The translations under genes and the position numbers were made by a program. A stretch of 64,000 nt of DNA, from positions 20,370 to 84,369 of the forward strand of contig JBQLZK010000026.1 in assembly GCA_052168235.1 (NCBI GenBank), written 5' to 3'. Below, one piece after another: positions 1-64,000 of this stretch (positions within the stretch are counted from its first letter, which is position 1; each line of letters begins with the position of its first letter). The notes under the pieces were generated by a model, which was not told the origin of the DNA, searched no databases, and saw only the letters and a program-made list of their open reading frames with translations. This DNA comes from Thainema sp. Its GTDB lineage: Bacteria; Cyanobacteriota; Cyanobacteriia; Phormidesmidales; Phormidesmidaceae.

Positions 1-1
1 C

Positions 2-475
2 GTTTTTGGCAATGTTGTGGATACGATTATTCGGCAGGCCGCCTGTGAAGTGGTACTGATCCGTTTAGGAAACTCCTTATCTTTTAACCGCTGGTTGATT
101 CCGGTATCGGGTGGGCCGAACGTACTGCGAGCCGTCGAGTTGATTCCAGCCCTAATCAGCTTAGGGGATCATACAGAAGCTGTTGTGTGCCAGGTTTTCA
201 CCCCTGACCAAAAGAAAATTCAGCGGACGGAAAGCATGATTTATGTCATGCAGTCTTTGAATCCAGTTTTCGACGGGCGCATGATCCCTCTCTGTTTGGT
301 GGGAGACTCAGTGCCACACAAAATTTTGAGCACAGCCGATCGGTATCAGACCGATGTGATTGTGATGGGAGCTAGTCGTGAAAGCCTACTAAAACAAGCT
401 ATTGGGGGCAATATTCCAGAAAACATTGCTAAAAACAGTCCCTGTACCGTCATTTTGGTTCGCGGAGCAGAGTAA
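2..475 (+). CDS. C-terminal universal stress protein (USP) domain(s) of a protein that starts upstream of the window (partial)
   Basis: Frame is open from the window start (VFGNVVDTIIRQAACEVV). USP motifs LIPVSGGPN, DVIVMGASRE and GNIPENIAKNSPCTVILVR. Confidence 0.75.
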   Translation, partial: VFGNVVDTIIRQAACEVVLIRLGNSLSFNRWLIPVSGGPNVLRAVELIPALISLGDHTEAVVCQVFTPDQKKIQRTESMIYVMQSLNPVFDGRMIPLCLVGDSVPHKILSTADRYQTDVIVMGASRESLLKQAIGGNIPENIAKNSPCTVILVRGAE

Positions 476-572
476 ACACTATGGCGTGAGATTGTTACAC
501 CAAACTTCTCTGATTAAAAATAAACCGCCATAATTAAAGAGCAGGTGCATAGTATTTCTATTTCCTAGATGA

Positions 573-686
573 CTAGTGTTGTGCCCAATCAGTTTTGATG
601 ATTCAGTTCTGATGGTTGATGTGCCGCGCAGAGCGTGGCACATCAACCATCAGAACCCAGCCAAATAAAAGCTGGCAAACTACTAG
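573..686. mobile_element. MITE-like element with a central 24-bp-stem hairpin
   Basis: Hairpin 606-656 (gttctgatggttgatgtgcc / ggcacatcaaccatcagaac, 3-nt loop). Imperfect terminal IRs ctagtgttgtgcc...ggcaaactactag, with CTAG at both ends. Confidence 0.55.
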
Positions 687-923
687 ATTCAGTTGCAAAT
701 CAGGGTCTTCTCACTGCACAGATTAGCTACTGCTCATACACACCTTGAATTTTCCTGCTACACCCCAGAATGCTCTGTTGTGGGTACTACACACCCTCTG
801 AATTGTGGGCTAGGATGCAGCAAAGTCCCGCATTTCTGGCTCTGTTATACCAAGTCTGTAGTGGTTTTCAGCAGACTTGATCCTGGAGGTTCAACGATTC
901 TTCCCTGATTTAGAGGTTTTTTC

Positions 924-3005
924 ATGGCGCTTCAGTCAGCGAGTCAGCTTGTACGGTCGGCATGGAGCAAACTGAAGCAAACTGTCTTTCCTCGCAATGC
1001 GTTAGGAATTCAGGGCGTTTTAGTAGCCGCGATTCTGATTACGGGTGGAACATGGGCCGTTCGCTACTGGGATGGACTACAGGCATTAGAACTCAAAGTT
1101 TACGATCGATTTATGCGGGTGCGATCGCAACTGGAGCCCGACCACCGCATCTTAATCGTCGGGATTACGGAAGTTGATCTGCGACGATTCCAGCGCTCAA
1201 CCCTTTCGGATAAAGATCTAGCCCAAGTTCTTCAGCTCATTCAGCGGCAGCAGCCTGCCGTGATTGGCTTAGACCTCTACCGCGATGTGCCTCAACATGT
1301 TGGTTTATCGGAACTCCGACCTCAATTGCAGGCCGAGAACCTGATTGCGATTACGCTGATCGGTGACGATGAAAATACAAGCGTGCCGCCACCGCCCAAT
1401 GTGCCCGAGGAGCGGGTAGGGTTCAATGATTTAATCAATGATTCAGATGGGGTTGTGCGACGCAATTTGCTGTTTGGTGCAACGCCGGACGGTACAGTTT
1501 ATTACTCATTTAGTCTGAGAGTTGCGATCGCATATTTAGCTCAGCAAAACATCCTACCCAAGCCCAGTGACCAGAATCCAGAATATCTCCAGCTTGGAGC
1601 AGCCACGTTTGAACCGCTGAAGCAGAATTCCGGCGCGTATAAAACGGTGGATGACGCTGGCTATCAGATTTTACTCAACTATCGAGCCGATACCGCACCT
1701 GCTCGCATTGTGTCGGTATCCGATATTCTGACTCGCAAGGTGCCTCCGGAATGGATCGAAGACCAAATTGTACTGATTGGCACAGTTGCACCCAGCAGCA
1801 AAGACCTCTTCTTCACACCCTATTCCGCTGGTAATTCAGTGGAATCCAAAATGGCCGGTATCAACGTCCATGCCCAAATGGTAAGCCAGTTCTTGGATGC
1901 GGCTACGGGTGAGCGTGATCTGTTTACATACTGGCCGGAATGGGCAGAGTTCGGCTGGATGCTGGCCTGGGCTCTGCTGGGCGGTACAGTCGCTTGGCAA
2001 ATTCGCCATACGCTGGTGCTGATTGGCGTGGCGGCAGTGACAGCGGGTGGGCTAGTTCTAGTTAGTTACGGCATTTTTCAGCAGGGCGTCTGGATTCCGG
2101 TTGTGGCTCCTCTGATTGCAATGGGGGCAACCGAAGCGGCAATGGTCACCTATCGGGCACAACAAGCCCAGCGACAGCAGCAGATGGTGATGACGCTACT
2201 GGGCCAAAATACCTCACCGGAAATTGCTCGCGCCCTGTGGGAAAATCGCGAAAACCTGGTTTCGGCGGGTAAATTACCCGGACAAAAGTTAACGGCCACT
2301 CTGCTGTTTTCTGACCTGAAAAATTTCAGTACGATGGCTGAACAGATGCCGCCCGAACAGCTGCTGCTCATCCTCAATCAGTACCTGGGCGAAATGACGG
2401 AGGTAGTGCAATCCAACAACGGCATTATCAATAAGTTTACGGGGGATGGTTTACTGGCCGTTTTTGGCGTGCCCATTGAGCGGATGCAGAAAGAAGAAGT
2501 CGCGACCGATGCCCATAATGCTGTCGTGAGTGCTTTAAAGATGGGCGAACGGCTGCAAACGCTGAATCAAATTTGGCGATCGCAGAATTTACCGGAACTG
2601 CAGATGCGAGTTGGCATTTTTACGGGGCCAATCGTAGCGGGCAGTTTGGGCGGCAAAGACCGCATGGAATATGGCGTGATTGGCGACAGCGTCAATGTAG
2701 CTTCACGGCTTGAGAGCTGCGAGAAACATCGACATAAAGGCGTCTGCCGCATTTTGATTACCAATCACACCTTGGATTTACTCAATGCCGCTCAGTTTGT
2801 AGTCGAAGCTTGGGGCTTAATCGAATTGAAGGGACGACAGCAGCCAGTTCAGGTTTATCAGGTTCTGGATTACGCACCCTATCCCCACTGCCCTCTAGAA
2901 GAAACAGCCGATCAGAGTTTACCTGCGCAGGATTTAACTGAAACACCCAGCGCGGCTGAATCAGCATTGAGCACCTATGACGCTCGCGATCCAGAAGTCA
3001 TGTAG
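924..3005 (+). CDS. CHASE2-domain class III adenylate cyclase
   Basis: N-terminal CHASE2 (VIGLDLYRD, DGVVRR, IVLIG) and three TM helices. Cyclase motifs LFSDLKNFS, INKFTGDG and VIGDSVNVASR; the K and D specificity residues indicate ATP. Confidence 0.88.
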   Translation: MALQSASQLVRSAWSKLKQTVFPRNALGIQGVLVAAILITGGTWAVRYWDGLQALELKVYDRFMRVRSQLEPDHRILIVGITEVDLRRFQRSTLSDKDLAQVLQLIQRQQPAVIGLDLYRDVPQHVGLSELRPQLQAENLIAITLIGDDENTSVPPPPNVPEERVGFNDLINDSDGVVRRNLLFGATPDGTVYYSFSLRVAIAYLAQQNILPKPSDQNPEYLQLGAATFEPLKQNSGAYKTVDDAGYQILLNYRADTAPARIVSVSDILTRKVPPEWIEDQIVLIGTVAPSSKDLFFTPYSAGNSVESKMAGINVHAQMVSQFLDAATGERDLFTYWPEWAEFGWMLAWALLGGTVAWQIRHTLVLIGVAAVTAGGLVLVSYGIFQQGVWIPVVAPLIAMGATEAAMVTYRAQQAQRQQQMVMTLLGQNTSPEIARALWENRENLVSAGKLPGQKLTATLLFSDLKNFSTMAEQMPPEQLLLILNQYLGEMTEVVQSNNGIINKFTGDGLLAVFGVPIERMQKEEVATDAHNAVVSALKMGERLQTLNQIWRSQNLPELQMRVGIFTGPIVAGSLGGKDRMEYGVIGDSVNVASRLESCEKHRHKGVCRILITNHTLDLLNAAQFVVEAWGLIELKGRQQPVQVYQVLDYAPYPHCPLEETADQSLPAQDLTETPSAAESALSTYDARDPEVM

Positions 3006-4059
3006 AGCTCGAGGTGGAGTCGTCAGCAACGCCCTTGTAGTGCAATAGGTTCTGTCGCTTGCGGCGAGCAATCGCCTGCAGGTCAACGCCGCGATCGGTT
3101 TCATCGACAATTTCATCCGTCAGTACTTCCAGCACGTCCTCTAGCGTGACGACACCCGATACGCCGCCATACTCATCGAGCACAATCGCTAAGTGCTCCC
3201 GGTTGGACTGAAAGGTTTTCAGCAGCCGATCGGCTCGAATCGTTTCGGGCACAAAGCGAGCCGGACGAGCCAAATCGGTAATCAGCTGCTGGCCGTCCTG
3301 CTCAATTAGCGCGGTCAGTAAATCATCTTTCAGCGCCACACCGCGCACCTGATCAATGGATTGGTCAATCACCACGATGCGGCTATGTTGTGAAGCAATA
3401 ATCTCAGCCTGAGCCTCCAACAAGCTAATGTCGCCACGCAGATAGGTAAGAACGACCCGTGGCGTCATCAAATCAGCGGCAGTCACATCATTCAGGTGAA
3501 AAATCCGCTGAATCATCTCCGCTTCGTCTTCTTCGATGATGCCCTCTTGCCGACCCAATTTGGCGAGAAATCGAATTTCGGCTTCGTTGGTAATCGGCAT
3601 CTTTTGACCGTGAGTGAACGGCGACATGATGGTTTCAATCAGCCAAACGATGGGGCCAAACACTAAGCTCAAGGTTTGCAGCGGTTGAGCCGCTACCAGA
3701 GCAATGACTTCCGCATTTTGTTCTCCCAGTGTTTTCGGCAGGATCTCGCCCAGGATAATAATCAAAAATGTGAAAACACCAGAAACAACCCCTAACCAAG
3801 CATCTCCCAGGACTGAGGCTGTCACCTGCCCCACAATAATACTGCCGATGATGTTGAAAATATTGTTGAGGATAACAATCGTGGCAATGGGGCGGTTAAT
3901 ATTCTCGCGAATCTTCAAAAGTGCGATCGCAGTTCGCTGTCCCGACTGAGCCAGTTGACGCACCCGCAGAACGGGCACCGACAAAATAGCGGTTTCAGTC
4001 CCCGAACAAATGGCTGATCCCAAAATAACGACTAGAATGACGAAAACAATTTGCAGCAT
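2998..4059 (-). CDS. CNNM/CorC-HlyC family protein (DUF21 plus CBS pair)
   Basis: SGTETAILS, GEILPKTLG, MTPR and DEYGGVSGVVTLEDVLE motifs. Overlaps the cyclase 3' end convergently by 8 bp. Confidence 0.88.
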   Translation of the reverse strand: MLQIVFVILVVILGSAICSGTETAILSVPVLRVRQLAQSGQRTAIALLKIRENINRPIATIVILNNIFNIIGSIIVGQVTASVLGDAWLGVVSGVFTFLIIILGEILPKTLGEQNAEVIALVAAQPLQTLSLVFGPIVWLIETIMSPFTHGQKMPITNEAEIRFLAKLGRQEGIIEEDEAEMIQRIFHLNDVTAADLMTPRVVLTYLRGDISLLEAQAEIIASQHSRIVVIDQSIDQVRGVALKDDLLTALIEQDGQQLITDLARPARFVPETIRADRLLKTFQSNREHLAIVLDEYGGVSGVVTLEDVLEVLTDEIVDETDRGVDLQAIARRKRQNLLHYKGVADDSTSSST

Positions 4060-4152
4060 GAACGATATTAACGACCCATAGAATCCCCTTTGACCATCAC
4101 AGCAGAACTGCTTCCGGTTTGCCTGAATCGTTCACGTATTGTCACCTGTTGC

Positions 4153-5424
4153 CTACTCGTCAAGCCAGTCGTCCCAGTCTTCTTCATTTGCTAGATTATC
4201 GATATCGTAGCGGAGTTCTTGCAGGGCTTGATTTTGCGATTTGCGGGACGTGCGGCGATATTTTTTGGGGGAGAGCTTTGGCTCATGCTGGAGCTGGCCG
4301 GACTGACTGTTTTTGACTTTGACCGTTGATTCCTGATCCGCTCGCTGCTCTAAACTCTGCTGATATGCGATCGCATCGTCTAAAAAAGCCAAATAGTGCT
4401 CGTAGCGCTCCCAATCGTCCGAAAGGGCACAGTTGGGTTCGTCTCGATGCAAACAATCACTAAATTGACAAGATTGATCGGTTAGCTGCTGCCGTGCTTC
4501 TGGAAAATAACTCACCAGTTCCCGTGGCATACACTGCAAATCGGGTTGATTAAATCCCGGTGTATCGGCGAGCAATCCACCATCTGGTAGCTCAAATAGC
4601 TCCACATGGCGCGTCGTATGGCGACCTCGTCCCAATTTGCCTGACACACGTCCCGTGCGCAGGTCGGCTTCAGGAATCAACCGATTAATTAAGCTCGACT
4701 TGCCTACTCCAGATGGCCCCGATATGACCGTCACGTGCTGCTTGAGCTGGTCAGTCAGCTGAGTGAGTCCTTCTTCTGTGCTGGCACTGACAAATAAGGG
4801 AGCATAGCCCCACTGTTCCAGCCGATTACGCCACTCCTGCCGCTGTTCGGTGGAAGCCAAATCGCACTTATTGAGGCAGATTTGCACGGTCAGCTGGGTT
4901 GTTTCCGCCTTGACGAGAAATCGGCTCAACTGCCACGGCTCCGGTGGCGGTTCATCCAAGGCAAATACCAGCAGAATTTGGTCGGCATTGGCAACTGGGG
5001 GACGATCTAGCTCTGTTGTGCGAGGATGCACAACTGCGATCGCACCTCGTTCTCCTTCCCAATCCGGCTCTTCGACAGTGACGCGGTCACCGACCATGAC
5101 CTGCTGACCGATTTTCTTCAGCAGTGTCCGGCGGGTACACAGCAGCATCGTCGGTTGATCAGGAACCATAGACAAATCTGCTACTGCCGGATCTAAGCGA
5201 ACCCAGTAGTAATTGGCCTGTACAGCTAAAACAGTGCCGATTAGATCCGTTGCGGCTTGCGTCGGGTCACTATCGGACGTATCGCTCGCAGGTGTGACGG
5301 GTAGAGGGGGTAAGTTGCGATCGCAATTCTGATCTCCATTATCGCCAGCATGGCCCTGACCAGCCGATGAATTGGAGTCAGCCTGCGAGTTAAACTGCGT
5401 GTAGCTCGGCATCATACCGGGCAA
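4153..5424 (-). CDS. rsgA: Small ribosomal subunit biogenesis GTPase RsgA (start may be further downstream)
   Basis: Circularly permuted GTPase motifs NKCD, GPSGVGKSS, GRHTT and DTPG; Zn finger CQFSDCLHRDEPNC. Confidence 0.93.
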   Translation of the reverse strand: MPGMMPSYTQFNSQADSNSSAGQGHAGDNGDQNCDRNLPPLPVTPASDTSDSDPTQAATDLIGTVLAVQANYYWVRLDPAVADLSMVPDQPTMLLCTRRTLLKKIGQQVMVGDRVTVEEPDWEGERGAIAVVHPRTTELDRPPVANADQILLVFALDEPPPEPWQLSRFLVKAETTQLTVQICLNKCDLASTEQRQEWRNRLEQWGYAPLFVSASTEEGLTQLTDQLKQHVTVISGPSGVGKSSLINRLIPEADLRTGRVSGKLGRGRHTTRHVELFELPDGGLLADTPGFNQPDLQCMPRELVSYFPEARQQLTDQSCQFSDCLHRDEPNCALSDDWERYEHYLAFLDDAIAYQQSLEQRADQESTVKVKNSQSGQLQHEPKLSPKKYRRTSRKSQNQALQELRYDIDNLANEEDWDDWLDE

Positions 5425-5675
5425 CGGACGTGCAGGACAAAGTAGCCCGTTTGCTCATCCAGGCGCTCAATACTGTAACCTTCCATCTTGAGGCTATCAG
5501 GCACCTGCTCAATTGGTTCGCCGGGATCCAGCCAGACTTCCAACAGTGAACCCGGTGACAATTGTTCTAAGCGCAGTTTGGTGCGCACAAAATTAATTGG
5601 GCAGGGTGTGCCGCGCAGATCAAGCTGATCGTCTGGAGCCTTCGCGGCAGAATTACCAGCAGAGGGTGAAATCAT
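5412..5675 (-). CDS. TusA/SirA family sulfur carrier protein
   Basis: LDLRGTPCPINF motif; 87 aa. Confidence 0.88.
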   Translation of the reverse strand: MISPSAGNSAAKAPDDQLDLRGTPCPINFVRTKLRLEQLSPGSLLEVWLDPGEPIEQVPDSLKMEGYSIERLDEQTGYFVLHVRCPV

Positions 5676-5690
5676 GATGTAAATGCAGCC

Positions 5691-6830
5691 TTATCCACGA
5701 AATAAATCGCCTAAAAAGCCAAGATGGCCTTTCCCCACTCGATCACCCCGCAGCTTGGCTAATTTTTCGAGCAGCTCACGTTCTTCGGATGAAATACGGT
5801 TGGGAATTTCGACGTTAACAGTGATGCGATGATCGCCTCGGCTAACCGGATTGCCCAAACGAGGAACGCCTCGGTTTTCTAAGGTTAGTATCGTGCCAGG
5901 TTGGGTTCCGGATGGCACCTGTAGTTCTTCTTTGCCATCGACGGTTTCAACTTCCATCCGACAGCCTAAAATGGCCTGCAGATAACTAATATCAACCTCT
6001 GAGAGGATATCAATGCCGTCTCGCTGGAAGGTGGAATCGCTGTTAACAAATAGATAAACGTATAGATCTCCCGGTGGGCCACCCCGCTTACCCGCGTCAC
6101 CTTCGCTGGCGACTCGCAAACGGGTGCCGTTGTCCACACCCGCTGGAATGGTGATTTTCAGGCGCTTCGTCCGCTGTACCTGCCCGCTACCGTGACAGGT
6201 TTCGCATTTCTCTTCAATCACCTGACCGCTACCCGTACAGGTCGGACAAACTGAAACTTGAGTAAAACTACCAAACGGCGTACGAGCGGCCCGTCTAACT
6301 TGACCAGAGCCGCCACAGGTTGTGCAGGCCCGTGGGCGAGTGCCAGGTTTTGCGCCCGAACCATCACAGGTATTACAGCTCTCCAAGTGATTAATTGGAA
6401 TTTCTTTATCACCGCCAAATACGGCTTCTTTAAAGTCAAGCTTCAGATCAAGCCGCAGATCTTCACCCCGTACTGGGCCACTGCGCCGTCGTGCTGATGT
6501 ACCCGCACCTGCACTGCCACCTGCAAAACCGCTGAAGAAACTTTCAAAGATATCTGCGAAACCGCCCATGTCGCCAAAGTCGCTAAATCCAGCGCCAGCG
6601 CTAGCAGCGGAACCAACGCCTGCCTCGCCGAAGCGGTCATAGCGCGATCGCATTTCGGGTTCAGATAGAACTTCGTAGGCCCGATTAATCTCTTTAAACG
6701 TCTCCTCCGCCCCATCCTCTTTGTTGACATCTGGATGATACTTCCGAGCTAAGCGGCGATAGGCACGCTTGATTTCATCTTTGTCAGCATCCCGAGAAAC
6801 GCCAAGCAGTTCGTAGTAATCACGGGCCAT
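5691..6830 (-). CDS. dnaJ: Molecular chaperone DnaJ (class I)
   Basis: J domain with HPD, G/F region and four CxxCxGxG repeats. Confidence 0.97.
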
Positions 6831-6994
6831 AGAGCAGCAGTATTAAGGGCTAGGATTTACAACAGTCAATTACAACAATGAGTCAGACAACCAATCCGGC
6901 AATTACAGATTGATTAGCCTGCTAAGAGTCTAGGATAGCGAGAATGGTGACGTTCAAGAAAGCCCCAACAGATGGTGGAAACCGAACCTCGACC

Positions 6995-8956
6995 TTAGTC
7001 GATGGCCTCGTAGTCGGCTGTTACCGTCGCATCATTTGAGAAATCGTAATCATCATCATCGGGATCAGGGACATCATCGGGATGAATACTATCTGATGCC
7101 ACCTCGGTCGGAGCCTCTTCAAACATTTCCCCCTCGCCCATATCGCCTGCGGACTGATAAACCGATGTGCCGACTGTCATTAGAGTCTGCTGCAGTGCAT
7201 TGAGGCAGGCCTGTAAATCTTCTGGCGTCACATTCCGATCTGCGATCGCAGCCCGCAGTTCCGAAACCCGCTCTGCGGCTAGAGCCTTTAGCTCATCACT
7301 AATGACATCAGCGTTATCCCGCATTGTGGTTTCGTAGCTGTAGAAGAGGTTGTCGGCCTGATTCTTCAGCTCAGCCACTCGAATTCGCCGCTGGTCTTCG
7401 TCGGCATAAACTTCAGCTTCCTGCCGCATCCGCTCAACCTCAGTCTGGCTCAGACCACCCGTATTGGTAATCCGGATGCTCTGCTCACGACCTGTGCCTT
7501 TATCACGAGCGGCAACCTGTAGAATCCCGTCCGCATCAATCTCGAATGCGACTTCGATTTGCGGAATCCCGCGTGGCGCTGGTGGAATCCCGGTCAACTG
7601 GAACTTACCGAGGCTCTTATTGTCTTTTGCCATCGCCCGCTCACCTTGCAGGACGTGAATCTCAACCGACGTTTGTCCATCCGTTGCGGTCGAAAATGTT
7701 TGCGTCTTGCTAGTGGGAATTGTAGTGTTGCGCTCAATCACCTTCGTAAAGACTTCCCCAAGGGTTTCAATGCCCAACGAGAGCGGCGTCACGTCCAGCA
7801 GCAGCAGGTCTTTGACTTCTCCACCCAAAACGCCAGCCTGGATAGCCGCACCTAATGCAACCGCTTCATCTGGATTAACGGAGCGGTCAGGCGTCTTACC
7901 GTTAAAATAGCCCGTGATCGCAGCCTGTACGGCTGGAATCCGCGTTGAACCACCAACCAAAATAATTCGATCAATGTCGTCCGTAGTTAGCTCACAGTCT
8001 TTCAGGGCTTGAGCGACAGGTTCGAGAGTGCCATCGATTAGCTCCTTAGCTAATTCCTCAAACTTGGCACGAGTCAGATCCATTTCTAGGTGCTTTGGCC
8101 CCGTTTCATCTGCTGTGATGAAAGGAAGATTAATCGGCGTGGACACCATGCTAGATAATTCAATTTTGGCTTTTTCCGCTGCTTCACGCAGTCGCTGAAG
8201 TGCCATTTTGTCGGTCGATAAGTCAACACCTTCCTGTTCCCGAAAGGCATCGATCATCCAGCGAACAATAACGTTGTCGAAATCATCTCCACCCAAGTGG
8301 TTGTTACCAGCCGTGGCCTTAACCTCGAAAACCCCGTCTCCTAGTTGCAGCACAGATACGTCAAACGTACCACCACCCAAGTCAAACACAAGGACGGTTT
8401 GGTCTTGATCCTGCTTATCTAGACCGTAGGAGAGCGCTGCGGCTGTAGGCTCGTTGATAATCCGTAGTACTTCTAAACCCGCAATCGTTCCAGCATCTTT
8501 GGTGGCCTGTCGTTGGGCATCAGTAAAATAAGCTGGCACTGTAATTACAGCTTGAGTAGCGGTTTCTCCCAAATAACTTTCAGCATCCTGCTTCAATTTC
8601 TGCAGGATCATAGAAGAAATTTCTTGAGGAGTATAAGTTTGTCCCCGCACCTGCACATCAACGGTTTGATCTCGGCCCGTTACACAGGTGTAAGAAACGC
8701 GTGCGCGCTCTGCCTCAGTATCGTCCCACCGTCGGCCAATAAAGCGTTTAATACTGAACACAGTATTTTCTGCATTGGTAACGGCTTGCCGCTTTGCTAG
8801 CTGGCCAACGAGCCGCTCTCCAGATTTACCAAAACCGACAATACTGGGAGTTGTGCGTCCCCCTTCTGTATTTGAAATGACAACAGGTTGGCCTCCTTCG
8901 AGGACGGCGACACAGCTGTTAGTGGTTCCGAGGTCGATACCAATGACTTTTCCCAT
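6995..8956 (-). CDS. dnaK: Molecular chaperone DnaK
   Basis: [19 protein letters not shown] and [14 protein letters not shown] motifs. Confidence 0.98.
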
Positions 8957-9326
8957 AATTCAGGGGGTGAATAGCGACAGAGCTAGGAGTAGTAATCACG
9001 TTGAGAATAACTCAACTTTCTTAGGATGGACGTGTTGAGGCCAAGGATTAACATCAGTCAACACAAAACATCCAAGTTTTTTTTCAAACAACTACCAAAC
9101 AACCGTAGTTTGGTGTGAATTACAGGTATCAATGAACTGCCATTTAGGAGCTACATTGATACCTTAATGAGTGCGATCGCAGTTATTTTTTATTATTCAC
9201 AAGGGAATTCATAAATACCGGATTGCACAGCAGCATTTCTGCTACTACTTTTTTAGATGGCTAACTTCAGTACAGTTAGCCAAATTTGACTGGCCAACTA
9301 GTATAAGTTAGCCAAAAGGATACAGC

Positions 9327-10085
9327 TTATTCAGCGGCTGGTTCAGTTTCTGTTCCAGCTTCAGCTGAATTCGGTTCCATGTCTGGGTCAGGTGCAGCAG
9401 CGACCTTCACCATCGCATGCCGCAACACGCGGTCTCCAAGTAGATAACCACGCATTAATTCTTCCATCACGACGCCTTCTTCATACTCCGACGTCGGTTG
9501 GCGCATGACAGCCTCGTGAAGGTTAGGATCAAATTCTTGTCCTTCTGCCCGCATCGGGGCCACACCAATTCGCTTGAGACAATCTACTAGCTGTTTGTAG
9601 ACACTCTGATAACTCTTGTGGATGGTCATTTCCCCTTCCGTCTCGGGCTTAATCTGCGATCGCGCCCGCTCAAAGTTGTCCACAACTGGCAACAGCTCCT
9701 TAATAGTGGAGCATTTAGCTTGAGTTTCCAGGCTTTGCCGCTCCCCTTGAGTGCGCCGCCGGAAATTTTCGAAGTCGGCAGCGATGCGCATATATTGCTG
9801 CGTTCGGTCTTCTAACTGGGCCTTGAGCGACTCAATTTCTTGAGATAAACCTGCGATCGCAGCCATACTTTCTGCATCTTGGGTCGCCGTTCCTTCCGAA
9901 TCAGCGGGTGCGGCTTCCTCTGCCATATCGTCTGTCAATTCTTCGACCGCAGATCGATCGACAGCAGCGGCATCTCCCTCCACAGCAGATTGATGAGCCT
10001 CTACTGGAGTAACGCCCTCGTCCCCCATTGCTGCATCCAAATTGTCCTCTTGGGCATTGTCTAGCCGAATTTCTTCATCCATCAT
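9327..10085 (-). CDS. grpE: Nucleotide exchange factor GrpE
   Basis: ADFENFRRR, FDPNLHEA and GYLLGDRVLRHAMVKV motifs; upstream of dnaK. Confidence 0.96.
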   Translation of the reverse strand: MMDEEIRLDNAQEDNLDAAMGDEGVTPVEAHQSAVEGDAAAVDRSAVEELTDDMAEEAAPADSEGTATQDAESMAAIAGLSQEIESLKAQLEDRTQQYMRIAADFENFRRRTQGERQSLETQAKCSTIKELLPVVDNFERARSQIKPETEGEMTIHKSYQSVYKQLVDCLKRIGVAPMRAEGQEFDPNLHEAVMRQPTSEYEEGVVMEELMRGYLLGDRVLRHAMVKVAAAPDPDMEPNSAEAGTETEPAAE

Positions 10086-10999
10086 CGTTAACTACTAACC
10101 TAATCGCGATTTACTGAGAATGTAAGTCGATCGCTGAACTCTGACGTTCTGTTCTTTGTCATTATATTTTGCCCATGTTAAGACACATCACCTGGACACC
10201 CCAACCCAATGTCTAAATTAATGCCCGATCAGCAAATTAAAGAGGTCTGGAGAGCTGTACTAATCCTGAAGCTGCTTACCCAAACGAGCTGTGCTTTTAC
10301 AACGACATGTACGACACGCTCTTTGGAAAGATGATTCTGGAGTTTTCAAACCAGATGCTGAAAGGCCAGCTAGGCTTTCAACAGTTTGCCCAAATTTCAT
10401 ATATGTTTTACCTCTAAATATAGATTTTCTCTACTTGTTGAGAAGAACTGGTTGAGGAGACTGTTCATTTACACCTTGACATTGCGTCAAGGTGCGTCAC
10501 ACTGAGGGCGCGAGAACCGCTTACTGCTGCATTTGCAAGATTTATTTACAAAGCTTAACCATAATCGTTCACAGAGTCATCTCAGATCTACGCCATCCTT
10601 GTCGGAGGTTAGCCAGCTTCATCTGACCCATCCAAGCCAAATTTTGCCTGATTTTGCTCTATGTCAACGTATGAAATTGCGAAAGTGTGGGAATACTGGA
10701 ATTGTCCTATGAGATCTAAGCGATTATGCTCAGAGCCATCTCCGGATAAACATACGAAAGTTTACTAACGCCATCTCGTTTAAGTAACGATAGACTAGGC
10801 TTATTTCATTACATTGGCGTTGTCATTCATCAACACGGTCTAAATGCTCCCTATTTCATACAGAATCCACTGGTTACAACCTTCGGTTTTCAAGCTAGGC
10901 ATAGCGTAGTTGAGAAATCATTCTGGTACTCTGTAGCCGGATTCAGTATCGCAGGGAATTTTGGGAATATAACTGTAATCAGGATCTTTCGCACTAGCT

Positions 11000-13000
11000 A
11001 TGGCTAATTCCTCCTCGTCGCGGCGTGCTCTAGTTGTACAAAACAACCTATCTCCCTTTGGCAATCAACTAGTTCAATCTGGGTTCGTTGATAGCGAGCA
11101 GATGCAACAAGCCCTCGTTGAAAGTCGGCGTTCGGGACGATCCTTGACGGATGTTCTGGAATCAATGACAGGCAAGCAGCTGCCACCAGATTTAATTCGT
11201 CAGTACAAAAAACAATACCTTTTTGAACTAAAAATCTTATACGGGATTGAATCTCTCGATCCGGAACTGAGCGATTTTCCTGATGTACAAATTGGCCAAC
11301 TAATTGACGAGCTAATTCCAGTTGATATTTGCCGCCGCTATAAGCTGATTCCACTATCACAGCAAGAGGATCCACCCTCTGTACTGGTAGCTATGGTGAA
11401 TCCTGAGAACTTAGATGCTCAAGACGACCTGAATCGGATTTTGCGCCCGAAGTCTCTCAAGTTGCAGCGCATGGTAATCACGACAGAAGACTTTCAAAGC
11501 CTGCTGTCCCGCTACTTGGATGAGCGAATTGAGCGCGAGAAACAGGACGAGTTTCGGAAGGCAACCGATGTTCAATCCGACATTGCCGGATTGGATAATC
11601 TAGATGACCTTGAAGATGCGGTAGACGAAGAGGCCGACCTCGGAGCAGCACTGCAAGACGCAGAGGCGGCACCTGTCATTGCTTTGGTGAATAAAATTCT
11701 TGTGAAAGCGCTTCAGGAAGGCGTTTCTGATATTCACGTTGAGCCACAAGAAGAATCCCTGCGAATTCGCTTCCGGAAAGATGGCGTTCTACGGCAAGCA
11801 TTCGATCCGCTGCCCAAAAAGATTGTGTCTGCGGTCACGGCTCGTTTCAAGATTATTTCGAACCTTGACATTGCTGAGCGTCGCGCACCCCAGGATGGCC
11901 GGATTCGTCGAATGTACCAAGGCCGCAAGGTCGATTTCCGGGTCAACACTCTTCCTTGTAACTATGGGGAAAAGGTTGTACTACGGATTCTAGATAACTC
12001 TTCAACTCAACTGGGACTGGATAAGCTAATCACCGACCCAGAAACGCTGAAGATTGTGCAGGACATGGCATCTCGTCCCTTTGGTTTGATCCTGGTTACA
12101 GGTCCAACGGGTTCAGGTAAAACGACAACCCTGTATTCTGTTCTGGCCGAACGGAATGATCCAGGCGTCAATATCAGTACGGCAGAAGATCCGATTGAAT
12201 ATACGCTGCCCGGTTTAACACAGGTGCAAGTCATTCGTGAAAAGGGCATGGATTTTGCGTCCATCCTACGGGCGTTTTTGCGACAAGACCCGGATGTCAT
12301 TCTGGTGGGTGAGACACGAGATAAGGAAACGGCCAAAACGGCAATTGAGGCTGCACTAACGGGACACCTTGTATTAACAACCTTACATACGAATGATGCC
12401 CCAAGTGCGATCGCACGTTTAGAGGAGATGGGCGTTGAATCATTTATGGTTTCCAGTTCTCTACTGGGCGTCCTAGCACAGCGTCTTGTCCGTCGCGTCT
12501 GTCAAGACTGCCGTATTCCCTATAATCCTGAACGAGAAGAATTGGCTCGATTTGGTTTGTCAACCTCTGCTCATGCCGATATTACTCTGTACCGAGCAAA
12601 CAGCCTCCAGCCAGAAGAAATTCAAGCGGCCCGTAAAGACAATACACTTTGTAAAACCTGCAACGGTGTTGGCTACAAAGGTCGCTGTGGTGTCTACGAG
12701 GTAATGCGAGTCACAGAGAATATTCAGGCTCTGATTACAGAAGGTGCGCCGACAGAACGGATTAAGGAAGTAGCAGTCGAGGAGGGAATGAAAACTTTGC
12801 TCGCTTATAGCCTAGATCTCGTTTCTCAAGGACTAACCACATTAGATGAAGTTGAGCGGGTTACCTTCACCGATTCGGGCTTAGAAGCAGAATTGAAAGC
12901 CAAACGAAAAACTTCACTGACCTGCCGAGTGTGTGGAGCAGGACTCGAACCCGAATGGCTTGATTGTCCATACTGCACAACACCGCGATTCCAAGATTAA
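11000..13000 (+). CDS. pilB: Type IV pilus assembly ATPase PilB with cyanobacterial C-terminal Zn-ribbon extension
   Basis: GPTGSGKTT, EDPIE, LRQDPDVILVGE and TGHLVLTTLHTN motifs; C-terminal CRVC...CPYC. Confidence 0.95.
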   Translation: MANSSSSRRALVVQNNLSPFGNQLVQSGFVDSEQMQQALVESRRSGRSLTDVLESMTGKQLPPDLIRQYKKQYLFELKILYGIESLDPELSDFPDVQIGQLIDELIPVDICRRYKLIPLSQQEDPPSVLVAMVNPENLDAQDDLNRILRPKSLKLQRMVITTEDFQSLLSRYLDERIEREKQDEFRKATDVQSDIAGLDNLDDLEDAVDEEADLGAALQDAEAAPVIALVNKILVKALQEGVSDIHVEPQEESLRIRFRKDGVLRQAFDPLPKKIVSAVTARFKIISNLDIAERRAPQDGRIRRMYQGRKVDFRVNTLPCNYGEKVVLRILDNSSTQLGLDKLITDPETLKIVQDMASRPFGLILVTGPTGSGKTTTLYSVLAERNDPGVNISTAEDPIEYTLPGLTQVQVIREKGMDFASILRAFLRQDPDVILVGETRDKETAKTAIEAALTGHLVLTTLHTNDAPSAIARLEEMGVESFMVSSSLLGVLAQRLVRRVCQDCRIPYNPEREELARFGLSTSAHADITLYRANSLQPEEIQAARKDNTLCKTCNGVGYKGRCGVYEVMRVTENIQALITEGAPTERIKEVAVEEGMKTLLAYSLDLVSQGLTTLDEVERVTFTDSGLEAELKAKRKTSLTCRVCGAGLEPEWLDCPYCTTPRFQD

Positions 13001-13158
13001 GAATAAAAGCCGTGCAAGCTGATCACAAATGATCTATTTTGTTTGGATCTAGGGCATCCTTGCACCAAACCCACCGTTGAAACTGGTAAACCGATTGGCA
13101 ATTTCTATTGCCGAGCAGTTTGTATCGTTGTAGCAAAATCTTAGGATGAGGTACCTTC

Positions 13159-14271
13159 ATGGAACTAATGATTGAAGACCTAATGGAAGAGGTCGTTGAG
13201 CGGGGTGGTTCTGACCTGCATTTATCTGCGGGCTTACCTCCCTACATCCGCATTAGCGGCAAGCTAACCCCCACCGAGCATGAACCGATGTCTGCGGAAC
13301 AGTGCCAACGGCTTATCTTCAGCATGCTCAACAATACACAACGTAAGACGCTTGAACAAACCTGGGAACTTGACTGTTCTTATGGCGTTCGAGGGCTTGC
13401 TCGCTTCCGGGTCAACGTGTACAAAGATCGGGGAACCTATGCAGCTTGTTTGAGAGCACTGAGTTCTAAAATTCCTACTATGGAAGTGCTCGGCCTACCC
13501 AATATCGTGCGCGAGCTATCGGAAAAGCCTCGGGGTTTAATTTTGGTAACTGGCCCGACCGGATCAGGTAAGTCTACTACTCTGGCTTCCATGATCAACA
13601 ACATCAACCTGACTCGGCCAGAGCACATTTTGACTGTTGAAGACCCAATTGAATTTGTATATGAACCCATTAAAAGCTTGATTCACCAGCGCCAAGTGGG
13701 CGAAGATACCAAGAGTTTTGCCAACGCGCTGAGAGCTGCTCTACGGGAAGATCCCGATGTCATCCTGGTCGGTGAGATGCGGGACTTAGAAACGATCTCG
13801 CTTGCGATCTCCGCTGCTGAAACTGGTCACTTGGTTTTTGGCACCTTACACACCAGCTCCGCATCCCAGACCGTTGACCGGATGGTAGACGTATTTCCGC
13901 CCGATCAGCAGCAACAGGTTCGAGTTCAGGTCTCCAACTCCCTCGTTGCTGTACTGAGCCAAACCCTAGTATCCAAAAAGAATCCGAAACCCGGTGAATT
14001 TGGACGGGTGATGGCGCAAGAAATTATGGTTGTCACGCCCGCTATTTCTAACCTGATTCGTGAGGGTAAAACTGCCCAAATTTATTCTGCAATTCAGACA
14101 GGTGGTAAGTTGTCGATGCAGACACTAGAAAAAGTGTTGGCCGACTACTGCAAACAGGGTGTGATCTCATTTGAAGATGCAATGTCAAAAACCTCCCGAC
14201 CTGACGAACTGCAGAGACTGATCGGCGGTGCTGTGACAACTAATGCAGGAGCAGGAGCTGCACGCCACTAA
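13159..14271 (+). CDS. pilT: Type IV pilus retraction ATPase PilT
   Basis: SDLHLSAGLPP, GPTGSGKST, LREDPDVILVGEMRD and AISNLIRE (AIRNLIRE-like) motifs. Confidence 0.96.
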   Translation: MELMIEDLMEEVVERGGSDLHLSAGLPPYIRISGKLTPTEHEPMSAEQCQRLIFSMLNNTQRKTLEQTWELDCSYGVRGLARFRVNVYKDRGTYAACLRALSSKIPTMEVLGLPNIVRELSEKPRGLILVTGPTGSGKSTTLASMINNINLTRPEHILTVEDPIEFVYEPIKSLIHQRQVGEDTKSFANALRAALREDPDVILVGEMRDLETISLAISAAETGHLVFGTLHTSSASQTVDRMVDVFPPDQQQQVRVQVSNSLVAVLSQTLVSKKNPKPGEFGRVMAQEIMVVTPAISNLIREGKTAQIYSAIQTGGKLSMQTLEKVLADYCKQGVISFEDAMSKTSRPDELQRLIGGAVTTNAGAGAARH

Positions 14272-14601
14272 TCTGCCCACTGGCCAGTTACTGGCGATCA
14301 AATAGGCAATCGAGATGTATTCGATATTGTCGTGAAATACCAACGGTAGCCAGCAGGTATTCAGTAAAGCTCAGCTCGAAAATGACTACTTGCTGGTTCC
14401 GTTTTCCAAATAGTTGAAAACATGATGTTGAAGTACTAGATATCATTACACTAAGAATCAGATTTTGATTCTTATCGGGAACTTGGCCTTCTCAGCCCTC
14501 CTGGTTTTCAAGTTAGATTGATGCTGTCTGATAACTTATAACAATTTCTATCCTTAAGTGAGAGAAATTTTTAATCGCATAAATCCTTACAGGACAAAGC
14601 C

Positions 14602-15813
14602 ATGCCTACCTATGTTGCAACTGCCCGCGATGCAGCTGGAAATTCTAAAAAGCAAAAAATCAAAGCGGACTCACCCAACGCTGCTCGTACCGCCCTACGA
14701 GAACAGGGTTTGTTTGTTCAGGACATCAAGGAAGATCAAGGCTTAAGTATTGATCTCAGCGATCTGTTAACCAGCGTATCTGTGAAAGATAAGGCGATTT
14801 TTTCACGTCAGTTTGCTGCACTGGTTAATGCTGGTGTAGCTTTGGTTAGGGGACTGGGCATTTTGTCAGAGCAGTGTCCAAACCCCAAGCTGAAGAAAGC
14901 ACTACAAGCGGTCAGTGCCGAGGTACAGCAGGGCACCAATCTTTCAGATGCAATGAGTAAACATCCGCATTGTTTTGATGATTTATACGTAGCGATGATT
15001 CAAGCTGGTGAGGTTGGTGGTGTACTGGATGAAGTGCTAAACCGCTTATCTAAACTGCTGGAAGATGTCGCCCGGTTACAAAACCAAATTAAGTCAGCGA
15101 TGGCTTATCCGGTCACAGTAGGATTTTTGGCAGTCGTCATTTTTGTGGCAATGACGGTGTTCCTCTTGCCTATCTTTGCTGGCATTTTTGAGGAGTTGGG
15201 CACGACGCTGCCGCTCTTCACGCGCATCATGTTGGGCATTAGTAAAGTTCTAAGAACGCCTCAATACATTGTGGGCATTATTGTCATTATCGCGGGATTG
15301 AGCTTTGCTTATCGGCAATACTATAAAACTCGTGCTGGCCGTGAAGTAATTGATCGGTTGTCTCTTAAAATGCCCTTGTTCGGTGATTTGATTCAGAAAA
15401 CGGCTACTGCTAGATTTTGTCGGACATTTGGTTCCTTATCTCGCTCTGGAGTTCCTATTCTGACCTCTTTAGAAATCACCCGTGATACGGCAGGAAATCA
15501 GATTATTTCAAATGCGATCGATCATGCGCGGGAAGAGGTGCAAAGCGGTGGCATGATGAGTCTGGCGCTACAGCGAGAACAGGTTTTTCCAATCATGGCG
15601 ATTCAGATGATCAGTATTGGAGAAGAAACTGGTGAAATTGACCAGATGCTGATGAAGGTGGCTGACTTTTATGAAGATGAAATTGAACAGGCCGTCAAGG
15701 CACTAACGAGTATGTTGGAGCCAATTATGATTGTGCTGTTGGGTGGTATGGTCGGCGCAATTTTGCTGTCGATGTATCTCCCAATGTTTGCAGTCTTCGA
15801 TCAACTTGGATAA
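14602..15813 (+). CDS. pilC: Type IV pilus platform protein PilC (T2SS F family)
   Basis: Two T2SSF repeats (AGEVGGVLD, GEETGEID...LEP); follows pilB and pilT. Confidence 0.95.
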   Translation: MPTYVATARDAAGNSKKQKIKADSPNAARTALREQGLFVQDIKEDQGLSIDLSDLLTSVSVKDKAIFSRQFAALVNAGVALVRGLGILSEQCPNPKLKKALQAVSAEVQQGTNLSDAMSKHPHCFDDLYVAMIQAGEVGGVLDEVLNRLSKLLEDVARLQNQIKSAMAYPVTVGFLAVVIFVAMTVFLLPIFAGIFEELGTTLPLFTRIMLGISKVLRTPQYIVGIIVIIAGLSFAYRQYYKTRAGREVIDRLSLKMPLFGDLIQKTATARFCRTFGSLSRSGVPILTSLEITRDTAGNQIISNAIDHAREEVQSGGMMSLALQREQVFPIMAIQMISIGEETGEIDQMLMKVADFYEDEIEQAVKALTSMLEPIMIVLLGGMVGAILLSMYLPMFAVFDQLG

Positions 15814-15921
15814 GGCTGAATCTACAGCTTAGAGTTTGGATTACGGATTTTGGCTAATTAGGAAAAGTAGAAGCAATAGACCTGTCTCACCTACATTAGC
15901 CAAGATCCAAGCAAAGTCTAG

Positions 15922-16554
15922 ATGGTTGATGCGATCGATGGAAAGACTATGGTTGTTTATCAAGTTCACTATGAAGAGTTGCTAGCGGAGTATAGCAACT
16001 ATGACGGTGCGATCGCACTTTTGAAGCAGTATCGTCCCTACCTGGAAACCATTCCGAGTATGCGGCGACCTGATGAAAGCGTTATCACCATTCCGCTACC
16101 GAATATTCGAGTCCGACAAACCATCTCAAAACCCCATAGTGATCTCAAGGTGGCCGCAGGTGAAGTGATTCCGTTGCCCTGCGACGTCGTGATTCTCATG
16201 TGCGATCCAGAATGGAAAATCAAAACGGGTGTTGAGATTCCCATCTATATTCATCGACCTCAAGAAGATTTTTCGGCGTTGTTGACGCGCTGGCGACACA
16301 CTCAGGTGCTACTGAGCCAAGAATATGAGTGGCTCATGCCAATGCGCCATAAACATTTGTTGAGCGAAGGGGCTGATAAAGTACTACCCCTATTTGTAGT
16401 ATTTCCGGAAACACCGGATCGAATTTTGCGGGGACTGCGAGGAGCAGGTTTACCGTTTGTCGTCTCACAATCACCCGCCATTCAGGAAAATTTTGCCGGA
16501 GCGGATGATGAGTCTGCCTCATCCCGTGAGTCCCAGGATCAACCGCAGGACTAG
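15922..16554 (+). CDS. Conserved hypothetical protein
   Basis: 210-aa ORF co-oriented after pilC, contains HIP1; no motif recognised. Confidence 0.7.
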   Translation: MVDAIDGKTMVVYQVHYEELLAEYSNYDGAIALLKQYRPYLETIPSMRRPDESVITIPLPNIRVRQTISKPHSDLKVAAGEVIPLPCDVVILMCDPEWKIKTGVEIPIYIHRPQEDFSALLTRWRHTQVLLSQEYEWLMPMRHKHLLSEGADKVLPLFVVFPETPDRILRGLRGAGLPFVVSQSPAIQENFAGADDESASSRESQDQPQD

Positions 16555-16660
16555 GCAATTAACAGTTAACTTAATTAACTAACTACTTTTGCGTGGGCTG
16601 AAGGATACTCAGAAATAACGAGCATAGTTTGTTTTAAGCAACTTGCCCACCGCTCGGCCA

Positions 16661-18640
16661 TCAAAGCCTATCGGTGTCAAATGTAGTAACATCCAGTCCA
16701 TCGGTATCTAATCCAGCCCTAACCTTCGAGCCGTCGATATTCAGCATATTCCAGGGTAAGTGAGGGCCGAGTTGTGCTGCTGTGCTGGTGCTGCCTGGGA
16801 ATAGCGTGGGCTGTTGCGATCGCAAAATTGTTTGCTGTAGGGTAGCGACTTGATGCCAAGCACCTAGCGCTTCTAAGTGAATTGCAGAGGCCAACTGGCG
16901 GAGCGGTGTGTTGGTGCCGCCCTCTGGACGCGCTGTCACCCGTAGCCACTGCGACAAGCCAGGGGGAAGTTCTTCGTTCAGCCGCAGGGGCAAACCTTCA
17001 GTTGCAAATGACTGGGCGTATTGAGCCGTCAGGAAAGGCTGATAGCGATCCGCTTGCGGCGTTTTTTGCATGATGAAGGCCAAGCTAATTCCGCGTACAA
17101 ACTGACGCAGTGCATCAGTCTCATAACCTGGGCGCTCTCGAATCAGCGGATTTTCCGTCAGAGCTGGATTCAGATAGGCCGGATCGCCCACGCTGAGATG
17201 GGTGCCACGCACAGCAGTAATGAGGTATTTTTCACTGTGCAGTTGCTCAAATGGCCAAAGCTGCTGAGAAATGGCGGGTGTAACCGGATCTTCAGTCCCG
17301 CTCAGCATCAGGGTTGGAACGCGTACTCCCTGTAGGCCGTGCTGACCAAATAGTTGACCAATGATTGGATTAAATAGCATCACTTGCCGAATCCGATGAT
17401 CGGCCAGTGATTGACGAGGTCTATTCAAGTCGGTGGCAGCGCACTGGAGCCAATCAGCTGGAGACAAGTCAACTGATCGCTGATTCTGGCAAAAAGCCTG
17501 TAGCTCAGGCAATGAGAGTCGTGCGCCTGCCAAAACTAGCGCTGTATAGCCGCCCATTGAGTGGCCAATAATACTGACCTCATTGGTGTTGAGTCGTCCT
17601 TTGAGGACGTGGGAATACTGATTGAGCCATTCAAGATGGTCGAGTACAAAGGAAACATCCTGAGGCCGATCAATAAACTCAGTGGCGGGTAAAATGCGGC
17701 TGGCTTCGCTTTGATCCGGCACATCCCCGTCAGATGTGTCACGAAACAGCGTTGTTAAGGCGGCAACATTACTGCCGGGATGCTCAATGGAGGCAACAAC
17801 AAAGCCATAAGAAGCTAAATGTTCAGCCAGATAGGTTAAGAATTTGCGATCAGCTCCAAATCCGTGGGAAATGACAATCAGCGGTCCGTGCGAGTAGCGC
17901 TTGCTCCAGTACAGCTCGACGGGAATCAAGCGATCGCGTTCTGTATCGCGGAGTAGCAGCCCTCGGTGACGAGTGGAAAACGGGCCGACCTGAGTTGGAT
18001 CAACGGTTGAAGGTAAAGCAGATTCCTCCTCATCGGTGGCAACATAAAGCTGCTGCGCCAGAACAGCCCCCATAGACTGGCTTTGTAAATAGGAAAAATT
18101 GATCTGTGAGGCAAACATGGTGGCTGCCAGGGCATCAATCGTCACGGTTTCCTGCGGCAGAGCCTTTAACATCCCTAATAAACTCAGCTTTTGATCCCGT
18201 TGAGCCGCTACGGTGAGCGCTGATCGTAGTTCTGGAATCGAAACATCTGGAGTTATTTCTCCGAGGGATTCGATCAGCCTCACGCCACTGCGAGTTTGCA
18301 ATAAATCCTTAACGACTTTGTTGCCAAGATCCGGGTTGACTGCGAGCTGGTCAGACAAAATGCGCTGCACGTTGGGCGTGAGCAACGGATGGTAAAGCGA
18401 TAAGCTGTCGGGTGGCTCACCAGTTTTAGCAAAGGCTTCTAAATCTGCGATCGCAACGGATTGCTTGACGGGACCAACTTGAATAATCAATCGCTCTGCG
18501 GCACGGGTGCGGAGTTGACTTCCTGCCAGCAGTAAACCGCTCATACATAAAATTGAGCCAATCTGCCGAAGTCGCCGCTTTAACAGGGCAGGCCGATTGC
18601 GGACACTGGGTGTCAACAAATTGATCGATAAACTCAGCAT
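16661..18640 (-). CDS. DUF1400 plus alpha/beta hydrolase (PAF-AH/dienelactone hydrolase-like); start probably at ATG 18640 rather than 18742
   Basis: Signal-like region ending AAERL, followed by SHGFG, GHSMGG nucleophile elbow, EDPVTP and GTHLS. Confidence 0.85.
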   Translation of the reverse strand: MLSLSINLLTPSVRNRPALLKRRLRQIGSILCMSGLLLAGSQLRTRAAERLIIQVGPVKQSVAIADLEAFAKTGEPPDSLSLYHPLLTPNVQRILSDQLAVNPDLGNKVVKDLLQTRSGVRLIESLGEITPDVSIPELRSALTVAAQRDQKLSLLGMLKALPQETVTIDALAATMFASQINFSYLQSQSMGAVLAQQLYVATDEEESALPSTVDPTQVGPFSTRHRGLLLRDTERDRLIPVELYWSKRYSHGPLIVISHGFGADRKFLTYLAEHLASYGFVVASIEHPGSNVAALTTLFRDTSDGDVPDQSEASRILPATEFIDRPQDVSFVLDHLEWLNQYSHVLKGRLNTNEVSIIGHSMGGYTALVLAGARLSLPELQAFCQNQRSVDLSPADWLQCAATDLNRPRQSLADHRIRQVMLFNPIIGQLFGQHGLQGVRVPTLMLSGTEDPVTPAISQQLWPFEQLHSEKYLITAVRGTHLSVGDPAYLNPALTENPLIRERPGYETDALRQFVRGISLAFIMQKTPQADRYQPFLTAQYAQSFATEGLPLRLNEELPPGLSQWLRVTARPEGGTNTPLRQLASAIHLEALGAWHQVATLQQTILRSQQPTLFPGSTSTAAQLGPHLPWNMLNIDGSKVRAGLDTDGLDVTTFDTDRL

Positions 18641-18681
18641 TCTCAAATGGCTCAATGACAGAGATAGAGATATGTTGTTTT

Positions 18682-18715
18682 CCAACGTATCCAAACAGCC
18701 AACGTATCCAAACAG
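18682..18715. repeat. Perfect 17-bp tandem duplication
   Basis: ccaacgtatccaaacag twice. Confidence 0.9.
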
Positions 18716-18745
18716 TAAGTAAGTTGGCATAAGTAAATGCAAAAG

Positions 18746-18795
18746 CTAAAAACCGGGGGAGAGCCCCTCCGGAGGGGCTCTCCCCCGGTTTTTAG
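18746..18795. repeat. Perfect 50-bp palindrome with no loop
   Basis: ctaaaaaccgggggagagcccctcc | ggaggggctctcccccggtttttag. Confidence 0.95.
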
Positions 18796-19167
18796 TATGC
18801 GTTCATTTACATACAGCTACATTACCTAAACAGTAACGGACAGATATAGACCCGTTATGTTCCTCTCAACGTACCCAAAATTGACTTTTCACACTGCATC
18901 ATCAACAACTGGCTTTACGAAGTTTGACAAAATGTGGTCAGCTCAATCAGCTTAAATTGAACAGTACGATCATGATGCAGTGCAAGCTGGCAATATAAGC
19001 CCTGCCTCATGAGTTCGTGTTGGCAGGGAATATAAGCAGCGCCATTTGTTCAGTGTAGTTTAATCAATCTTTTGGCCTATTCACTCTATCTATAGATCCT
19101 TAATTTCTACAGATACCTAAGATACTGATCAGACACTCAAATACATTACAAATTCGTTACACTGCTT

Positions 19168-19800
19168 ATGCCCCAGATTACGATTTACGGAACTCCGGTT
19201 AGCACCTACGTTCGCACGACGCGCATGCTGCTCGAATCAGCAGGCGTTGACTATGACTTGCAGGATGTTGGCATTTTTAACGGCGAGAATCAGTCATCGG
19301 ATTACTTAGCTAAGAATCCATTCGGTAAAGTGCCCACACTAGAGGTAGACGGCACCCTGATGTATGAAACCAGTGCCATTACGGACTACGTCAACACCAC
19401 TCTCGCCAACGGCAAATATAGCCCCGCTGATCCGCTGCTGCGGGCGCGGATGCTCCAAATTATGAGCATTGTTGATAACTATCTCTATCCGGCTGTAATT
19501 GGCAAAATTGTAATTCAGCGGCTGATTGTGCCCAGCCAGGGTGGACAAACTGATGAGCAGATCGTAAAAAGTGCGATCGCACCTGCCCACACCGCCATCG
19601 CCGCCATTGAAGCCCTGATTGCAGATGTGCCCTATCTGCTGGGTAGCGAATTGAGTCTTGCCGACCTGTATGTGATTCCGGTGCTGCTCTACCTGGCTCA
19701 AACGCCAGAGTTTCAGCCCGTGATGAGCGAGTCGCCCAAACTGCTCAACTGGTGGCAAAAAGCCAGTCAACTACCCGTTGTGCAAACGGTTTGCCAGTAG
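19168..19800 (+). CDS. Glutathione S-transferase family protein
   Basis: NPFGKVPTL, ETSAI and LSLADL motifs. Confidence 0.92.
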   Translation: MPQITIYGTPVSTYVRTTRMLLESAGVDYDLQDVGIFNGENQSSDYLAKNPFGKVPTLEVDGTLMYETSAITDYVNTTLANGKYSPADPLLRARMLQIMSIVDNYLYPAVIGKIVIQRLIVPSQGGQTDEQIVKSAIAPAHTAIAAIEALIADVPYLLGSELSLADLYVIPVLLYLAQTPEFQPVMSESPKLLNWWQKASQLPVVQTVCQ

Positions 19801-19868
19801 CCTGCCCTAACACAATGCAGATATTTTCGCCAGTAGAGAATTCCATCAGAGGACAGACCCTCATTTAG

Positions 19869-19886
19869 TTTACACATTGTTACAAT
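19869..19886. promoter_or_regulatory. Possible HLR1 (RpaB-binding) motif
   Basis: tttacaca-tt-gttacaat matches (G/T)TTACA(T/A)(T/A)-NN-repeat with one mismatch, upstream of the site-2 protease. Confidence 0.35.
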
Positions 19887-20176
19887 GCGGTTAATGCTTC
19901 AGTTTGTATGTGCTGCGCCGAGTAAAAGCCTCTTACGCTGCATGTTCCAACTGAATGGCATGATCACTCCAAGGGAAAGTCAATCGTCCTGTTGATCGTG
20001 ATCCATTTTGCGATCGCGCCAGTATCAAGTCCGTGTAGAAGAACCCAATTTATTTGTTTTTTGTGAAAGCTTATCAGCAAGTAATTGGCTTTTAACCGGA
20101 CTTTGGATAACTAGACATTTCAGTATTTACCTAGATATTGAGCGATTGCCTTTTCCGTTGAACGATAAGGAATCAC

Positions 20177-21301
20177 ATGAACGGTTTAAGATTTGGCAAT
20201 TTATTTGGCATTCCGTTTTACATCAATCCCTCTTGGTTTTTAGTCCTCGCACTTGTCACCTGGGATTATGGCGGCGGACTGGCTCAGCAGTTTCCCACGC
20301 TGACGGGTGCTGCTCCCTGGTTATTAGGTTTAGGCGCGGCGCTGCTGCTGTTTGCGTCCGTGCTGGCTCATGAACTGGGTCACAGCTTCGTGGCCATTCG
20401 TCAGGGCATCAACGTAAAGTCCATCACCCTATTCATCTTTGGTGGACTGGCTAGCCTGGAACGAGAATCAGACAGTCCGGCGGAAGCATTCTGGGTTGCG
20501 ATCGCGGGCCCATTAGTTAGCTTCATGCTGTTTTTCCTCTTCATGGCAATCAGCATCTTGGCTCCGATTTCTGGGCCAATTGCAGCGATTGTAAACTTAC
20601 TGGCTTACATCAACCTGGCAATTGGTTTATTTAACCTGATTCCCGGTTTGCCCTTGGACGGCGGCAACGTCCTGAAGTCCCTGGTCTGGAAGATTACGGG
20701 TAATTCCTATAAAGGAATGACCTTTGCTGGTCGAGTTGGCCAATTCATCGGCTGGAGCGCCATCGGCCTCAGCGTACTGTCCTTCTTCGGCCTCAGCCCT
20801 ATCGGTAGTGTTTGGACTCTGTTGATCGGTTGGTTCTTGCTACGAAATGCTGGGTTTGCGGCACAGTCCGCTCAATTCCAAGAGCGCTTGGACGGCTTGA
20901 CCGCTGGCGATGTGGTTGAACCCGATAGCCCCGTAATCGCGGCTACTGCATCCCTACGCCAGTTTGCTGACGAGTCAATCTTGAATCAAAATAGCGGTTG
21001 GCAGCGGTTCTTGGTCACGGATGACGATCAGCAGCTCATGGGTACGGCATCCATTGAAGATTTGAAGCAGATTCCAATTGACCAGTGGGAAACGCAGACA
21101 GTGCGCGATATCGCTAAGCGAACTGAATCTGAGCTAACTATTCAATCGAATCGCCCTCTGCTGGACGTGATTCAACTTCTGGAAGAAAAGCGCTTATCCG
21201 CTCTCACCGTCATCACTGAAAACGGTAACGTTGTTGGACTGCTAGAAAAAAGCGCCATTATCGATCGTTTGCGCAATCCCAATCAGCTTAAATCTGTGTA
21301 G
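20177..21301 (+). CDS. Site-2 protease (M50 family) with CBS domains
   Basis: HELGH zinc motif, AGPLVS, FNLIPGLPLDGG and a C-terminal CBS pair. Confidence 0.92.
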   Translation: MNGLRFGNLFGIPFYINPSWFLVLALVTWDYGGGLAQQFPTLTGAAPWLLGLGAALLLFASVLAHELGHSFVAIRQGINVKSITLFIFGGLASLERESDSPAEAFWVAIAGPLVSFMLFFLFMAISILAPISGPIAAIVNLLAYINLAIGLFNLIPGLPLDGGNVLKSLVWKITGNSYKGMTFAGRVGQFIGWSAIGLSVLSFFGLSPIGSVWTLLIGWFLLRNAGFAAQSAQFQERLDGLTAGDVVEPDSPVIAATASLRQFADESILNQNSGWQRFLVTDDDQQLMGTASIEDLKQIPIDQWETQTVRDIAKRTESELTIQSNRPLLDVIQLLEEKRLSALTVITENGNVVGLLEKSAIIDRLRNPNQLKSV

Positions 21302-21389
21302 AGTAAGGCGCGTGAAGTAACGCTTGATGCATGAAGAAGGAGGCGTAAAAACTGGCCTTCCTTAATCGGCACAGTCAGACAGCACAGTT

Positions 21390-21429
21390 AAAGCCAGAAA
21401 GCGTTCCCGTGGGAGCGCTTTCTGGCTTT
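21390..21429. terminator. Hairpin between convergent genes, probably a bidirectional terminator
   Basis: aaagccagaaagcgttccc-gt-gggagcgctttctggcttt: 19-bp stem with A and T flanks. Confidence 0.65.
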
Positions 21430-21462
21430 TGGTGCAAAATTAGATCACAAGAACGAATTGGC

Positions 21463-21777
21463 CTAACCTTTGTGCTTACCGTTGCCGCGTTTGCCTTTAT
21501 TTTTATGTTTTGCTCCTGGCTTTGTTCCGGGCGGCGTCCGGTGATCGCCAAAATACTTCTCACTGCGGTAGTGCAGCCAAACTTTTAGCACCTCCGGAAT
21601 CTGCTGCTTTTGCTCCTTTGTCAGTTGGTTATACAGCTCTAGTGCTTTTTCCCGTTCACCGCGACAGGCGCGATTATTGTGCGCATCCCAATAGGATCGC
21701 GCCACTCGAATTCGCCGACACACTTCCTTAATGAGGGCATCGCCTTCGAGCGGTTGATCGGGATTTTGCTTGGCCAT
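21463..21777 (-). CDS. Small conserved cyanobacterial hypothetical protein (likely start MAKQ at 21777)
   Basis: EVCRRIRVARSYWDAHNNRAC...WLHYRSEKYFG core; ATG lies 1 nt after the stop of the upstream methyltransferase. Confidence 0.7.
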   Translation of the reverse strand: MAKQNPDQPLEGDALIKEVCRRIRVARSYWDAHNNRACRGEREKALELYNQLTKEQKQQIPEVLKVWLHYRSEKYFGDHRTPPGTKPGAKHKNKGKRGNGKHKG

Positions 21778-21778
21778 A

Positions 21779-22738
21779 TTACTTCGCTTGGGCAATGAAG
21801 GTGCGGTGGCGGGGGCTGTTGAATGTGACGGTCGGTGTTGCAAATCCCGCTGATTCAATCGCCTGGGCTAGATCGAGCGCAAAATACTGATCTAGATAGG
21901 GTTCGGTGCTTTTGAGCAGCGTGAAGACAAAGGGCGGAATGGTTTTCAAAAATTCCGATTGGGGATTCATATCCATAATAGCTACGTGACCACCAGGGCG
22001 TACCAGGCGACGAGCTTCTTGCAAAATTGCGATCGCAGCCGACTGGGGCAGTTCGTGGAACATCAGGCAGGCGGATACTAAGTCAAATGAGCCGCTGGGC
22101 AACTGCGTCTCTTCAGCGGCGGCATGTACCCACTGCATGGATGAGTAGCGCTCTGTTTGCTGGGCTTTATACTGCGCGACGGTGACAAAGTAGGGCGACA
22201 GATCCACGCCCGTCAGTTGCGCGTTGGGAAACGTATCTTGCAGCGTAAATGTGCTCAAACCCACGCCGCAGCCCAAGTCCGCAATCGTCTCAGGCGCAGT
22301 CGGCAGTTGTGCCGTCAGGACATCGTGGTAGCTCTGCCGCAGGCGGGCATCGCCTTGTGCGCCCGATTCCGGCCAGATACGGGCGTGAACTGCACGGGCT
22401 GCCACATCTAGCTCCATAGCAGGTGTCCAGCCCAGATTGCCCTCGTCGTAGGCGTGAAAACTGGTGGTGTAATAGTCGGGATAGGCCAAATTAGGATTGG
22501 TCATCGCGGCCAAATCCTGCTCCCAAGCGGTATCGAATTCGGCTCCCGACTGGCGCGATCGCAGATCGTGGACTTCCTGTCGCCACTGCACCCCAATGGT
22601 TTCGGCTCGCTTGACCATCATGGAGCGGGCGCGGGATTTGGCTAACTGCGCCAGCGGCTTGACCGCTAAGACGCCATTCACCACGCCGTTCATCACTTGA
22701 GACGTAGCCGCTGATAGGGGGGAGACAGTCGCAGACAT
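21779..22738 (-). CDS. Class I SAM-dependent methyltransferase
   Basis: DLGCGVGLS, GVDLSPY, FDLV and LVRPGG motifs. Confidence 0.9.
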   Translation of the reverse strand: MSATVSPLSAATSQVMNGVVNGVLAVKPLAQLAKSRARSMMVKRAETIGVQWRQEVHDLRSRQSGAEFDTAWEQDLAAMTNPNLAYPDYYTTSFHAYDEGNLGWTPAMELDVAARAVHARIWPESGAQGDARLRQSYHDVLTAQLPTAPETIADLGCGVGLSTFTLQDTFPNAQLTGVDLSPYFVTVAQYKAQQTERYSSMQWVHAAAEETQLPSGSFDLVSACLMFHELPQSAAIAILQEARRLVRPGGHVAIMDMNPQSEFLKTIPPFVFTLLKSTEPYLDQYFALDLAQAIESAGFATPTVTFNSPRHRTFIAQAK

Positions 22739-22909
22739 AGGACGCTATAAGACGATGTAAAACAAGAATGAATTAACTGTCCATATTTACCTAAATCAAA
22801 TCCTGGCACAAGCGGGTGAGCGGGAATTTCAGGCAAATTTTGGTTAAGGTGCGGATATTGCGATCGCAGGTCGGTCAGAACCGAACCTGACAGCATCAGT
22901 CTCTTTGAT

Positions 22910-22939
22910 ATCGTTAAGACTAGAATCGTTAAGACTAGA
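22910..22939. repeat. Perfect 15-bp tandem duplication in a divergent promoter region
   Basis: atcgttaagactaga twice. Confidence 0.9.
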
Positions 22940-23121
22940 TAAATATCTAAAGTTAAAAATAGTTGATCGTCTGAGCTACGCTACACCAATGTACGTATAA
23001 CAGTCCCAGGACGATCTGATTAGAATCTTAATTTACGTAAAACGCCCGGTTTCTCTGCAAACCTCAGGGCAGATTAGATCAGACGTATCGAACGAACAAG
23101 TTCAAGCAGGAGGCAATTTGG

Positions 23122-24141
23122 ATGGCAGCAACTGATTTCAAAGACTATTACGCCATTCTGGGAGTAGGCAAAAGCTCAAATGCTGACGAAATTAAGCGAG
23201 CCTATCGCAAATTGGCCCGTAAATATCATCCTGACTTGAATCCTGGCGATAAAGCAGCCGAGGCTCGTTTTAAAGAAGTCAATGAAGCCTACGAAGTGCT
23301 GTCTGATCCCGATAAGCGGCAAAAGTATGACCAGTTTGGTCAATATTGGAAGCAAGCCGGACAGGCGGGTGGCTGGGCAGGTGGCGCACCCGGCGGCGTG
23401 GGTGGCTTTGACTTCAGCAACTACGGCAGCTTTGACGAGTTTATTAACGAACTGCTGGGGCGTTTCTCCACAGGTGGCGCAGCCGGAGGCCGCAGCCGCA
23501 CCTACGGCTATAGTGGTTCACCACGGGGCGCAGGTGGTTTTAGCGGCTTTGATGATTTCGCTACGGGGTTTGGTGGCCGGGGAGGCTCAACCGCTGGTGC
23601 CAGCTTAGACCAGGAAGCGTCTATTTCCCTGACCTTTAGCGAAGCCTTCCACGGTGCCCAAAAGCGACTCAATTTGGGGACTGAGGTGATTGACGTACGG
23701 ATTCCCGCCGGAGCAAGAAATGGCAGTCGGATTCGGGTGCGGGGCAAAGGTGTGGCCGATCCAATGGGATCGAATAAGCGGGGCGATTTGTATCTGAATG
23801 TGCAGCTCCAGCCCCATACGTTCTTCAAGCTGGATGGCGATAATCTGACCTGTGAAGTGCCGATCGCACCGGATGAAGCCGCGCTAGGTGGCTCGATTGA
23901 TGTACCGACACCGGATGGTTCTGTCACCATGACGATTCCGGCTGGTATCCGCTCTGGTCAGTCGCTCCGACTGCGGGGCAAAGGCTGGCCAAACCGCAAA
24001 GGCGGACGTGGCGATCAGCTTGTGCGGGTGCAAATTGTACCACCGAAGACTCTCAGCGAGGTTGAGCGCGAGTGCTACGAAAAAATTCGCGACAGCCGCA
24101 CAATGAATCCCCGCAGCAGCATCGCCAATATTCATCTGTAG
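23122..24141 (+). CDS. Class II DnaJ (CbpA-like) co-chaperone
   Basis: J domain with HPD, G/F region and DnaJ C-terminal domains; no Zn finger. RBS ggagg upstream. Confidence 0.92.
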
Positions 24142-24255
24142 AGTCTTAAAGTTTGTCAAACTGTGGCTCTATCCTAAAGTTTTTGCCTATAGAGAGAGGA
24201 GCTTTCCCTATTCTGCTCCCTTCTCACCGTGGAAAAACGAAGAGATGTTCTGATC

Positions 24256-24297
24256 AAAAAAGGCCCTTCTGTGTCAACTCGCTGACGAGAAGGGCTT
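24256..24297 (-). terminator. Putative intrinsic terminator of the peptidoglycan-binding gene
   Basis: aggcccttct...agaagggctt stem preceded by an A-run on the plus strand. Confidence 0.45.
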
Positions 24298-24371
24298 CAG
24301 TTATCAGTAGAGAACTTGTCAGATGAAAGTAGTCAAAGAAGGATTGCTTCTGGGACTAGCTTGAAAGCAAA

Positions 24372-24863
24372 CTACAGCGTTGCGTGGCTGACTTGGCTAG
24401 ATAGGGTATACAGTGCCATCCAAGTTTGAGGGCCAACAATGCCATCGACAACGAGGCGATATTCGCCTTGGAACACTTTGACCGCGGCTTCCGTTTTGGG
24501 GCCAAAAATGCCATCAATTGGGCCAGCATGATACAGCGGATAGATCAGATTGTCGAAGCCAGAGAATACTCGCTGCAGGCGCTCAACATGCTCATTGCGG
24601 CTACCTGAACGCAGAACTGGCATATCAACTGGATAGCCTGCGTCTAAAGATTTCCAGGTTTTGGGGCCAACAATACCATCTTCTGCCAGAAACAGACGGT
24701 ACTGCATTACTTTGACTGCGAACTCAGTTTGAGGGCCAAAGATGCCATCAACTTGGAGCTGGATGGGGCCACGCTGATTGAGTAAGTGCTGTAAATCTTT
24801 TATAACTGCACCTTGAGAACCGCGCTGTACAGTGGGACGTTGGATATTGATATTGGTTTGCAT
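24372..24863 (-). CDS. Protein with tandem peptidoglycan-binding (PG_binding_1) domains
   Basis: Two repeats of DGIFGPxT..AV..(F/M)Q....L..DGIVGPxTW. Confidence 0.9.
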   Translation of the reverse strand: MQTNINIQRPTVQRGSQGAVIKDLQHLLNQRGPIQLQVDGIFGPQTEFAVKVMQYRLFLAEDGIVGPKTWKSLDAGYPVDMPVLRSGSRNEHVERLQRVFSGFDNLIYPLYHAGPIDGIFGPKTEAAVKVFQGEYRLVVDGIVGPQTWMALYTLSSQVSHATL

Positions 24864-25131
24864 CAGAAACTCCTTACAGGATGTGAGTCGATAGGGGTAA
24901 TCGATAATTACGAATGGACTCGAAGTGAACTTGATGGAACGCTTGAATCCGTTCTAATAAAAATATCAATTCGCTCCTAGGAGATTTCGGCAGACCCTAT
25001 GACCCAAACCGGGGCATTTAGGCGCAAAAGCAGTTTTCAAAGATTAAAAGAAAACCCCAGAATCTTGAAAGGGATGATATTGCGAGCCTTTCAAAAAGAT
25101 TTTGGGGGTTTCAGAACAGTTGCTGGATGGC

Positions 25132-26286
25132 TTAGCTCAGCCGCTGGAGGATATCGGGATTTTTCAGATCCGCTAGCGTTGCGCTACCAGTACAGAACAT
25201 AGCTGTCGAGATTTCAGCGACCAATAGCTCAGCTAAATCATAAACTGCCGCTTCTGAATCCGATGCGGCCTGCAAAAATGGCCAAGCCAGTCCCGCTAGA
25301 TCTGCCCCCAGCGCAATGGTTTTCGCTACATCTAAACCTGTCCGCAGTCCACCGGAAGCGATTAGGGGGATTTCAGGTGCGATCGCACGAATCGCTGTAA
25401 TACAATCCGCCGTCGGCAAGCCCCAATCGGCAAAGGTATTACCCAAGCGCCGCTGCTTGAAGTCCTGCGCCCGCTCGCTTTCGACCCGTGCCCAGGAGGT
25501 GCCGCCCGCGCCCGCTACGTCGATGGCGCTGATGCCGCAATCAATTAACCGCTGCGCCATTTTAGCTGAAATGCCGTTACCGACTTCTTTGGCAATTACG
25601 GGTATAGGCAACTGCTGACAGAGGGTTTCAATTTTCGCCAGCAGTCCCTTGAAGTTGGTATCGCCCCGCGTCTGGACGCACTCTTGTAGCGGATTCAGGT
25701 GCAAAATCAGCGCATCGGCTTCCAGCCAGTCCACCACCTGCTGGCACTGCTCTAGACCGTAACTGTAGTTCAATTGAACCGCGCCCAGATTGGCAAAAAT
25801 TAGCGCATCGGGTGCGATCGCACGAATGGAAAAGGTCGATTGCAGCTCTGGATTTTCCACAGCCACCCGCTGCGAGCCGACACCCATTGCTAAGCGGTAC
25901 TGCTGCGCTACTTCGGCCAGTCGAGTGTTAATCAGCTTGGCCTGCTCGGTGCCGCCCGTCATGGAAGAGATCAGCAGCGGTGCGCCCAGAGATTTGCCGA
26001 GAAACGTTGTACTCAGCACCAAATCTTGATAGTCCAATTCGGGCAGGCAGCAGTGGACAAACCGATAGCGGTCGAGGCCATTGCCCGTGCGATGAAACTG
26101 CACGTCTTCGTCAAGACAAATCCGCAGATGGTCAGCCTTGCGAACCTGAGTTTCATGAGCGGTTTCGGGGGCTGCGTGAGCGGTATTATCTGGCGTACCT
26201 TGAGCGGAAACGGAATGGGTGGAAGAAGATGGAGTCACGGATCGAAGTCGTTGTTCTACCTTGCGAAGATCCAGTTTCCCACGCAT
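25132..26286 (-). CDS. fni: Type 2 isopentenyl-diphosphate delta-isomerase (start uncertain)
   Basis: RKADHL, SSMTGG, GVGSQR, HLNPLQE, KEVGNG and GAGGTSW motifs. Confidence 0.93.
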
Positions 26287-26412
26287 CGGTTCTGGAATGG
26301 CTTTTGGTAAATATTTTGTTGTTCTAGAGGATGTAGAGGGATGTAGAGGCTGTAAAGGGCTGTAGAGACCCAATTACAAGAGAGCCGACTTGATTTGTGA
26401 GTGTCAAAAAGC

Positions 26413-28233
26413 CTATTTCAGCTCTTTAGCGAAGTCGCGCTGCAATGTTTGTAGAGTGACTTCTAGACCGGAAGAATGAATCCAGCCTACATAACCGCCA
26501 TAGACGCAGCACTTGTTCTCGTCTCGAATAAATACATGATCAACACCAAACGGATTTTTCCAAGTACTTACTTGAACACCATTTCTGAACTTGAGTAGAG
26601 GTGTAGAGTGACGGAAATCAGCACGATTAGCTTTGGTCATTCCTGGCACTTGATTCAGCCGCGATCTGAGTGTTTCGATCAGTGAATTTGTTTCAGAGTC
26701 AGAAACAGCTTCAGAAAATTTTTGATGAGAGCGACCCAGCAAGACGTTAATTTCAGCCAAAATTTCTGATAGACGAGTTTTGTAATTTAGATGTCCTCCT
26801 ACCCAATCGCTAACATCTAAGTTGATTACTCCATCTAGCTCTAATTCGCTCATACCAATCGGACTCGCTAGCAATTCTGCCGTTCGATAAACATAGGCTA
26901 GTACTAAATCATTCTTGGAATAAACATTAACAATGTTGCCTTCAACAATTTGACTAGCACGCTTAAGCCTGGGGTCGTCTTGCGCTATTGCACCAGCAAG
27001 GAGATATACATCAAAGACTTTTCCAGACACGCCCCGCTTTGCCAATTGGTCAAGTGCTGCAATGACGACTCGTGTTCCTAAAGAGTAGGCAATGAGTGTA
27101 ATTGGCAAGCCACCAAATCCACCATCAGCAATATAATCACCTAAGAGTTTGCCAGCTTGCTCTGCACGGTTTTTAGCTACGCTCCAGGGATTGTCAATGA
27201 TGTTGAGGGCAGAGAGTGCTGCAACGGGTATCGCTGCCATTCCAAACGCTTTTTTAGTTGCAGACATCGCTATCTGCGCTATAGCTGCTCCAGATAAGCC
27301 TTGAGAAGAAACAGAGGACAGAACCTTTCCAAGGTCTTGTAGTTTCTTGGATTCCCATTTCAAATCATAGCTACAGGCTTGAGGAAAAGACTCCTGGAGA
27401 CCTGACCATACATCACTAGGCTGTTGACCCTGTTGCAAAAAACCACTTACACCTAGACAGATATGTAGTCCTTCTCCTCCGATATGCTCAATATCCCACT
27501 CTTTGATATCACCTAGCCGTTGATTTGCTTTCCAACCTGCAATTCCAGCACCACTAGCACCCAAGGCGGCTGTTACAAGCGCTGTGCCACCTGCCATACC
27601 AAATCCGCCTGCGGCAATTGAGCCACCACCCAAAAAGGCTAAACCTGCTGACGTAGCTGCTGCACCACTTAAACCTAAGAAAGTTGTGCCAATAGCTCCT
27701 CCAATGATTGGGGCGGCCAATCCACCTGTTAGCGCGATCGCACCTCCTCCCACAACTGCTATACCTGCTACTTGAGCAACTTTCCCCCAGTCCCAAGATT
27801 TGGGGTCTTGAACAGTGTTTTCTGTGTTTTTCTTTGCTTCTGCGTTCTTCTTTGCTTCTTCTAGGGTGTTGCGGAATCGCTCAACTAAGTCATGCTCAAT
27901 ATTTTCAATAGTTGACCAAGGAACATCCAGAATTTTGGCTGCTTCACTAATGGCCACCCGTTCTCGTGCATCGTAGATACCATCTGCAAAAGACATCTGG
28001 AGCAGTAACTCTAGTACGAACTGCTTAGACGCAGTGGTTTTAAGATCAAGCAGAATAGTTTGAAGTTCTGCTAAATTCACATTTTTCACTGGCGGTAGAG
28101 GATCAATTTGCAGGTGTAGCGCAACGTTCTCCAAGAATTCTAATTCCTGTTTAGAAATCTCTCCGTCTCTTGTAGCTAGCCAGATTAAAAGTTTGAGGAT
28201 TGCCCGTTTCTCGGTATTCTTCCAGGATTGCAT
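26413..28233 (-). CDS. TerB-like domain fused to a DUF726/TMCO4-like alpha/beta hydrolase, with an extra C-terminal domain
   Basis: N-terminal DGEISKQE...ADGIYDARE (TerB-like), Gly/Ala-rich hydrophobic segment LTGGLAAP, then IDNPW, AYSLG, SKNDLVL and GGHLNY. Confidence 0.7.
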   Translation of the reverse strand: MQSWKNTEKRAILKLLIWLATRDGEISKQELEFLENVALHLQIDPLPPVKNVNLAELQTILLDLKTTASKQFVLELLLQMSFADGIYDARERVAISEAAKILDVPWSTIENIEHDLVERFRNTLEEAKKNAEAKKNTENTVQDPKSWDWGKVAQVAGIAVVGGGAIALTGGLAAPIIGGAIGTTFLGLSGAAATSAGLAFLGGGSIAAGGFGMAGGTALVTAALGASGAGIAGWKANQRLGDIKEWDIEHIGGEGLHICLGVSGFLQQGQQPSDVWSGLQESFPQACSYDLKWESKKLQDLGKVLSSVSSQGLSGAAIAQIAMSATKKAFGMAAIPVAALSALNIIDNPWSVAKNRAEQAGKLLGDYIADGGFGGLPITLIAYSLGTRVVIAALDQLAKRGVSGKVFDVYLLAGAIAQDDPRLKRASQIVEGNIVNVYSKNDLVLAYVYRTAELLASPIGMSELELDGVINLDVSDWVGGHLNYKTRLSEILAEINVLLGRSHQKFSEAVSDSETNSLIETLRSRLNQVPGMTKANRADFRHSTPLLKFRNGVQVSTWKNPFGVDHVFIRDENKCCVYGGYVGWIHSSGLEVTLQTLQRDFAKELK

Positions 28234-28506
28234 GAATTCTTAATTCCTTGGCGAGACCACAATATTGCCCAGATTCCTACTGCTATTTCGTGAAGATGTT
28301 AGGTTCTTGTTTAGTCAACCTGGCAAGCTTCAATTTGCAACTCACAGAAGGTTCTCTCCTTTAAGATCTTCAAATTGAGAATGCCCAATCAGGATAGATA
28401 ATCTGCAACCTCACTTGGATCTAGCGCGATCGCAAATCCCCTATGTCGAGTTGAAGCATAAAACCCGACAATTCCCTTCACTAATCTTTCTGTCAGTAAT
28501 CCTGTA

Positions 28507-28535
28507 TTGACTCCACAGGCCAAATCTCGTACTGT
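28507..28535 (+). promoter_or_regulatory. Sigma70-type promoter
   Basis: -35 TTGACT (28507-28512), 17-bp spacer, -10 TACTGT (28530-28535). Confidence 0.7.
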
Positions 28536-28541
28536 GAAACG

Positions 28542-28740
28542 TTAAGTTGTCGAAGCAAACATCACCTGCACGGCAACTGGATACCAAAAATCTAGTCGCA
28601 CCACCCAGAGTTGCTGACGACAACCCTGGATGGCTAACCGCTACGTTGAACGAGGCAACGCATCGGCTTGGAGGATTATATCCTCTAGTCACTCTGCATT
28701 GCGCTTCAAATGCGGAGTGGCTAGGTTTTTGGCTTTCCTC
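28542..28740 (+). ncRNA. Structured cis-regulatory/antisense-type leader RNA with terminator-antiterminator switch (C4/CI-like architecture)
   Basis: Four consecutive stem-loops, then a terminator 28685-28724 followed by GTTTTT. Segment 28584-28599 is fully complementary (with G-U pairs) to 28717-28732. Confidence 0.6.
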
Positions 28741-28766
28741 GAAAGTCAAAACCAAAGGAAACCACA

Positions 28767-29051
28767 ATGACATATTTCATCCTCGGTGCTGCATCCCAGG
28801 CAGCGCCACAATCTGGTGCGACCAATCCCAGCCCAGCTCAACGCGACAGTCGGCATCCGCTGCGGATCATTCTGCTCGGTTCCCGCCCCGACATCATCAT
28901 CACCATCAAAAACCTGCATCGACGCGGCTTTGCCCCTGCCGACGAGTGGAGCCAGCCCATTCCCTGCCCCAGCGCCAGCGACGTAGCCAGGATCTTGGCT
29001 CAACGTCAGCCCGACGACCAAATCAGCATCCTCACCCGCTATCTGCACTAA
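28767..29051 (+). CDS. Small cyanobacterial hypothetical protein
   Basis: RBS aaagga upstream. Core RIILLGS...TIKNLHRRGFA...EWSQP...ISILTR resembles a recurrent cyanobacterial hypothetical family (from recall). Confidence 0.65.
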   Translation: MTYFILGAASQAAPQSGATNPSPAQRDSRHPLRIILLGSRPDIIITIKNLHRRGFAPADEWSQPIPCPSASDVARILAQRQPDDQISILTRYLH

Positions 29052-29079
29052 CAGATCTAGAACAAAACCACACTCTGTT

Positions 29080-29311
29080 GCCCTCACCCTAAATCCCTCT
29101 CCCACAGGGCGAGGAACTTCCGATCCGGCTCCTCTTCTCCTGTGGGCTACTGTGTACACACATCTTGATAACGTCCCCTCAACCCTGGAATGATCCCCCT
29201 AAATCCCCCTTTTTAAGGGGGATTTAGGGGGATCTCAACGTTGAAACGGAGCCGAAGAGACTTGTATGTACCCAGTAGATCCTGTGGGAGAAGGGGCTGG
29301 GGGGTAAGGGC
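29080..29311. repeat. Short dispersed palindromic repeat (CCCTCACCCTAAATCCCTCTCCC...GGGAGAAGGGG type) interrupted by a MITE
   Basis: Outer IR gccctcaccc / ggggtaagggc. The internal hairpin ctcctcttctcc...ggagaagggg is restored when 29147-29288 is removed. Confidence 0.65.
29147..29278. mobile_element. 132-bp MITE
   Basis: TIRs ctactgtgtacacaca / tgtatgtacccagtag (14/16). Flanking duplication ctcctgtggg (29137-29146) / atcctgtggg (29279-29288). Internal palindrome 29192-29234 with 20-bp arms. Confidence 0.8.
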
Positions 29312-29431
29312 AAACAGAACACATTACGCCCACCATTCCTGAAGGATTTTGATAAATTATCTGGAAAAAGCTTATTTGAGTTTGCTTTAAAGTAGGATAC
29401 GGATTTATTTCCTATATCTCACCATCAATAC

Positions 29432-30712
29432 TTGCCAATGGGTTCCCAGCGTCTACCAGCATTCAAAAATGGATCACGATGGATTGTTGCCGCCAGCGCG
29501 ATCGCACTTTTAGGCACAGGCAGCGTTTTGGCGTATCTATTTTGGCAGCAACAGCCTCCCAAAGCCGTCAGTGCCAGGGTTCTGACCGTCGAGCGGGATA
29601 CCGTCGAAGAAACGATCAACGCCAGCGGCACCGTCGAACTGGGCGATCAGCAAACTCTGACATCCCCCACAGAAGGAGCAGTTGAACAAGTCTTCGTCAA
29701 CTCTGGCGATCGCGTCACGGCGGGACAAACTCTGATTACCCTACGCAATGCCGAGCGGGAAACGGCCACGACAAACCAGCAACTGCTGATTGCTCAACAG
29801 GAAGAAACTCTCCAGCGCAGTCGCCAGCGGATCGCCGAAGCAGAGGTGCAGCTTACCGCCTATCGGGCTGACTTGGAGCGGTTGAGTCAGTTGGTAACTG
29901 AAGGTGCGATCGCAGAAACGGGGACGGAAATTCTGAATAAGCAGGAGCAGATTCGTAACACCGAAGCCCAACTGCGGGATGCCCAGTCTGAAGCCAACAA
30001 AGCGCTGCTAGAGCTAGATCGGCTGCAAGTGGAGGATCAAAAAGTGCAGCAGCAGCTCCGCGAAACCGTAGTCACAGCACCGATTGGCGGCATGATTCTG
30101 AATATTGGCGTTCTAGATGGCGATGGGGTTGAGGTTCGCACCGATCTGCTGACCCTGGGCGATCCAGCGGAAGAGGTCGTCCGTTTGAAGTTGTCTACCC
30201 TGGATGCCGCCCGCGTCAAAGTCGGTCAAACAGCCCGTGTCAGCGTCATTGGCCCCAATCCAGAGGTCTACATGGGGCGAGTGGTCTATCTTTCACCGCT
30301 AGCTGTCACCAACGATAGCAGCAATGGTGGCGAACAGTCGGCCCAGTCGGTTGTGACGACACTGGTTCAACTGGATCAGCCAACGCGTACTTTGATTCCA
30401 GGTAGCCAGGTCAACGTGGAAATCATTCTGAAATCGCGTCCTGATGTGATAGCGCTGGGTACCGAAACGATTCAGCGCAATGGTGAAGACCCGTTTGTCT
30501 GGGTGATTGATGACCAGGGACAGGCTCAGCAGCGCCCCGTTGAACTGGGTCTTGAAGGACTCGTCACGGTTGAAGTCACCGACGGTCTTGAACCAGGCGA
30601 CCAAATTATCGTGCCGTCTCCCGATCAGCCTCTGACCGCAGGCACACCGATTGAAGCTGAATCCCCCAGTTCTTCCGCATCTCCTGAAGCCAATGAGTCT
30701 TTCATCAACTGA
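29432..30712 (+). CDS. Efflux transporter periplasmic adaptor (HlyD/MacA family)
   Basis: N-terminal TM, lipoyl half motifs (GAVEQVFVNSGDRVTAGQ, VTAPIGG), coiled-coil hairpin and GLEPGDQI. Confidence 0.9.
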   Translation: MPMGSQRLPAFKNGSRWIVAASAIALLGTGSVLAYLFWQQQPPKAVSARVLTVERDTVEETINASGTVELGDQQTLTSPTEGAVEQVFVNSGDRVTAGQTLITLRNAERETATTNQQLLIAQQEETLQRSRQRIAEAEVQLTAYRADLERLSQLVTEGAIAETGTEILNKQEQIRNTEAQLRDAQSEANKALLELDRLQVEDQKVQQQLRETVVTAPIGGMILNIGVLDGDGVEVRTDLLTLGDPAEEVVRLKLSTLDAARVKVGQTARVSVIGPNPEVYMGRVVYLSPLAVTNDSSNGGEQSAQSVVTTLVQLDQPTRTLIPGSQVNVEIILKSRPDVIALGTETIQRNGEDPFVWVIDDQGQAQQRPVELGLEGLVTVEVTDGLEPGDQIIVPSPDQPLTAGTPIEAESPSSSASPEANESFIN

Positions 30713-31883
30713 TCTGCTGCGTCTGACGTTTCATGCCTTGCGTGGCAATCCTGTTCGCTCAACCTTGTCGATGGTAGGAGTCTTCATGGGCGTCGCTGCT
30801 GTCAGCGCCACGCTGCAAGTGGGCAGCATCAGCCGCGCTGTCATTCAGCAGGAACTGCAAAAGCGAGATGCGCCCAGCGTCATTGTCTATCCGCGTTGGG
30901 AACCCGGCAAAACGTATCGTCGATTTACAACCGATGATTTGACATTCTTACAGCAGCGTTTAGGACAATCTGACTCGGTGAGCGCCCTATCCTATGCTGG
31001 GGCTAGCTCAATGCTTTTTCAGGATCAGGAGTCAAATCCGTTTGTGCTGGCGGTGACGCAAAACTTTTTAGACAATACCGGGCGCAGATTGCTGTCAGGG
31101 CGGCTGTTTACCCCAGCCGACTTTAATAACTACCGTTCGGTATTGGTAATTGATAGCTTCCTAGCCGATAGCTTATTTGGCCAAACCGATGCTGATCCGG
31201 TTGGTCAGCGAGTGTACGTCGATCAGCGGCCTTATGTAGTCATTGGTGTGGTAGAAGCCAAAATTGACGAAGAAGATGAAGCACCCCAAGGCGAAGCCTA
31301 CATTCCCATGTCGCTGCACCATGCATTACAGGGCGATCGCAATCTCAACAATATGCAAATTCATGCTGAAAATTTGGACATCATTAAACCCTTAGAAGAA
31401 CAGGCGCAAGCGCTGCTAACCCAGCGATCGCCAGAGCAGAAATATTGGACGTGGAACAACGTCGAGGATATCCGAGAACAGCAGCGCGTTCTGACCCTAG
31501 CTTCTCGCTCGCTCGCTGCCGTGGGCATGGTGACGCTGCTCGTCGGTGGTGTGGGCATTGCCAACATTATGATTGCCTCCGTAACCGAGCGTACCGCCGA
31601 AATTGGCCTGCGTCGCGCCATTGGGGCCACTCAGCGAGACGTGATGCTGCAATTCATCCTGGAATCTGTAGTGATCAGCGTCGTGGGAGGGGTAGTTGCG
31701 ATCGCAACCGTCCACGGTCTAACCCGCATCGTCGCCACCACGTTTAACTTGCCCTATCAGTTTGAGCAGCGCACCATCATTATTTCTCTGGGTTCTGCCC
31801 TAGTCGTTGGCGTTGGTGCCAGCTTTGTACCAGCCTTACAAGCTAGTCGGCTTGATCCAGTCGAGGCCCTTAGATCCGACTGA
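30693..31883 (+). CDS. ABC transporter permease (MacB/FtsX family); likely start ATG 30693
   Basis: RSTLSMVGVFMGVAAV, GGVGIANIM..SVTERTAEIGLRRAIGA and PALQASRLDPVEALR motifs. Confidence 0.92.
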   Translation: MSLSSTDLLRLTFHALRGNPVRSTLSMVGVFMGVAAVSATLQVGSISRAVIQQELQKRDAPSVIVYPRWEPGKTYRRFTTDDLTFLQQRLGQSDSVSALSYAGASSMLFQDQESNPFVLAVTQNFLDNTGRRLLSGRLFTPADFNNYRSVLVIDSFLADSLFGQTDADPVGQRVYVDQRPYVVIGVVEAKIDEEDEAPQGEAYIPMSLHHALQGDRNLNNMQIHAENLDIIKPLEEQAQALLTQRSPEQKYWTWNNVEDIREQQRVLTLASRSLAAVGMVTLLVGGVGIANIMIASVTERTAEIGLRRAIGATQRDVMLQFILESVVISVVGGVVAIATVHGLTRIVATTFNLPYQFEQRTIIISLGSALVVGVGASFVPALQASRLDPVEALRSD

Positions 31884-31967
31884 TGAACTGATCAAACCCC
31901 CAACTGGATTATCTTGCCGACATTACAGCGATATCTGTTGAGTTGTTGTGCAAAATGTGAGCAAAAC

Positions 31968-32216
31968 CTACTGGCACGAATCGTGCTGATCGACCGATGG
32001 CGGCAGCGGTACCGGATCGTAGCCGCCAGGATGAAAGGGATGACACTTAGTAATGCGACGAACGGCTAGCCAGCTACCTTTAATCACACCAAAGCGATCA
32101 ATGGCTTCGAGCGCGTACTGCGAACAGGTAGGCTGAAATCGGCAAACCGGCGGAAAGAGTGGCGAAATCAGCCGACGGTAGCCGCGAATCAGCAATAGGA
32201 AAAGCTGCTTGATCAT
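31968..32216 (-). CDS. yidD: Membrane protein insertion efficiency factor YidD
   Basis: [10 protein letters not shown] and [14 protein letters not shown] motifs. Confidence 0.95.
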
Positions 32217-32256
32217 ATATGAGTACCCAAGAAGTACCGATAGGAGTCCTCAAATT

Positions 32257-33768
32257 CTACGGTAGCCAAAATTGGGGCAAAAGCGCATTGCCAAAATCCC
32301 GAACCGTGCGATTGAGCGATCGCGCCAGTTGAATATGCGGTTCATCGGCCTGAACAGGCAAGATAGGGGCGGCTTGTCCCTGTCCCAAATGACTGATAAC
32401 CAGATTCGCTGCTTCTAATCCGGTTACGTAAGCTTTTTCCTGTGACCAAGAACCATGCCGATTCACAATCCAGTCGCCACTCATAAACAAGTTATCGAAG
32501 CTAGTTTGAGCAGGTAGCAAATAGCGATAGCTACCCGGAGCAAAGTGGCTGACGGCTTGCGGCAGGCGAATCACGCTGTAATCGACGACATTCGCTTCAC
32601 GGAAATCCGGCACACAAGCAGCTAGGTCTCGCTGAACCAGGGGAATGATTTCCTCATCGTCTAGCCCTAAAAACTGATTGGCGTGATAAAAATCGACTTC
32701 AACAACGCTGCCAGGGGCGTGACGATACTGATCGTGCAGGGCATTGAGATCGAAAAACGTCCAGCCTGTGGTGGGATGGAAGCCGAAACAGGCGTTTGAT
32801 GGCTTAGGAATATCAATCTTGCGGTCAAACCAGAGGCGCGTCGCCAGGACATCAATTGCGCCCAAATTACTCAAGTTGCGGAACTCGGGTCGAGTTCGCA
32901 GCGTTGGGCTGCCAGCCACAATTTTTTTCATGCCCGTAATGCCGACAGCAAAGATGACGGCATCGGCTTCAAACTGTTTATCGCCACAGACAACGCCAGT
33001 AATGCGATCGCAATTTTCCTTGTCTACCAAAACATCGCTGACGCGCTGGTGGGGCAGAATCTGACCGCCCAGTTGCTCAATTTCCTTCACCCAAGGCCGG
33101 AAAATCTGCTCACCAACTGTACCGCGACACCACATCACGTCGAAATCCGGCTGATGAGCCAGGATGAAGAAGTAGAGCATCCCGAGGGCGGCAGCAGCGG
33201 AACACTGTTCTCCGGGCGCAAAAAGGCCGACCAGCAGCATCGGTTCAAATGACTCGCGATAGAGCCGTTCGGAAACGCCAAACTGTTTGAAGAGTTCCCG
33301 TGCGGTTACGCGATCGTAGCGCTGCCAAGCCTCGTCGGAGTTGTCGAAGTCAATCACGGCATAGAGCAAGGGCAGAGCTGACAAACGATCAACCAGCGGC
33401 AAGCGCTTGAATTGGGTGTAGAGAAACGTGCCTAGCGGACTCGGCAAAGGCGGCTGATGCTGAAAAATGGGCGATTCAACTTCCAGACCAGCGGGTGAAT
33501 ATTGAGCCGATTGGGTAAACGGCGTAAACGGCTGAAGCGCCAGTTCGTCAACCAGCGAAAAAATGTTGTAGTAGGGATACCAAAAGCCATGAATCCCAGC
33601 TTCGACTGACTTACCCTGATTCGTTTCCCAGCCTGCCACTAATCCGCCTGGATGGGCACCCGCTTCTAAAAGCGTGACCTCGTATCCCTGTTTAGCTAAA
33701 TGATAGGTTGCGCCGAGCCCAGCCCAACCTGCACCGACGACTACAACTCGCTTGCCCGTTTCTGACAT
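32257..33768 (-). CDS. FAD-dependent oxidoreductase (amine oxidase / carotene desaturase-like)
   Basis: GAGWAGL Rossmann motif, EAGIHGFW and SGDW...SQEKAYVTG. Confidence 0.85.
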   Translation of the reverse strand: MSETGKRVVVVGAGWAGLGATYHLAKQGYEVTLLEAGAHPGGLVAGWETNQGKSVEAGIHGFWYPYYNIFSLVDELALQPFTPFTQSAQYSPAGLEVESPIFQHQPPLPSPLGTFLYTQFKRLPLVDRLSALPLLYAVIDFDNSDEAWQRYDRVTARELFKQFGVSERLYRESFEPMLLVGLFAPGEQCSAAAALGMLYFFILAHQPDFDVMWCRGTVGEQIFRPWVKEIEQLGGQILPHQRVSDVLVDKENCDRITGVVCGDKQFEADAVIFAVGITGMKKIVAGSPTLRTRPEFRNLSNLGAIDVLATRLWFDRKIDIPKPSNACFGFHPTTGWTFFDLNALHDQYRHAPGSVVEVDFYHANQFLGLDDEEIIPLVQRDLAACVPDFREANVVDYSVIRLPQAVSHFAPGSYRYLLPAQTSFDNLFMSGDWIVNRHGSWSQEKAYVTGLEAANLVISHLGQGQAAPILPVQADEPHIQLARSLNRTVRDFGNALLPQFWLP

Positions 33769-33907
33769 GATGATTTGACGGTTGACAACTTGCCTAATGA
33801 CAGGCCGATAGGACTCAGCCTGGCATGACTACAGGCTAATGCTACGGCAATCCGGTTGATCTTGCGGCTTGGATCTTGAGTTGATGAGATTTACGCCAAG
33901 TTTGCTG

Positions 33908-35074
33908 CTAGAGAATGCCCGCAAAATGGAGCGGCCCATGACCTGTGATCAGCTCAACTAGTAGGGCAATAAAGCCAATCATGGCTAGGCGACCATTCCA
34001 GCGCTCGGCGGTGGTGGTCAAGCCCCACTCCCAGCGCTCTTGGGGATATATTTTGGTGTCTTTACCGGGATGCACAACATCTTCAAACCGCTGTTGGGGA
34101 GAGCGCAGGGCTTCCTCGACCATGTCGGCCATGTCGTTAATAAAGATGGGGTGAGTATTGAGGGCTGGAACTCGCCGGAAGTTCTCAATACCAGCTTCTT
34201 CGGCGATTTCGCGGTATTCAATGTCGATTTCTTGCAGCGTTTCAATGTGCTCAGAGACGAAGCTGATGGGAACGACAACCATGTCGCGCACGCCCTGTTC
34301 TGCCAAATCTTCAATTGCATCTTCAGTGTAAGGTTGCAGCCATTCCACTGGGCCAACCCGGCTTTGATAGGCCAATGTCCAAGCGTTGGGGCGATTCAGG
34401 GTCTGCATAATCAGCTTTGAGCACTGCTCAATTTCCGCTTGGTAGGGATCGCCGGAGTCCTCGACGTAGCTGACGGGCACACCATGAGCGCTGAAGAAGA
34501 CATGGACATCATTGGGATTGGGAAACTGATCCAGTTCCTGGGCAACTAAATCGGCCATTGCCCGCAGATAACCGGGTCGATCAAACCAAGACGGAATCAC
34601 CGTGTAGTTAATTCGCTGTAAAAGCGGATCTTCTAGCCAGAGCCGCTCTAGCACCCGAAAGCTGGAACCACTGGTGCTGATGGAAAACTGGGGATACAGC
34701 GGTAAGATAACTAGTTCGTCGATCCGATCGCGTTTGATGCGTGCGATCGCTTCTTCCGTAAAGGGATGCCAGTAGCGCATGCCCACGTAGACCATCACGT
34801 CCTCGTGGCCATGCTGCTGTAGCTCCTTTTGCAGCGCCTGCGCCTGTTCTTCGGTAATGCGCCGCAGCGGCGAGCCACCGCCAATTTGACGATAGTTTTC
34901 TTGAGACGTGCGAGTCCGATTGGTCGAAATGAACCAGGCCAGCGGCTTTTGTAGCCACGGAAACGGCAGCCGGATAATTTCGGGGTCTGAGAATAGATTG
35001 AACAAAAATGGACCAACATCATCCAACTGCTCTGGCCCACCTAGATTTAGCAGTAAAACCCCAACACGACTCAT
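33908..35074 (-). CDS. hemH: Ferrochelatase with C-terminal CAB (HLIP-like) domain
   Basis: LLNLGGP, PLYPQFS, FSAHG, QSRVGP and SEHIETL motifs; C-terminal [12 protein letters not shown]. Confidence 0.97.
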
Positions 35075-35294
35075 GGCTGTTCCTGTTTTCGAGCGCTTTT
35101 AATAAACTTCACTGATCGTAACAAGATATTGCTGGCTTCGAACGTAAATTTCAACCAAAATCGTTGCAAGATCTTGATTTAAGCAAAGTCCGGCCAAGTT
35201 AAAGAATTCAATAGTAGGATGTATGATCCTAAATCCTTATTAAAGCTTATTAAACTCTAGCCGGGTTGAGAAGTGAATTTTTACCGTATGACCT

Positions 35295-36467
35295 ATGGCA
35301 GATGTTTGGCCCATTGACGAAAAAATCGAAAAGCTAAATCAGCGGCTCAAGGTGGCTCGCTTGGGTTTACAGGTAGAGCGACGCGGCCAAAAGCTGGGCC
35401 TACGAGGTACGTTTCCGCCCAAACCCGACAGCGATCGCAGACGACCTCATCAGCAGCGGTTGAGCCTGGGACTCCCGGCAACGCCTAGCGGTTTGAAAGA
35501 AATCGAGAAAGAAGCCAAAGTGATTGCGGCTCAGTTGATTCAAAACAGCTTTAGCTGGCATGACTATTTACCCGTTGCTAACGGCAAGCGACTCAGTCAG
35601 ATGGATTTGACTGAGCAAATGGATGCCTTTCACGCTCAGTTTCTCGCTGATCCAGATCGAACATCCCGCCCAGCATCCAGCCGCACTACCTGGGAAACGG
35701 CCTACGCACCGTATTTACGTCAGCTACTTGAAACCGTTCGACAGCGACCGACGCTGACGCTCGTTGAATCAATTTACGCCACAGTCAAGGCCACCCGCGC
35801 CAATTCTCGCAGTCGTCAGGTCTGCTGCACGGCGCTGGGCGCATTTGCCGAGTTTTTGAATCTAGAACTGCCCAATGATCTAAAGGACTTTTGGGGCAAC
35901 TACGGCACCGGATGCACTCAGCCCCGCCGCTTGCCCACCGATGAGGACATCTTGACCAACTTCAGCAAAATTCCCAATCCGGCTTGGCAGTTTGTCTACG
36001 GTGTGATGGCAACCTACGGTTTGCGTAATCATGAGGTGTTTTTCTGCGACTATTCCAGCTTGGTTAGTGGTGATCCAGAAGCTGCGATCGCAGTTCTGGA
36101 AACTACCAAAACGGGTGAGCATACCGTCTGGCCGTTCTATCCCGACTGGGTGGAGCAGTTTAACCTGCGCGACATTCGTCTGCCGCCCTTGAATACGGAT
36201 CTGACTCAAACCACACTGCAACGGGTAGGCCAACAGGTCAGCACCCAGTTTCGCCGCTATCAAATCCCGTTTTCGCCATACGATCTCCGTCACGCCTGGG
36301 CCGTGCGCACCATCCACATGGGCTTACCCGATACCGTCGCCGCCCGCATGATGGGGCACTCCGTAGCCATTCACAACCGCACCTACCACCGCTGGATGAC
36401 CCACCGCGATCAGCAAAAAGCAGTCAGAGCAGTGCTAGATTCAAGATCTGCCCACTTTTCTCCTTAA
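35295..36467 (+). CDS. Tyrosine recombinase/integrase (XisA-like cyanobacterial family)
   Basis: YGLRNHE, TKTG, YDLRH and MMGHS..IH..TY catalytic motifs. Confidence 0.85.
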   Translation: MADVWPIDEKIEKLNQRLKVARLGLQVERRGQKLGLRGTFPPKPDSDRRRPHQQRLSLGLPATPSGLKEIEKEAKVIAAQLIQNSFSWHDYLPVANGKRLSQMDLTEQMDAFHAQFLADPDRTSRPASSRTTWETAYAPYLRQLLETVRQRPTLTLVESIYATVKATRANSRSRQVCCTALGAFAEFLNLELPNDLKDFWGNYGTGCTQPRRLPTDEDILTNFSKIPNPAWQFVYGVMATYGLRNHEVFFCDYSSLVSGDPEAAIAVLETTKTGEHTVWPFYPDWVEQFNLRDIRLPPLNTDLTQTTLQRVGQQVSTQFRRYQIPFSPYDLRHAWAVRTIHMGLPDTVAARMMGHSVAIHNRTYHRWMTHRDQQKAVRAVLDSRSAHFSP

Positions 36468-36735
36468 CTTAGATGGCAAAAGTGCGATCGCAACAGCATC
36501 TACTATCCATCAACCATTAACTATTAACTCTCAACCTCTACTAATCACCCTCCACTACAACCCTAACCCTGCCGCATTGCCCCCAAACGATCCAAACAAG
36601 TGACAGCAAACACGGCAAGTGCTAGAGGGATGCATCACCATAAACTCAGATTGAACGAAATTAAGGTTTCTAATCCTGTTTCATACGGTGTTGAGTTGTT
36701 TATTGTTGATGCCCCTTTTAATGCCCCTTTAAAGA

Positions 36736-38388
36736 GTGCGCTTGTTCAAACCTATGACTTTTCTTCGTTCTGCCTGGCACGGCTTGATTAGACTGTTGAC
36801 CTACCGGACAGTCACGCTGCTGACACTCCTCTTCATGGCGGTCGTCATCGCGACCCTATGGAATATGTCATGGCTTTCTAACGATCTGGTTCAGACTCAG
36901 GCACTGCAAAACGCAGTGCTTTCGGCTAAGGCAATGCGAGAAGCGCGTACGGTGTATAGCTCAGAAGCCGTTGCCAGAGTTCCAGACGATGACGTGCAGA
37001 TCACTCACGACTACTTATCTCAGGAGGGTGCGATTCCCCTGCCTGCCACGTTCTTGCTAGAACTAAGCCGCCGCCTTCGAGAAGACAACCCGGAAATGTC
37101 AATCCGAGTTTATAGTGACTATCCGTTTCCTTGGCATCAGAAGGATGGTGGGCCACAGGATGAGTTCGAGGAGAAGGCCCTCCAGGAACTGCGCCAAAAT
37201 CCCGCTCAACCCTACATCAGTGTTGAAGACTTTCAGGGACGGCAATCGCTGCGCTATGCCGAGGCCGACATCATGATGCCGAGTTGCGTCACCTGTCACA
37301 ATACTTACCCTGGCAGCCCTAAAACTGATTGGGTCGTTGGCGATGTGCGTGGTATTTTAGAGATTACTCAACCGCTGGATGCCTTTCAGGCCCGGATTCG
37401 GCAGGGATTGAAAGGTACGTTCCTGATGTTAGGAGGACTGTCTGTTATTGGGATTTCCGGACTGACGGCAGCCATTCGCGGGTTGCAACAGCGATCGCAG
37501 GAGCTAGCGATAGCCAGAGATCAGCTAGAAGCGGTAATTGATGCGGTGCCTGGCCCAATTTCCTGGATAGGTTCCAACGGAGTTTACCTGGGCGTGAATC
37601 GTAAACTAGCCGATGACTGGCAGATTTCCCAGGAGGCTTTTATTGGCAAAGAGGTGGGATTTTTACGCGGTAGTGATCAGCTTTCCATCTTTTTACAGCA
37701 ATTTTTGGTTAGCTCCGACACGTCAGCTTCTCAGGTGATTGATGTCAGTATCAACGGCGAAGAACGAGCCTATTTGTTTGCAGCACAGAAGTATCAAAAC
37801 GGTGAAGCAATTGTTTCAGTTGGCATCGACGTAACGGAACGAAAGCGCGCTGAGAAAGCGCTGCGAATTGCCGAAGAAAACTATCGCAGTATTTATGAAA
37901 ATGCTCTAGAAGGTATTTTTCAGTCTAATCTCGAAGGCCGCTTTATCAGCGTCAATCCAGCAATGGCGCGGCTGTATGGCTACAGTTCACCGGACGATAT
38001 GGTCAACAGCATCACCAGCATTGCGGAGCAGATTTATGTTGAATCGGAATGTCGCGATACGTTTACGCACTTGTTGGTGAATCGGGGTGAGGTGAAGGGG
38101 TTTGAATATCGCAGCTATCGCAAAGACGGCAGCATTATGTGGGTAGAAGAAAATACCCGCGCGGTACGAGACGATAAGGGTAAGCTGCTCTACTTTGAGG
38201 GAATTGTGCAGGATATTAGCGATCGCAAATTGCGCGAAGCGGATTTAAAGCGTCAGTTGCAAGAGTTACAGATCGAAATTGATGAGAAAAAGAAAGCCCA
38301 AGATGTAGCTAAGATCACGGAAAGTAGCTACTTTCAAGACCTGCAAAATGAAATTGCCCGCATTAATCTCGATGAGTTTTGGGATTAG
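36736..38388 (+). CDS. Membrane sensor: DUF3365-like c-type heme domain plus two PAS domains, no recognisable output domain (start possibly ATG 36754)
   Basis: TM-flanked domain with CVTCH; PAS motifs ENALEGIFQS...VNPAMARLYGY and EGIVQDISDRK. Confidence 0.75.
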   Translation: MRLFKPMTFLRSAWHGLIRLLTYRTVTLLTLLFMAVVIATLWNMSWLSNDLVQTQALQNAVLSAKAMREARTVYSSEAVARVPDDDVQITHDYLSQEGAIPLPATFLLELSRRLREDNPEMSIRVYSDYPFPWHQKDGGPQDEFEEKALQELRQNPAQPYISVEDFQGRQSLRYAEADIMMPSCVTCHNTYPGSPKTDWVVGDVRGILEITQPLDAFQARIRQGLKGTFLMLGGLSVIGISGLTAAIRGLQQRSQELAIARDQLEAVIDAVPGPISWIGSNGVYLGVNRKLADDWQISQEAFIGKEVGFLRGSDQLSIFLQQFLVSSDTSASQVIDVSINGEERAYLFAAQKYQNGEAIVSVGIDVTERKRAEKALRIAEENYRSIYENALEGIFQSNLEGRFISVNPAMARLYGYSSPDDMVNSITSIAEQIYVESECRDTFTHLLVNRGEVKGFEYRSYRKDGSIMWVEENTRAVRDDKGKLLYFEGIVQDISDRKLREADLKRQLQELQIEIDEKKKAQDVAKITESSYFQDLQNEIARINLDEFWD

Positions 38389-38420
38389 ACCTGATTCGTT
38401 ATTCTTAAACCTGAGAGATG

Positions 38421-38469
38421 AGAGAGGGGGATTGAGCTGCCGCGTCGCGGTAGCTCAATCCCCCTCTCT
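38421..38469. repeat. Hairpin with 24-bp arms between convergent genes (terminator or MITE core)
   Basis: agagagggggattgagctgccgcg-t-cgcggtagctcaatccccctctct, one G-T pair. Confidence 0.85.
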
Positions 38470-38499
38470 TAGGTTTTGGTGCAATATTTGAAAAAAATG

Positions 38500-39690
38500 C
38501 TAACGCACGTCAATCTGCGATAGAGCCGTATTGGTGTAGTAGTGCGTCAAAATTTGGTCATAGGTGTAGCCCTGTTGCGCCATATTATGTGCGCCCCACT
38601 GACTCATGCCCAGACCATGCCCAAAGCCACCACCCTCAAAACGGAAGACACTGGGACTCGGGACACCATCAGCGCTGGCAACCTGACCAATTTCGGGCGA
38701 GATTGAGAACAACAGCGTGCTGCGTAAACCCAATGCCGTTCGCAATTCATTGCCGCGCAGGCTCTTCTCGCCTGCATCCCCTACGACTCGGACTGACCGA
38801 ACGCGGCCTGTGGGAGTCGTGGATTCGACCACAAATGAGAGGACATTGCCGACACCAGAAATTCGGTTGCTGACTTCACTAGCTGAGAGTTCTGCAACCC
38901 AGCGGTAAACGGGTGCGCCTTCATCGAAATCGGGTACGCCTCGCAGATAAGGCAGCGGTTGCGACCAAACATTTTCCACGTTTTCGGTGTGACCGCCAGA
39001 CGACGAGTGGAAGACCGCTTCGATGATTTGACCGTTGTGAGTCAGCACTTGACCAGCCGTGGCATTAACCGCGCTGATTGTGCCGGGAGCCTCGTCGATT
39101 AAGCCTTTGTAAACCTGCCAGGTCGGGGTATCTCCGACGTCATATACAGGCGTGGCAGATTTTTGGCGACGATACAGCGCATAGGAGCGAGCCGCCACCG
39201 CTTGAGCTTTGAGGGCTTCTTGCGGCCAACTGCCGCTCATTTCGCCACCCAGAACGCTATAGAGATAGTGTTCTAGATCAACGTAATTGACAGCCGTTAA
39301 ACCACCCGAGGTTTTAACTAGAAGTGTGCGGCCCCGATACCAGCGATCGCTGATATAAACAAAGCCGCCTTCGCTGGGTTCAATCCAAATTTGGTCATCG
39401 AACCACTGATCGACTTCAACCCCAGAGGATTCAGCTTCGGCAGTGAATGAACCCATTGCGGGCAGCTGACCGAGGACTTGACCATCGCTATCTCGCACAA
39501 CAGCAGTGGTGTTGCTGCCAACGGTGACTGTACCAACGTTTTCTTCAATTGCCACTCGCATTTCGAGAGCAGCAGCTGGTGCCATTAAAAATAGCCACCA
39601 CATAAAAAGGCTTCCCCACCAGCGAGGCTGGGGAAGCCGAGTAATTGCCGTAAATAAAAGACGAACTGGGGTAGTTTGTGTGTGTGTCAT
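38500..39690 (-). CDS. SpoIID/LytB domain protein
   Basis: LEHYLYSVLGGEM, EALKAQAVAARSYA, FHSSSGGHTE and GFGHGLGMSQWGA motifs. Confidence 0.93.
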   Translation of the reverse strand: MTHTQTTPVRLLFTAITRLPQPRWWGSLFMWWLFLMAPAAALEMRVAIEENVGTVTVGSNTTAVVRDSDGQVLGQLPAMGSFTAEAESSGVEVDQWFDDQIWIEPSEGGFVYISDRWYRGRTLLVKTSGGLTAVNYVDLEHYLYSVLGGEMSGSWPQEALKAQAVAARSYALYRRQKSATPVYDVGDTPTWQVYKGLIDEAPGTISAVNATAGQVLTHNGQIIEAVFHSSSGGHTENVENVWSQPLPYLRGVPDFDEGAPVYRWVAELSASEVSNRISGVGNVLSFVVESTTPTGRVRSVRVVGDAGEKSLRGNELRTALGLRSTLLFSISPEIGQVASADGVPSPSVFRFEGGGFGHGLGMSQWGAHNMAQQGYTYDQILTHYYTNTALSQIDVR

Positions 39691-40369
39691 AAGGAGAAAC
39701 GAACCTCACACCATTGCGGTTTGGACAAATATCAAATGGGTCAGCGCAGATAGAAGGGACTGACCAACATCGCGATCAACTTCTATTCTTTGACGCCAGT
39801 TTCAATCTGAATTTCCTGATGGTTGGGACTGCTAATTTAAGTTAAAACTGCGGCTGGTAGATTGAATTTCAGCCAAATCCAAAGCAAATTGGATCAAGGT
39901 TAGCATTGGCTTGATCCCGGACAAAACCGTATTGTCGAAAAAGAATGTACGAAAAAGTTGCCAATCGTCAGAAATTACACGATTTGAGATCGCACCTCAT
40001 ATCCTCAATTCCCCGATAGAAGAACTACACAGATACCATCGGAGCCAGCTAATGTTCAAAGACTACGGACAAACTAAGAAAGTTTCTGATTCACGATTCA
40101 ATAATTTTTCATAACAAAACTCTACATTTAGCGCTAGATCGATTCTCTTCCCGCTGAATGTAGCCGTTCCCACCCAATTTCCACGTTGACTCAACCGCTA
40201 TAATCCCCAACCAGCCAGTTGAAAAGACACTTATTAAACTGTCCCCCTCGCACTAGTTCTCCTGCTCCCCATCTCCCCACCCACCCATCTACTCATCCAC
40301 CCTCCTCCCATCGCCATCCAAGGCCCCTCTTGTCATAATGGTGAAAGTGAGTATTCAACCCAAATTATT

Positions 40370-41326
40370 TTGCAGCTGACATTTTTAGGAACCAGTTCGG
40401 GTGTGCCAACGCGATCGCGCAATGTGTCGAGTGTGGCCTTGCGTCTACCACAGCGGGCGGAAGTTTGGCTGTTTGACTGTGGCGAAGGCACGCAGCATCA
40501 ACTGTTGCGCAGCGACCTGAAGGCTGGACAAATTCGCCGCATTTTTATCACCCACATGCACGGCGACCATATTTTTGGTCTGATGGGACTGCTGGCCTCC
40601 TGCGGTTTGGCGGGTAGTCCACAGCAACAAATCGATGTATATGGGCCACCTGACTTAAGGGATTATCTCAAAGCCTGTCGGCGCTATTCGCAGACTCGCT
40701 TTGCCTATCCGTTCAAGGTGCATACTATCTCACCTGGTTTGGTCTACGAAGACGATGAGTTTAGCGTATTCTGCGATCTGCTAGAGCATCGAGTCCCAGC
40801 TCACGGCTATCGGGTGGTGGAGAAAGACCGACCGGGTCGATTTGACGTGGAACGAGCTAAAGCGCTGGGAATTCCGCCTGGCCCGATCTATGGTCGGCTC
40901 AAGCAGGGGGAGGTGGTTACGCTGCCAGATGGTCGGCGGATTAATGGTGCTGATTTATGTGGCCCGATTGAGGTGGGGCGCAAATTGGTCTACTGCACCG
41001 ACACGATTTATTGCGATCGCGCTGTAGACCTCGCTCAAAATGCTGACGTGCTGATTCACGAAGCAACGTTTTCCCACCAGGACGCGGATATGGCCTATCA
41101 GCGGCTGCATTCAACTTCGACAATGGCCGCTCAAGTTGCCCTGGCTGCACAGAGCAAGCAGTTGATTTTGACCCACTTCAGTCCCCGCTATGCACCCGGC
41201 AACCCCATTGGTCTAGAGGATTTGCTGGCGGAAGCGCAGGCCATTTTCCCAAATACGGTTCTAGCGAAGGATTTCTTGACCTATGACATTCCGCGTCGAG
41301 AAGCCGCTCAACTCGTTTCCAGATAA
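40370..41326 (+). CDS. rnz: Ribonuclease Z
   Basis: [27 protein letters not shown] and THFSPRY motifs. Confidence 0.96.
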
Positions 41327-41379
41327 GCGGTGGCCATGTTGATTAGGACGTGGAATAACCGCTCCTAGCTGAATTAATC

Positions 41380-41428
41380 GAAAAAGCAGTAGCGCCGATC
41401 AGACACTGATCGGCGCTACTGCTTTTTC
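41380..41428. terminator. Perfect hairpin with 23-bp arms, probably a bidirectional terminator
   Basis: gaaaaagcagtagcgccgatcag-aca-ctgatcggcgctactgctttttc, between convergent rnz and LCP genes. Confidence 0.75.
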
Positions 41429-41658
41429 TGGAGTTTATGCGTTAGCTGTTGATTGAGCCGTAATTGCAATCCACAGGAGGGCTAGGCAAAGTGCGATCGC
41501 AACTCGCACTGCCCAGCGCTTCAGTCCAACTGCTTTGTTTGACTGGGCTTTTAGCAACTCATCTGGAGAAGACGCATTGGACATTAGCTGGTTGGGGCGA
41601 CTCTTGAGTAGATGAAGACATAACTGGCAATCGACATAGCCATCGGCAAGAATTGCAG

Positions 41659-43134
41659 CTATTCTAACGTTTCACCAGCTTCAGCCTCATCCGTATCAGA
41701 GGCAAACTGCTGCACCCAGTCTTCACCAATCCGAATTGTCAAATCAGACTCGATATTACCCGTTGAAGCAGCCACAACGCGACCAGTACCGAGTACCAAT
41801 TCGATAACTCTAGCGTTTTCTACATCTCCCTGCTGGGCAATAATCTGGGTTTGGCGAATGGAATCCGGCCAGTCATTGACAACATAGACATCGTAAAAGC
41901 CTTGCTGCTGGAGGTAGTCTGCTACGTCGCGGGCAATATAAGGTTCGCCTGTCGCGTTCTGCACAGCGATGTGCAAGTCTCGGGCTGCCCGCTGCGTAAT
42001 ATCTGATGTTACCGTCGCGCCAAAATAGTCATTCATAATCCGATCGCCAGCGTCCGGATCGCGAATCCAGTAGCTAGCCACATACTCATTTGGATCGCTG
42101 AAGCGCCCTGGCAGCATGACCATCTGAAAGGATTCCTCATCCAAATTCAGCGCAAAATTTGCCAACGCCAGCATTTCTTCTAAGCTGAGATTCGTATCCA
42201 AATACTGCTGAGCAATTCGCATGATTTGGGGAATCTGGGGCAAAATCGCCGGACTCATAATGCGATCGCGCAGAGACGATAATAACTGCTGCTGCCGCTG
42301 CACCCGACCAATATCGCCAAACCCATCGCTGCGGAAGCGGGCAAACTGTTCGGCCTCATCACCATCGAGGGTTTGCCAGCCCTGGGGCAAGTCAATATAC
42401 AAATCCTGGGTCTGGTCAACATACTCCATCGGTTCAGGCACGTAAACCTCAACCCCACCAACGAGATCCACCACTTCCCGAAACGCCTCGGTGCTGACAC
42501 GTACATAGCGATCAATCGGTACATCATTCAGAGTCCGACTGACCACGCGAGCCGACATGCTGGGGCCGCCAATTACGTTAGCCTGGTTGATCTTGGTGAC
42601 GCCATAGTTGGGAATTTCAACCTGCGTGTCGCGAGGAATGGACAACACAGTGAGCTGGTTATCGTTGGGATCAACCCGAACGAGCAGCATCGTATCCGTG
42701 CGGCCAGAGAGGACTTCCGGTGAATTACGATCGGCATCGGGTACCCGATCAATCCCCATAATCAGGATATTAACTGGGCGATCTACCTGATAGCGAATGC
42801 CGCGCTTCCACAGTTCTCGTAACGAAAAACTCTCTTGGGCTTGAGCAAACCACTGAGGCGGCAGTGGCGAAACCATGGCTAGCCAAGCCCCAAACCCGGC
42901 TGAAACAATTGCAGTCAAGAAAAAGGTGGAGCCTAAAAAGAAGCCTCGCCAAGGATGGCGCGGCTCTAATTCAGTTTCAGCAGCATCCAAATTGAGGTTC
43001 TCTTCTTGATCAATTGAATTAAATTGGTTGACTGAGTCATCCGTGGATACAGTTCGATCTGAGCCTAAATCCGATTTAGAATCTGCTTGTGTAGGTATAT
43101 CTGAGTCATGTGACTGTTTTACTCCCTCAACCAC
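41659..43134 (-). CDS. LCP (LytR-CpsA-Psr) family protein with LytR C-terminal domain
   Basis: GRTDTMLL, SIPRDT, FARFRSD.FGDIGRVQRQ, C-terminal VQNATG...IRIGEDW. Confidence 0.93.
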   Translation of the reverse strand: MVEGVKQSHDSDIPTQADSKSDLGSDRTVSTDDSVNQFNSIDQEENLNLDAAETELEPRHPWRGFFLGSTFFLTAIVSAGFGAWLAMVSPLPPQWFAQAQESFSLRELWKRGIRYQVDRPVNILIMGIDRVPDADRNSPEVLSGRTDTMLLVRVDPNDNQLTVLSIPRDTQVEIPNYGVTKINQANVIGGPSMSARVVSRTLNDVPIDRYVRVSTEAFREVVDLVGGVEVYVPEPMEYVDQTQDLYIDLPQGWQTLDGDEAEQFARFRSDGFGDIGRVQRQQQLLSSLRDRIMSPAILPQIPQIMRIAQQYLDTNLSLEEMLALANFALNLDEESFQMVMLPGRFSDPNEYVASYWIRDPDAGDRIMNDYFGATVTSDITQRAARDLHIAVQNATGEPYIARDVADYLQQQGFYDVYVVNDWPDSIRQTQIIAQQGDVENARVIELVLGTGRVVAASTGNIESDLTIRIGEDWVQQFASDTDEAEAGETLE

Positions 43135-43473
43135 GCCATTTCACTCCCTTACCACAATGAGGTCTCCTGCGAATATGCAGGTCTGAGACAAATTTGTGAG
43201 AAAAACCAGCCTTAGCCTTTCGCGACAACAATCCGGAATTTAGACCGAATTTCAAATGAGACCAACATACGGCGCTAAATCTAAACCCATTCTTTTAGAT
43301 TTGTTACGACGCATTAGGGCGATTATAGCTTGGTCATTGAATCAACAGAAGTATCGTCTTGATTAGAATTGCTGAAGTTATGGTGTGGTTATCCTGAAAG
43401 ACTTGATTTTGGCTTGAAAGGTTGCATAATCAGGCTGATGCCGTTGTTGATCTCAACTAATCCAAACTGAATC

Positions 43474-44550
43474 ATGCAAAATTCTCTGATTCCCGTTATT
43501 TTGGCCGGTGGAAAAGGTGAACGTTTCTGGCCACTCAGCCGCATTCAGCGTCCTAAGCAGTTTTTGAGTTTAGATGGTAGCGGTAAGAGCTTACTCCAGA
43601 CGACGGCGGAGCGTCTCTTACCTGTGGCTGGTGATTGGGAAAGACTGTGGGTAATTACGGCATCGCATCTGGAACAGGGGGTGAAAGAACAGTTACCCAA
43701 TTTGCCCTCAGAAAATTTACTTGTTGAACCGGAAGGGCGGGATACGGCTCCGGCAGTGGCCTGGACGACACTGGAACTGAGTCAACGCTATGGGGAAGAT
43801 GCGATCGCAGGTTTTTTCCCTGCTGATCACTGGATTGCGGATGAAGATGCGTATCGACAAACGCTTCAAACTGCTGCTGCCTTAGCGACGGCTCAGCACG
43901 GCATCGTCACCCTCGGTATTCAACCCAACTACCCATCGACGGGCTATGGCTACATTGAGCAGGGCGAATCAGTTGCAGTAGAGGGTATGGCCAGTAGTTC
44001 CGCCACCAACGCATTCACCGTTAATCGCTTCACGGAAAAACCCGATCTCGCCACTGCCGAAGCGTTTATCGACAGCGGGCGCTATAGCTGGAATAGCGGC
44101 ATGTTTATTTTCGAAACTCGCACCATGCTGCAAGAGCTAGAATCCTATGCGCCGGAGCTGATTGCCACATTGAAGCAGCAAGGGGTTGCCGCTTATCCAA
44201 CGTTGAATAAGCTAAGCATTGACTATGCCGTGATGGAGAAAACACAGCGAGCTTTTGTCATGCCAGCCGTATTTGGATGGGATGATTTGGGTGATTGGAA
44301 TGCGTTGGAGCGGCTGTTGAAAAATGGCCAAACTAATGTTGAACTGGGTCATCATATTGGTCTAGATACACAAAACAGTCTGTTTTATGCCTCTGATGAT
44401 GAAGAGGTCATTGTCACAATTGGATTGGATGATGTGGTTGTTGTGCGCGATGGTCAAGCGACACTCATCGTGCATAAAGATCGGACACAAGATATCAAGA
44501 CAATCCTGAGTAAGCTAAAGAACGATCCGAAAACTCAAGGTCTTTTGTAA
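43474..44550 (+). CDS. manC: Mannose-1-phosphate guanylyltransferase
   Basis: LAGGKGERFWPLSR..PKQF, EPEGRDTAPA, FTEKP, WNSGMF and WDDLGDW motifs. Confidence 0.93.
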   Translation: MQNSLIPVILAGGKGERFWPLSRIQRPKQFLSLDGSGKSLLQTTAERLLPVAGDWERLWVITASHLEQGVKEQLPNLPSENLLVEPEGRDTAPAVAWTTLELSQRYGEDAIAGFFPADHWIADEDAYRQTLQTAAALATAQHGIVTLGIQPNYPSTGYGYIEQGESVAVEGMASSSATNAFTVNRFTEKPDLATAEAFIDSGRYSWNSGMFIFETRTMLQELESYAPELIATLKQQGVAAYPTLNKLSIDYAVMEKTQRAFVMPAVFGWDDLGDWNALERLLKNGQTNVELGHHIGLDTQNSLFYASDDEEVIVTIGLDDVVVVRDGQATLIVHKDRTQDIKTILSKLKNDPKTQGLL

Positions 44551-44616
44551 GTTCAATTCATAAATCATCCGAACTCGCTGTCATCTTCTTCCATTGCATG
44601 GCGAGATAATGGGAGC

Positions 44617-45363
44617 ATGATTGAGCGAATTTCAATAGAGCTGACCAACCAGTACGGCAAGCGCTGCCACTTCTGCTATAACCACAGCCAGCCGCAGGGC
44701 AAAACGACTTGGACACCAGAGGAGGTTGTCCAGTTTGTGCAGGACTGTGCCCAGCAGGGAACCCAGGCGGTTTCGTTTGGTGGTGGAGAACCGCTGGAAT
44801 ATCCCAGCGTATTTGAGGTGCTGCGACAATTGCGTGGTACGGTGTTTCGGTCGCTGACGAGTAATGGATTGCATCTGCATGGCGATATGCTGGATCGACT
44901 GGTGGCGGCTCAGCCGGATAAGGTGCATCTGTCGATTCACTATCCCGAGCAACCAGCGGAGGTGAATCGGGTGATCCAGCAGGTGCAGGAACTGGAGTCG
45001 CTGGGCATTCGCGGCGGCATTAATCTTTTGGTGCCTCGCTCGAAACTAGCGGCTGTGGCTCAGGCGGTGCAGGCGATTCATCAGGCGGGAATTGGCAATG
45101 ATCGGATAGTGTACTTGCCGATGCGAATTGCCGATACGCCCACGCCAAAGCAGATTGCTCAGGTCAGTGGTGGTCAGCCGTTTTAATCAATGAGTTGTCT
45201 AACAGCTTGTCAAAAAAGCCCCCGCTTCTGCTCAATTTCTTGGGATAAGCAAGTGGGCTGGTGCTCTTACACGATTGCCCGCCGCCCGCTCATGGCACCG
45301 ACTGCTGAAGCTTTAGAAGTGGCGTTGCAGGATCTGCCGCTAATTTTTTGTGGGGGAACGTAG
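44617..45363 (+). pseudogene. Radical SAM protein gene, disrupted
   Basis: YxxxCxxC in place of CxxxCxxC; GGGEPL. In-frame TAA at 45184-45186 is followed by a Cys-rich continuation SMSCLTACQKSPRFC...WCSY ending at TAG 45363. Confidence 0.7.
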
Positions 45364-45367
45364 TTGA

Positions 45368-46288
45368 ATGACACAGTTTGGAGACAAAGAAATGTGTGAT
45401 TATCCCGCTGCTCACAGTATGGATACGGAATGGTTTGCCGTTGATGCAGATGGCAATATTGGTTTATTTGATTCCAGTGAAGGTGGAGCCGTTCCGGAAA
45501 CATGGAGCAGAACTCGTAGGGAAACAAAAATTGAGTATGTCTACGACTTCTTAGAGAAGTGGAGAGAGATTGAAGATGTTTCAGTCCTACAGATTCCAAT
45601 TCCTAGCAATTCAATTGAAGGGATAGTATAAGTCTCTGAACTACTTCAACTTATGGAAACGGTTGATTATGACTATGATCTAGCTTTGAAACGCTTCAAG
45701 CGAAGCCCGAATAAATATAGTGAGAGTTGGATTGGTGTCTTCAATCTGTTCTTTATTACTGATCCAAATTTTTGGATTGGTTGGTCTGATTGGATCTTGC
45801 AATTTGAATCCGATGATGCGTTCAATCAATTCTCACAGAAGGTTTTTGCCCCCTATAGTCGAGGTGTAATCATCCGATTTTTAGGTAACAAAAGTATTTT
45901 TGGTGCTTATGAATATCTTATTGATTCTAATCGTTCGCTCGTCAGAGAGTTTATGCACTCAGGAAAAATCAATGGTGCAAAACCTGTGAAAATGTTCCAC
46001 TATCGAGGTGTAAATCATCTACACGAGATCGGGCTGTTTCCCTACACTCAAAATTCAAGCGCTCCGATTCCCTACGAAAAAATGGCCGATCCGATCATTC
46101 CACTCAAGCTAGATGATTTACCGGAAGAACTACAAGATCAGATTAGCTGGACGTGGTTCGACGATATTCGCTTTACCGAACGGCAACTGATTCAACCGCT
46201 AGAACACATGAAATGCAACACTTGGAGTGCCCGTGAATGGTGGATTGACACCCAAGGCCAAGAACGCGAGGGGCATCCGTTTAAGTAG
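45368..46288 (+). pseudogene. Hypothetical protein gene (DYPAAHSMDTxWFAVD motif) split by an in-frame TAA
   Basis: ORFs 45368-45631 and 45653-46288 share a frame and are separated only by TAA 45629-45631 and seven sense codons. Confidence 0.65.
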
Positions 46289-46304
46289 ACTAGGTTACAA
46301 ATTG

Positions 46305-49241
46305 TTAGCCAAAGTGCAGCGGATCGACATCGATGGCGAGGCGTACCTGGCGCGGACAGTGGGTTCTCAACTCATTCAAATCTGGCACATCAGTATCCAG
46401 CGGAAACTTTAGCATCAGTTGCCAGCGGTAGCGGCGGGCAATTCGGACAATCGGTGCGGGGGCAGGCCCTAGCAGTTGGTGATCAACCTGGGCCAAAATC
46501 GAGTCCGGTGCTTCTAGCAGATCGGCAATCTGCTCCGCTGTTTGCTGTGCCTGTACCGGATCGAGACTGCTAAACCGTAGCAGCACAATCTGACAGTAGG
46601 GCGGAAAATGGGTTTCCTGGCGCTGCTGAAGTTCCGCCTCGGCAAAGGCCGCATAGTCCTGCTTCTGCACCGCCTCAATCACCGGATGCTGGGGATTATA
46701 GGTTTGCAGAATCACTCGGCCCGGATCCTCCCCACGACCCGCCCGACCCGCCACTTGTAGCAGCGTCTGAAACGTACGCTCACTGGCCCGGTAGTCACTC
46801 ATATAGAGCAGCCCATCAGCTGCCAAAATGCCCACCAGCGTCACCTGGGGCAGGTCAATGCCCTTGGTCAGCATTTGGGTGCCCACCAGCAGATCGGCTT
46901 CTCCCTGAGCAAAACGAGTCAGCAACGCCCGGTGCGCTCCCTTGGCACGAGTCGTATCGCTATCGAATCGGATGCAGCTCAGATCCGGAAACTGTTCGTG
47001 AATCGACTGCACCACCCGCTGAGTGCCGCTGCCGAAGTTTTTCAAATACTGAGAGCCACATTCGGGACAAGCTGGCGGTTGCGATCGCGCATAGTTGCAG
47101 TAGTGACAACGTAGGATGGGCGGCGAGTGATCATAAGGCCGATGGTAGGACAGGGAAACATCACAATCGGGGCAGGGCATCACGTAGCCACAGCTGCGAC
47201 AGGAGACAAAGGAGCTGTGTCCCCGTCGATGGATAAACAGCAGACCCTGCTGCCCCTTGGCTTTCATTTCTTCGAGGCCAAGCTGGAGCGGGCGACTGAT
47301 GATCGAGCGGTTGCCCTCGCGAAACTCGGTACGCAGATCAACGACCTGAATCTTGGGCATGGGGCGATCGTGGATGCGCTGGGGCAGGGAGAGGTAGATG
47401 TGACGGGGTTGGTGCGGTGTCGAGGGTTGTTCGATCCCCCCGCCTTCGGCACCCCCCTTCAAAAGGGGGGCAGGGGAAATCCCTTTGTCCGATACAGATA
47501 CCTGTTGATCATTCGCCACTTGATCTCCCCCCTTTTCAAGGGGAGCAGGGGGTATCTCTTGGTTCGCTAGAGATACCTGTTGATTATTCGCCACTCGTTC
47601 TCCCCCCTTATTAAGGGGGGTAGGGGGGATCTCTTCGTCCGATACAAGTACCTGTTGCTCGTTCGCCACTCGATCTTCCCCCTTTTCAAGGGGAGCGGGG
47701 GGGATCTCCACTGCCTGTTGCCATGTTTCCAGCGATGGCGTTGCCGAACCCAGCAGCAGCGGGCAGTTTTCTAACTCCGCTCGCCACTGGGCGACCGTGC
47801 GGGCGTGATAGCAGGGCACAGGCTGATCCTGCTTAAAACTGGAATCGTGTTCTTCATCCAGAACGATCAGCCCCAGGTTTTGCAGTGGTGCGAAGACCGC
47901 TGAGCGCGTGCCGATGACGATACAGGGATCGCCCTGGAGCAACTGCCGCCAGGTGTCGTAGCGTTCGCCATCCGACAGGGCGCTGTGGTAAACGCAGACG
48001 CTGCGACCGTAGCGGGCGCGGAATCGATCGGTGAGCTGGGGCGTGAGACCGATTTCAGGAACGAGTACCAGAACAGACTTTCCGGCTTTGAGTAGAGGTG
48101 CGATCGCTTGTAGATAAACTTCGGTTTTGCCCGACCCGGTGACGCCATGTAGAAGCAAGGTGGTTGAACCGTCGGCGGCATGAATGTGGTTGAGCGCCTT
48201 GGTTTGGGCAGGCGTCAGCGCTTTGGCCTGATCCGAGGGCGGCACAAAATCCGGCTCCATCCGCAGTCGTTCGCGATCTTGGATGGAAAGGTGGCCCTTT
48301 TGCTCCAGCTTTTTGAGCGTGGTGGAACTGGTTTGACAGAGCTGTAGCGCATCGGTCAGCCAGCAGTCGCCGCCGTTGCGCCAGAGGATTTGCAGAATCT
48401 CGCGCTGCCGCTTGGTGACGGTATCGGCATCAAGGTCATTGGGATTAGTGGTAACTGTAACCGCTTGCTGAAGCTTGGGCTGCGGCGATTCCGGCGGCTC
48501 CAAATAGCTCTCCACCCAGCCCGCCTGCTGGAGCTGGCGCAGTCCTCGCTGAAACTGCTTCACCTTGCGCTGGAGATACATGCGGGTATAGTCGCCCGTT
48601 TTTGACTTTTGCAGCAGCGTCAGAATTTGCTGGGCGGCAGGCAGCAGCAGCGCTTTCTCGCCATCAGAGATATCGGTTTTGATTAGCCGTATCCGCGCTT
48701 GAGAACGTCCCAGCAGCTTGGGCGGCAGCGCTGTCCGCACAACCTGAATCAGCGGCGTTTGGTAGTACTGGGCCACTTTTTGCAGCAGCAGCCAGTAGCT
48801 GGGCGCACAGAATCCCTCGCTGATCACGTCTTCAACCGGACGAATTTGCTCCGGTTCCAGATACGGAGGCAGATGAGACTGGAGTTGAAGTGCGATCGCA
48901 CCCACTTGTTGCGCCCCAAACGGTACGCTCAGCACGTCACCGGGCTGGATGGTCAAGCCAGCGGGAATGCGATAAGTGTAAACATCCTCAGCGGCGGGGC
49001 AGTCCACCAGCGCCGTCACCCAGATGACCGCTTCAGGCGATTCCGAGTTTGGGCTGGCTGGACGGAATGATGGAGCTGGCTCGGCCACTTTCAAACTGGG
49101 TGAGTTCAGTAAGTTGGCAGGATCTGTGGGTGAAGCTGTTGTTTGGGCGGAAATCGCATCGACGCTCTTGGGCTGACTGGATTCCCCAACAGCCGCAACC
49201 CGAACTGAATAATCAGAGGTAAGATTCATCGACGATCCCAA
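46305..49241 (-). CDS. priA: Primosomal protein N' (PriA) with an internal repeat insertion
   Basis: GVTGSGKT, DEEH, GSATPS, Cys-rich CxxC pairs, GTQMLTKGID and QVAGRAGR motifs. Confidence 0.95.
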   Translation of the reverse strand: MGSSMNLTSDYSVRVAAVGESSQPKSVDAISAQTTASPTDPANLLNSPSLKVAEPAPSFRPASPNSESPEAVIWVTALVDCPAAEDVYTYRIPAGLTIQPGDVLSVPFGAQQVGAIALQLQSHLPPYLEPEQIRPVEDVISEGFCAPSYWLLLQKVAQYYQTPLIQVVRTALPPKLLGRSQARIRLIKTDISDGEKALLLPAAQQILTLLQKSKTGDYTRMYLQRKVKQFQRGLRQLQQAGWVESYLEPPESPQPKLQQAVTVTTNPNDLDADTVTKRQREILQILWRNGGDCWLTDALQLCQTSSTTLKKLEQKGHLSIQDRERLRMEPDFVPPSDQAKALTPAQTKALNHIHAADGSTTLLLHGVTGSGKTEVYLQAIAPLLKAGKSVLVLVPEIGLTPQLTDRFRARYGRSVCVYHSALSDGERYDTWRQLLQGDPCIVIGTRSAVFAPLQNLGLIVLDEEHDSSFKQDQPVPCYHARTVAQWRAELENCPLLLGSATPSLETWQQAVEIPPAPLEKGEDRVANEQQVLVSDEEIPPTPLNKGGERVANNQQVSLANQEIPPAPLEKGGDQVANDQQVSVSDKGISPAPLLKGGAEGGGIEQPSTPHQPRHIYLSLPQRIHDRPMPKIQVVDLRTEFREGNRSIISRPLQLGLEEMKAKGQQGLLFIHRRGHSSFVSCRSCGYVMPCPDCDVSLSYHRPYDHSPPILRCHYCNYARSQPPACPECGSQYLKNFGSGTQRVVQSIHEQFPDLSCIRFDSDTTRAKGAHRALLTRFAQGEADLLVGTQMLTKGIDLPQVTLVGILAADGLLYMSDYRASERTFQTLLQVAGRAGRGEDPGRVILQTYNPQHPVIEAVQKQDYAAFAEAELQQRQETHFPPYCQIVLLRFSSLDPVQAQQTAEQIADLLEAPDSILAQVDHQLLGPAPAPIVRIARRYRWQLMLKFPLDTDVPDLNELRTHCPRQVRLAIDVDPLHFG
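47433..47709. repeat. In-frame tandem array of 75-bp units, each with a CCCC..AAGGGG hairpin, inside priA
   Basis: ttcgccact recurs at 47512, 47587 and 47662 (period 75). Encodes about 3.5 copies of EIPPAPLEKGG..VAN.QQV. Confidence 0.9.
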
Positions 49242-49616
49242 AGCTAATCCTGAACTAATACAAACGATCTTAAGCTATATCTAGTGCCAATCATAGCGGC
49301 AAGTCTTGTTTTACCCAAGCTTGACCATTTGTTCAACAGAATCCGCAAATACCTGAAATTCCGCCGTTTTAGCCAGACTCGCAGAGCCGTTTTACATTTC
49401 TTTAGCTAGCGCAACTCAACTCAAGAAGTCGAAATACAAAGAAAACATTACGAAAATCACAACTGCCGATTTTTGCTCTGATACTTGTATTCAGATTGAA
49501 TAAGGTCAGCTTGAATAAAGACCTTAAATATACACAACCCTATAAGAGAAGGGGGTTCGCTAAGGGCGCAATATTCGTGTCTGATCCCCCTTCGGAAATT
49601 CAAAACAAAAGGAAAG

Positions 49617-49655
49617 TTAAGGGAGGTTCTGTTTCAGGATCTCCCTTGATTTTTT
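49617..49655 (+). terminator. Intrinsic terminator-like hairpin upstream of hpt
   Basis: aagggaggttct-gtttc-aggatctccctt followed by a T-run. Confidence 0.6.
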
Positions 49656-49748
49656 ATGCCAAAATTTGGGCGGCATCGACCCATTTAGCTGGGTGCCAAT
49701 CTCGTAGTCGCACCGACTCCGTTTTCTGAAACAAATTTAATTTTCTAC

Positions 49749-50300
49749 GTGAGGAATTCATTGGTAACTAATCAGCTAATACCGCTAATTTCTCAGCAAG
49801 AGATTGCCAACACGGTGCAGCGACTGGCGCAGGAACTCGATCGGGACTATTGCGATCGCAACCCAGTCGTGATTGGCGTCCTCAAAGGTTCGTTTATCTT
49901 TCTGGCTGACCTGATTCGCCAGATGCAAACGCCGATTCAGCGCGTGGAGCTGATCAAGCTGTCGAGCTACGGTTCCGGCATGACCAGTTCGGGAGAAGTT
50001 AAAATGCAGATGGATGTGCCTGCTGTGGTGATTAGCGGACAGGATGTGATTGTGGTGGAAGACATTGTTGATACGGGCCTGTCCACCACGAAAGCGTTTC
50101 AGGTGTTAAGCAGCCATCAGCCGAAGAGCTTGAAGCTTTGCACCCTACTCGATAAACCCGATCGCCGCCAGGTTCCGGTCACGATTGACTACTGCGGCAT
50201 CACGGTACCGGATCGGTTCATCGTCGGTTATGGCATTGATTTCGACGAACGCTATCGACAACTGCCTGCAATTTATGCAGTTGAGCAGTCATTCAGTTGA
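49749..50300 (+). CDS. hpt: Hypoxanthine phosphoribosyltransferase
   Basis: LKGSFIFLADL, SSYG, VVEDIVDTGLS (PRPP loop) and FIVGYGIDFDERYR motifs. Confidence 0.95.
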   Translation: MRNSLVTNQLIPLISQQEIANTVQRLAQELDRDYCDRNPVVIGVLKGSFIFLADLIRQMQTPIQRVELIKLSSYGSGMTSSGEVKMQMDVPAVVISGQDVIVVEDIVDTGLSTTKAFQVLSSHQPKSLKLCTLLDKPDRRQVPVTIDYCGITVPDRFIVGYGIDFDERYRQLPAIYAVEQSFS

Positions 50301-50484
50301 ATATTTAGCTAAAAGCTAAAAACTAAGTCCTATGAACGTACTCGATTGTTGCATCTTCGCAACAGTCTTGTTTAAGTTCCTTTAGAAAGTCAAAGATTGC
50401 TCACATAGAAAAGATGTTCTTTCTTTTCTATGGGTAATGCAGTAATAAAATAGGCTTTGGCTCATTTACAATCGGACGTTTAAT

Positions 50485-50498
50485 GTAAAGCTTGATAC
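50485..50498. promoter_or_regulatory. Candidate NtcA box upstream of argZ
   Basis: GTA-AAGCTTGA-TAC matches GTA-N8-TAC; no clear TAN3T at the canonical distance. Confidence 0.35.
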
Positions 50499-50778
50499 GA
50501 AATCTGGTGATGACCTGCCAAATTGAATTTTGGGCAAACAGCGCTCAGCTACAGAGTTTTCAGCCAGCAAAGTTTGGTTTTCATAATGGATCGGAGCTAC
50601 ATCCATTCGTAAAGCTAGGCGTCAGTACCAGATTATTTATCACGCTTCCTGACCTCATTTACCGCCGCTCACAGTTAGTTCATTTAGTCTCATTTGTCCT
50701 TTAGCCTGCTTCGTTTAAGCAAGCCGTTTTCCAGCCGTTAAGCGCTCAGTATACTCGCGTCTATCCTAAAGGTTTACT

Positions 50779-52881
50779 ATGTCTGCAACAATTCGCGTCC
50801 TCATGTGTCCTCCCGATCACTACGATGTGGACTATGTAATTAATCCGTGGATGGAGGGCAACGTTCATAAATCATCCCGCGATCGCGCCGTCGAACAGTG
50901 GCAAGGACTGTTCCATATTCTGAAAGAACATGCCGTTGTTGATCTGGTCAAGCCCGAAAAAGGCTGGCCAGATATGGTGTTCACGGCCAATGCCGGACTC
51001 GTTTCTGATCAAACCGTCGTACTCAGCCGTTTTCTCCATCCCGAGCGCCAGGGCGAAGAGCCTTACTTCAAAGCCTGGTTTGAGCAAAATGGCTTTACCG
51101 TACACGAACTGCCAAAAGACCTGCCGTTTGAAGGTGCTGGCGATGCTCTCTTGGATCGAGAGGGCCGCTGGCTGTGGGCGGGATATGGCTTCCGGACGGA
51201 ACTCGATTCTCATTCCTACATCGCCAAGTGGCTGGATCTGGAAGTTCTATCGCTGCGTCTCGCCGATGAGCGGTTCTACCACTTGGACACCTGCTTCTGT
51301 CCATTGACCGACGGCTATTTGCTCTACTATCCGCCTGCCTTTGATGCCTACTCAAATCGGCTGATTGAAATGCGGGTGCCTGCCGAGAAGCGGATCGCCA
51401 TCGATGAACCCGATGCCGTCAACTTTGCCTGCAACGCGGTCAATGTGGATCGGATCGTGATTATGAACAAGGCCAGTGATCGCCTCAAGCAGCGGATGAC
51501 CGATCTCGGCTTCCAGATTATCGAAACACCGCTGACCGAGTTTCTGAAAGCAGGGGGCGCGGCCAAGTGCTTAACCCTCCGCACGACTGAACCGACCCAG
51601 GCCGAAATTCACGCTAATCAGCCTGTGGAAAGCCGCACGATTCGGCTGGAGGGTCACCTGCTCGACAGCGGCATTATCAATCGGGCGCTGGATTTGATTG
51701 TCGGGGCTGGCGGTAGTTTCCAGGTGCTGGATTTCCATCTGGGCGAACAGCGTCAGAGTACGTCGTCGGCCTCCGTGCGCGTCTCGGCTCCCTCCCGCGA
51801 GGCGATGGACGATATCATGGCTCAACTAATTGACATCGGGGCAGTAGCGCTGCCTAGTGAGGTGCAGAACGCCCAGCTTGAAACGGTGGCTAAAACCGGA
51901 GTTGCGCCTGATGACTTCTACGTCACCACGATTTACCCGACCGAAATTCTCCATCAAGGGGCATGGGTGCGGGTGCAGAACCAGCGGATGGATGGCGTCA
52001 TTGTCGTCAACGAAACGAATAGCGGTGTTGTGGCACGATGCAGTTTGCTGCGGGATTTGCAGGTCAATGACCGAGTCGTCGTTGGCGTGGAAGGCATTCG
52101 GACGGTTCGTAAAACCAGCGATCGCGACCAGAAAACCCAGGAATTTACCTTTATGGGTTCCGGTGTATCCAGCGAGCGCAAGGTTGAACTGGTGGTTGAA
52201 CAAGTTGCTTGGGAACTGCGCCGTCTGCGGGATCAGGGCGGCAAGGTCGTGGTTGTAGCTGGCCCAGTGGTGATTCACACGGGCGGTAGCGACCATCTCT
52301 CGCAGCTAATCCGCGAAGGCTACATTCAAGCGCTACTGGGTGGAAATGCGATCGCAGTTCATGACATTGAACAGTCGATGATGGGCACTTCCCTCGGCGT
52401 AGACATGAAGCTGGGCACAGCCGTGCGCGGTGGTCATCGTCACCATCTGAAGGTGATTAACGCCATCCGCAACTGCGGCAGCATTGCTCAAGCTGTTGAG
52501 CAGGGCGTGTTGACGCGCGGCATTTTCTACGAGTGCGTGCGCAACAACGTACCGTTTTCCTTGGCCGGATCAATCCGTGATGACGGCCCGCTGCCCGATA
52601 CCAAAATGGATTTGCTAGAAGCGCAGACCAATTACTCTCGCTTGGTGGAAGGCGCAGACATGATCCTGATGCTGTCTACCATGCTGCACTCCATTGGCGT
52701 CGGCAATATGACCCCCTCTGGCGTGAAGATGGTCTGCGTAGATATCAACCCTGCCGTTGTGACCAAACTTAGCGATCGCGGTTCAGTCGAATCCACAGGT
52801 GTTGTCACCGATGTCGGCCTGTTCCTCAGCCTACTGGTGAAGCAGCTCGATCGGCTCACCAAGCCGTTTGCCGTGATGTAA
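50779..52881 (+). CDS. argZ: Arginine dihydrolase ArgZ/AgrE
   Basis: Amidinotransferase N-domain (INPWM, DMVFTAN, EGAGD, YHLDT, GAAKCL) plus LOR/SDH-like domains (RMDG, GSIRDDGPL, VVTDVGLFL). Confidence 0.93.
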   Translation: MSATIRVLMCPPDHYDVDYVINPWMEGNVHKSSRDRAVEQWQGLFHILKEHAVVDLVKPEKGWPDMVFTANAGLVSDQTVVLSRFLHPERQGEEPYFKAWFEQNGFTVHELPKDLPFEGAGDALLDREGRWLWAGYGFRTELDSHSYIAKWLDLEVLSLRLADERFYHLDTCFCPLTDGYLLYYPPAFDAYSNRLIEMRVPAEKRIAIDEPDAVNFACNAVNVDRIVIMNKASDRLKQRMTDLGFQIIETPLTEFLKAGGAAKCLTLRTTEPTQAEIHANQPVESRTIRLEGHLLDSGIINRALDLIVGAGGSFQVLDFHLGEQRQSTSSASVRVSAPSREAMDDIMAQLIDIGAVALPSEVQNAQLETVAKTGVAPDDFYVTTIYPTEILHQGAWVRVQNQRMDGVIVVNETNSGVVARCSLLRDLQVNDRVVVGVEGIRTVRKTSDRDQKTQEFTFMGSGVSSERKVELVVEQVAWELRRLRDQGGKVVVVAGPVVIHTGGSDHLSQLIREGYIQALLGGNAIAVHDIEQSMMGTSLGVDMKLGTAVRGGHRHHLKVINAIRNCGSIAQAVEQGVLTRGIFYECVRNNVPFSLAGSIRDDGPLPDTKMDLLEAQTNYSRLVEGADMILMLSTMLHSIGVGNMTPSGVKMVCVDINPAVVTKLSDRGSVESTGVVTDVGLFLSLLVKQLDRLTKPFAVM

Positions 52882-52972
52882 TATCAAGTCCGTGTATAAG
52901 AGTTTGTGAAATGCTTGCTTCGCAAGCATTTCACAAACAATAAAATAACGGGTTTTCAAGGAGACTTCATAT
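52881..52972. mobile_element. MITE-like element with a hairpin core
   Basis: Terminal IR atatcaagtc / gacttcatat (9/10); internal perfect hairpin 52902-52938 with 17-bp arms. Confidence 0.5.
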
Positions 52973-52973
52973 A

Positions 52974-53121
52974 TAGCGATAGTCAGCAATCAGGATAGGG
53001 ATAAGTCATAGAACAAGAACAGGACTGATGGTTAACGTCAGTCCTGTTCTTTTAGTCAACGAGTCAACAAGATTGAACAATTTTGCTACTTGTTCGTCTA
53101 TGGAACTCATCGCAATCGCTA
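52974..53121. mobile_element. Second adjacent MITE-like element with a hairpin core
   Basis: Ends tagcgat / atcgcta; internal hairpin 53015-53051 with 16-bp arms. Confidence 0.35.
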
Positions 53122-53216
53122 AAAGAAAACTTTATTCAGTTTTGATAGGGTGCTGATTTGATCGATAGCCGTGTGAATGAGCGATTGCGATCGCAGTTTT
53201 TCCTATCTGAAAATCC

Positions 53217-53828
53217 ATGCTGAAATCAAACTGGTTCCGTACCGCCATTAGTTTAGGTTTGTTGGCGTTGATCGCACCTGTTGCCGATGCCTGCCCTGAG
53301 ATGAATCAACAAGCATCGACTCGATCGGTTTCGGTTGAGACTGCTCCGCCGATGCGGGTGGATGCTGTTCAGGTTGAAGCCGTTTCGACGACTGAACCGG
53401 GCGCACAAACGGTCTTAGCGACCACTCCGACCACTCCCACTTATTTAATTGAGCTGCTTAATTTGACCAATGCTGAACGTGAGCGCGCTGGATTAGCGCC
53501 CCTGAACCTGTCCGATAGCTTAACCAGTGCAGCTCAGCTCCATGCTGAAGATCTAGTGCGCAGCAGCAGCTTTAGCCATACTGGGTCAGACGGGTCACAG
53601 CCCAGCGATCGCGCTTTAGCGGCAGGGTATCCGTTCCGTTATGTAGGCGAAAATATTGCAGCAGGGGGTTCGACTGCTAGCGTCACCATGCAGCAGTGGA
53701 TGAATAGCGCCGGACACCGCGCCAATATTTTGAAGCCGGAATATACCGAAGTCGGCTTTGGCTATGTCGCTGATGCAAATGCACCCTATCGTCATTATTG
53801 GGTACAGGTGTTTGGCAGTCCGCGTTAA
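53217..53828 (+). CDS. Secreted CAP (SCP) domain protein
   Basis: Signal peptide; NAER, FSHTG, GENIA, WMNSAGHRANIL and YWVQVFG motifs. Confidence 0.93.
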   Translation: MLKSNWFRTAISLGLLALIAPVADACPEMNQQASTRSVSVETAPPMRVDAVQVEAVSTTEPGAQTVLATTPTTPTYLIELLNLTNAERERAGLAPLNLSDSLTSAAQLHAEDLVRSSSFSHTGSDGSQPSDRALAAGYPFRYVGENIAAGGSTASVTMQQWMNSAGHRANILKPEYTEVGFGYVADANAPYRHYWVQVFGSPR

Positions 53829-54000
53829 ACAGCCTTAAACCGCAGGGCGGACACATTCCGCCCTGCGGTGAAATATTTCGCAAATTGGGCGGTGGACTGT
53901 TAACGTCTACCAAGGGGCATCTCAATTTGGTCATTGGTTGGTCATTAATTGGTCATTTAACCAAATTTGTCGTGTTTGTTTCTGAGATTAAACGAAGCGC

Positions 54001-56481
54001 ATGAAAGCCCGTTTGCATTACCTTGTAGGAGTTGCCCTTACACTGGTTTGCTCCATCCCAATGCCTGTGAATTCTCAATCCACTGCCCAATCGAATCCGC
54101 AATCCATGACGGCCCAATCGATCAATACCCAATCGACTTGGCAAAATCCCCCCGATCCAATTCCAGAACTGCTGGATGCCCGCTGGTTTCCAGCGGTTAA
54201 AGTTTCGCCTAATCGCCAATGGCTGGTGCGGTTAGAGCGTCCCACCCTACCTGCGATCGCAGAATTGGCGCAGCCTCGTGTGCAAGTGGCGGGCCTCCAG
54301 ATTGACCCAGCAACTCGAAGCTCCGCCATGAACTATACGCTGCGGGGCATAGAAATTCAGAATTTGACCACTGGCGAGATTCAACCCGTTGATCTACCTG
54401 AGGATGCTCAAATTGATCATCTGCACTGGTCACCCGACGGCAATCATTTAGCCTTTACGCTGACCAAACCGAACGGGTTGGAGCTGTGGGTGCTTGATCT
54501 GCCAGCCGCCAAAGCCCAGCAGTTAACGCCGCCGATCTTGAACGCGACCTATGGCGAACCCTGCAAGTGGCTGTCGGCTGAAGCGGGACTGATCTGCAAA
54601 GTTGTGCCGGATAATCAGCCCGCTCCACCTGAAAAGCCGCTGGTTGCAGATGGCCCCCGCGTTGAGCAGAATCTGGGCCGCGAGGCTCCCAGCCGCACGT
54701 TTACTAATCTGCTGCAAAATCGTCACGATGAAGCACTGTTTGAGTATTACCTCACCTCAGCGCTGGAATTGGTCAGTCTCAACGGCGATCGCAAACGCCT
54801 GACTGCGCCCCAGCTAATCCAGTCCGTCACCGCTTCTCCTGATGGACAGTGGATTCTGCTGACGACGATTGAACGCCCTTTTTCCTACCAGGTGACCGTC
54901 CAGCAGTTCCCCAAGCGGGTTTCGGTGCTGAATTTAGAGGGCAAAGAAGTGTTCCGCGTGGCCGTTTTGCCCCTAGCCGATGACATTCCGGTAACGTTTG
55001 ACTCCCGCCGCACAGGTCGTCGGGTAGTTCACTGGCGCGGCGACCGACCCGCCACGCTCTACTGGGTGGAAGCCCTGGACGGAGGCGATGCGGAACGTCA
55101 GGTGGACAAGCGGGACGCCGTCTATCTGCTGGATGCGCCGTTTACCGATCCGCCCCAACTGCTGTGGCAAACGGATTTGCGCTACTACCAGATGTTCTGG
55201 GGCCACGATAATTTGGCGCTGGGCATGGAATATTGGTATGACTCGCGCCGCATTCGGACGTGGCAGATTGATCCGGCTGATCTCAGCGCAGCCCCGACTC
55301 TGCTGGAAGATCGCGATTTCCAGGATGCTTACAGCGATCCGGGTGAACCGATAACAGCTCCTGGCGTGTATGGTCACCACACTCTTATCCTGGCCCCAGA
55401 CGGCAACAGCATTTATTTCAAAGGGCGGGGGGCCTCACCTGAGGGCATCTATCCCTTTTTAGACCGCTGGAATTTGGCCACGGGCGGGCGGGATCGTCTC
55501 TGGCAGTCGACTGATCCCCAGTATGAGCAGGTGGTGGTGCTGTTTGATCCTGCCGCTGAGCAGATCATGACCTATCGGCAGTCTCAGGCGGAACCGCCCA
55601 ACTATTGGCGCGTGGATCTCGCTTCGGGTGAGCGGGAAGCGTTAACCAACTTTACTGACCCAATGCCCTGGTATGCCGACGTCAATTGGGAAGTGGTGCG
55701 CTATCAGCGAGCAGACGGTGTGGAACTCTCGGCCACGCTCTATCTGCCGCCAGGCTATGATCCCGCCAGCGATGGCCCTTTACCCACGGTGCTGTGGGCT
55801 TATCCCCAGGAATATAAGAGTCGCGATGCGGCTGCCCAAGTGACAACAGCAGAAAATGCGTTTAGCCGTCCCTATGGCTATTCACCGCTGCTGCTGCTCA
55901 CCCAGGGCTACGCGCTGATGATGGGGCCAACCATGCCGATTATCGGTGAGGGCAATGTTGAACCCAACGATACTTATCTGGAGCAGCTCAGCAGTAGTGC
56001 TGAAGCGGCAGTGAATTACCTAGTTGAACGGGGCATCAGCGATCCCGATCAAATTGCGATCGCAGGTCATTCCTATGGTGCCTTCACGGTTGCCAACTTA
56101 CTGGCCCACACGAATTTATTCCGGGCTGGTATTGCCAACAGCGGAGCCTACAACCGCACGCTCACCCCGTTTGGTTTCCAAGGTGAACAGCGCACGTTTT
56201 GGGATGCGCCGGAAACCTATATCAATATGTCGCCCTTTACTCATGCAGGCAAGATCAATGAACCGCTGCTGCTAATTCACGGCGCAGAAGACGAGAATCC
56301 CGGCACCTATCCCATTCAAAGTGAGCGGCTGTATGGTGCCATGCAGGGACTCGGCGGCACGGTGCGCTGGGTTGAGCTACCCCATGAAGGCCACGGTTAT
56401 CGATCGCGGGAGGCGATTGGGCATACGCTGTGGGAGATGACAAATTGGTTGGATAGGTATGTGAAAGAGGGTGAGGAGTGA
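54001..56481 (+). CDS. S9 family serine peptidase (prolyl oligopeptidase clan, glutamyl endopeptidase-like)
   Basis: Signal peptide, beta-propeller region, GHSYG, HGAEDEN and EGHGY catalytic motifs. Confidence 0.9.
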   Translation: MKARLHYLVGVALTLVCSIPMPVNSQSTAQSNPQSMTAQSINTQSTWQNPPDPIPELLDARWFPAVKVSPNRQWLVRLERPTLPAIAELAQPRVQVAGLQIDPATRSSAMNYTLRGIEIQNLTTGEIQPVDLPEDAQIDHLHWSPDGNHLAFTLTKPNGLELWVLDLPAAKAQQLTPPILNATYGEPCKWLSAEAGLICKVVPDNQPAPPEKPLVADGPRVEQNLGREAPSRTFTNLLQNRHDEALFEYYLTSALELVSLNGDRKRLTAPQLIQSVTASPDGQWILLTTIERPFSYQVTVQQFPKRVSVLNLEGKEVFRVAVLPLADDIPVTFDSRRTGRRVVHWRGDRPATLYWVEALDGGDAERQVDKRDAVYLLDAPFTDPPQLLWQTDLRYYQMFWGHDNLALGMEYWYDSRRIRTWQIDPADLSAAPTLLEDRDFQDAYSDPGEPITAPGVYGHHTLILAPDGNSIYFKGRGASPEGIYPFLDRWNLATGGRDRLWQSTDPQYEQVVVLFDPAAEQIMTYRQSQAEPPNYWRVDLASGEREALTNFTDPMPWYADVNWEVVRYQRADGVELSATLYLPPGYDPASDGPLPTVLWAYPQEYKSRDAAAQVTTAENAFSRPYGYSPLLLLTQGYALMMGPTMPIIGEGNVEPNDTYLEQLSSSAEAAVNYLVERGISDPDQIAIAGHSYGAFTVANLLAHTNLFRAGIANSGAYNRTLTPFGFQGEQRTFWDAPETYINMSPFTHAGKINEPLLLIHGAEDENPGTYPIQSERLYGAMQGLGGTVRWVELPHEGHGYRSREAIGHTLWEMTNWLDRYVKEGEE

Positions 56482-56775
56482 GGCGAGAGGAGTAAAGCGT
56501 TAAAAGTGCGATCGCATTTACATATCGTCTCAATACCAGAATGAGTGGTGGGGTTGCATTGAGGGAAAGTGCGATCGCATTAATACTGCCTTAGATGACA
56601 AGAAGGTTGTACGGAGACTCATCTGTGATGTGACGATGCAATTCACGATGATCAAAAGAAAATATGGCGATTTATTATAGTCGTCTTTGGTGAAGCCATA
56701 AATCCGAAAGCTCGATAAATAAGTGTTGGCTGTCAAGCTACAACTTAGGCAAAGCCAAGGTAGAATGTCCTGGCT

Positions 56776-58230
56776 ATGAGTAACACAACCCATGATATCG
56801 TCGCTAAACTCTGGAACCTCTGCAACATCCTTAAGGATGGGGCGATCGTTTATCACCAGTACGTAACCGAACTGACATATCTCCTTTTCTTGAAGATGGC
56901 AAAGGAGACAGAGATTGATCATCGGCTTCCAGCAGGGTATCGATGGGATGATCTTGAGACTCGCCAAGGAACTGAGCAACTTGAGTTTTACAAAGAGCTT
57001 TTAGAGCATCTGGGTCATGAAGGTTCGGTGATAGTTAAGGAAATTTTTGCTGACACCAGCACTAACATCAAAAAAGCCAATACCCTTAATACCTTAGTTA
57101 CTGAGATTGACAAGCTCGACTGGTACAACGCCAAGCGAGAGGGGATGGGCGACATCTATGAGGGGCTGTTAGAGAAAAACGCCAATGAAGCCAAGGCAGG
57201 AGCAGGGCAGTATTTTACGTCACGGGCGCTAATTGACAGCATGGTGCATGTAATGCGCCCAACTTTGAAGGATGTGATTCAAGATCCGGCGGCTGGAACT
57301 GGAGGGTTTCTGATTGCGGCAAATCGCTACATTTGCAAGCATGAAGATCCAAGCAGTTGGACGCAAGCTCAAAAAAAGAAGTACGAAACCGATACGTTCT
57401 ATGGCATGGAGTTTGTACCTGATACGTTTCGTATGGGATGTATGAATTTAATGCTGCATGGTATTGAATCTGATCCTGAACAGGCTGGAATGCGCTGTGG
57501 GGATACGCTGTCACCTGAAGGGCAAGCCTTACCACCAGCATCGCTTATGCTAACGAATCCGCCTTTTGGCAGTAAGAAGGGAGGCGGCATACCAGAGCGT
57601 CCAGATTTTGAATTTCCGACGAGTAACAAGCAGTTGTGTTTTTTGCAGCATATTTATCTTGGCCTAAAGCCAGGGGGACGGGCAGCCGCAATTTTTCCAG
57701 ACAATGTGCTTTTTGAAAGCAATGTGGGACGGCAGATCCGTCAGGATTTGATGGATAAATGCAACCTCCATACCATTTTGCGTTTACCGTCGGGTATTTT
57801 TTATGCTCAGGGTGTAAAAACTAACGTGTTGTTCTTTACCCGTGGCAAAAAGGCAACTGGTAATACGAAACAGGTTTGGGTTTATGACTTACGGACACAT
57901 GCGCCCCAGTTTGGCAAGCGGACATCTCTGACTAGTGAGTACTTTGAGCCATTTGAAAAGGTTTTTGGTGATGATCCGTTAGGGGGTGCTGCCAGTCTTG
58001 CCAAACGAAAAGACGAAGGAGAAAGCGGAAGATTCCGCAGTTTTTCGCGAGAGTGGATTGCTGAGCAGAGCGATAACTTAGATATCACCTGGCTGAATGG
58101 AGATCGCGAAGAAGAAGAAGAGGAGTTGCCAGATCCCGCGACTCTGGCTAAAGAAGCTATTACTGAGTTGGAGGGTGCTTTGGCAGAATTGCAAGGCATA
58201 TTAAAAGAACTGGGTGAGGAAATCGATTAG
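56776..58230 (+). CDS. hsdM: Type I restriction-modification methyltransferase subunit (EcoKI/type IA-like)
   Basis: DIVAKLWNLC, LPAGYRWDDL, GAGQYFT, DPAAGTGGFL, NPPF, PTSNKQLCF and LRLPSGIFYAQGVKTNVLFF motifs. Confidence 0.95.
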   Translation: MSNTTHDIVAKLWNLCNILKDGAIVYHQYVTELTYLLFLKMAKETEIDHRLPAGYRWDDLETRQGTEQLEFYKELLEHLGHEGSVIVKEIFADTSTNIKKANTLNTLVTEIDKLDWYNAKREGMGDIYEGLLEKNANEAKAGAGQYFTSRALIDSMVHVMRPTLKDVIQDPAAGTGGFLIAANRYICKHEDPSSWTQAQKKKYETDTFYGMEFVPDTFRMGCMNLMLHGIESDPEQAGMRCGDTLSPEGQALPPASLMLTNPPFGSKKGGGIPERPDFEFPTSNKQLCFLQHIYLGLKPGGRAAAIFPDNVLFESNVGRQIRQDLMDKCNLHTILRLPSGIFYAQGVKTNVLFFTRGKKATGNTKQVWVYDLRTHAPQFGKRTSLTSEYFEPFEKVFGDDPLGGAASLAKRKDEGESGRFRSFSREWIAEQSDNLDITWLNGDREEEEEELPDPATLAKEAITELEGALAELQGILKELGEEID

Positions 58231-58242
58231 GAGAGAATAGCC

Positions 58243-58488
58243 GTGATGGAAAGCATTAAGGTTCGCCAATGGGTTGGTCAAGACGGCATTTTGCATCTGG
58301 ATATTCCGGTTGGCTTAGCTGACCGAGATGTGGAAGTAATGGTGATTTATCAAGCTGTTCAATTGAATACTTCTAATGAGCTGTCTCTAGAAGGTCTTTA
58401 TGGCATTTGTGCGGATGATCCGATCAGTGTGGATGAGTCCGGCATTGCGGATGCTTTAGACGAAGACCTGACGGGAGCGTTTGAGTAA
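58243..58488 (+). CDS. Putative antitoxin
   Basis: About 80 aa with a beta-rich N-terminus (VGQDGILHLDIP) and acidic tail; ends 2 nt before a PIN toxin gene. Confidence 0.65.
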   Translation: MMESIKVRQWVGQDGILHLDIPVGLADRDVEVMVIYQAVQLNTSNELSLEGLYGICADDPISVDESGIADALDEDLTGAFE

Positions 58489-58490
58489 GC

Positions 58491-58898
58491 ATGCGCTATC
58501 TGTTGGATACGAATGTCTGCGTGGTGTATCTGAATGGTCGTTCACCATCAGTACGAGATCGCTTGTTGGCTACCCCGGCTGAGGATATTGCGGTTTGCTC
58601 GGTCGTGAAGGCGGAACTGTTTTATGGTGCTTTTCGGAGCAATAACCCAAAGCGGACGCTGGAGCGGCAGCAAGTATTTTTATCTCGTTTTGTCTCGTTA
58701 CCATTTCAAGATGAGGCAGCTTTGTTGGCAGGTGAGATTAGGGCAAAATTAGCGAGTGCAGGAATTCCGATTGGGTCTTATGATTTGCAGATTGCCGCGA
58801 TCGCTGTGGTAAACAATCTGACTTTAGTGACTCACAACACGCGAGAGTTTGAGCGAGTTGAGGGACTACAGATTGAAGATTGGGAGACTGCAATTTGA
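58491..58898 (+). CDS. vapC: VapC family PIN-domain toxin
   Basis: YLLDTN, AELFYG, IGSYDLQIAAIA and LVTHNTREF..V.GL.IEDW motifs. Confidence 0.93.
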   Translation: MRYLLDTNVCVVYLNGRSPSVRDRLLATPAEDIAVCSVVKAELFYGAFRSNNPKRTLERQQVFLSRFVSLPFQDEAALLAGEIRAKLASAGIPIGSYDLQIAAIAVVNNLTLVTHNTREFERVEGLQIEDWETAI

Positions 58899-60550
58899 GT
58901 AATCTTCCAGAAAATTGGGTCAGAACTACCTTCGGAAGTCTCTGCGATGGTGGCCAATATGGGTGGACGACTAGAGCTTCAGATCAGGGCTCTGTCAAAT
59001 TTCTACGAACTACTGATATTACTAAAGGTGAAATCGACTGGTCATCAGTACCATACTGCCAAGAAAATCCTGTAGATACTGATAAGTATCTAATTGACAA
59101 AGACGACATTTTAATATCACGGTCTGGTTCTGTAGGTTTCAGTACTTTGATTAGTGAGGTTCCGTTCCCAACAGTCTTTGCATCGTATCTCATTCGTTTT
59201 GTACCCTCAAAAAATATTGACGCAAGATATGTAGCATATTTTTTGAAGTCCTCAGACTATTGGCAACAGATTTCTGAGGCAGCTTCAGGAATTGCTGTGT
59301 CTAATGTTAATGCCAAGAAGCTTGCAGGTATCAGTACGCCACTTGCCCCTGAAAATGAGCAAAAACGAATTGTTGACAAGCTTGACAATTTGTTTGCGCG
59401 AGTGAATGCGTGTCGCGATCGGCTTGCACGTATTCCGAGCATTCTTAAAAAATACAGACAAGCTGTTTTGAGAGCTGCAATGTCAGGTGAATTAACTGAA
59501 GATTGGAGACAAGCAAATCCTGACTTTGAGCCGAATTCTGATCTATTTTTGTCGCTTCAAAATAGATACGGAGGTGAGAGAAGTAAAGGACGCGTTTCTC
59601 TAGCGGATAACCATCCTGAACTTTTACTTCCTGAAAACTGGTTGTATGTTCCGATAAAAGCTGTCGGAGAAGTCTTCTTAGGACGTCAAAGATCTCCGAA
59701 GAATCATAATGGTCCACATATGCGCTCGTACATTAGAGCTGCAAATATTACTTGGAAGGGATTAGATTTATCAGATGTAAAAGAGATGAATTTTGATCCC
59801 TCTGATTTTGAGCGGTTTAAACTACAAGTCGGCGACGTTTTAGTCAATGAAGGCTCTGGTAGTGCTGAAGAAGTAGGAAAGCCAGCAATATGGAACGGAG
59901 AGATTGAAAACTGTTGCTTTCAGAATACGCTGATTTGCGTTCGCCCTTTCGAAAACATGTCAGAATATCTATATTATGTATTCTTGAATGCAGCTCTCTC
60001 TAAAGATTTCATAAAAGAAACTCGCGGTATTGGGATTCATCACCTTGGAAAAACAAGGTTTGCTGCGTTTAGAATCTTCCTTCCTCCGCTTAAAGAGCAA
60101 CAAGAAATTGTTCGTCGAGTCAAACATTTGTTCGCCTATACAGATAGGTTGGAGGCATACTACCAAAAAGCTTCATACAAAGCAGAGCGAATCACAACTG
60201 CTTTGCTCAATAAAGCTTTTCGAGGAGAATTGACACAACAAGATATCAATGAAGAATCTGCATCCACTTTATTAAAAAGAATCCAAGCTGAGAAAGCAGC
60301 TAAACCCAAAAAAGTTTTGGTCAATAGGAAGCCTAAAATGCCTAAAATAACAGAAGATTATGTCAAAGAAGTTATTTCCCAGCTGCCGAAAGAAGTATTT
60401 TCCTTTGATAACCTGCGTGAGAGATTGTCAGGCGACTATGATCTCATCAAAGATATTTTGTTTGCATTACTAGAAACTCCTGACTCATGCATAGTTCAGG
60501 TATTTAATCAAGAAGCGCAGACCATGCAGTTTGTCAGGAGTGATAAATGA
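58895..60550 (+). CDS. hsdS: Type I restriction-modification specificity subunit with an extra C-terminal domain; likely TTG start overlapping the vapC stop
   Basis: LPENW starts each of two TRDs; conserved PLAP..EQKRIV and PPLKEQQEIV...AFRGEL helices; about 70 additional C-terminal residues. Confidence 0.92.
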   Translation: MSNLPENWVRTTFGSLCDGGQYGWTTRASDQGSVKFLRTTDITKGEIDWSSVPYCQENPVDTDKYLIDKDDILISRSGSVGFSTLISEVPFPTVFASYLIRFVPSKNIDARYVAYFLKSSDYWQQISEAASGIAVSNVNAKKLAGISTPLAPENEQKRIVDKLDNLFARVNACRDRLARIPSILKKYRQAVLRAAMSGELTEDWRQANPDFEPNSDLFLSLQNRYGGERSKGRVSLADNHPELLLPENWLYVPIKAVGEVFLGRQRSPKNHNGPHMRSYIRAANITWKGLDLSDVKEMNFDPSDFERFKLQVGDVLVNEGSGSAEEVGKPAIWNGEIENCCFQNTLICVRPFENMSEYLYYVFLNAALSKDFIKETRGIGIHHLGKTRFAAFRIFLPPLKEQQEIVRRVKHLFAYTDRLEAYYQKASYKAERITTALLNKAFRGELTQQDINEESASTLLKRIQAEKAAKPKKVLVNRKPKMPKITEDYVKEVISQLPKEVFSFDNLRERLSGDYDLIKDILFALLETPDSCIVQVFNQEAQTMQFVRSDK

Positions 60551-62175
60551 AGCTTCTTCGAGTACGAATTATTTCTGCTAAAACCTGTGGTGGGCTTCTC
60601 GACGAAGTAGAACGTTCTTTACGGAGTCCATTCAATGACTACCTCACATTTGATCCACTATGTCTAATTGGGCCAAATGGTGCCGGGAAGTCGCAATTTT
60701 TACAAATGATAGCCGAAATATTTCAATCGGTATTTCATGCATGTGTTCCAGATGAGGAACGTATTGAAGGGAATCCAGATCTTCAGTTTGAAATTGAATA
60801 TCTTGTCCATCAGGAAAACAGTCTACTGCCTGTCCGCGTTCGCATTTTGCGAGAAGCTGTTGATCGAAAACGTCCCAGCCTCATAATTCAAAAAAAAGAA
60901 GATTATGAATGGATAGACTGTGATTTGCATGCCTCTGAGACACATGCGCTATTACCTCAGAAGATTGTTGGCTATACGTCAGGTGATAACGAAACACTTA
61001 GTCTGCCTTTTCTTGTGAGCCGTAGTGGATACGCAGATGAAGTGGGTCGTAGAGCATTGAAATCAACAACTCGCGGTCACTCGGTTCCTGATACTCGCTT
61101 AATGCTGATTGATTATGAAACCCATTTAGAAGTTCTTGTCGCCAATCTTCTTCTCGGTGAGACATTCCACAGAGAAGCGCTTCTAAGGGAAGCTGACTTA
61201 CAAGATTTACACTCATTTCGTTGCATTATTCAACTAGCTCATCAGAAAAAAAGCAAGAGAAGAAGCGGGAGGAAGGGAATTCAGCTTACTGATGAGTTAG
61301 AGACATATATCGACCAGTTACAACGATGTGCTACCTGCTATACCTATGATGAGAATTCAGAAATATATACATTTGACTATTTAATTAATGAGCAGACAAG
61401 AAATGCATTCCAGTATTTCTGGAGTGATGCATTGGCGCTTTATTCATCATTTCACAAACTCGCAATGTTAAATGATTTAGTTTTATCCAAAAAGACGCGA
61501 GATCGATTTCGTCGCGATACTAGAACCAGGAGATTTGCATCACGTCTCCCCGAACCTCAAAATGAAGATAAAGTTTTTCGGTTTGAGCGCGTTAGATTCC
61601 GCAAGCGGGAAACTGATAACGAATCTGGTGAACAGGAAGTTGATTATGTTTCTTTATCTGACGGAGAACATCAACTCGCTCAACTGCTTGGTATATTCTG
61701 TATGTTGTCGTCTCCAAACATCCTGTTTTTATTAGATGAGCCCGAGTCTCACTTTAATCCTCAATGGCGAGTTAAGTTTATTTCGCGAATTCTTGATTTC
61801 CCAACAAAAGAGGGTAATCGTAGAGAAGATTCTGGAGCAACCAGGCAAGACTGTCTATTGACAACGCATGCTCCATTCATTCCATCAGATATGCACAGAG
61901 AAAAAGTGTTTATCTTTAGTAAAGATGAGGACGAAAGAATCCAAATTAGGAATCCTAATATTGAAACATTTGGTTCTACGTTTGACACTATTATCGAAGA
62001 GTGTTTTGGAGTACGTCCACCTATCTCTCAGCGCTCTCGTGACAAAATTGAAGAACTGATGAAGAGCGAAAATCCTGAAGAGATCAGAGCGGGAATTCAG
62101 GATTTAGGAAATTCTGTAGAGAAGACGTTTCTCGCTGATCATCTCCGGCAAGTAATAAGTAAAAACGAGGGTTGA
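60547..62175 (+). CDS. ABC/SMC-type ATPase (PtuA-like, restriction-system-associated)
   Basis: Walker A GPNGAGKS, signature LSDGEHQ, Walker B/D-loop LLDEPESHFNP, H-loop TTHAP; ATGA overlap with hsdS. Confidence 0.88.
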   Translation: MKLLRVRIISAKTCGGLLDEVERSLRSPFNDYLTFDPLCLIGPNGAGKSQFLQMIAEIFQSVFHACVPDEERIEGNPDLQFEIEYLVHQENSLLPVRVRILREAVDRKRPSLIIQKKEDYEWIDCDLHASETHALLPQKIVGYTSGDNETLSLPFLVSRSGYADEVGRRALKSTTRGHSVPDTRLMLIDYETHLEVLVANLLLGETFHREALLREADLQDLHSFRCIIQLAHQKKSKRRSGRKGIQLTDELETYIDQLQRCATCYTYDENSEIYTFDYLINEQTRNAFQYFWSDALALYSSFHKLAMLNDLVLSKKTRDRFRRDTRTRRFASRLPEPQNEDKVFRFERVRFRKRETDNESGEQEVDYVSLSDGEHQLAQLLGIFCMLSSPNILFLLDEPESHFNPQWRVKFISRILDFPTKEGNRREDSGATRQDCLLTTHAPFIPSDMHREKVFIFSKDEDERIQIRNPNIETFGSTFDTIIEECFGVRPPISQRSRDKIEELMKSENPEEIRAGIQDLGNSVEKTFLADHLRQVISKNEG

Positions 62176-63276
62176 ATGCTGTTCGGCTATCCTATTAAGG
62201 CGGCAGAAGATAATTGGCTACATGATTGTTTAAGTCAAATAATCCATATAATTCACAGCAATGTAGCAAGCGGAAATACATCGACCGATTGGATCTCGGT
62301 AATTTCAGAGCCATACAAAACTAGGCTTAGCAGAATCTTGGCAGTATCAAGAAATTCTAACACCAAGAGATCAAGCTTGGGAGACAAGCTAAAGAACTAT
62401 CAATTGTCTTTGACAAATCTTCCTGAGTTTGAACAAAATAGGATTTTGCAAGTATTCAATGATCAAAATAACATTGAACAGCTTTTATGCTGTGACTGTG
62501 ACTGTGACGCCATTACGGATTTGCCAGAAAGTATTCGTGAACCAGTAAAATCCTTGTTTGAGTCCGCTTTTCGGCTATTGACAAGGTTGGAAATTCGAGA
62601 TAAACAGTACCAATTAATTTATGACTCTTGTGCTTATCATGTATGTCCATTTTGTGGATGTGAATACTTTGATGCGCCCGGTGCTCCTCGTGAGGCTTTA
62701 GACCACTATATTCCAGAGCACAAGTATCCTTTTGCTGCTGCAAATCTGCGTAACCTCGTTCCTATGGGAACTAAATGTAACTCGCGTCATAAACATGATG
62801 AAGATATTCTCAGAAGAGAAGATGGTTCTCGTCGTAAGTCATTCGATCCCTATAATCATGAAACGGTTTCAGTCTCACTAGAAAAAAGTCAACCTTTTGA
62901 GGGCATAGAGGGAAAACTTGGGGAACCTTTACCCAAATGGGTAGTTGAATTTGATTCAACAGTAGAGGAAGTCGATACTTGGGATGAGGTCTTTCATATT
63001 CGAGAAAGATATGAAAGAGACGTTCTAAACGAAGGATTTAACTCTTATCTAAGAGAGTTCGGAAATTACTGTAAGTCTTGGAAATATAAACCAAACTCTA
63101 CAGAAGCTCTAATTGAAGTCATCGACAAGTATATTTCTTTTCAAGATGATAATGGATTTAGAGATAAAGCCTTTATGAAGGTTGCTGTGTTCAGAATGCT
63201 ACGTTCGCACTGTCAAAATGATGATCAACGCTTGATCGAATTTATTTTAGACAATGTTAACGAAGTTTGTGTATAG
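62176..63276 (+). CDS. HNH endonuclease-like protein (PtuB-like)
   Basis: CPFCG...LDHYIP..KYP....NLRNLVPM..KCNS; starts immediately after the ATPase stop. Confidence 0.8.
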   Translation: MLFGYPIKAAEDNWLHDCLSQIIHIIHSNVASGNTSTDWISVISEPYKTRLSRILAVSRNSNTKRSSLGDKLKNYQLSLTNLPEFEQNRILQVFNDQNNIEQLLCCDCDCDAITDLPESIREPVKSLFESAFRLLTRLEIRDKQYQLIYDSCAYHVCPFCGCEYFDAPGAPREALDHYIPEHKYPFAAANLRNLVPMGTKCNSRHKHDEDILRREDGSRRKSFDPYNHETVSVSLEKSQPFEGIEGKLGEPLPKWVVEFDSTVEEVDTWDEVFHIRERYERDVLNEGFNSYLREFGNYCKSWKYKPNSTEALIEVIDKYISFQDDNGFRDKAFMKVAVFRMLRSHCQNDDQRLIEFILDNVNEVCV

Positions 63277-63477
63277 GTTGCATTTACACTCTGATCCGCT
63301 CGCTGCTTTGGATTGCAATCATAATAAGGCACAATTTACACCCATTGGCAATGTTTCAGCTTTTATGTAACCCTTGCGATAGTAACCTTTGGCTTTCTCA
63401 AAGGCCAAATTTTTAGGGGCTAAACTGAAAGCACAGTGCTAAAAGTATCTGCATACGTGGGTCTGGAAATAACAGTC

Positions 63478-63946
63478 ATGGCGACCACCTTACGCATCCA
63501 AACAGAAACAACTCCTCTAACGGTTTCCCTCCCGTCCATTGCGCCAATGACACAGGCTGAATTCTATACGTTTTGCCAAGCCAATCCAGCCCTGCGAATT
63601 GAACGCACGGCCACCGGAGAAGTTGTGATTATGCCACCCGCTTTTTCAGATACCGGGAATCGTAACTTTAACCTGGCTGTGCAGCTTGGCATTTGGTCAG
63701 AACAAGATGGCACTGGCTTTGGTTTTGACTCTAGCTCAGGATTTACACTACCCAACGGAGCCACCCGTTCACCCGATGCAGCTTGGATTAAAGCATAACG
63801 TTGGAACGCATTGACAGCAGAGGAAAAAGCATCCTTCGCTCCCCTCTGTCCAGACTTTGTCATTGAGCTACGGTCTGCCAGCGATACATTGGCAGAGCTA
63901 CAGGCCAAAATGCAAGAATATATCGACAACGGCACCTCGTTAGGAT
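63478..63946 (+). pseudogene. Uma2 (DUF820) endonuclease gene with a nonsense codon and 3' truncation
   Basis: RIERTATGE, DSSSGFTLPNGATRSPDAAW; TAA at 63796-63798; frame continues CPDFVIELRS...KMQEYIDNG..LG and then diverges before the expected WLID. Confidence 0.8.
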
Positions 63947-64000
63947 CTAATCCTGTAGGGGTTTGGAAACGGCTGCAGCGCCCTGTTTAACAAAGAAGAA

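Follow-up and report, generated by a model that had tools for sequence, protein, structure and literature searches.

A cyanobacterial gene island that appears to couple a DNA methylase and specificity subunit to a Septu-like ATPase and nuclease in place of the usual restriction subunit

What does a type I methyltransferase do with its specificity subunit when the neighboring genes encode an ATPase and a nuclease rather than the restriction subunit HsdR? A locus found in 64 kb of cyanobacterial DNA (hereafter the window), which ends 724 nt 3' of the HNH gene, raises this question. Reading of the ORFs gives a single tight plus-strand operon composed of hsdM, a vapB-like ORF, vapC, hsdS, an ABC ATPase gene and an HNH gene (Table 1), as laid out in the initial annotation. 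The three junctions described there were also read directly: a TTGA overlap between vapC and hsdS at 58895-58898, which involves a second in-frame TTG of hsdS at 58895, an ATGA overlap between hsdS and the ATPase gene at 60547-60550, and a gap of 0 nt between the ATPase and HNH genes (62175/62176). From its gene content, the island appears to couple a DNA methylase and a DNA-reading subunit to a Septu-like ATPase and a nuclease, which would replace the usual restriction subunit.

Table 1 Features of the operon and of its edges in the window
Feature	Coordinates	Strand	Basis or remark
Non-coding gap, 294 nt	56482..56775	+	Between S9 peptidase and hsdM; left edge of low-GC island
hsdM, type I m6A DNA methyltransferase, 484 aa	56776..58230	+	N6_Mtase 2.9e-70; PADLOC MTase_I 2.3e-200
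81-aa ORF, VapB (antitoxin) position	58243..58488	+	GTG start; ATG at 58246 just after
vapC, PIN-domain toxin	58491..58898	+	PIN 5.6e-18; NF047863 tRNA(fMet)-specific VapC, 148.3 bits, cut-off 140
hsdS, specificity subunit, two TRDs, 556 aa from TTG 58880	58880..60550	+	Two Methylase_S stretches; PADLOC Specificity_I 2.6e-107
HsdS C-terminal tail, residues 480-556: basic linker and winged-helix-like domain	60317..60547	+	Predicted ATPase docking element
ABC ATPase, 542 aa, TIGR04435, PtuA-like	60547..62175	+	Profile matches, motifs, solved relatives
ATPase residues 260-290, predicted HsdS-tail-binding surface	61324..61416	+	Complex model
HNH-core protein, 366 aa	62176..63276	+	Helical N- and C-terminal parts flank small core
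Terminator-like hairpin, 9 pairs, then T run	63388..63419	+	Hairpin scan, GC profile

The S9 peptidase gene ends at 56481, which confirms the 294-nt gap previously noted upstream of hsdM. This gap is presumed to be the promoter region of the operon; a promoter scan of it found no consensus promoter. Two HIP1-containing repeats lie inside the same gap. On the 3' side, the terminator-like hairpin is presumed to mark the end of both the operon and the island. It is followed by a Uma2 ORF (63436-63798) that stops at an in-frame TAA and is indeed a pseudogene, since the frame continues past this codon. A family scan of all 31 ORFs of at least 300 aa in the 64 kb window found no hsdR, as had been claimed, and the sole ResIII match was PriA (46305-49241). 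An hsdR located past the window end is unlikely, because the gene lies upstream in 25/25 of the relatives that have one.

The methyltransferase and the specificity subunit have canonical type I features. HsdM carries the SAM motif DPAAGTGGFL (residues 170-179) and NPPF (inside residues 259-265), and the two Methylase_S stretches of HsdS show conserved regions alternating with variable TRDs. Between the two genes, the 81-aa ORF had been called an antitoxin. Its position before vapC stands, but profile searches gave zero family matches even at E<=10, and BLAST relatives were found only at loci L001, L003, L004 and L032; it is therefore an antitoxin by position only. The vapC gene is cargo embedded at the hsdM-hsdS junction.

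The ATPase aligns over residues 1-535 with positions 1-565 of the 568 of TIGR04435 (477.2 bits, cut-off 300). Walker A (41-50), LSDGEHQ (370-376), Walker B LLDEPE (395-400) and the H-loop (441) are all present. In agreement with the proposed likeness to Septu and retron I-A, its best solved relatives in the PDB are PtuA of retron Ec78 (9vh1, 1.5e-7) and PtuA of Septu (8ee4, 1.1e-5). It matches the PADLOC PtuA model PDLC00293 at 2.4e-47, but with the NCBIfam PtuA model, whose cut-off is 500, it reaches 35.9 bits. The HNH protein has a conserved CxxC...DH...N...CN core (residues about 157-206, nt 62644-62793). Its PADLOC matches include PDC-M62B (2.2e-12) and, weakly, PtuB (7.3e-5 over residues 144-208); against the PDB, PtuB structures included, no sequence match and no fold match was found at E<=0.001.

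How general is this arrangement? From 143 relatives, 80 loci in more than 10 phyla were kept; they were selected through the ATPase, so the linkage to HsdM and HsdS is seen from the ATPase side only. Their constant unit is HsdM-HsdS-ATPase-HNH. In every locus with upstream sequence, hsdS directly precedes the ATPase gene, the stop of the former overlapping the start of the latter by 4 nt in 69/75 loci, and the distance from the ATPase gene to the HNH gene ranges from -8 to +17 nt in 71/71 loci. Twelve loci, the window and a Sphingobium plasmid carry cargo genes at the M-S or the H-M junction; none was found between S, ATPase and HNH in the 80 loci, the window and that plasmid. One locus (L001) has both hsdM and hsdS broken by insertions.

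A linked hsdR is present in 25 of the 80 loci (R+), always immediately upstream and on the same strand. The 55 others are R-, including 37 with 3.5 kb or more of upstream sequence and 29 with that much on each side. Among the 62 informative loci, 25 are R+ and 37 have no linked hsdR. In L065, which is scored R-, another type I system, whose HsdR match is weak, lies about 8 kb 3' of the ATPase and HNH genes. On 60 informative rows, parsimony counts no fewer than 13 switches between R+ and R-. In the cyanobacterial clade (support 99, 21 rows), the window is joined by 15 informative R- loci, and no R+ locus was found; within this clade, all four genes are intact at pairwise ATPase identities to the window down to about 66%. 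Two plasmids carry the system, one of them R+. In the other, a Bacillota homologue with 28% identity, hsdR is not annotated within 10 kb and the linkage to hsdS is kept. Because the R state changed at least 13 times, the cyanobacterial clade is wholly R- and only 25/80 loci are R+, the absence of hsdR does not look like a simple deletion; linked HsdR is optional and has been gained or lost repeatedly. The initial annotation would have been refuted by a near-universal hsdR in close homologous loci, and the counts of 25/80 loci, or 25/62 informative ones, go against that.

The catalytic motifs are intact in both states. NPPF is kept in 68/68 HsdM proteins (37 R-, 24 R+, 7 uninformative), as is the SAM motif, and the catalytic motifs of the ATPase and of the HNH protein are kept equally in R- and R+ loci. 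In addition, three R- loci (L007, L008, L009) have ATPases 97% identical, HsdM proteins 90-91% identical and HNH proteins 90-92% identical, whereas their TRDs have diverged to 21-25% (TRD1) and 13-21% (TRD2) identity. Across 1711 pairs, the identity of neither TRD correlates with that of the ATPase (Spearman 0.11 and 0.21). Hence, specificity domains of HsdS are still swapped among R-less loci with near-identical modules. Since NPPF is kept in 37/37 R- HsdM and the TRDs are swapped, both methylation and sequence specificity seem to be in use.

On the other hand, the identity of the HsdS tail tracks that of the ATPase (Spearman 0.80 over the same pairs). The predicted fold of this tail is a linker followed by an H-b-H-H-b-b domain. 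It was found in about 98% of family members, while a distant Priestia HsdS gave no match to the tail HMM. A search of 1.84 billion proteins returned 398 representative matches, and in 150/150 of those listed the tail lies within about 65 residues of the C-terminal end. The full-length carriers sampled were HsdS in 22/22 cases; among carriers sampled and matches listed, the tail is either part of an HsdS or a separate protein, about 70 aa long. Judging from these searches, the C-terminal linker and winged-helix domain is specific to this family of HsdS.

A modeled complex predicts that the tail contacts the ATPase. The tail docks with ipSAE values of 0.70, 0.71 and 0.70, against 0.00 for the best of 3 controls; ipSAE is the model's own confidence, and the values come from self-made alignments in a three-chain job. 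The mark used was calibrated on jobs that were not three-chain, where 116/157 solved complexes reach it versus 2/215 mismatched pairs. Contacts agreed at 100% between runs, with partner pLDDT of at least 76. The nearly invariant tail residues Y520, F528, L531, Q540 and F542 are all (5/5) within the 16 interface residues out of 87, an enrichment (hypergeometric P 1.2e-4) to which the model itself may contribute by drawing conserved residues there. On the ATPase side, T263 and D277 never vary and A287 hardly does. The coupling of M/S to ATPase-HNH suggested by the initial annotation is backed by this docking model, by the 4-nt overlap and by a gene order S-ATPase-HNH that does not vary, and the two pairs are likely to form one physical or functional unit.

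Is this unit a known system? An association of such ATPases with RM systems is already known, as the NCBI name of TIGR04435, "restriction system-associated AAA family ATPase", states. The window ATPase is a member, and database sources name its relatives alike. TIGR04435 is an annotation label only: a literature search found no paper using its name or accession, and no description of the four-gene unit, the optional HsdR or the HsdS tail was found in the literature or in family annotation. Among PADLOC candidates, the ATPase matches PDC-M62A (2.2e-15) and the HNH protein matches PDC-M01B (4e-11) as well as PDC-M62B, with partial coverage of each protein. A preprint by Payne et al. (guilt-by-embedding) describes 145 predicted candidates from inside BREX, DISARM or type I RM loci, which were put into PADLOC.

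Canonical type I RM does not describe the locus, HsdR being missing in the 64 kb window and, as a linked gene, from the 15 informative cyanobacterial relatives. Septu, like retron type I-A (Septu type II), has the same gene order, with the ABC ATPase first and the HNH protein second. However, Septu is a stand-alone two-gene system, whereas here the pair never occurs without hsdS in the examined loci with upstream sequence. Retron I-A also joins a PtuAB-type pair to a separate sensor module, but that sensor is a reverse transcriptase with msDNA instead of a methyltransferase. In PrrC-EcoprrI, an ABC ATPase effector is likewise genetically tied to type I RM; PrrC is described as one polypeptide that includes an anticodon nuclease, in an hsdMSR locus with HsdR, whereas here the HNH protein is separate and HsdR mostly absent. 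Such a guardian architecture does not fit the window, which has no hsdR and a nuclease not fused to the ATPase; no PrrC model was among the best 25 of 88 PADLOC matches. PARIS is described as having a TOPRIM partner and no tie to M/S, in contrast to the M/S-tied HNH partner found here. AriA profiles cover only ATPase residues 310-445 (5.3e-17), and no TOPRIM match was found for the HNH partner. Finally, the MADS report (PMC13662399) describes m6A modification by type I-like M/S with ATPase-nuclease modules, and self/non-self discrimination without canonical HsdR. The window HsdM and HsdS match the mad2 and mad5 profiles, but at 84.2 bits against a cut-off of 720 for NCBIfam MAD2 and 67.5 against 400 for MAD5. 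According to the same text, MADS has eight genes including a Toprim nuclease and a kinase, unlike the four-gene module with an HNH nuclease; the MAD3/4 and MAD7/8 modules are missing from the operon. MADS, retron I-A and PrrC are precedents for the module.

Our best explanation, held tentatively, is a type I-derived, HsdR-independent, methylation-guided defence system with a Septu-like effector. Its basis is the gene identities, order and coupling, the optional HsdR, the intact motifs, the exchange of TRDs and the family-specific tail. HsdM and HsdS would act as a usual methyltransferase, marking the host's bipartite target sites with m6A. The linker and winged-helix tail of HsdS would hold the PtuA-like ATPase and, via the ATPase, the HNH nuclease on the methyltransferase. 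Encounter of the M/S complex with unmethylated target sites, which we infer could perhaps be the trigger, would license the tethered ATPase-HNH to cut nucleic acid, presumably the invader's own or, in an abortive response, targets in the cell. In the loci that have it, HsdR would be an optional second effector, and VapBC unrelated cargo at a permissive hsdM-hsdS junction. Three points speak against this methylation-guided reading: a second restriction effector looks redundant beside the intact HsdR of 25 loci; known PtuAB-type effectors, as in retron I-A, are triggered toxins and not site-directed restriction enzymes; and recombination with other hsdS genes might exchange TRDs as a neutral side effect.

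The first of these points suits better a somewhat less likely reading, the main one of the initial annotation, in which M/S keeps the tethered ATPase-HNH silent until the methyltransferase is bound by a phage anti-restriction protein, either a DNA mimic of the Ocr/ArdA type or a Stp-like peptide, which frees or activates the effector and leads to abortive infection. The intact HsdR in the same operon would then have a back-up, R-less loci would be pure decoys, and the predicted tether and tight gene coupling suit this guarding role equally well. The idea has already been published in general form for ABC ATPases encoded inside type I RM loci (the "RM guardian" concept), with PrrC in EcoprrI freed by T4 Stp and PARIS triggered by Ocr as precedents. 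The joining of PtuAB to a sensor in retron I-A, whose Ec78 PtuA is the closest solved relative, points the same way. However, a decoy could do without catalysis and without new specificities, yet all R- HsdM proteins retain NPPF and both TRDs are wholly different where R- ATPases are 97% identical; moreover, 37/62 informative loci have no linked HsdR to guard. Of the two sensor roles initially offered for M/S, the DNA-mimic decoy thus lacks specific support, while sensing of the methylation state fits the kept NPPF and the swapped TRDs.

It is improbable that the locus is an ordinary type I RM whose hsdR is elsewhere in the genome or recently lost, with ATPase-HNH as an accessory or passenger using the RM operon only for co-transfer and expression. 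The absence of hsdR was read from linked sequence, which would allow a trans-acting HsdR; type I RM loci often hold embedded defence genes; and the M-S junction of related loci holds varied cargo, hsdM and hsdS even being interrupted in L001. However, the R- state is long-established and stable, as seen in the entire cyanobacterial clade with its four intact genes, and a passenger would keep neither the hsdS overlap nor co-variation with a tail that, among listed and sampled carriers, is found on HsdS or alone. Least probable is an independent Septu-like pair beside an orphan type I methyltransferase devoted to epigenetic regulation: orphan M/S pairs are common and the pair matches the PADLOC PtuA and PtuB profiles, but hsdS linkage persists even at 28% identity in Bacillota, with translational coupling, tail-ATPase co-variation and a predicted docking whose controls score zero.

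The M-S-ATPase-HNH arrangement, present in many bacterial phyla, probably forms one anti-phage machine.

ORF calling recovered six plus-strand ORFs at exactly the coordinates of the initial annotation, in the order hsdM, 81-aa ORF, vapC, hsdS, ATPase gene and HNH gene. The TTGA (vapC/hsdS), ATGA (hsdS/ATPase) and 0-nt (ATPase/HNH) junctions were all read directly from the sequence, and the 294-nt gap 5' of hsdM was confirmed. The absence of hsdR also holds for the window, which ends 724 nt 3' of the HNH gene: none of its 31 ORFs of at least 300 aa is HsdR, and the sole ResIII match among them is PriA, which rules out an hsdR elsewhere in the window. The position of the 81-aa ORF fits the antitoxin role proposed for it, but it matches no family at any threshold and gives no meaningful Pfam hit even at E ≤ 10; hence it is an antitoxin by position only. 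The HNH protein had no match in Pfam and NCBIfam scans, nor anything meaningful in Pfam at E ≤ 10. It contains an HNH core, CxxC...DH...N...CN, and its PADLOC matches span residues about 137-213.

Features of the module and its surroundings (window positions)
Feature	Position	Strand	Evidence or remark
PriA gene	46305-49241		neighbour
ArgZ-like arginine dihydrolase gene	50779-52881		neighbour
hsdM	56776-58230	+	N6_Mtase and HsdM_N domains; PADLOC type I methyltransferase model, 2.3e-200
vapC	58491-58898	+	PIN protein; above the NCBIfam cut-off for tRNA(fMet)-specific VapC
hsdS	58880-60550	+	two Methylase_S stretches
ATPase gene	60547-62175	+	TIGR04435, 477 bits against a cut-off of 300; PADLOC PtuA model, 2.4e-47
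HNH gene	62176-63276	+	PADLOC PDC-M62B, 2.2e-12; PDC-M01B; weakly PtuB, 7.3e-5
Terminator-like hairpin	63388-63409		3' of the HNH gene

The island has a GC content of 0.38-0.48, versus 0.51-0.60 in its flanks. Its right edge is marked by a broken Uma2-family gene (63436-63990), for which the in-frame stop reported initially was confirmed as a TAA at 63796-63798. Beyond this codon the frame is still Uma2-like, then diverges and reaches a stop near 63990. Between the peptidase gene and hsdM, a motif of about 15 nt occurs twice (56504-56518 and 56566-56581); its core is the cyanobacterial HIP1 palindrome, GCGATCGC (AAGTGCGATCGCATT). The two copies may be normal HIP1 sites, or scars of insertion at the edge of the island. 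The ArgZ-like gene, PriA and the HIP1 sites suggest that the source is a cyanobacterial chromosome.

Among solved structures, those closest to the ATPase in sequence are PtuA of retron Ec78 (1.5e-7) and Septu PtuA (1.1e-5), with matches over residues 394-506; AriA resembles it at the Walker A motif only. The HNH protein has no solved relative by sequence. Its model is confident (pLDDT 91.9) and mostly helical around a small HNH core, and a search for PtuB or any other solved fold as a global match gave none at E ≤ 0.001. Its atlas look-alikes, with scores of 0.96-0.97, are named HNH endonucleases, and PF01844 is found on 27% of the members of one look-alike cluster. The ATPase-HNH pair would work like Septu, of which it is a candidate member.

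The ATPase family is large (3604 proteins at E ≤ 0.001 among 8000 candidates scored). The 120 best matches listed are all at least 66% identical, and many carry the NCBI family name. Scanning genomes with an alignment of 18 sequences yielded 143 relatives, of which the best 80 loci, from more than 10 phyla and excluding the source genome, were kept with up to 10 kb per side. Locus ORFs were labelled by BLAST with the window proteins; of the 123 ORFs of at least 550 aa left unlabelled, 79 representatives (at most two per cluster) were scanned with Pfam. Among these representatives, only cluster c0 was canonical HsdR (ResIII, EcoEI_R_C, HSDR_N). The other large ORFs near the modules, considered as alternative HsdR, were relaxases, transposases, McrB-like AAA_5 proteins, housekeeping proteins or ORFs of no family; cluster c1 and similar ones are probably antisense shadow ORFs in GC-rich loci. 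An HMM of c0 run against all 5826 ORFs identified HsdR in 25 of the 80 loci, two copies being frameshifted. In these 25, without exception, hsdR is the immediate upstream neighbour on the same strand, with gene order R-M-S-ATPase-HNH or R-S-ATPase-HNH-M. Of the 55 loci without linked hsdR, 37 extend at least 3.5 kb upstream of the module, the side on which HsdR is expected, and 29 extend that far on both sides; the 37, and the loci with hsdR, are called informative below. One of the 37, L065, has another type I system as well, whose HsdR match is weak and lies at the locus edge.

In a tree of 76 ATPases, the presence of hsdR changed at least 13 times over 60 informative rows. The cyanobacterial clade that includes the window (21 rows, support 99) contains 15 informative rows without hsdR, 5 uninformative ones and none with hsdR. 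A plasmid search found only two carriers: a Sphingobium plasmid, whose module has hsdR, and a distant Bacillota plasmid (28% identity), whose annotation shows no hsdR within 10 kb. Because of these repeated changes, the hsdR-free cyanobacterial clade and the Bacillota plasmid, close homologues cannot be said to almost always carry hsdR, the outcome that would have spoken against the initial annotation. A simple deletion of hsdR is ruled out by its absence across the whole cyanobacterial clade and in the 37 informative loci. Overall, the module ranges over cyanobacteria, Pseudomonadota, Myxococcota, Planctomycetota, Acidobacteriota, Deinococcota and the distant Bacillota member. No ATPase relative was found in phage genomes, and blastn with the ATPase gene of locus L054 gave no match in complete E. 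coli genomes.

Several relatives depart from the common layout. In the closest one, L001 (Pantanalinema, 80% ATPase identity), the ATPase and HNH genes are whole and a DDE transposase gene is inserted in hsdS; since both hsdM and hsdS are split, this copy looks, from its sequence, to be decaying. L015 and L050 are degenerate: hsdM is missing, and a C-terminal hsdS fragment with the tail described below precedes the ATPase gene. The HNH gene of L015 is also broken by insertions, and L050 retains HsdR. Two Larkinella loci, L078 and L080, encode HsdM-HsdS-ATPase with no HNH gene. Their ATPases are shorter (492-494 aa, matching query residues 1-491), and the next gene encodes, on the opposite strand, a protein of about 375 aa with no Pfam family. 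Upstream of hsdS in L056 (2377-7859), where sister loci have HsdR, lie genes for a PLD-like protein and a 1152-aa SNF2/ResIII helicase; these may be a further, third type of effector serving the same M/S-ATPase-HNH core, M/S being HsdM with HsdS.

The unit from hsdS onwards is constant. In every locus having upstream sequence, hsdS is immediately 5' of the ATPase gene, its stop overlapping the ATPase start by 4 nt in 69 of 75 loci, and ATPase-to-HNH spacing is -8 to +17 nt in 71/71. Additional genes are found at the hsdM-hsdS junction, or at HNH-hsdM in the other gene order. VapBC occupies this site in the window and four relatives; elsewhere it holds a PIN protein, YhcG/DUF1016 PD-(D/E)XK nucleases, DUF4357 proteins, an HNH protein with a NucS-like protein, an 8xMP membrane protein or an IS element, and in the Sphingobium plasmid a hypothetical protein and a GIY-YIG nuclease. 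Loci with such a cargo hotspot are L018, L019, L036, L038, L040, L042, L044, L046, L051, L057, L059 and L081 (8710-10427). Since the junction accepts varied genes in relatives, VapBC is cargo, outside the core. A preprint by Payne et al. likewise describes defence genes that are "embedded" in type I RM loci.

The methyltransferase motifs are intact whether or not hsdR is linked. NPPF is kept in all 68 HsdM proteins (37 from loci without hsdR, 24 with, 7 uninformative), as is the SAM motif. Likewise, SLSDGEHQ is present in 75 of 76 ATPases, the remaining one having WLSDGEHQ, and the Walker A motif, the Walker B DEPE core, the H-loop His and the HNH core are retained, in all listed variants, in both kinds of loci. 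HsdS shows the classical alternation of variable target recognition domains (TRDs) and conserved spacers. Over 1711 pairs from the 59 modules having all four genes, TRD identities are distributed bimodally, around 0.15-0.25 or around 0.85-0.99, and show no correlation with those of the ATPases (Spearman 0.11 and 0.21). Three loci without hsdR, L007, L008 and L009, are illustrative: the ATPases are 97% identical, HsdM 90-91% and HNH 90-92%, and the TRDs are only 21-25% (TRD1) and 13-21% (TRD2) identical. TRDs so unlike beside near-identical ATPases indicate, at the sequence level, that TRD exchange continues in lineages without linked HsdR. Such exchange is expected if specificity and methylation matter to the function of the module; a pure DNA-mimic decoy does not require it.

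HsdS is long in TIGR04435 loci (556 aa in the window), and the best HsdS profile stops at residue 479. The remaining tail (residues 480-556), present in about 98% of members, consists of a basic linker and, after it, a domain of about 65 aa in which five residues are nearly invariant (39-sequence alignment). Its identity follows that of the ATPase (Spearman 0.80) and of the HNH protein (0.76) more than that of HsdM (0.50), a tracking partly expected from gene adjacency alone. The model shows a disordered linker and an H-b-H-H-b-b topology (mean pLDDT 77, domain blocks 81-92). A fold search gave no match at E ≤ 0.001, and Pfam at E ≤ 10 nothing meaningful. Winged-helix proteins come out best, with weak matches (FoxP3 8sro, E 0.083; SarA 9ilk, probability 0.99, TMq 0.56), and together with the topology these matches lead us to call the domain winged-helix-like. 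Atlas look-alikes score only 0.85-0.86, a lead and no more.

Among 1.84 billion representatives, the tail profile matched 398 proteins at E ≤ 0.001. In 150 of the 150 listed, the match lies at or near the C-terminus (within about 65 residues, mostly within about 5), and all 22 full-length carriers sampled are HsdS. About a dozen of the matches listed are stand-alone proteins of 68-71 aa (e.g. P0193, P0202), starting at a Met that fused tails also conserve. Within the loci, the tail HMM identified 80 HsdS-labelled ORFs, the Sphingobium HsdS and a 71-aa ORF of L037 (3057-3272), between a tail-less hsdS and the ATPase gene, and nothing else; the distant Priestia HsdS was not matched. This distribution suggests an adaptor, fused or free, or an internal start site.

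A complex of three chains, namely the ATPase, the HNH protein and, as partner, the tail within HsdS residues 470-556, scored 0.70, 0.71 and 0.70, versus 0.00 for the best of three controls. Among solved complexes 116 of 157 reach this mark, as do 2 of 215 mismatched pairs, counts that are only rough here because our own alignments and three chains were used. The runs agree on 100% of contacts, with partner pLDDT of at least 76. The modelled tail contacts the ATPase only, through residues 509-549 on ATPase 223 and 260-290. All five nearly invariant tail residues (Y520, F528, L531, Q540 and F542) lie within the 16 interface residues of 87 (P 1.2e-4), and ATPase T263 and D277 are invariant. No similar solved complex is known to us, so a score that only reproduces a known structure seems unlikely. 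The model thus supports tail-ATPase binding, which it does not show.

M/S and ATPase-HNH probably form one unit. The coupling proposed in the initial annotation is supported; its decoy role, unproven, is somewhat disfavoured by the specificity and catalysis kept in loci without hsdR. A tentative mechanism is that the M/S methyltransferase would recognise unmethylated target sites and thereby trigger the effector. In a bolder version, which we put forward with some reserve, TIGR04435 loci would be a distinct RM class in which M2S1 recruits the Septu-like ATPase and HNH via the HsdS winged-helix domain, replacing HsdR and attacking DNA without the host m6A pattern. The closest competitor, which we consider rather unlikely, is that M/S holds ATPase-HNH silent until an anti-restriction protein releases it. 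Such a release fits the 25 loci where HsdR shares the operon, and known PtuAB systems, which behave as triggered toxins, but lineages without hsdR keep catalysis and specificity turnover, and for this reason we favour the unmethylated-site trigger. That HsdR acts in trans, with ATPase-HNH a passenger, is improbable, and mere adjacency of ATPase-HNH to M/S very improbable.

The family name of TIGR04435, "restriction system-associated AAA family ATPase", already records an association with restriction systems. Our literature search found no paper using "restriction system-associated AAA" or TIGR04435. Searches on Septu/PtuA/PtuB with type I restriction or hsdS/hsdM, and on rloA/rloB, retrieved no description of an hsdM-hsdS-ATPase-HNH unit; the ABC ATPase classification of Krishnan et al. 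2020 may bear on novelty. The module, widespread and already named but apparently undescribed, is a variant of type I RM, Septu/retron I-A and MADS. According to Payne et al., 145 candidates were added to PADLOC, and the PDC-M models matching the window's pair carry this candidate naming; embedded ABC ATPase systems are proposed there as back-ups triggered by anti-defence proteins, with PrrC cited. Other sources describe PrrC and PARIS as "RM guardian systems" (a 2025 review), auxiliary modules in which HNH proteins are linked to OLD-type ABC ATPases (a 2026 BREX survey), m6A marking combined with ATPase-nuclease modules in MADS (PMC13662399), and MANTIS (Gao_RL) as another methyltransferase-ATPase-nuclease system.

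The triggers of Septu/PtuAB effectors are still debated. The predicted complex gives the module a specific docking mechanism that experiments can test. With current tools, the module would probably be annotated as an incomplete type I RM together with a Septu-like pair, which matters for methylome interpretation and cyanobacterial transformability. If our reading is true, type I enzymes have a second, HsdR-free route from sequence and methylation recognition to nuclease action, and Septu/PtuAB-type effectors gain a defined upstream sensor with a predicted, mapped docking surface. Should TIGR04435 loci be a distinct RM class, Septu-type effectors would be interchangeable outputs for different sensors: none in Septu, reverse transcriptase and msDNA in retron I-A, and a methyltransferase here.
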